Assembly (NCBI GenBank): GCA_021399395.1
Contig: JAAFKJ010000061.1
Span: 1-26,072 of the forward strand
From: Candidatus Heimdallarchaeota archaeon
GTDB taxonomy: Archaea > Asgardarchaeota > Heimdallarchaeia > Heimdallarchaeales > Heimdallarchaeaceae
DNA length: 26,072 bases
Direction of reading: 5' to 3'
Numbering within the stretch: the stretch's first letter is position 1; every line of letters starts with the position of its first letter. Both the position numbers and the translations under genes were made by a program. Shown here in pieces: positions 1 through 26,072 of the stretch. The notes below the pieces were generated by a model. The model was not told where the DNA came from, searched no databases, and worked only from the letters and a program-made list of their open reading frames with translations.

Positions 1-14
1 CATTTTTCTACGAG

Positions 15-22
15 TTTAAATA
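15..22 (+). promoter_or_regulatory. Putative archaeal TATA box for the structured RNA
   Basis: TTTAAATA at 15-22, about 20-25 nt upstream of the start of the GC-rich island (GGTAGTGC at 41). A second TATATA at 35-40 could serve a minus-strand gene whose ATG would be the CAT at 1-3. Confidence 0.4.
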
Positions 23-40
23 TGAAAGTAAGGATATATA

Positions 41-312
41 GGTAGTGCTAGGTGAATACTCACCTTTCCTATGGTTCGCAGGTGCGTGATCACCTGTCCT
101 TCAGTTAGTAAAATTTGAACCGTTCAGCACGTCGCGCAATGGATGGAATGACGTCGGAGTTCATGCGCACTCCCTTCGTTCCTCCCTCAATCATGGTTCT
201 CATGATTCTTCCCCTCAACGCACGTGAGGGGACCTACTTAAACGACGGTTAAACGCCCTCTGGCAAGTTTGACCAAGTTTCATAACGTGCGTTAGAGTAA
301 GGAGGATAAGGT
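41..312 (+). ncRNA. Putative structured non-coding RNA of unknown family
   Basis: About 49% GC by hand count (133/270 over 41-310) in an AT-rich window, with no ORF in the supplied track. Stems: 51-55/60-64, 71-77/117-123, 79-84/91-96, 129-133/150-154, 156-160/169-173, 189-195/201-207, 210-217/225-232, and long-range 217-225/285-293. G-U wobbles (U72-G122, G78-U97, G134-U149) favour the + strand. Confidence 0.6.
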
Positions 313-317
313 ATGAA

Positions 318-650
318 TTAACTTCCAGATAAGATTTCTGGAGAATAATTTAATACTTGTTCTCTTTGTAAGATTTTTTCTGCATCGAATTGCTCAATGT
401 TCCTAGATAATGTCTTTCTTATGAGTATTTGGTGCTTATCCATTTGAATCTTAGAGCAGAGCAACCCTTTGGTACATGAACCTTTGCCGAAATATACCCC
501 CTTCTTGGTATCATAGAAGAAGGAACCCCCTTTGCTTGGGCAATTACAGATTTCCAAAAATACTGGAGAATCGCTGTAACCGCTGTTATTTTGAATTCTA
601 GCGATAGCTTTCTCGAGTTTGAATGTGAGATAAGTATCTTTTGTTCTCAT
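318..650 (-). CDS. Hypothetical protein with four Cys (CNC...C-x5-C)
   Basis: ORF of ~110 aa filling the gap between the RNA island and the trpF-like gene. ATG at 650 is preferred to the TTG at 662. No family recognised. Confidence 0.45.
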   Translation of the reverse strand: MRTKDTYLTFKLEKAIARIQNNSGYSDSPVFLEICNCPSKGGSFFYDTKKGVYFGKGSCTKGLLCSKIQMDKHQILIRKTLSRNIEQFDAEKILQREQVLNYSPEILSGS

Positions 651-821
651 ATAACTCAACAAAAGTACCCACTTATCTATTAAGTAATATTGTAATATCC
701 AGAAATTATACTTGACTCTTCACAGATACAATCCAGATATCATCCAATTATTCTGTAGACTAGAAATTGGATGGGAAAACATTAAAAATACAAGCATACT
801 TTATCACTTGAGGTTATTAGA

Positions 822-1514
822 TTGTGGATTGCAAAAATCTCAGGCGTAACAAGCTTTGACGCTGCTTTATCTGTAGATGTATCATCTTTTTTTGCTATAG
901 GAGCTATTATAGATAATATAAATGATGTAAGATCTGTTAGTAAATTTGATGCACGTAGAATCTTTGCTAATGTAGAACATTGTATAACAATTGCTGAAAT
1001 AGTACCTGATTCCATTGATGACATATTTGATGCCGAAGATGCATGTAAACCCAATATAATCCAGATAAATGGAACTTTCTTTGATGACATCAATAATCTC
1101 ATATCTGTTCAATCAATTGTTACAATCCCTATTATTGGATCAATCTTTCTTAACAAGGATACTCTGGAATCAAATATTATTGACCCTGATCCCGTTAAAG
1201 CAGCACAGACATTAGAGCAATATGTACAAATTGTCAACATCAATCTCCCTCTCGGTCAAAGCTGGAAACAAGAAAAACAAAGAAACGGTGTAATTGAAAT
1301 TGTCAAAACCATCCAAAACTCCATTCATAAACCGCTGATAATTGGTGGTGGATTGAATTCAAGCAATGTGACTGAAATAGCTTCAGAGTTAGAACCCAAT
1401 GCTATTGATGTTTCATCTGGTGTTGAAAAAATATCTGGGATAAAAAATCCTGAACTAATGCAGGAGTTTCTACAGGTTATTTATGACAATAAAGAGAGTC
1501 TAAAGGGAGTTTAA
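822..1514 (+). CDS. trpF: Phosphoribosylanthranilate isomerase (TrpF)-like TIM barrel, catalytically degenerate
   Basis: N-terminal AKISGVT (cf. VKICGIT), IIQING (cf. VQLHG), and C-terminal IIGGGLNSSNV...AIDVSSGVEK..GIKN (cf. LAGGL.peNV...vDVSSGVE..pG.KD). Confidence 0.75.
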   Translation: MWIAKISGVTSFDAALSVDVSSFFAIGAIIDNINDVRSVSKFDARRIFANVEHCITIAEIVPDSIDDIFDAEDACKPNIIQINGTFFDDINNLISVQSIVTIPIIGSIFLNKDTLESNIIDPDPVKAAQTLEQYVQIVNINLPLGQSWKQEKQRNGVIEIVKTIQNSIHKPLIIGGGLNSSNVTEIASELEPNAIDVSSGVEKISGIKNPELMQEFLQVIYDNKESLKGV

Positions 1515-1521
1515 GAGAAAA

Positions 1522-2232
1522 TTAGAAAAGAGATTTGAAATACAACCAAATAACTTTTTTAGTAATTTTGGATTCACCAGTATTTCTAGTTCCAAAGACA
1601 TAATCTACATAACCCACCTTTAGTTTCTGTGGATAGATCTTTAGGAAGTCAAAGAGAACTTTGTACCCTTCAAGAGTGAATTTCTCTCTATTTTCTTTTA
1701 TAACATCTTTCCAAAGACTAGCTTCCGATCCATATAGCCCTGTCATGATATCTTTCACCTTATTTTTCCTTCTAATTGCTAACGCTAATCTTCCTAAAAG
1801 TACAGCAGTATATGACATCAGTTTTCTATACAAACCCCATTTACCCGCAACTTCTACTCTATTTCCTGCTACAAGGTTGAAACCTTGATTAAGCATTTCA
1901 TGAAAATCTGGAACAACTTCAGGAGGGTGTTGTAAATCTCCATCCATGACCATGAAGTATGGCGTTTGGCATTTACATATTGCATCGATAACACTTGCTG
2001 TTAATCCGTGAATTGCTTCATTTTTTCTATCTAGAAAAAACGTGTTTACGCTACCTTGGTGAGATTCAACAATTTCTTTTGTCTTATCTTTTGATCCATC
2101 ATCGGAGACAATGACATTTACTTTAGGTGAGATTTCTTCCAATAATCCTAAAAGCTGACCAATTGATTTTTCTTCATTTAATGTTGGGATGATGATTGTC
2201 AAATCAGAATAATCTTGAGCTATTGCAGTCAT
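1522..2232 (-). CDS. GT2 glycosyltransferase, dolichol/polyprenol-phosphate mannose synthase (DPM1)-like
   Basis: IIIPTLNE, VSDDGSKDKT, VMDGDLQHPPE, DIMTG and C-terminal FGTRNTGESK motifs. No TM segment. Confidence 0.85.
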   Translation of the reverse strand: MTAIAQDYSDLTIIIPTLNEEKSIGQLLGLLEEISPKVNVIVSDDGSKDKTKEIVESHQGSVNTFFLDRKNEAIHGLTASVIDAICKCQTPYFMVMDGDLQHPPEVVPDFHEMLNQGFNLVAGNRVEVAGKWGLYRKLMSYTAVLLGRLALAIRRKNKVKDIMTGLYGSEASLWKDVIKENREKFTLEGYKVLFDFLKIYPQKLKVGYVDYVFGTRNTGESKITKKVIWLYFKSLF

Positions 2233-2380
2233 GTTCGCAGTTGTGTCTTTTTAACACTTAAAAATATTAAGTTCTCAATATCATATAGAAGAAAACAATA
2301 CTTTTCTTGTCTCTCAATTTAAGTTAAATCTATTACATCTTTGACAAATCATATATATTAGCCGAAATTACGATATACTA

Positions 2381-2920
2381 ATGACCTTAACCCCCAATGT
2401 CACTTATATCATCAAAATCATCAATGCAGGAGATTTTCGTGTAGGAAAAACCAGTCTAGCAATACGATATACTCAGAACCGATTTTCAACTTCTTATCTC
2501 CCAACATTAGGTGTTGATTTTTACAGTAAAATCATTCAATTTGATGAGGATACTACTCTTAGATTAGTTTTATTTGATACAGTGGGTCAAGAGAAACTTG
2601 CTACATTACGTAAGCGATATTATACAGGAGCTCATGGTGCAGTTGTTGTTTTTGATGTAACAAGGAGAGAATCCTTTGATCATATTGAAAATTGGATCAG
2701 TGAAGTCGAAGAAAAATGTCCAGATATTCCAATAATTATTGTTGGTAATAAAACAGATTTGGAAGAAGAACGAGCTGTAACCTGTGAAGAAGCATTAGAA
2801 AAATGGGGCTCCAAAAATTACACATTTCTAGAATCATCAGCAAAATTAGACGAAGGAGTAACCGATATTTATACCATTATTGCAAAACAAGTGATGGAAA
2901 AACAAGAAGCGTCTAATTAG
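2381..2920 (+). CDS. Rab-like small GTPase (Ras superfamily)
   Basis: G1 GDFRVGKTS, G2 YLPTLGVDF, G3 DTVGQE, YYTGA (RabF4-like), G4 GNKTD, G5 ESSAK. No C-terminal Cys prenylation motif. Confidence 0.92.
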   Translation: MTLTPNVTYIIKIINAGDFRVGKTSLAIRYTQNRFSTSYLPTLGVDFYSKIIQFDEDTTLRLVLFDTVGQEKLATLRKRYYTGAHGAVVVFDVTRRESFDHIENWISEVEEKCPDIPIIIVGNKTDLEEERAVTCEEALEKWGSKNYTFLESSAKLDEGVTDIYTIIAKQVMEKQEASN

Positions 2921-3659
2921 CTCGCCAAAGTTCCACAGCAATTATTTTACCATTTTCCAGAAAGAGTCTTGGAGTATAATCATCAGCTACAAAAGATCCA
3001 TCAGGTAACTTCACTTTGGATTCTGTATCTGGATTTTCTAGATTTTCAGGAGCTATATACAATGTGTCATTAATTAGAATATAATCTCTAATACTACTCC
3101 CAATAGGTGGTAAAACTTTTAGTTGTGTGACAATGTGTTCAACATCAACTATTGAAGTTTCGACGGCTTTTGAAGTATATCTTCTTTCAGTAGTTGCTTT
3201 AGGTTTTGTTTCTGTTTTTGGCTTAGGTTTGGGTTTAGGCTTTGTTTCTGTTTTTGGCTTAGGTTTGGGTTTAGGCTTTGGATCAGCTTTAGAAATAGGT
3301 TTAACTGGTTTTGGTTTAACTGTAGAATCAGATTGAATGTTACAAGCTTCGTCTACTGCTTGAAGGAACTCATTATTTGTTTCAGCTTCTTCCAAGTTTA
3401 CAATCTTATAACCTAGTTCCATTCTTAATCTTGCAGTTTCTCGAGCACATGCAAATTTAGAATGTGGGGATGACTGACCTCCAATCCAGATATAGATTTT
3501 CTTCTGCGAGTGAGAAATAACAACTAAAACATTTGTTGACGCAAGTGCAACTTCTTTGTTTTCACACTCAGTCATTTCACCAGTTGATTGAATAATATAA
3601 AGAGTCATATGATTCGAGTAAAAAATATCGTCTACATTTTTATTCGTTTCGTTAGTCAC
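2913..3659 (-). CDS. Gelsolin/villin-like single-domain protein with Pro/Lys-rich linker and unknown C-terminal domain
   Basis: LASTNVLVVISHSQKKIYIWIGGQSS...KFACARETARL...LEEAET resembles the gelsolin repeat (L.s.dvfild....iyvW.G..s...Ek..A). It is followed by KPKPKPKPKTET repeats and ~80 aa of unknown domain. GTG start. Confidence 0.7.
   Translation of the reverse strand: MTNETNKNVDDIFYSNHMTLYIIQSTGEMTECENKEVALASTNVLVVISHSQKKIYIWIGGQSSPHSKFACARETARLRMELGYKIVNLEEAETNNEFLQAVDEACNIQSDSTVKPKPVKPISKADPKPKPKPKPKTETKPKPKPKPKTETKPKATTERRYTSKAVETSIVDVEHIVTQLKVLPPIGSSIRDYILINDTLYIAPENLENPDTESKVKLPDGSFVADDYTPRLFLENGKIIAVELWRAN
3205..3280. repeat. Exact 36-bp tandem duplication (2 copies + 4 nt) encoding KPKPKPKPKTET
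   Basis: tttgtttctgtttttggcttaggtttgggtttaggc at 3205-3240 and 3241-3276. Confidence 0.95.
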
Positions 3660-4013
3660 GCTGATAAAAAAGAGATTATTGATAGAAAATATCTACAATA
3701 TTGAGGGTTTTTAGGTTTAAATATCAAACTCACCAAATTAAATATGCATTGAGGTCTTCTAATAATATAGAAGAAGATGCAACTCATCATATTTAGTGAT
3801 AGTATCAATGTATTTAACTATAATATTCCAATTCCTTCACTAGAGCATGCGAGCAGTAAAAATTTAAGACTTTCTTTTCCAATTTTTCATGTTGCATGAA
3901 CAACAAATTTCAAAAGACGTAACGTGTTATTTACCTTACGAGGAAATGTTAAATAGTCCTTATACAATATAATGTTGTAGAATATAAAATCCACATGTTT
4001 CGAGGATATTATT

Positions 4014-4877
4014 ATGAGCTCAAAAATCATCGAATCAATAGCTTACTCATATATAGGGAGGATAATAGAACCATATCTAGCTGAATTTGACGGGTTAAAA
4101 TTAACCCTCAGAAAGGCAGGAGTTGACAAAAGTGTTAGAATGTATTTAAGCGTCCGACTCTTTTGGGCAGTAATTCTTGCAGTAGTTTCTCTTGTGGTTC
4201 TGATCGCGGTTAAGATTGTTGTACCTGATTTTTCTGTAATTTTGGTGATTATTCTACCGATTTTAGTTTTGGTAAGTATGTTCGTTTTTACCTGGGTGTA
4301 TCCTAGTTATTTAGTTGGTGAAAGAAAAAGAAAACTAGAAGCAGCTTTACCTACAGCATCAAGTTACATGACAGCAATGGCTTCAGCAGGTGTTACACCA
4401 GATAGAATATTTCTCTCACTAACAAAAGAAAAAATCGGTGAGGCTATCGTAAAAGATGCAAGGAAAATATCAAGAGACATTCAAGTCTTTGGTTATGATA
4501 TAGTTCATGCTCTTAGTGAAGCTTCTTTGAGGTCACCTTCGGCAAAGTACTCAAGTTTCTTAGAAGGAATTATTGGTACTTTCACATCTGGTGGAGAACT
4601 ACAAAGATACCTAGAAATTTCATCAGAAACTTTGATGAAAGATCAAGTACAGAATGAAAGAAACTTTATTGAAACATTAGGAATTATGGCAGAATTGTTC
4701 ATGGTCCTTGGTGTAGTATCACCAATCTTTTTCATAGTAATCTTAGCTATGATGTCCATGCTTGGAGGAGATTCAAATAATCCTAATTTGCTCATGGCAG
4801 TTTTGGTATATATTATCATTCCAGTTTCCGAACTTGCGATAATTGTGATGATAGATGCCAGCCAACCGGAGATGTGA
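4014..4877 (+). CDS. Type IV pilus/T2SS-F family inner-membrane platform protein (TadB/TadC/ArlJ-like) 1
   Basis: LRKAG, two TM helices, ERKRKLEAALP...MASAG, G.DIVHAL....RSPS, SGG.L..YL and C-terminal TM helices are typical of the archaeal T2SSF domain. Confidence 0.88.
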   Translation: MSSKIIESIAYSYIGRIIEPYLAEFDGLKLTLRKAGVDKSVRMYLSVRLFWAVILAVVSLVVLIAVKIVVPDFSVILVIILPILVLVSMFVFTWVYPSYLVGERKRKLEAALPTASSYMTAMASAGVTPDRIFLSLTKEKIGEAIVKDARKISRDIQVFGYDIVHALSEASLRSPSAKYSSFLEGIIGTFTSGGELQRYLEISSETLMKDQVQNERNFIETLGIMAELFMVLGVVSPIFFIVILAMMSMLGGDSNNPNLLMAVLVYIIIPVSELAIIVMIDASQPEM

Positions 4878-5830
4878 TAAAAATGGCGATACAAGACGAA
4901 GTAGAAATTGAAGTTAAACGGTTTCAAATAACACAAGACCTTATTTATTGGATTATAGCCGGAGTTGCTGGACTCATTTTAGTAACCTTAGGTATAATTG
5001 ATGTTATAGCTACACAAAAAGATGCAGATGGAAATATAATTAGTGATTTCATAACAATTCTAGACATTAATGATTTCGTAATACTAGCAATAATTGTTGT
5101 CGTTGGTATTCCAACATTTCTGATAATTTATCGGGAAGAAAGAAGACAGGCTAGAATTGATGAGAACTTACCTTACTTATTAAGAGAAATTAGTAGTGCT
5201 CAAAGAACTGGTATGAGTTTACCCCGAGCAATTCAAGAATCGGCAAAGAGACATTATGGGCCATTAACCCCAGAATTAAGAAAAATGTCAAGTAAAATCT
5301 CTTGGGGTATTCCATTTAGTCAAGCTATGGAGGATTTCCAGAAGGCAATAGCTACTCCTCTCGCTCAACGAGCTACTGTGTTGATACTTGAAGCAGAAAG
5401 GTCAGGTGGTAACCTAGAAGAGATTTTTGAAGCTACCGAAAAACATGTTCAAACCTTACTGAATCTCAAAAAAGAGAGAGAAGGTGCAATGAAACCATAT
5501 GTCTGGATAGTATATGCTTCTTATGTAATATTTATCTTAGTTGTTGTAATTCTATTCCAAACATTCTTTATTCCGTTTGGACAAGCAAACATCTCAACAG
5601 ACCAGACAGCGGGAATGTTTCTGCTAAATATCGATCTGGATATTTTAGAGATTCTCTTCTTACATATGTTGGCAATACAAGCATTCTTCTCAGGCTTAGT
5701 TGCTGGAAAAATGTCGAAGATGACAATAAAAGCAGGTTTGATGCATTCAGTTGTGATGATGTTTATCGGGTGGTTTGCTTTCAAGATATTAATACAACCA
5801 GATAATCCATTAATTTCTTTGAACATATAG
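4874..5830 (+). CDS. Type IV pilus/T2SS-F family inner-membrane platform protein 2
   Basis: IDENLPYLLREI...RTGMSL, YGPLTPEL, ISWG, EAERSGG, QAFFSGLVAGKM. The GTG start overlaps the upstream stop (GTGA); an ATG at 4883 is an alternative. Confidence 0.9.
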   Translation: MIKMAIQDEVEIEVKRFQITQDLIYWIIAGVAGLILVTLGIIDVIATQKDADGNIISDFITILDINDFVILAIIVVVGIPTFLIIYREERRQARIDENLPYLLREISSAQRTGMSLPRAIQESAKRHYGPLTPELRKMSSKISWGIPFSQAMEDFQKAIATPLAQRATVLILEAERSGGNLEEIFEATEKHVQTLLNLKKEREGAMKPYVWIVYASYVIFILVVVILFQTFFIPFGQANISTDQTAGMFLLNIDLDILEILFLHMLAIQAFFSGLVAGKMSKMTIKAGLMHSVVMMFIGWFAFKILIQPDNPLISLNI

Positions 5831-5849
5831 AATCAACAATGGTGAGTAA

Positions 5850-6266
5850 ATGGGAAAACTCGAGGATGATGTTAAAACTATAAAAGAACAAGTAGAAGAT
5901 TTACAGAAGATTGTAAACCAAGTAAGTTTCAATCTTGTACGAATCATGGGTACTCTAGAAAAAGGCGTTTCTTCCTCAGGTGAGAACGGTGAATCCGGAG
6001 GATCATTGGGTGGAGTGTCTGTTGATCTTGGCCCAATTGAAGATAAGATTGAGAAACTTGAAGCAACTATGAGTACCAAAGATGATTTCGCTCAGCTGAA
6101 GGTTCTGGTTGAACAATTAGTTTCTGATAGAATTAAGAAAGCAGAAGATTTGCAAGAACGTGCGAATAATCTTCTTGAAAAGGGTATGGAAATGATCGAG
6201 CTGGAAGCAACTCTTGCAGAAATCAAATCCCTTCTTGAAGAGCGTATTTTAGGCGATGATGCTTAA
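5850..6266 (+). CDS. Soluble coiled-coil hypothetical protein in the pilus operon
   Basis: Heptad-like E/K/L-rich helices separated by a Gly/Ser linker (SSSGENGESGGSLGG). GGTGAG RBS upstream. Gaps of 19 and 6 nt to its neighbours. Confidence 0.8.
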   Translation: MGKLEDDVKTIKEQVEDLQKIVNQVSFNLVRIMGTLEKGVSSSGENGESGGSLGGVSVDLGPIEDKIEKLEATMSTKDDFAQLKVLVEQLVSDRIKKAEDLQERANNLLEKGMEMIELEATLAEIKSLLEERILGDDA

Positions 6267-6272
6267 TCAAAG

Positions 6273-7442
6273 GTGAAGATTAAATTGACAAATAATCAGA
6301 AGAAGAAACTAAAAGCTTTCTTTCGGAATACAAAAGCTCAAATCAGAGGAGTTGATTTCGCTCTTGCATTACTTATTTTTGTGATCGCTTTTAGTCAAGT
6401 TATCATTGTCCTTTCAAACCTCCTTATTCCATCATTAGTTCAAATGGAAACCTATTCCCAAGAGCAAGAACTAAACAAACTATATAGCAATATTTTCTTC
6501 TCACAAGGGAGCCCAACAGATTGGGGAACAAGAAGTACAGAAGGATTATTGGACTTCAAATTAGGTTTGATGGGAACAAATTCTGAATTAGATTTTACCA
6601 AGATTAACCGTTTAACATCAGATATCTCTGATTATTGGGCGCTCAATTATTTAGATGTTAAAGTTTCGTATGGTTTAGTGCGGGATTTTGCGGTAAGTAT
6701 CTACTCTCCTATCACTATCGAAATAGAAAGTTTTACAGCTGCCTTTGGAATAATTACTATTGAAGGTGTTGTAAAAGAGCTACTAACTCCTATTGCAAAC
6801 GCAGAAGTCTGGGCATTGTCGATAGATGAGAATAACAATGTAGCAACAAATTACACTACAACTCAAAATATCTCCGGAGATATTAAGTTCCAAGCAGTTA
6901 TCAATGCTGATGATACAAATCATTATACAATAGTTGTATTTGCACAAGTTGGGGAGATATATCAAGATTACACAGTAATTCGTTTAGTAAAGCAAGATCT
7001 GGGGTTGGAATACGAACTAGCTGATTTCAATTTCAGACCATTTGTTTATGAAAATACAGATTTACAAACATCTGCTATAGATTTTAATTATGAAAGAGAA
7101 TCTCTAAGTGATGAAGCAACTGGAATAGTCGTATTTCCATTCTCTGGACTAGGGGTTACACACTATAGCCAATCCTTAGTAGCAACAACTCTGATTAGCG
7201 AACCTATATACCAGGGGACAGAATTACCAATTCCTGCTAATGGACTAGCAGTTCTAGTAATCAATGATAGAGCAGATTCTACTTATACAGCTGGATACAT
7301 GGGAATACCTATGTTTCAAGATGATGAAAATGGTAACATCTTTGCCCATTCTTCATTCGCAGATCAAACAACTTACATTTCAGAAACTAGAACAATGTTA
7401 GTTCGAAATATACTCCTTAAATGTCAAATTTGGTATTGGTGA
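6273..7442 (+). CDS. Large pilin-like protein with class III signal peptide
   Basis: Basic leader ...RNTKA|QIRGVDFALALLIFVIAF followed by an acidic beta-rich ectodomain. Confidence 0.78.
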   Translation: MKIKLTNNQKKKLKAFFRNTKAQIRGVDFALALLIFVIAFSQVIIVLSNLLIPSLVQMETYSQEQELNKLYSNIFFSQGSPTDWGTRSTEGLLDFKLGLMGTNSELDFTKINRLTSDISDYWALNYLDVKVSYGLVRDFAVSIYSPITIEIESFTAAFGIITIEGVVKELLTPIANAEVWALSIDENNNVATNYTTTQNISGDIKFQAVINADDTNHYTIVVFAQVGEIYQDYTVIRLVKQDLGLEYELADFNFRPFVYENTDLQTSAIDFNYERESLSDEATGIVVFPFSGLGVTHYSQSLVATTLISEPIYQGTELPIPANGLAVLVINDRADSTYTAGYMGIPMFQDDENGNIFAHSSFADQTTYISETRTMLVRNILLKCQIWYW

Positions 7443-7446
7443 TAAC

Positions 7447-7911
7447 ATGATAAAACTAAGTAAATCTAAGAAAGGACAGTTGTTCATTATTGAAGCATTC
7501 ATTGCAGTGTCCGTAATGATAATCATGGTTACAGCATTATATGAGGTTCAACTCGCCACTCAACCATCTATTGAACCAGAGTTCCATGAAGAAGTATATA
7601 CAACGTTACAAGCTTTAGATGCCAATGGTTTTTTTGATGATTATATCTACTCTATAAATAACGTTATTCCAGCTGATATAACCTATTATAGGTCTATTAT
7701 AACTCAAGCAATTTACGGAGCTTTACCTGACCACGGAGAATTCAAACTAAACTATGAGGACCTTCAAACAAGTCTAATAGTTGCCGAAAGTCATATCAAT
7801 GAACATCTAACGACTGGGGATTCAGTCGTTAGTATTGATTATCTAATTACAGAAGTTTATGGTGAGTATGCACCCTATACAATTCATTTGCAAGTGTGGT
7901 TAAAAGGATGA
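7447..7911 (+). CDS. Pilin-like protein with class III signal peptide
   Basis: MIKLSKSKKG|QLFIIEAFIAVSVMIIMV. Confidence 0.82.
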   Translation: MIKLSKSKKGQLFIIEAFIAVSVMIIMVTALYEVQLATQPSIEPEFHEEVYTTLQALDANGFFDDYIYSINNVIPADITYYRSIITQAIYGALPDHGEFKLNYEDLQTSLIVAESHINEHLTTGDSVVSIDYLITEVYGEYAPYTIHLQVWLKG

Positions 7912-8597
7912 TGAAGATGAAACGAAACATAACAAAAAACAAGAAAGGACAAGTATTCCTTCTTTTAGCTATTACTATACTCATTTATCTTATAATCCTT
8001 TCATCAACTGTTTATCAAATAACCCAAAGCCCATATATCGAGCCTGTTCCCAACAGTGAACAACTTCTGAACTATGTTGATAACAGTTTAAACGCTATTG
8101 AAGAACTATCTGATATTGCTATGTCACAGTATTCTCAAGGCGCAACAAGAAATGATGTGCTAGATATTATAGATGAAGGTATCAGTGAAATCGACTCATA
8201 TTTAGACAACCATAATCTGCCTTCTAACATCTCTTATGATTCGTTGAATTTGGTTATAGCTAATACTAGCACTACAGTAAATCCTGTGAGAGTGAGATTT
8301 ATGGCAGAATTTACTATTCACATAAACAGTCTAGATCTTGTTTATGATACAGTAATCTACATCAATTCATCATATTATCTTGAGTACTCAGGAATTGCAG
8401 GAAATCAGAACTATATCTACATCTACAAGCAAAGAAATGGTGTCTTAGATTTGATTGATAACGCAGAAGTGACAATTATCCCAAGTATTTCAGTTGCAAA
8501 TATGGGGGATGGTAGTTACTTAGCTGACCTAGAAACTGGTTATGAAATTACTGCGGTTTTACCACATAATATAATATTAACTTTAGAAATACCTTAA
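7908..8597 (+). CDS. Pilin-like protein with class III signal peptide
   Basis: KNKKG|QVFLLLAITILIYLIIL. The ATG at 7908 overlaps the upstream stop (ATGA); the ORF track start is the GTG at 7896. Confidence 0.8.
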   Translation: MMKMKRNITKNKKGQVFLLLAITILIYLIILSSTVYQITQSPYIEPVPNSEQLLNYVDNSLNAIEELSDIAMSQYSQGATRNDVLDIIDEGISEIDSYLDNHNLPSNISYDSLNLVIANTSTTVNPVRVRFMAEFTIHINSLDLVYDTVIYINSSYYLEYSGIAGNQNYIYIYKQRNGVLDLIDNAEVTIIPSISVANMGDGSYLADLETGYEITAVLPHNIILTLEIP

Positions 8598-8621
8598 AAG
8601 TAAAAAGAATTCGATGTCGAA

Positions 8622-9251
8622 CTAATCGACATCAATATTATAATCTTCTTTTGATTTTGTTTCTTTTCTATCAATGACTACTTCAAGAACACCGTTTTTG
8701 TATTTAGCCTTAGCAGTTTTGATATCTACAGCTACAGGTAAACTTACTGATTTCTCATACTTCCTCGATTGAGAGTGTGCTTTTATGGTTAGGGTTCTAT
8801 CTGAACCTGTTAGTTCTATATCTCCCTTATTTATACCTGGAACCTCCGCTATTACTCTAACTTGATTATCTTCTTTGAAAACATCTATCAGTGGTTCTCG
8901 AACATCAGAAGTTTCTAAGTCTCCATATCCCTTTGGTTTTAAGTTGCCAAATTGTCTGAAACTTGGTTTTCCTTCAGGATCTAAACCGATGTTGAAACCA
9001 TAAACAAAGTTATTGTTTATCATGTCTGTTAAAGAATCAGAATCTACTCCACCTTCTTCGATGTTCTTCATCAGATTCTTGATCATTTCATCTATCATCT
9101 TACCGAAAGATGAACCCTTGAAATAAGGTGCGAAGTTTTCCATGATTTTATTCATATCAAACTCTCCAAACCCTTCAAAGAAGTCGAATGGGTTAAAGTC
9201 ATCATCAGACAAATTTTTCTTTTTTTTCTTATCGTCATCTTCAGGATTCAT
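8622..9251 (-). CDS. hsp20: Archaeal small heat-shock protein Hsp20 (alpha-crystallin domain)
   Basis: FVYGFNIGLDPEGKP.FRQFGN, REPLIDV, VIAEVPGI.K.DI, AKAKYKNGVLEV. Confidence 0.92.
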   Translation of the reverse strand: MNPEDDDKKKKKNLSDDDFNPFDFFEGFGEFDMNKIMENFAPYFKGSSFGKMIDEMIKNLMKNIEEGGVDSDSLTDMINNNFVYGFNIGLDPEGKPSFRQFGNLKPKGYGDLETSDVREPLIDVFKEDNQVRVIAEVPGINKGDIELTGSDRTLTIKAHSQSRKYEKSVSLPVAVDIKTAKAKYKNGVLEVVIDRKETKSKEDYNIDVD

Positions 9252-9291
9252 TAATTCTCATCTCACTTAATTCTACTAAAAAAACAGACTT

Positions 9292-9305
9292 CTTTATATA
9301 TAAAG
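9292..9305 (-). promoter_or_regulatory. TATA box upstream of hsp20
   Basis: Palindromic CTTTATATATAAAG 41-54 nt upstream of the hsp20 ATG, just downstream (minus sense) of T-tracts that follow the ATPase stop. Confidence 0.5.
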
Positions 9306-9348
9306 TCAATTATTTGATGAAAATAAAAAATAGGGAAAAATGAAGATC

Positions 9349-10884
9349 TTACGCTTTAAGACCTTTTCTTGCTTTTTCAAGTGTTCTATCTGGATCTGAA
9401 TTATATTCCTGAATAACTGATGCCACATCTTCGAAGTATCGTATTCTTTTCTTTACCATCCATCTAAGAATGGTCTTTCTTCTTTCTAATTCATCGAATA
9501 TCTCTTGTTCTTCCATTCCAGTATTTTCCATTACCTTCTCTAAAACATAACTTCTACCAAAGTAGATGAATGTATCATCTCGTGGATTCCATTGGAACAA
9601 CTTGTTAGTTAGAATTTCTTCGGTAACAGGATCCAGACCAATCAATTCAGTAACCGATTGAGTCCTTCTTGCAAATTTCGATTTTAATCTTACCTTACGA
9701 ATAACATGTATAAGATCTAGTGATTTCATCATAGATCGAGGAATGTTCATTGGTTTGCTCTCTAGCCTGTGGATTACACCTTCAACAGAATCACCGTGGA
9801 TTGTTCCTAATCCTCTGTGTCCTGTACTCATGGCTTGGAACATTGCATAAGCTTCTCCACCTCTGATTTCTCCTACAATGATATAATCAGGTCTTTGTCT
9901 CATCGCTGCTCTGAGTAGTTCATACATAGAAATTTGACCTCTTCGAAAACCAGATTCTGTTGTTTCACCAAACCCTGAACGAACTACACTTGGTATCCAA
10001 TTTTCATGAGCAAGATTCAATTCTGCGGTATCTTCAATTGTAATTACTTTCATATCAGGTTTAATCATCATAGAAATAGTGTTCAGGAGAGTAGTTTTTC
10101 CTGCTGCAGTACCACCTGCAATTAGGGTACTGACATTATGTTCCATGGTAAACCAGTAATAAGCAGCAATATCTAGATCTATTGTGTTGTAAAGTATAAG
10201 GTCAGTAATCGTAAATGGATCGGCTTTGAACTTCCTTGCTGTAAAAGTCGAACCTCTTTGTGTTACTTCTTTTCCATAGGTTAATTGTATTCTGCTCCCA
10301 TCGGGTAAAGATGCATCAAGTAGAGGATTTGCTATACTTATATGTCGATTAGCTCTTTGAGCTAGTTTGATGATAAAACTGTCTAATTCCTCATTTGTAT
10401 CAAAGGAAACATTTGTAGCAATAGATTCATATTTCCTGTGCCAAACATAAATTGGGATACCAGTCCCATCACAAGATATATCTTCAATATTAGGATCTAA
10501 CATGAATGGTTGAATTTTACCGTATCCTATCAGATCCCTTGTCAGATAGTACATTATTTTCTCAAATTGAGATTCATTTAACGAGATTCTATATCGTTTA
10601 ATGATGTCCACAATCTTCTTTTTAAGAAACTCTTCTGCTTTTTCAGTTGACTTCAGAACTGTAAAATCAACATCCAGCTCATCAATCATAATTGAAAGAA
10701 TCTTGGAGTATATGGCGGTTTCCTTAGAATCCAAGGGTATCTCGACAATCATATACTGAGTACGTTTAGTGGTAGGGTCAGTCTGAATAAGAACGTAAGC
10801 AAACGGAGGACTTATGGGATAAGTTTCTTCAAGAATAGGGACAGATGCTGTATCGACAAAAGGTTCGCTTGTATCTTCTTGCAT
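9349..10884 (-). CDS. Type IV pilus assembly ATPase (archaeal PilB/TadA/ArlI family)
   Basis: DPNIEDISCDG, Walker A GGTAAGKTT, Asp box TIEDTAEL, RQRPD, Walker B YIIVGEIRG, His box TGH...TIHG. Confidence 0.93.
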   Translation of the reverse strand: MQEDTSEPFVDTASVPILEETYPISPPFAYVLIQTDPTTKRTQYMIVEIPLDSKETAIYSKILSIMIDELDVDFTVLKSTEKAEEFLKKKIVDIIKRYRISLNESQFEKIMYYLTRDLIGYGKIQPFMLDPNIEDISCDGTGIPIYVWHRKYESIATNVSFDTNEELDSFIIKLAQRANRHISIANPLLDASLPDGSRIQLTYGKEVTQRGSTFTARKFKADPFTITDLILYNTIDLDIAAYYWFTMEHNVSTLIAGGTAAGKTTLLNTISMMIKPDMKVITIEDTAELNLAHENWIPSVVRSGFGETTESGFRRGQISMYELLRAAMRQRPDYIIVGEIRGGEAYAMFQAMSTGHRGLGTIHGDSVEGVIHRLESKPMNIPRSMMKSLDLIHVIRKVRLKSKFARRTQSVTELIGLDPVTEEILTNKLFQWNPRDDTFIYFGRSYVLEKVMENTGMEEQEIFDELERRKTILRWMVKKRIRYFEDVASVIQEYNSDPDRTLEKARKGLKA

Positions 10885-10994
10885 GAATTATTAATATTAG
10901 TTACACTTTTTAAAGATTGTTTTCATGATTCACTAATTCCGTTTTTCTGGTTTAATATTTTTACTAAACTTATCTCTATTTTTCAGAAAAGAGT

Positions 10995-11017
10995 AAAAAT
11001 TCTGCTCTGATTGAGCA
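10995..11017 (-). terminator. Possible terminator between the pilin pair and the ATPase
   Basis: On the minus strand, TGCTC-AATCA-GAGCA is followed by GAATTTTT, just after the stop at 11026. Confidence 0.3.
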
Positions 11018-11025
11018 TAAAAATC

Positions 11026-11493
11026 TTAAGAAGCAAGAACAATACTACTGGAAACTCCATCATAAATATAAGTCACACTTGGAGCTGTGTTAGTACTAAT
11101 AATACTTCCAGATATTGTGATATCTAATGGATCTATGACTAGAGATACTATTGAACTAACATCTTCATCATCTATAACATAGGCTTTGAGAGAATATGTT
11201 ACTTCTGTGGATAACACTTCAATCTGATATTCTGCCTGTTGAATGGTTTGAGGAAGTTCCCCTAGTTGGAAACCTAGACTTATAGCCGTAGCTCCTTCCA
11301 GAATCATTTCTTCTCCTTGAATCTTCAGATTATGAATTATCTCCGCTATACTTTGTAGAATGCTTTCGAAATTCGTTTCTATAGACCGTTCTTCCATAGT
11401 ATTGTCCATAGCCATCATTGTAGCTGAAATACCTGCTATTGCAAGTGAGCCTATAAGAAGAATTGATAAATACATTATATATTCGCTGGGCAT
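11026..11493 (-). CDS. Pilin-like membrane-anchored protein lacking a basic leader
   Basis: MPSEYIMYLSILLIGSLAIAGI hydrophobic N-terminal helix continuing into a long amphipathic helix and an acidic beta-rich domain. Lies between a pilin and the ATPase. Confidence 0.65.
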   Translation of the reverse strand: MPSEYIMYLSILLIGSLAIAGISATMMAMDNTMEERSIETNFESILQSIAEIIHNLKIQGEEMILEGATAISLGFQLGELPQTIQQAEYQIEVLSTEVTYSLKAYVIDDEDVSSIVSLVIDPLDITISGSIISTNTAPSVTYIYDGVSSSIVLAS

Positions 11494-11504
11494 CTTTTAA
11501 TTCC

Positions 11505-12362
11505 TCAACTTAGTGATATACTAACTATTACATTGATTAAATTAGCTACGATTGTGTGAGCTGAATAACTTGGATTAGCTGGGAAGTAAATGGGGTACTC
11601 GTATAGACGGTAGTTATATTGATTTAAGAGGGTAACTTCTCCCTGCATATCATTATTATATTCGAATGTTCCAAGATTGTGTTTTTCAGTTCCTTGATAT
11701 GTCAGCTGCATATTAATATACTTCTGTGAATCACTGACAAGATTTGATTCATCAAGAACAAAGGTCACATGAATTATGTCTAGATAATATGTCTCTTCTG
11801 CAGCTTGGGTGACATACTCTGTTATCAGAGAATACCTATAATATAGCGCAAGTTCTAAGTAACTTGATTCATAAACAGCTCTAGAACTATTTAAGACTGC
11901 TATGTCATTATACAAAACACTACTTCCATTCAAGAAAAGATAATCTTGATCTTGAGGACCAACTATGTATCTGTGTTCTCCTATTTCATAATCTGCTGTT
12001 GCTGTGCTTCTATGAGTGATTCTTGAGACATTATCCCGAAGTAGCAAGCTTGTTTGCACCCCTGTTATGTCCTTTAATAGAAAAACAAAATTCCACTTTG
12101 TATCTATTTGAAATGTCCCTTCTTCTTGAACAAATAGAAACTGATTGCTGCTTAGTGTTGATCCTTTAATCAAACCTTGTATAGTTGAATCAAGAGCTGT
12201 AAAGTAGAGATTATTGCTATTGTTATAGCTGTTATCCTTGAATTTGGTAATGCTTGGCATCATATAAACAAGCGAAATTCCTATAGCAGCTGTTATTAAT
12301 GCAAACATAAGAACGACAGCAACTACTGGAGAAAGTGCTCTTCGATTCATTCTGATTCTCAT
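11505..12362 (-). CDS. Archaeal type IV pilin (archaellin/pilin-type N-terminus)
   Basis: MRIRMNRRA|LSPVVAVVLMFALITAAIG is a canonical archaeal class III signal peptide. Confidence 0.85.
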   Translation of the reverse strand: MRIRMNRRALSPVVAVVLMFALITAAIGISLVYMMPSITKFKDNSYNNSNNLYFTALDSTIQGLIKGSTLSSNQFLFVQEEGTFQIDTKWNFVFLLKDITGVQTSLLLRDNVSRITHRSTATADYEIGEHRYIVGPQDQDYLFLNGSSVLYNDIAVLNSSRAVYESSYLELALYYRYSLITEYVTQAAEETYYLDIIHVTFVLDESNLVSDSQKYINMQLTYQGTEKHNLGTFEYNNDMQGEVTLLNQYNYRLYEYPIYFPANPSYSAHTIVANLINVIVSISLS

Positions 12363-12694
12363 TGTATGGCATTACTATAATTTTGCATAAATTAAAGTTT
12401 ATGGTATTTTTTCATTCTAAATTTATTTTCGTGTAAGGCAAGAGTTTTGCACTCGTTTGTTTTTAATAGATTTAAAATCAAGTATGTTTTTCCAGAAGAA
12501 TATTGTCGGAAAATTTTTGGGTTATGAACGCTTCTCAGCGCTTTGTATGGGTGTTGTAAAGGCTTAAATATCTTCTAGTTTTTCACATCGTAACGACTTA
12601 TGGATTGATTCTATAATATTCAAGAAACGAGAAATTTGAGGAAACTCTTAGGGGTTTAATAATCAATTTACATATAATAGATTAAGGGGTTAAA

Positions 12695-15600
12695 GTGACA
12701 GAAATAAAGCTCTCGGAAAATGCAAAAACAGTACTGGAAAAAAGATATCTTCGCAAGGACGAAAATAATAAACCAATCGAAACAATCGATGAGATGTTCT
12801 GGAGGGTTGCGAATTTTATTGGTAATACTGAAGAAGAGAAGAATGAATTTTATGAATTAATGACATCTTTAAGGTTCCTTCCTAATTCGCCAACGATAAT
12901 GAATGCTGGTACAGCCTTAGGGCAGCTAAGTGCATGTTTTGTTTTGCCTATAGAGGATGACATGACATCTATTTTTAATGCAGTTAAGAACGCAGCTTTA
13001 ATTCACCAATCAGGCGGTGGAAGCGGTTTCAGCTTCACAAGACTAAGACCTAAGAATGATACTGTTAAAACAACAGGCGGTGTAGCCTGTTTTCCAGCTT
13101 CAGTCCGTATCCATACTGACAAAGGGTTGCTCAAAATAACAGATGTTATGGTGTCAGGTCACATGATCAAAGCTCAGACTCATGTGGGGTATCGCAACAT
13201 CGTCAACAAATTTGATAACGGTTATGCCGAAATCTATGAAACACAAGTGTCCAATGGTTATACATTGAGAACAACTTTGAATCACAAGTTTCTTACTATT
13301 GATGACGAAAAACTTGTATTAAAACCATTGTCGGAAATAAATGTTTCTGACTATGTATTGCTATTAGCAAAAGAACCTAACGAGAATAGTCCAGCTGTAA
13401 TTGGGTTATCAACAAAAATATCTGATTTTGAAGAATATTGTGTTGATTTGGATGAAGATTTAGCATACTTAATAGGTCTAACTTATGCAGATGGAAATAT
13501 AACTAATGATGGACGTCATTATGCTATCAATATCTCCTTGAATATCAAGCAGCAAGAAGTTATTGATAAAATCAAGAAGATATCAAAAAACAAATTTGAT
13601 TATGAGATTAAAGAATATAGAAGAGAGAATATCAATAAGGTTGAATTGAGAATACATGGCAAGAAATATGTCAAACTATTAGAAGACAACAATCTTCTCA
13701 AAGAGAAATGTGAGTATATTCAAGTACCAGACAAGATATTCAAAAGTCCCATTAATGTTGTATGTTCCTTTTTGGCAGGCTATTTTGATGGTGATGGTCA
13801 TATCGGTAAGAAAGGGAGAATTAGTGTCAAAACTATATCTGAACAGATGACTCATGATATCAATGTTCTGATAACTAGATTAGGTGTTTTATCAACAGTT
13901 TACATTGATAAATATATTGACCCAAGAGGTGGCAATAGAAAACCAAGTTATCGAATCTCTATTCCAACTGCAGTATTTAAAGAAAGATTTACTAGATTTG
14001 TTTCTCCTTATTCTGTGAAACTATCAAATTATGTTTTGAAAAGTGGAGCAAAAAATAGAATCTTCTCATACCCTTTTAACGTGCTTGCAAAAATCAGTGA
14101 TCCAAAGAAAAGAGCAAGGATTTCAAAGACCATTATCCCTTATAATAGCAAAGTGACAACAAGAAGAGCTCTTAAAAGATTAATAGAAGAAAAAGAAATT
14201 TTTAACATCCTTGAAGATGAATTTGAACAAATATGTATGCTTGATAGTCTTTACCCTGTTCAAATACAAAAAATCACCTTGATTGGAAAAGAAAAGGTTT
14301 ACAATCTAGAGGTTGAAGAGGTTAATATGCTATCTGCAAATGGATTTTATGTTTCAAATTCAGGTCCTCTATCTTTTATGGAAGTATTTAATGCAGCTAC
14401 TAATACAATAAAACAAGGGGGGCGCCGTCGGGGGGCAAACATGGGTATTCTTCGCATTGATCATCCCGATATCATGGAATTTATAACTTGCAAAGAAGAC
14501 CAATCTAAGCTCACAAACTTCAATATCTCTGTTGCAGCCACTGAACAATTTATGAAAGCAGTTGAGAAAAATAGCGAATATGATTTGATAAATCCTAGAA
14601 CTCACAAAACTGTAGCAAAAATGAATGCTAAAGAGGTTTTCAATAAGATTGTGGAAATGGCTTGGAAGAATGGTGAACCAGGGATTGTTTTTATTGATAG
14701 AATAAATGAGGATAACCCAACTCCTGAACTAGGAGAAATAGAAAGTACCAACCCATGTTTTACAGGAGATACTCTAGTTGCAGTAGCAGATGGTAGAGGA
14801 TTTGTTTCATTTGAAGAACTAGCAGAGAAAGGCGAGGATGTACTTGTTTTTGCTGGTTCTAGCTCAACTAATCAAGCTACAACTAGAGTAATGAGAAATC
14901 CTAGGAGAACAAGAGAACAAGTTCCTGTTTTGAAAATAACTTTCGACAATGATTTTTCTATTAGAACTACACTCGATCATGGATTTTATCTAAACGATAA
15001 TTCAATAAGAGAAGCATCAAAATTAGCTGTTGGAGATAAACTTCTTACTATTCATAGTCTAAAGGAGGCTGAAACAGGTACCAGAGTATATGATGAAGCT
15101 GTGTTTATATCAATCAAATCTGTTGAAAATGCTGGAGAAGAAGATGTCTTTAATGGAACAGTTGATGATTTACATACTTATTTTGTTGGAAGTGGAAAGA
15201 CCAATGCACAATTCGGATTCTACCAAACAGCTGTGAAGGTAGAAAATTGTGGTGAACAGCCTCTCTTAGGTTATGAGAGCTGTAATCTTGGTTCCATCAA
15301 TCTTTCTCAACATGTTGTTGATGGTAAAGTTGACTGGGATCTTCTAGAAGATACCATTCGTACAGGTGTTGGTTTTCTTGATAATGTTATAGATAAAAAC
15401 AACTATATCTTAACTGAAATTGAAGAGATGACCAAATCTAATCGCAAAATTGGTTTAGGTATTATGGGTTTTGCTGATTTACTTGTTAAATTGAACATCA
15501 AATATGATTCTAAGGAAGGTCTCCAAGTTGCTAGTGAAATTATGGATTTCATCCAAAAAACTGCTCGTGATGAATCAGTTAAACTGGCTAAAAAACATGG

Positions 15601-16621
15601 CAATTTCCCAAATTTCGATAAAAGCATCTTTAAATCTAAATTTGAATCTATGCGAAATGCAACCGTAACTACTATAGCTCCTACTGGAACTATTTCTTTA
15701 ATTGCTGGTTGTTCAAGTGGAATTGAACCTTATTATGCAATTGCTTTTACTAGAAATGTTCTAGGCGGAAAGAAACTATTTGACGTTAATACAATATTTG
15801 AACAAAAACTCAAAGAAAGAGAACTCTATTCAGAGGAACTGATCGAAAAAGTCTCAACTTCCAATTCCATTCAAGAAATAGATGAAATCCCGGATGATTT
15901 GAAAAAAGTTTTTGTTACCTCTCATGACATCTCACCTGAGTGGCATATCGATATGCAAGCTGAATTCCAGAAGTATATAGACAATGCAACCAGTAAGACC
16001 ATTAATTTTCCCAATTCTGCAACCAGGGAGGATATCTCAAAAGCTTACCAATTAGCATTTCAGAAAGGTTGCAAAGGAGTAACCGTCTATAGGGACGGAT
16101 CTCGAAAATATCAAGTTCTTACTACTAAGAAGCAAGAAAAAGATAAACACCCACCAGCTACTAGGATTCTTGAAAAAGTTGAACCTAGATCAAGACCTGA
16201 AGTAACCCTGGGAAGAACACATAAAATCCGCTCTGGATGTGGTAATCTTTATGTTACAGTGAACAGAGACGAAACTGGAGTCTGTGAAGTATTTGTTCAA
16301 GTAGGGAAGAGCGGTGGATGCATTACCAGTCAAAGCGAGGCAATTGGGAGATTAATCTCACTTTCTCTTAGATCAGGAGTAAAACTTGAAGCTATAGCTG
16401 AACATCTTGCTGGGATTAGATGCCCTAATCCCAATTTCTATCAAGGGAAAACTATTCTTTCATGTGCAGATGGAATCGCTCATGTTCTTGAGAATTATAT
16501 TGATGGTGAAGAAATAGTTCGATTCAATGGAACTATTGCTTGTCCCGATTGTGGAGGTATGTTAGAACTCTCTGAAGGATGTTTTACATGTAAAAGCTGC
16601 GGGTATTCGAAATGTGATTAA
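12695..16621 (+). CDS. nrdJ: Class II (adenosylcobalamin-dependent) ribonucleotide reductase precursor with two inteins (~720 aa after splicing)
   Basis: VLEKRYL, FLPNSP, QLSACF, GGG.G, QGGRRRGA, GEPG, TNP/CGEQ, ESCNLGSINL, RKIGLG, TIAPTGTIS, SKTINF, KGVTVYRDGSR. C-terminal TSCPD-like region and Zn ribbon CPDC...CKSCGYSKC. Confidence 0.95.
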   Translation: MTEIKLSENAKTVLEKRYLRKDENNKPIETIDEMFWRVANFIGNTEEEKNEFYELMTSLRFLPNSPTIMNAGTALGQLSACFVLPIEDDMTSIFNAVKNAALIHQSGGGSGFSFTRLRPKNDTVKTTGGVACFPASVRIHTDKGLLKITDVMVSGHMIKAQTHVGYRNIVNKFDNGYAEIYETQVSNGYTLRTTLNHKFLTIDDEKLVLKPLSEINVSDYVLLLAKEPNENSPAVIGLSTKISDFEEYCVDLDEDLAYLIGLTYADGNITNDGRHYAINISLNIKQQEVIDKIKKISKNKFDYEIKEYRRENINKVELRIHGKKYVKLLEDNNLLKEKCEYIQVPDKIFKSPINVVCSFLAGYFDGDGHIGKKGRISVKTISEQMTHDINVLITRLGVLSTVYIDKYIDPRGGNRKPSYRISIPTAVFKERFTRFVSPYSVKLSNYVLKSGAKNRIFSYPFNVLAKISDPKKRARISKTIIPYNSKVTTRRALKRLIEEKEIFNILEDEFEQICMLDSLYPVQIQKITLIGKEKVYNLEVEEVNMLSANGFYVSNSGPLSFMEVFNAATNTIKQGGRRRGANMGILRIDHPDIMEFITCKEDQSKLTNFNISVAATEQFMKAVEKNSEYDLINPRTHKTVAKMNAKEVFNKIVEMAWKNGEPGIVFIDRINEDNPTPELGEIESTNPCFTGDTLVAVADGRGFVSFEELAEKGEDVLVFAGSSSTNQATTRVMRNPRRTREQVPVLKITFDNDFSIRTTLDHGFYLNDNSIREASKLAVGDKLLTIHSLKEAETGTRVYDEAVFISIKSVENAGEEDVFNGTVDDLHTYFVGSGKTNAQFGFYQTAVKVENCGEQPLLGYESCNLGSINLSQHVVDGKVDWDLLEDTIRTGVGFLDNVIDKNNYILTEIEEMTKSNRKIGLGIMGFADLLVKLNIKYDSKEGLQVASEIMDFIQKTARDESVKLAKKHGNFPNFDKSIFKSKFESMRNATVTTIAPTGTISLIAGCSSGIEPYYAIAFTRNVLGGKKLFDVNTIFEQKLKERELYSEELIEKVSTSNSIQEIDEIPDDLKKVFVTSHDISPEWHIDMQAEFQKYIDNATSKTINFPNSATREDISKAYQLAFQKGCKGVTVYRDGSRKYQVLTTKKQEKDKHPPATRILEKVEPRSRPEVTLGRTHKIRSGCGNLYVTVNRDETGVCEVFVQVGKSGGCITSQSEAIGRLISLSLRSGVKLEAIAEHLAGIRCPNPNFYQGKTILSCADGIAHVLENYIDGEEIVRFNGTIACPDCGGMLELSEGCFTCKSCGYSKCD
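13088..14359 (+). mobile_element. Intein 1 in NrdJ (424 aa) with LAGLIDADG homing endonuclease
   Basis: Extein GGVA|CFPAS...; block B TTLNHKF; LAGLIDADG motifs YLIGLTYADG and FLAGYFDGDG; block F VYNLEVE; ends NGFYVSN|SGP. Confidence 0.93.
14756..15247 (+). mobile_element. Intein 2 in NrdJ (164 aa mini-intein, no endonuclease)
   Basis: STNP|CFTGDTLV...; block B TTLDHGF; block F DVFNGTVDDLHTYF; ends VKVEN|CGEQP. Confidence 0.9.
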
Positions 16622-16630
16622 ACAATTACA

Positions 16631-16644
16631 TTTCTTTTCTTTTC
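16631..16644 (+). terminator. Oligo-T terminator after nrdJ
   Basis: TTTCTTTTCTTTTC about 10 nt after the stop codon. Confidence 0.45.
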
Positions 16645-16689
16645 AAACCAAGCACAAGATTTTTTTGTAATTAAGTTAGATGAATACTA

Positions 16690-17748
16690 ATGATATTCTG
16701 GTTTGATGCTGTAACTGCAAAGGAACCCTTGCTATTTAATGCAATTGCTCAAGAATTAGAAAAACTCGGACATGAAGCAATTTTCACTTGTCGCAATTAT
16801 GATTATGTTGCCAGTCTATTCTTTCTACTAGACTTAGATGTTGAAATCCTAGGCGTGCATGGCGGAGGATCTCTATTCGGAAAACTAATGGCAGGTAATG
16901 AGCGAATCTCGTTATTAGCAGAATATATCAATCAGCTTGAAACTAAACCAGATTATCACATCTCATTCTCTTCACCTGAATCTACTCGAGTAGCATTTGG
17001 GTTAGGAATTCCTTCAATAACAATAAATGACTCTCCTCACGCAACAGCTGTTGGAAAGCTAACTGTTCCATTATCAAAATATCTTGTATACAGTGCTTGT
17101 ATTGACCAGAATCAATGGTTAAAAGTTGGTGCAATTCCCGAACAGCTGCAACCTTATGACGGGATTGATGAAGTTGCTTGGTTAAGAGATTTCCAACCTA
17201 ATAATGAGGTGTTGGATATACTAGGGTTATATGAAGATGATAATTTCATCGTAGGTAGACCGGAAGAAAGCAGTGCTGCATACATGCTTGATAGGAATAT
17301 GGTAGACCAAACAGTTCTAGATGTAATATTAAGTGACATATTTGCAGAATATGATGGAAGAGCTGTAATCTTTCCAAGATATGAAGCTCAGAAAAAATAT
17401 CTGAAAAAGAAATTCAAGAATAGAATAATTATTCCTCCTAAAGCAGTTGACACTTTATCTCTCTACTATTACTCTGACCTTTGTATTACTGGGGGTGCAA
17501 CTATGGCTCGAGAAGCAGCTGCAATTGGGACTCCTTCCATTTCATACTATCCAGCTCCTTTGGATGTTCTGGAGTATATCTCTTCAATAGGTATTCCCCT
17601 TTACAATGAATATACTTTGGATAAAGCTAAGGAGCGAGCACTCAAGCTTATTTCTGAGTCTGATGAAAAAGAAAGCTATAGACGGAAAACAGCTGATATT
17701 CTAGAAAAACTCGAATCGCCTTCTGATAAAATCCTTCAACTCATCTGA
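16690..17748 (+). CDS. DUF354-like predicted GT-B glycosyltransferase
   Basis: IFWFDAVT.K...F, G.HGGG, SSPE..RVAFGLGIP, YDGIDE.AWL..F.P, RPEE..AAY, GGATMAREAAAIGTPSIS. Confidence 0.78.
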   Translation: MIFWFDAVTAKEPLLFNAIAQELEKLGHEAIFTCRNYDYVASLFFLLDLDVEILGVHGGGSLFGKLMAGNERISLLAEYINQLETKPDYHISFSSPESTRVAFGLGIPSITINDSPHATAVGKLTVPLSKYLVYSACIDQNQWLKVGAIPEQLQPYDGIDEVAWLRDFQPNNEVLDILGLYEDDNFIVGRPEESSAAYMLDRNMVDQTVLDVILSDIFAEYDGRAVIFPRYEAQKKYLKKKFKNRIIIPPKAVDTLSLYYYSDLCITGGATMAREAAAIGTPSISYYPAPLDVLEYISSIGIPLYNEYTLDKAKERALKLISESDEKESYRRKTADILEKLESPSDKILQLI

Positions 17749-17821
17749 TTTAGATAGATTTCTTCTCATGTTTTTACGAAAAGATTTAATTTCGAATGAT
17801 TTAAGACAAGTATGACTATAG

Positions 17822-18979
17822 ATGAATTTTCACTCAGATAAATTATCAAAAATTGAACCTAGTGGGATACGTGAGCTATTTTCCAAAGCACAAGGTATTC
17901 CCGATGCCATCTCTCTTGGGATAGGGGCTCCTGATATACATGCTCCAAAAGAATTGAAAGAAGCACTAAAAACAGCTGTTGATGAAAATTTTAATAGCTA
18001 TGATCAAACACCTGGAAATCCTGGACTTCGTTCCGCTATAGCACGGAAGTACAAAAACGAATATGGTGTAGAGTACAGCGAATCAGATGGTGTGATTGTA
18101 ACATGTGGGGGAGCTCAATTACTTTATACTGCTCTTCAAACCTATCTGAAAGCAGGAGATGAAGTTTTACTTCAAGACCCTTGCTTCCTTACATACCCTC
18201 GTCAAGTAGTTCTTGCTGGTGGGAAAAATGTCTGGATTCCCTCAACATCCAATTTTAAGATTGATGTAGAAAAACTCAAGGGTTTAATTACAGAAAAGTC
18301 ACGTGTTATAATCCTCAACTTCCCAAGTAATCCTACTGGAGCGGTTATGACAAAGAGTGAACTAAAAGCTATAGTAGACCTTGCTGTAGATAACAATCTA
18401 ATAATTTTAAGTGATGAAGTGTATGAGTATTATACTTTTGACGACCAGAAGCATATTCATGTTGGTGCAATAGATGGTGCCTATGAACGAACTATAACTG
18501 CTAACTCTTTCTCTAAAACCTATGCTGTCCCAGGATGGCGTATGGGTTATGGTGTAGCCACTTCAGACCTTATGAAGCCTATTTACGGATATCATGGTTT
18601 TGTAGTTGCAAATGCTACTACCCCCACACAAATCGCTATAGCTAAGTATATGCAAATGGAAGAATCCAAAGAATTTCAAAAATTCATAAGAGAAGAATTC
18701 CAGAACCGTAGAGATGCAATAGTTAAAGGTTTAAATTCAATTGAAGGAGTAAAATGTGAAAAACCTTCTGGTTCATTCTATTGCTATCCTGACATCTCGG
18801 GTACTAAATATCCTGATGGAGAAGAGTATTCAAATAAAGCATTTGATCTCGCTAAAGTAGTACTTGTTCCAGGAACTGAATTCGGTCCCACCCAGTCTAA
18901 CTATATTAGAGCAAGTTTTGGTTCCGTAAGTGTAAAACAGATTGAAGAAGTTATTGAGCGATTGAGAACAAAGCTTTAA
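17822..18979 (+). CDS. PLP-dependent aminotransferase class I/II (aspartate/aromatic aminotransferase-like)
   Basis: SLGIGAPD, G...LR.AIA, NFPSNPTG, SDEVY, SFSKTYAVPGWRMG (PLP Lys), PG.EFG, YIR.SF. Confidence 0.93.
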   Translation: MNFHSDKLSKIEPSGIRELFSKAQGIPDAISLGIGAPDIHAPKELKEALKTAVDENFNSYDQTPGNPGLRSAIARKYKNEYGVEYSESDGVIVTCGGAQLLYTALQTYLKAGDEVLLQDPCFLTYPRQVVLAGGKNVWIPSTSNFKIDVEKLKGLITEKSRVIILNFPSNPTGAVMTKSELKAIVDLAVDNNLIILSDEVYEYYTFDDQKHIHVGAIDGAYERTITANSFSKTYAVPGWRMGYGVATSDLMKPIYGYHGFVVANATTPTQIAIAKYMQMEESKEFQKFIREEFQNRRDAIVKGLNSIEGVKCEKPSGSFYCYPDISGTKYPDGEEYSNKAFDLAKVVLVPGTEFGPTQSNYIRASFGSVSVKQIEEVIERLRTKL

Positions 18980-19038
18980 CAAACATTTAATTATCCAAAT
19001 GACTTAAAAAGATATAAGAAAAAGTATGTTGATTATCA

Positions 19039-19224
19039 ATGACTGAAGAAAAACCAAAACTAAAGATATACTGCAAGTTCTGTGAAGATACGTTAGATCA
19101 AACATTTGTTGGAGAAACTAGAGACAAAGCTTTCAGTTTAACTTTCTACTGTGAAAAATGTGGGAGTTATCAGATTTTTGAATTCTTCGGAAGCCAATTT
19201 GAACAACCTACAGAATTAGACTAA
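19039..19224 (+). CDS. Small Zn-ribbon protein
   Basis: YCKFC...FYCEKCG (two CxxC motifs) in 61 aa, in an otherwise empty gap. Confidence 0.72.
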   Translation: MTEEKPKLKIYCKFCEDTLDQTFVGETRDKAFSLTFYCEKCGSYQIFEFFGSQFEQPTELD

Positions 19225-19400
19225 TATTTTGCCGAATTTCTACCATTTTCTTTAGCTTTTGAACATTTGAAATATGCGTTTAGAGAGCTTTGAATTCCAT
19301 GATTCTGCAATATCAGAAATGTATGTTCAAATGAAGACGAACATCATCTTTTTATATGGTATTTTCATTATATAATATTAGAACCAAAGGGGTTCAAATT

Positions 19401-22211
19401 ATGAAAAGACAGATATTTTTTGGAATAGGCTTATTTATATTATTACTGCCTTTTGTTAATTCGGCAACTCCTCTAGCTGTAGATGCGAGTCAAGATAGCT
19501 CTTTTCCTTCATCACCTGAACTTAACGCGGTCGTAGACGGCGATAAGATTGTTTACAATGTGTCAACATTTCAATATGGTGAAGGAATTTGGGAAGTTCT
19601 TGACATGCTTTTACAGCAAGTTGACGCACCCGAATTTGATAAGGGAATAATAGGATCATTAGAAGGTACCGAACTAATTACATATATAGCCAAAACAGAT
19701 GCATTAACACTTTATGAGTGGAATGATATGTATGGTGGATATGAGAATGCTACAGCATTTAACGGTATGAATATATTCTCATTCTTGAAATTAAATCAAG
19801 AACTAGGAGTATATGCTGACCCTTCTAGTTTTACCTTCCCGGACGACTTTAGAAACACAGACTATTCGTATTATCATGACTATTGGCCTTATGCAGATTT
19901 CGTTGATCCAATAGATGATCAGTTCTGGTCAGCATTCAATATGACCTTCAGTACTGGATTCAATAATGGTTGGTATGAAGCCGACCAAGGATGGGGATTC
20001 AGTGCTTGGGAACCTTGGGCTGATAACTATAATGATAATGATATATACTGGTTTGGAAACGACTATGGATACTATATGGGTTACCGATTAGGCTATGATG
20101 GCTACCATGAAAGTGGTGCTAACCCAGCATGGGATGATTGGGCTCTTGCATTAGATGGTTATTATTACGGATTTCTTGAAGCTTGGGAAGACGGTTTTCT
20201 AGAAGGAAGACTAGATTTCAACTCAACAAGAATCCCAGATCAACGCTTTGACGGAGTTATACCCTCACCTGCAGATGTATTCGATTACGGTAGATACAGT
20301 GACTATCAAAGAACATGGGAAATGTTCTACAGTAGAGGATATAGATATGAAGCTGCAAAAGTAGACTTCAACTTCGATCTTTATAATAAACTCTATGATA
20401 ACGCTCACGATACATTCTGGAGAGGTTACGTAGACGGTTACAGAGATTATTACTGGAGTGGACAGAACGATGGTTACTATTCTAATCCATGGGATTATTA
20501 TCCACCATTCGATGATCCAAGAGGTCCAAGGGACGAAGGCTATTTAGATGGTTGTTATGATGGATATGTAGCTGGTTACGATGATGGTCAATATGGTTAC
20601 TCTGTTGGAGAACAATATATGTACGGTATGGACAACTACGTTTGGGACTCATATTTTGATGGCTTTGATGTAGGTGCAGCTGATAAATTAGCTAGCAATC
20701 CATATGATGATGTTCCCGCAAGTTTGCCATACTCCGCTTCAACAACCGACCCCTACGAACAGGGTGCTAACTTCATTTATGAACACCAATATGGTGAAGG
20801 TTATAGTAATGGATTTCTATTTGTTGCATTAGTAAATAGTTTAGATGATTTAGACTGGTTACAACATGTTGGACCATTCTACATGATGAACTTACCATAC
20901 TTCGACTTTACTCTTGATGCTGGCTCTGTTATACCCACCCCAATGATGGGTTTCACAATGCTAACTGATCTTGAAGGACTAGTCGATCATGATTGGGAAT
21001 TTGATTGGGGCGCACATGATTATGGGCACTTCAATGAACCTGTAGTTCCAATGCAGACTTTCTACGCTGGAGATACCAATTGGGCATCTTTGGATACATT
21101 CTACAAATATAGAAGCGAAGAAAACAAGACCGAAGAAATAATCACTACCTATGACGTAGGTAACAACTTATTCTGGATGGACTTCAAAATGTATGATCCT
21201 GACCCAGAATTATCTATGAATGTTACTTGGTGTTATGATACTCTATCTGGTTATTTACTAAACGTTTCTATGGATCTTAGCTTTAACTCTATGGACGATG
21301 TATGGGCAAGTATTGTTCTTGAATTAGATGAATCAAGAGCAGATAATATTACTCCCTCATTACCAACACCAGATTCCTGGATGTATTCCATTAACAACTT
21401 CGTATTCTACTTTGATTTACCACCTACTGCAACTCCTGACTTTGTTGACGACGTAGTCGAATTCAAGAATAACGGACTAAGTTCAATAGGTAATCCACTT
21501 TTAAGTGTAGATATGATAGGATATGATGGATTGTGGGCAGAAGCTGAAATGACGATGTATGATCCTGCAAACACTTCTAAAGTACCTGAAATTGCAAACT
21601 ACGAATGGCCAATATTCTCACCACAAGGTCCTCAATGGTCAACCGACTATGAATTACTTGACGGTGTATGGACTACTCTGAATTCAATCTTTGGTACAAC
21701 AGCATATATTGATTCAGCTTTAACTGCTTTATCTGTGCAAAATACTAATTTCAATCTATACGATTTAGATTTGAATCTTGTAGCAGATAAATTCACATAC
21801 TCAGATGCTGGTAACCCAATAGTCTACTATTATGTCACAGTTGATGCAGCTTTAGACGTAGAATGGTCTATGCTCAACGGAGACTTTGAATGGGAAACTA
21901 TCACTGAAGAAGGTTGGATTAGAGGTACTATATGGGTTGGTGTAGATGAACTAACTGGTGTAGTATTAGGTGCAGGTGTAAAGACAAGCTTTGACTTTGA
22001 AGTTACACAAACACCTGATTACGGTATGAACGGTGGGCTTGTATCTGCTTACATGGAAATCATGGTAGGTAGTACATTCAGAGCTCTACCAGACTTATAC
22101 TCAGTGTTATCTGGTCTACCTTTAGTCCCTGAATATGCAGTAGTGTCTATAATTTCCATTATTGGATTAGCAGCTATTGCTAGCGCAGTAATATATAACA
22201 AAAAGAGATAA
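19401..22211 (+). CDS. Large acidic secreted cell-surface glycoprotein with GYxxG repeats and C-terminal anchor
   Basis: Signal peptide MKRQIFFGIGLFILLLPFVNSA. ATG 19401 is preferred to 19356 because TTATATAA lies ~25-30 nt upstream. D/Y/G/W-rich, with many N-x-S/T sequons and a C-terminal VPEY + TM + NKKR. Confidence 0.85.
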   Translation: MKRQIFFGIGLFILLLPFVNSATPLAVDASQDSSFPSSPELNAVVDGDKIVYNVSTFQYGEGIWEVLDMLLQQVDAPEFDKGIIGSLEGTELITYIAKTDALTLYEWNDMYGGYENATAFNGMNIFSFLKLNQELGVYADPSSFTFPDDFRNTDYSYYHDYWPYADFVDPIDDQFWSAFNMTFSTGFNNGWYEADQGWGFSAWEPWADNYNDNDIYWFGNDYGYYMGYRLGYDGYHESGANPAWDDWALALDGYYYGFLEAWEDGFLEGRLDFNSTRIPDQRFDGVIPSPADVFDYGRYSDYQRTWEMFYSRGYRYEAAKVDFNFDLYNKLYDNAHDTFWRGYVDGYRDYYWSGQNDGYYSNPWDYYPPFDDPRGPRDEGYLDGCYDGYVAGYDDGQYGYSVGEQYMYGMDNYVWDSYFDGFDVGAADKLASNPYDDVPASLPYSASTTDPYEQGANFIYEHQYGEGYSNGFLFVALVNSLDDLDWLQHVGPFYMMNLPYFDFTLDAGSVIPTPMMGFTMLTDLEGLVDHDWEFDWGAHDYGHFNEPVVPMQTFYAGDTNWASLDTFYKYRSEENKTEEIITTYDVGNNLFWMDFKMYDPDPELSMNVTWCYDTLSGYLLNVSMDLSFNSMDDVWASIVLELDESRADNITPSLPTPDSWMYSINNFVFYFDLPPTATPDFVDDVVEFKNNGLSSIGNPLLSVDMIGYDGLWAEAEMTMYDPANTSKVPEIANYEWPIFSPQGPQWSTDYELLDGVWTTLNSIFGTTAYIDSALTALSVQNTNFNLYDLDLNLVADKFTYSDAGNPIVYYYVTVDAALDVEWSMLNGDFEWETITEEGWIRGTIWVGVDELTGVVLGAGVKTSFDFEVTQTPDYGMNGGLVSAYMEIMVGSTFRALPDLYSVLSGLPLVPEYAVVSIISIIGLAAIASAVIYNKKR

Positions 22212-22223
22212 AACTATCTCACC

Positions 22224-22253
22224 TTTCTTTTTCTTTTTCTTGTTTTAAAAAAA
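22224..22253. terminator. Probable bidirectional oligo-T/oligo-A terminator between convergent genes
   Basis: Long T/C tract followed by an A-run between the stops at 22211 and 22254. Confidence 0.5.
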
Positions 22254-23720
22254 TTAAATGAAGGGATTCTTTGCTATCCCCAATTTAACAAGAGTTTTCA
22301 GAACCTTTAAACCAAATCTTACTTTGAAGTCAAGTTTCTTGGCTGCGACACTTAATTCAGCAACTCTAACATAAGGTACTTCATTGTTTAGTCCTCTACT
22401 TCTCTCTTTAGAAATCATGTCGATGTTCAAAAGAAGTTCTGGAATGGTTCCTGAGATAGATATATCTTGAACTGGATATTTTACTTCTCCATCTTTTACA
22501 TACCATCCTGAACCTGTAACAGCAAATCTACCACTGCTGAAATCTGACATATGAATACCCATGAAACTCTTCAACATGAACCCTTCTTTTGTTTCAGAGA
22601 GCATTTCATCTAGTGATGAATTACCAGGTTCAATTATGGTTGCATAATCTCCAATCGCAGGGGGAACTTTAGCTGGATTTCCGCCAAAGAAACCTCCTCG
22701 TTGAGCTTTTCCATTGCTTTCCATATTTAGCTTTCCGGCATAATAACTATCAAGATAGTAAGTTTTCAATATTCCATTCTCAATTAATTTTGTTTTCTCG
22801 GTTGGAACTCCTTCTCCATCATAAAGAGTTGAAGTTATCATGTCTGGGTGTAAAGGATCATCAATTAGTGTGAAAGTATCAGGAGCTATTTGTTCTCCTA
22901 TCTTATCCGCATAAACTGTTTCTCCTCTTGAAGCTTTATCTCCTTTTAACAAGTTAGTTAAAACTGTAAAGAGTCCACCAAATAGACCATAGGATCCTTC
23001 TGGAGTAATAATAACTGGATAGTCACCAGAAAGGGACATGGTTTGAGGTTTTGCAGAACTCAGAGTTTTTTCAAGTGCAATTTTAGTTACTTCTTTGGGA
23101 TCTACTCCACCTAAAGAGCGAGATCCTGCAAAGTGGAAATCATAATTTGGAAAACCATGTGTGGATAGAAAACCTATTCCCAAACCATAACCAGCATCAC
23201 TTTCTACTAAATCAATACCTTGAGTTGTTTTCAAAAATGAATCTCCCATCCCTACCATCCCCATAGCTTGAAGGAAATAGGTGTTTTTTGGAAGTTCATC
23301 AGGTAACATCTTCTCGAATAGTTCTGATATCGAGTTAGTATCAACTGAATATAGCTCCTTATCCATAGCTAATTTTGATGTATTCTCTTTAAATTCAGGA
23401 AAAGGTTGTAGATCAGGGTCCTTCTTCTTTGTTTTTGCACACTGAATTGCCATTTTTACAGTCATTTCAATGTCCTTTTCTTCAAAAGAGGATGTATAAG
23501 CGAATCCTACGGCCTTGTTTGTAATGACTCTGAAGGACAATCCATGTTGAATACCCATATTGTGTTTTGGCTTATCTTTCTCAAGTTCAAGATTGAAAGA
23601 TCGTTCATTGATACCAAAAGCCTCACAATGATCTGCTCCTGCTTTTTTTGCATATTTCAATCCAACGTCTAGAGCATTTTGGATTTTATCATTTAAATTA
23701 TTTGTAACCATTTCTTTCAC
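22254..23720 (-). CDS. pmbA: PmbA/TldE family protein (non-catalytic partner of TldD)
   Basis: G.AYTS, G.YPVI..P, G.QIA, DDP, YDGEGVPT, LIENGILKTY, SNG.AQR, SGRF...G.G. No HExxxH. Confidence 0.85.
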   Translation of the reverse strand: MKEMVTNNLNDKIQNALDVGLKYAKKAGADHCEAFGINERSFNLELEKDKPKHNMGIQHGLSFRVITNKAVGFAYTSSFEEKDIEMTVKMAIQCAKTKKKDPDLQPFPEFKENTSKLAMDKELYSVDTNSISELFEKMLPDELPKNTYFLQAMGMVGMGDSFLKTTQGIDLVESDAGYGLGIGFLSTHGFPNYDFHFAGSRSLGGVDPKEVTKIALEKTLSSAKPQTMSLSGDYPVIITPEGSYGLFGGLFTVLTNLLKGDKASRGETVYADKIGEQIAPDTFTLIDDPLHPDMITSTLYDGEGVPTEKTKLIENGILKTYYLDSYYAGKLNMESNGKAQRGGFFGGNPAKVPPAIGDYATIIEPGNSSLDEMLSETKEGFMLKSFMGIHMSDFSSGRFAVTGSGWYVKDGEVKYPVQDISISGTIPELLLNIDMISKERSRGLNNEVPYVRVAELSVAAKKLDFKVRFGLKVLKTLVKLGIAKNPFI

Positions 23721-25127
23721 CTAACCTACTACTATACTTTTAACAGCTAGCCAACCAGCTGTAACGCCTACAGGTGCAGACTGTCCATCTTTACCACAAA
23801 ATCCTATGCTATCTAATGGATTACCCATTTCAGCTGATACTCCAGTTATTTTCATTAGAGTTTCTAAAGTGTTTCCAGCTAATGTTGTTGGTCTATATCT
23901 TTGTCCCACCTCTCCATTTTTAATTTCATACAATTCCGAAACACCAAAGTTGAATGTTCCTTTTATAGGATCAACTTGCCCCCCTCCACCTTGCATCAGA
24001 AGTAAACCATTCTTTACTTGTTCTAACAATTCTTCTTCCTTCATTGGATCTTTAGCGGGTGCAATGTAAGTATTTGTCATCCTTACTATTTGTGGAACAT
24101 TATAAGCTTGAGCTCTTGAGTTTCCAGTAGCTTCTTGGTCGAAGTAAACAGCTGAATCTCTATCGTTAAGGTATGTTTCTAAAATACCATCTTTGATAAC
24201 AGAGGTTTTCTTCCCTGGTAATCCTTCATCATCATACTTCAAAAAGCCAAAAGAATTGATGCCTACAGATTCTTTCATGGAACCATCATCAATTAGGTTT
24301 ACATATGGTGATCCTACTCGTTTACCTATCTTTCCTCTCAAAACTCCAGCAGTTTGAACAAAATCACCTTCAGCACTGTGACCAGCTGCTTCGTGGGCGA
24401 AGAGATGGTTGATAGTTCCATCTAAAACAACAGGATATCTTCTTCCTTTAATTTTGGGGGATTTCAAGCCTTCCAAAGCTCTTTCTTTAGCCTTTTCACC
24501 TAATTCTGTAGGCGTTCTTAAATCAAAAATATCTATTCCTCCAAGATGACCAATTCTGCTATAACCTTCAATAGTCTCATTTTCTTCACGAGCAACGGAA
24601 AGAGCATACATCATCACATAAGGAACATTGTAATCTATTCGAGTACCCTCTGTAGTTACAAGAGTCATTCTTCGAAGAACTTCTCTATATAGCGTTGTTC
24701 TAGATTTAATTTTATCATCTTCTTGAGCTTTATCTGCTTCTAAAGTAAATTCAATTTTTTCATCAAAACCTGTATCATCAATCTTCTTTTTTTGTTCTCC
24801 TTCAAAAGAATCTTCGATGATTTTCACTTCAGCAAGTTTGATTTCTCTTTTTTTATGTTTTAGATTTAACTTATTAGCTTCGATTGCCATTCCTATGACA
24901 TCTTCATAACTTTCTAAAGGACCATAAGCAAAACCCCAAGCGCCATTATTGAGTATTCGAATACCTATACCCGATTCTATACCTGTGGTACTTGTTTCAA
25001 CGCGTCCATTTACTGTTCGAATTTGTGTCATTAGAGAATTTTCTGCACGAATATCTGCATAAGTTAGATTCAATTCTCCTAAATTACTTAATGCCTTATC
25101 AACATAATCGTTAGACATACTCATCAT
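23721..25127 (-). CDS. tldD: TldD family metalloprotease
   Basis: YADIR.E, GIGIR, GAWGFA, FAHEAAGHSAEGD, YDDEG, TGNSRA, VRMTNTY, GGQVD, CGKDGQ. Confidence 0.92.
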   Translation of the reverse strand: MMSMSNDYVDKALSNLGELNLTYADIRAENSLMTQIRTVNGRVETSTTGIESGIGIRILNNGAWGFAYGPLESYEDVIGMAIEANKLNLKHKKREIKLAEVKIIEDSFEGEQKKKIDDTGFDEKIEFTLEADKAQEDDKIKSRTTLYREVLRRMTLVTTEGTRIDYNVPYVMMYALSVAREENETIEGYSRIGHLGGIDIFDLRTPTELGEKAKERALEGLKSPKIKGRRYPVVLDGTINHLFAHEAAGHSAEGDFVQTAGVLRGKIGKRVGSPYVNLIDDGSMKESVGINSFGFLKYDDEGLPGKKTSVIKDGILETYLNDRDSAVYFDQEATGNSRAQAYNVPQIVRMTNTYIAPAKDPMKEEELLEQVKNGLLLMQGGGGQVDPIKGTFNFGVSELYEIKNGEVGQRYRPTTLAGNTLETLMKITGVSAEMGNPLDSIGFCGKDGQSAPVGVTAGWLAVKSIVVG

Positions 25128-25220
25128 TTTGATTGAAACAGAGGGAAATAAAAAAGTATTCTAATGTAGATATATCATTTCTTCAAATAAATTTAAAATT
25201 AAGTGCTCTGTTTTTCAACC

Positions 25221-26027
25221 ATGGAACTTAAACTCAAAGATAAACACATCCTTGTTACTGGTGGGACTGGAGGTATTGGTCGTGCTATTGTAGAATTGCT
25301 TGTTCTTGAAGGTGCAAAGGTTTCTATTCATTTTCATAAGAACACTGCTAAAGCTCAAGAATTGCAAAACAAGCACATTTCTGGAAAAGTAGTTTTGCTT
25401 AAAGGAGATCTAAAAATCGAGAGTGAAGTGAAGGATGTTTTTTCTAAGGCTACTAATCATTTTGGGAGAATTGACGGGTTAGTTGCAAATGCAGGGATTT
25501 GGGCTCCAACATCAAAACTGACAACAGAATTGGATCTCGAACAGTGGAAAAACACTCTAGATGTTAATCTTACAGGAGTTTTCTTGTGTGTTAAAGAGTT
25601 TTTCAAGAATCTTATACAGTATCCTGATTCAAACGCTTCCTTAGTTCTGATAGGTTCTACTGCAGGTTTATTTGGAGAAGCGGGTTATTCTGATTATTCT
25701 GCTACCAAAGCAGCTTTGCAATATGGCTTAACAAACACTTGGAAGAATGAAATTGTCAATTTTGCATCACTTGGACGTGTTAATACTGTCGCTCCTGGTT
25801 GGGTGCTAACTGAAATGGCGGAGAAATCTCTAGAGGATAAAGAAGCATTGAAAAAGATACTCCAAACTATTCCTTTGAAAAAAATAGCTAAGCCTGAAGA
25901 TGTTGCGAGAACTGTCGTCTATCTCTTATCTGATCATGCTGCAGGTCACATCTCAGGAAATACTCTCCTGGTTCATGGAGGTATGGAAGGAAGAGTTCTA
26001 TTTGACAAAGATGATATCTCTATATAG
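25221..26027 (+). CDS. Short-chain dehydrogenase/reductase (FabG-like SDR)
   Basis: VTGGTGGIG, LVANAG, DVNL.G, GS.AG, YSATK, RVN.VAPG...T. ATG 25221 is preferred to GTG 25203. Confidence 0.92.
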   Translation: MELKLKDKHILVTGGTGGIGRAIVELLVLEGAKVSIHFHKNTAKAQELQNKHISGKVVLLKGDLKIESEVKDVFSKATNHFGRIDGLVANAGIWAPTSKLTTELDLEQWKNTLDVNLTGVFLCVKEFFKNLIQYPDSNASLVLIGSTAGLFGEAGYSDYSATKAALQYGLTNTWKNEIVNFASLGRVNTVAPGWVLTEMAEKSLEDKEALKKILQTIPLKKIAKPEDVARTVVYLLSDHAAGHISGNTLLVHGGMEGRVLFDKDDISI

Positions 26028-26072
26028 TAACCCTTTTGTTTAAGTGCAGCAAAATCCAATCAATGTCTGATA

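What the first reader, a model, noticed from the sequence alone, without database searches (positions are those of the whole stretch)
41..312. Unassigned ~270-nt highly structured RNA with its own TATA box
Seen: a non-coding island at ~49% GC in an AT-rich window, almost tiled by stems (51-55/60-64, 71-77/117-123 enclosing 79-84/91-96, 129-133/150-154, 156-160/169-173, 189-195/201-207, 210-217/225-232). It also has possible end-closing pairings (62-70 with 303-312, or 180-185 with 301-306), TTTAAATA at 15-22, and G-U wobbles all on the + strand. Known: in AT-rich archaea, structural RNAs stand out as GC islands. I could not find the signatures of tRNA, 5S, SRP helix 8, RNase P CR-I/CR-V, group II domain V or C/D boxes. 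Inference: a standalone ncRNA or ribozyme of an undescribed class, or the RNA part of a non-autonomous mobile element.
Basis: partly seen in the sequence, partly recalled or inferred. Interest (0 to 1): 0.8.

Follow-up and report, generated by a model that had tools for sequence, protein, structure and literature searches.

The report
Guide-RNA gene of a gene-less transposon
The structured GC-rich RNA is real, but it is most likely the guide-RNA part of a small, protein-less copy of an IS607-type jumping gene of a Heimdall-group archaeon, which would work with a distant TnpB/Cas12f-like protein encoded elsewhere in the genome.

Summary
Window 41-292 is a non-coding island of about 49% GC with conserved helices backed by compensatory changes and a conserved TATA block. 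It matches no Rfam family.

It is not a single-copy RNA of a new class. It is the right-hand part of a roughly 395-bp gene-less mobile element. The left end lies on contig C75, which overlaps the window start.
- Seven of seven orthologous loci examined in related genomes lack the element.
- Thirty copies end at the same base (window 292) and have 30 different flanks beyond it.
- The last ~88 nt also form the right end of a ~2.7-kb IS607-type element. That element encodes a MerR-HTH serine recombinase and a 647-aa protein with Cas12f/TnpB fold and motifs, but with His where the RuvC-III Asp is expected.
- The gene-less copies keep the left end, the promoter block found upstream of the tnpB-like gene, and the right end.
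- A pseudoknot next to the boundary covaries at 3 of 5 pairs.

Best reading (about 0.75): a promoter-driven omega/reRNA-like guide RNA whose guide is the flank from 293 onward, used in trans. Expression, protein binding and cleavage are inferred, not shown. I rate it a new variant of a known kind, of moderate interest.

The parts
1..292 (+). Right-hand 292 bp of a gene-less IS607-type derivative of about 393-398 bp. The left ~106 bp, including the junction pentamer ACCGT, lie on contig C75 (40829-40934) of the same assembly. The last 83 nt of C75 equal window 1-83.
   Evidence: Searches show the C75/window overlap is identical. Searches show the flanks adjacent in 7 of 7 orthologous loci of related genomes. 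One search shows a sharp 3' boundary in 30 of 30 copies.
4..30 (+). Conserved promoter-like block with the TATA box TTTAAATA at 15-22. The same block (TTTTTCTcgGGTTTATATA) precedes the 647-aa tnpB-like ORF in the autonomous copies.
   Evidence: alignment of the gene-less copies. (the block upstream of the ORF in C28 and C195). (the type B copies). Promoter activity is inferred, not shown.
41..292 (+). Conserved RNA scaffold, omega/reRNA-like. The 5' end near 41-46 is inferred from the distance to the TATA box.
   Evidence: Alignment A1 of 30 copies. With the structure I named, 97.4% of cells are paired against 30-43% when partners are slid. Nine pairs and 78 cells show double changes. Covariation is 0.145 against 0.086 in shuffles, reached by 0 of 500 shuffles.
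45..130 (+). 5' multi-helix domain: closing helix 45-49/126-130, H1 50-54/61-65, H2 70-77/117-124, H3 80-84/91-95. It occurs only in gene-less copies.
   Evidence: H1, H2 and H3 each have 2 pairs with compensatory changes. The closing helix can pair in 27 of 27 ungapped rows but shows no double change. Type B copies have an equivalent core with its own covariation. nhmmer finds no counterpart in the ORF-linked copies.
131..189 (+). Central region whose fold is not resolved. Candidate pairings are 134-138/164-168 (one pair with 8 double changes, 90.3% paired) and 156-159/170-173 (conserved, no covariation).
190..206 (+). Hairpin ATCATGG-TTC-TCATGAT. Type B copies carry a different hairpin at the same position.
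   Evidence: 98.5% paired, no double change..
205..292 (+). 3' module shared by gene-less and ORF-linked copies, forming the transposon right end. In the autonomous copies the ORF runs into the module, with its stop codon in or next to the first hairpin.
   Evidence: 84 modules collected. Covariance model R1 finds it in 24 of 47 genomes of the order, all in two genera.
210..232 (+). Hairpin 210-217/225-232 with the 7-nt loop ACGCACG (218-224).
   Evidence: 98.0% paired in 70 distinct rows.
219..291 (+). Pseudoknot between loop CGCAC (219-223) and GUGCG (287-291), one base before the boundary. It could extend to 218-225/285-292.
   Evidence: 99.4% paired. Three of 5 pairs have double changes (CG to UA in 2 rows, GC to AU in 6, CG to UA in 1). 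Slid controls for the whole structure give 18-43% paired. One search shows the 8-bp version in type B copies.
240..280 (+). Stem 240-243/277-280 enclosing stem 247-253/268-274.
   Evidence: The outer stem is essentially invariant. The inner stem has 4 pairs with double changes and many G-U pairs.
257..271 (.). Sub-terminal arm CCTCTGGCAAGTTTG. It is an imperfect inverted match (13 of 15) to C75:40860-40874 near the left end. It may be a TnpA binding site.
   Evidence: The function is inferred.
293..312 (+). Flank immediately after the boundary and the putative guide segment if the transcript reads through. The 20-nt length is assumed by analogy, not measured.
   Evidence: 30 different flanks in 30 copies. 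The same sequence, diverged, follows an A-Y-Y-G-T pentamer in the empty sites of G021 and G017.

Best explanation
Window 41-292 encodes the scaffold of an omega/reRNA-type guide RNA. It is carried by a gene-less, non-autonomous derivative of an IS607-type insertion sequence of a Heimdallarchaeaceae genus.

The autonomous element is about 2.7 kb. G000:C28:23610-26339 is one copy. Its order is: left end, tnpA (MerR-HTH plus serine-recombinase domain), promoter, a 647-aa TnpB/Cas12f-like gene, right end. The small element keeps the left end, the promoter block of the tnpB-like gene and the last ~88 nt (the right end). The genes are replaced by a ~155-nt structured 5' RNA domain.

Proposed mechanism, by analogy with characterised TnpB systems:
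1. The conserved TATA promoter starts a transcript near 41-46.
2. The transcript runs through the scaffold and across the boundary at 292/293, so its 3' end carries the flank as a guide.
3. The TnpB-like protein, made from autonomous copies (three in this genome), binds the shared 3' module (hairpin, pseudoknot, stem).
4. It then recognises the empty allele: the pentamer A-C-Y-G-T followed by the guide-matching flank.
5. Cutting or binding that site favours retention of the element. TnpA supplied in trans moves it.

Shown: the repeat, its exact ends, the empty sites, the shared ends and promoter block, the RNA covariation including the pseudoknot, and the Cas12f/TnpB fold of the partner.

Inferred: transcription, read-through, binding, the TAM, and any nuclease activity.
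For: Repeat and mobility.
- 21 of 24 other genomes of the genus match. None of 16 genomes from other genera of the order does.
- The 3' module model R1 matches 24 of 47 genomes of the order, all in two genera, with up to 27 places in one genome and 7 in G000.
- 30 copies have 30 different 3' flanks after ...CATAACGTGCGT.
- The left flanks also differ.
- At the window's own locus, 7 of 7 orthologous loci examined lack the element. In G021 and G017 the two flanks are adjacent.

Link to the IS.
- In 10 of 13 loci first examined, the module sits at the end of a long ORF.
- Three full ORFs in G000 are 641-647 aa.
- The upstream ORF has Pfam Resolvase (E 1.1e-20) and MerR (E 1.6e-9).
- The left end of the gene-less copy aligns at about 70% to the left end of all three autonomous copies.
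- The promoter block is shared.

Partner protein.
- Pfam Cas12f1-like TNB, E 9.8e-6. NCBIfam guided_TnpB, E 1.1e-3.
- A profile of 21 members hits Cas12f and TnpB-like chains in the PDB at E 5e-5 to 1e-3.
- The AlphaFold model has pLDDT 83.9. Foldseek gives 61 PDB matches at E<=0.001. The top ones are all Cas12f, TnpB or other Cas12, including the IS607 ISFba1 TnpB-reRNA complex 8iaz (E 8.5e-8) and ISDra2 TnpB 8h1j (E 3.2e-6).

RNA rather than DNA signal.
- Compensatory changes occur in H1-H3 and in the 3' stem.
- The pseudoknot next to the boundary has 3 of 5 pairs covarying.
- G-U pairs would be A-C on the other strand.
- A second gene-less subfamily (type B) has different sequence but the same architecture.

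Literature (passages read).
- Gene-less PATE elements 'often encode omega RNAs' that TnpB acts on in trans (10.1101/2023.03.14.532601).
- An IS607 TnpB uses a 187-nt reRNA scaffold with stem-loops, two pseudoknots and a 5-nt TAM (PMC11061315).
Against: - No transcript evidence is available, so the start, end and read-through are inferred.
- The RuvC-III aspartate is replaced by histidine in all 21 aligned family members (VNTHxNAAxNI). Nuclease activity is therefore uncertain.
- The 5' ~155 nt of this RNA has no detectable counterpart in the ORF-linked copies. The coding 3' end of the ORF shows no convincing conserved helices: 3 double-change pairs among 44 predicted pairs in 10 sequences. So it is not shown that the protein accepts the gene-less RNA, or why that RNA needs the extra domain.
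- The pentamer at the left junction reads ATTGT and ATCGT in the two adjacent empty sites, not ACCGT. Its role is unresolved: TAM, recombination core or part of the element.
- The Pfam and NCBIfam matches of the protein are below their curated cut-offs (26.1 against 26.3 bits; 18.4 against 100 bits).
- All genomes are incomplete metagenome-type assemblies, so copy numbers are lower bounds.
Confidence: 0.75

Rival explanations
1. The conservation is a DNA-level signal only. The ~290 bp are binding and synapsis sites for the IS607 serine recombinase, and the apparent RNA structure is a by-product. No functional RNA is made.
For: - The 3' module is the transposon right end.
- A sub-terminal 13-of-15 inverted match links the left and right ends.
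- The hairpins in the 3' half are almost invariant, so covariation says little about them.
- No RNA data exist.
Against: - Compensatory double changes keep pairing in H1, H2, H3, the inner 3' stem and the pseudoknot.
- Many pairs are G-U, which is A-C on the other strand and unpaired in a DNA cruciform reading of that strand.
- A conserved TATA block points into the structure.
- The type B subfamily changes sequence but keeps the helices.
- Autonomous copies transpose without the 5' domain, since they lack it. That domain is therefore not needed as an end signal.
Confidence: 0.1
2. The protein family is nuclease-dead (His for Asp in RuvC-III). The RNAs guide binding only, for example transcriptional repression of the neighbouring gene or another non-cutting role, as in TldR or Cas12m-type systems. 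The window copy would then regulate what lies at 293 onward.
For: - His618 is invariant in 21 of 21 aligned members, where Cas12f and TnpB have the catalytic Asp.
- Inactivated TnpB derivatives with presumed regulatory roles are described (PMC10691335, passages; abstracts of 10.1101/2023.11.30.569447 and 10.64898/2026.09.22.753285 in the search listing).
Against: - The RuvC-I Asp (D433) and RuvC-II Glu (E531) are invariant.
- PMC10691335 (passages) reports large TnpB branches with Asp to His in RuvC-III. It argues that conserved replacements imply retained nuclease activity.
- The elements are multi-copy, at unrelated sites and polymorphic between genomes, and they travel with a transposase. 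That is selfish-element behaviour, not a fixed regulator.
Confidence: 0.1
3. An independent structured ncRNA or ribozyme of a new class that merely rides on a mobile element. Examples would be a self-cleaving or self-processing RNA, with no role as a guide for the TnpB-like protein.
For: - There is no Rfam match.
- The 5' domain (45-130) is found only in gene-less copies and is under structural selection.
- Its function is not explained by the known parts of TnpB guide RNAs.
Against: - The RNA always ends in the module that forms the right end of the tnpB-like gene, and its last helix is a pseudoknot abutting the variable flank.
- R1 module matches occur only in two genera that also carry the full-length protein.
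Confidence: 0.05

Closest known systems
TnpB omega RNA / reRNA of IS607-family elements (ISFba1 TnpB with RAGATH-18-derived reRNA; PMC11061315, passages read; PDB 8iaz)
   Same: - The transposon has a serine-recombinase TnpA and a TnpB-family protein.
- The RNA scaffold ends at the right-end boundary, with the guide taken from the flank.
- The scaffold has stem-loops plus a pseudoknot.
- A 5-nt motif sits next to the target.
- Foldseek matches the partner's model to 8iaz at E 8.5e-8.
   Different: - There is no Rfam match, RAGATH-18 included.
- The scaffold is about 250 nt, against 187 nt.
- The partner is 647 aa, against 387 aa, with a long helical N-terminal half.
- RuvC-III has His instead of Asp.
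- The candidate motif is ACYGT, not AGGAG.
- The host is an Asgard archaeon.
- The window copy has no protein gene and has its own promoter.
PATE-like gene-less IS200/IS605 derivatives that encode omega RNAs (Meers et al. preprint 10.1101/2023.03.14.532601, passages read)
   Same: - Minimal elements without protein genes keep both transposon ends and a guide-RNA scaffold.
- They must be served in trans by TnpA and TnpB from other copies.
   Different: - Those belong to Y1-transposase IS200/IS605 elements with palindromic ends in bacteria.
- Here the transposase is an IS607-type serine recombinase.
- Here the element carries the promoter block of the tnpB-like gene.
- Here the RNA has an extra ~155-nt 5' domain that is absent from the autonomous copies.
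TnpB branches with altered RuvC-III, including RIIIr-4 (Asp to His) (Altae-Tran et al. 2023, PMC10691335, passages read)
   Same: The catalytic Asp of RuvC-III is replaced by a conserved His.
   Different: - RIIIr-4 is said to lack the C4 zinc finger and to associate with an RHH/MazE-like protein.
- This family keeps a His/Cys-x2-Cys...Cys-x2-Cys finger (H587, C590, C608, C611) and travels with a serine recombinase.
- I could not check whether this family is one of the paper's six branches, because supplements are closed.
Classical MITEs
   Same: Small, multi-copy, non-autonomous derivatives of an insertion sequence.
   Different: - There are no terminal inverted repeats at the tips and no target-site duplication at the empty-site comparison.
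- The element carries a transcribed structured RNA.

Membership tests
TnpB/OMEGA guide RNA (omega RNA, reRNA) | The scaffold lies at the transposon right end and stops exactly at the element boundary. | tested here: met
   30 of 30 copies end at ...CATAACGTGCGT (rare single-base variants) and diverge from the next base. The same holds for the 84 modules.
TnpB/OMEGA guide RNA (omega RNA, reRNA) | The scaffold is encoded at or overlapping the 3' end of a tnpB-family gene. | tested here: met
   This is met for the ORF-linked copies: 10 of 13 loci, and three full ORFs in G000. The window's own copy has no ORF. It shares only the last ~88 nt with them.
TnpB/OMEGA guide RNA (omega RNA, reRNA) | The partner protein has the TnpB/Cas12 fold (WED/REC, split RuvC, zinc finger). 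| tested here: met
   Profile hits to Cas12f and TnpB-like PDB chains. Foldseek top hits are all Cas12f, TnpB or other Cas12, with 61 at E<=0.001. Pfam and NCBIfam hits are just below or far below their cut-offs.
TnpB/OMEGA guide RNA (omega RNA, reRNA) | The RuvC catalytic triad Asp-Glu-Asp is intact. | tested here: not met
   D433 and E531 are invariant. The third position is His618 in 21 of 21 members. Activity is unknown.
TnpB/OMEGA guide RNA (omega RNA, reRNA) | A target-adjacent motif flanks the left end and precedes the guide-matching sequence in the empty site. | tested here: inconclusive
   The MAFFT alignment shows the consensus ACCGT at the left junction. It reads ACTGT in 3 of 3 autonomous copies. 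Empty sites read ATTGT and ATCGT before the flank. My regex count forced A at position 1 and restricted the other positions, so it is not independent. The motif could also be a recombination core.
TnpB/OMEGA guide RNA (omega RNA, reRNA) | The RNA is expressed, carries the flank as guide and forms an RNP that acts on matching DNA. | not testable with these tools
   No RNA data could be used. See Tried and rejected.
IS607 family | TnpA is a serine recombinase with an N-terminal MerR-like HTH and a resolvase catalytic domain. | tested here: met
   L028:898-1494 has Pfam Resolvase at E 1.1e-20 (residues 64-192) and MerR at E 1.6e-9 (residues 4-41).
IS607 family | No terminal inverted repeats and no target-site duplication. 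| tested here: met
   The empty-site comparison shows no duplication beyond a shared YGT at both junctions. There is only a sub-terminal 13-of-15 inverted match. The family feature is as stated in the abstract of PMC6188088 (search listing).
Any Rfam family (including RAGATH-18, HEARO, SRP, RNase P) | A covariance-model match. | tested here: not met
   0 matches at gathering score. Only two chance-level matches at E<=10, neither to such a family.
Classical MITE | Terminal inverted repeats plus a target-site duplication. | tested here: not met

The most novel reading that the evidence does not exclude
Heimdall-group archaea host an undescribed RNA-guided system. Its protein is a large (about 650 aa) TnpB/Cas12f-like protein with a conserved Asp-Glu-His RuvC site. 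It is served by ~250-nt guide RNAs.

Alongside it run 'RNA-only' selfish elements. These have replaced the protein genes with a new, structurally selected 5' RNA domain (two subfamilies) driven by the captured promoter of the tnpB-like gene. That domain could let the gene-less RNA compete for, or be stabilised on, a protein made elsewhere. This would be a guide-RNA parasite of a guide-RNA transposon.
Probability: 0.3. Interest if true: 0.65.

Novelty: new variant of a known kind. Interest (0 to 1): 0.5.

Why it matters
It explains a conspicuous unassigned structured RNA as part of a transposon-borne RNA-guided system, so it need not be chased as a new ribozyme class.

It also points to an Asgard-specific branch of the TnpB/Cas12 family with three unusual features: an unusually large protein, a conserved His in the RuvC-III site, and an RNA scaffold that no family model covers.

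The gene-less copies give a natural experiment. There are dozens of promoter-driven guide-RNA genes with exact boundaries, known empty sites and a candidate 5-nt adjacent motif. That makes the system directly testable in vitro. It is of some interest for how guide RNAs detach from their nuclease genes, a step on the road from TnpB to CRISPR arrays, and for genome annotation of Asgard assemblies, where these repeats break contigs.

Tried and rejected
Known RNA families. The Rfam scans found nothing usable and ARAGORN found no tRNA. SRP RNA and RNase P RNA, which I suspected from the size, are rejected on the Rfam result.

Retroelement idea. The many 5'-shortened matches sharing one 3' end first suggested target-primed reverse transcription. 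I rejected this when the short matches turned out to be the end of a long ORF.

RNAalifold's long-range pairing of GCAC (127-130) with GUGC (287-290). I set it aside in favour of two pairings. One is the closing helix 45-49/126-130. The other is the loop/3'-end pseudoknot, which covaries. The long-range pairing shows no double change.

A blind scan of all column pairs for covariation was useless. Two main clades make many unrelated columns covary.

Homology of the 5' domain to any part of the autonomous element. nhmmer found none at E<=1 beyond the 3' module.

Conserved structure in the coding 3' end of the ORF. The result was weak.

RNA evidence. No RNA holder was listed for window 1-700. The one run offered (X1, kept as contigs, probably DNA) held only two contigs at 90-95% likeness, covering 74-292 and 208-294 with other flanks. 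These are relatives' copies. This says nothing about expression.

Literature. Searches for 'Heimdallarchae' plus 'TnpB' (2 papers, neither on this element) and for Asgard, insertion sequence, omega RNA, aloposon and MITE found no description of this element in the held library. So did the passages read in PMC13343696. Supplements are closed. The supplementary trees and tables of PMC10691335 may already list this protein clade.

Complex prediction was not used. It scores protein-protein contacts, and the claim here is protein-RNA.
Full report
WHAT IS THERE

Window 41-312 sits in a stretch of 48-53% GC (100-nt windows). The genome is 34.3% GC. It holds no ORF longer than 45 aa and no tRNA, and it matches no Rfam family. 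There were 0 matches at gathering score over the whole window. At E<=10 over 1-450 there were only two chance-level matches, neither inside the scaffold. The single-sequence fold is only mildly better than shuffled controls: plus strand -88.6 kcal/mol, z -2.69; minus strand z -2.17. Energy alone would therefore not carry the claim.

IT IS A REPEAT WITH EXACT ENDS

BLAST of window 30-320 against the window's own assembly (G000, 201 contigs) found further copies or pieces on contigs C18, C28, C5, C132, C195, C163 and C75. In relatives, 21 of 24 other genomes of the same genus matched. None of 16 genomes from other genera of the order did.

Many matches covered only the last 85-95 nt and many lay at contig ends. 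The window begins at the start of contig C152. The last 83 nt of contig C75 are identical to window 1-83, so the assembler broke at the repeat.

I aligned 30 full copies (the window's plus 29 from 12 genomes). Similarity ends abruptly after ...CATAACGTGCGT at window 292, and all 30 flanks beyond it differ. On the left, the conserved part starts at ACCGTAAAC about 106 nt upstream of window 1, at C75:40829. The flanks upstream of that again all differ. The unit is about 393-398 bp.

IT IS AN INSERTION

I searched the right flank (window 293-900) in the genus. It matched 20 of 24 other genomes. In the seven orthologous loci I examined, the C75 flank and the C152 flank lie 2-56 nt apart, instead of about 395-450 nt apart as in G000. 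In G021 and G017 the flanks are adjacent:

- own: ...AATAAAACCT ACCGT [AAACTAC ... ACGTGCGT] TAGAGTAAGG...
- G021: ...AATAAAACCT ATTGT TAGAATTAGG...
- G017: ...ATAAAACCT ATCGT TAGAATATGAAGG...

This confirms that C75 and C152 join, and it shows no target-site duplication. A YGT is shared by both junctions, so the exact crossover cannot be placed within it.

THE PARENT ELEMENT

In 10 of 13 loci first examined, the short 3' module sits at the end of a long plus-strand ORF. G000 has three full copies of this ORF, of 641-647 aa, inside a repeat of about 2.7 kb (C28:23610-26339). Upstream of the ORF lies a 199-aa ORF with Pfam MerR (E 1.6e-9, residues 4-41) and Resolvase (E 1.1e-20, residues 64-192). 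That is the domain order of IS607-type serine transposases. The C132 copy has lost most of this gene.

The 647-aa protein (P0001) shows the following.
- It gets Pfam Cas12f1-like TNB at E 9.8e-6 (26.1 bits, cut-off 26.3) and NCBIfam guided_TnpB at E 1.1e-3.
- It has 131 relatives at E<=0.001. Those that are named are Candidatus Heimdallarchaeaceae or Heimdallarchaeota, with one Thorarchaeota. They are called hypothetical, transposase or zinc-ribbon proteins.
- A profile of 21 diverse members hits Cas12f and TnpB-like chains in the PDB at E 5e-5 to 1e-3 over the RuvC-II/zinc-finger/RuvC-III region.
- An AlphaFold model built with that alignment has pLDDT 83.9 and pTM 0.60. Foldseek gives 61 PDB matches at E<=0.001. 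The top ones are all Cas12f, TnpB or other Cas12, including the IS607 ISFba1 TnpB-reRNA complex (8iaz, E 8.5e-8) and ISDra2 TnpB (8h1j, E 3.2e-6).
- In the family alignment, D433 (LGxDINR) and E531 are invariant. The position aligned to the RuvC-III Asp of Cas12f is an invariant His (VNTHxNAAxNI, H618).

Altae-Tran et al. (PMC10691335, passages) describe several large TnpB branches with altered RuvC-III, one of them Asp to His. They argue that such conserved replacements imply retained activity. I could not place this family in their tree.

With the profile, 40 of 400 genomes of the phylum match at E<=1e-20. Full-length matches occur in 24 of 24 genomes of the genus and 2 of 2 of a sister genus.

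WHAT THE GENE-LESS COPY KEEPS

Compared with the autonomous element, the window's element keeps three things.
- The left end. It aligns at about 70% identity over ~40 nt, at the same position in all three autonomous copies.
- The promoter-like block. It reads TTTTTCTACGAGTTTAAATA in the window (4-22) and TTTTTCTCGGGTTTATATA in front of the 647-aa ORF.
- The last ~88 nt.

nhmmer with the 30-copy profile matches the ORF-linked copies only over model positions 156/167-252. The ~155 nt between the promoter and the module have no detectable counterpart in the autonomous element.

A second gene-less subfamily, type B, has 10 copies among those I fetched. It has the same left end, promoter block and 3' module. 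Its 5' domain differs in sequence but has the same core: GGTTCGCA, hairpin, TCCCTCAGT, GAACC.

THE RNA STRUCTURE

I counted pairs on the 30-copy alignment A1. With the structure I named (57 pairs), 97.4% of cells pair, against 30-43% when partners are slid by 1-3 columns. Nine pairs (78 cells) have changes on both sides. The covariation score is 0.145 against 0.086 in shuffles, reached by 0 of 500 shuffles. The tool warns that related sequences can beat shuffles without structure, so I rely mainly on the per-helix double changes and the slid controls.

Helices in window coordinates:
- Closing helix 45-49/126-130. It can pair in 27 of 27 ungapped rows, with no double change.
- H1 50-54/61-65, H2 70-77/117-124 and H3 80-84/91-95. 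Each has two covarying pairs.
- Hairpins 190-196/200-206 and 210-217/225-232. Both are conserved.
- Stems 240-243/277-280 and 247-253/268-274.

The middle part, 131-189, is not resolved.

I then aligned the 3' module from 78 copies, which give 70 distinct rows. They include gene-less and ORF-linked copies. The loop CGCAC (219-223) pairs with GUGCG (287-291) in 99.4% of cells. Three of the five pairs show double changes: CG to UA in 2 rows, GC to AU in 6 rows, and CG to UA in 1 row. The slid controls for the whole structure give 18-43% paired. This is a pseudoknot ending one base before the boundary.

Several pairs are mostly G-U, which fits an RNA read from the plus strand. Type B copies fold into an equivalent arrangement with their own compensatory changes.

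A covariance model of the module (R1) matches 24 of 47 genomes of the order. That is the window's genus (21 of 24, plus G000) and one sister genus (2 of 2), with 0 of 20 genomes in 11 other genera. It finds up to 27 places in one genome and 7 in G000.

HOW IT MOST LIKELY WORKS

The arrangement matches the known logic of TnpB systems in four respects.
- A scaffold ends at the right-end boundary.
- A variable flank lies directly after it.
- A TnpB-family gene sits in front of it in the autonomous form.
- A short conserved motif sits at the left junction: consensus ACCGT in the unbiased alignment, and ACTGT in 3 of 3 autonomous copies.

In that logic, the transcript reads across the boundary and uses the flank as guide. 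The protein recognises the empty site, motif plus flank. Action there favours keeping or restoring the element (Meers et al. preprint, passages; IS607 TnpB reRNA, PMC11061315, passages).

The gene-less copies would be served in trans, as proposed for PATE-like elements that 'often encode omega RNAs'. G000 has the needed genes: two copies with tnpA and three with the TnpB-like ORF.

What differs from the described cases:
- the captured promoter;
- the extra 5' domain that only gene-less copies have;
- the size of the protein;
- the His in RuvC-III;
- the host lineage.

WHAT IS NOT SHOWN

The following are not shown: transcription, the RNA ends, read-through, binding by the protein, the role of the pentamer, and any cleavage. 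The His replacement leaves open a binding-only role. The empty sites read ATTGT and ATCGT rather than ACCGT. The motif may therefore be looser than the consensus, or partly belong to the element, or be a recombination core.

VERDICT

The 'new class of RNA or ribozyme' reading is unlikely. The 'RNA part of a non-autonomous mobile element' reading is well supported. It is a new variant of a known kind, of moderate interest.

Noticed in passing
G000:C28:24345-26288 (P0001) and its family (alignment A2): The TnpB/Cas12f-like partner has an invariant His (H618, VNTHxNAAxNI) where Cas12f and TnpB have the RuvC-III catalytic Asp. D433 and E531 are kept. A further invariant Asp (D604) sits just before the second Cys pair (C608, C611) of the zinc finger. 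The N-terminal ~300 residues are predicted all-helical and have no family match.
   Followed up: partly
Loci L083, L081, L082, L088, L090, L077, L023, L100, L075 and L084 (genomes G001, G009, G013, G014, G018, G023, G024): A second gene-less subfamily (type B) has the same left end, promoter block and 3' module but a different 5' RNA domain. L075 carries an internal duplication of part of that domain.
   Followed up: partly
G000:C18:67913-68166 (locus L031): The second type A copy in the same genome has a 38-nt deletion that removes H3 and one strand of H2. It is probably a decayed copy.
   Followed up: no
G004, G006 and G003 (same genus): These genomes have the protein family at lower scores (about 780-985 bits) but no match to the 3' module model R1 or to the window RNA. 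A divergent subfamily with a different RNA end may exist there.
   Followed up: no
window 2381-2920 (+): A 179-aa ORF carries small-GTPase motifs (GDFRVGKTS, DTVGQE, NKTDL, SAK), read by eye from the translation. It was not run against any family library. It fits an Asgard host.
   Followed up: no
window 2913-3659 (-): A 248-aa ORF has a Lys/Pro-rich repeat (KPKPKPKPKTETKPKPKPKPKTETKPK) in its middle, seen. It was not examined.
   Followed up: no
window 318-662 (-): A 114-aa ORF ends 26 nt after the element boundary. It has no Pfam match at E<=0.01. Its region is conserved at the orthologous loci.
   Followed up: partly
Many contig ends in G005, G008, G012, G013 and G023: Copies of this repeat often lie at the first or last bases of contigs. 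The element is therefore a frequent cause of assembly breaks in these genomes, and copy numbers are underestimates.
   Followed up: no
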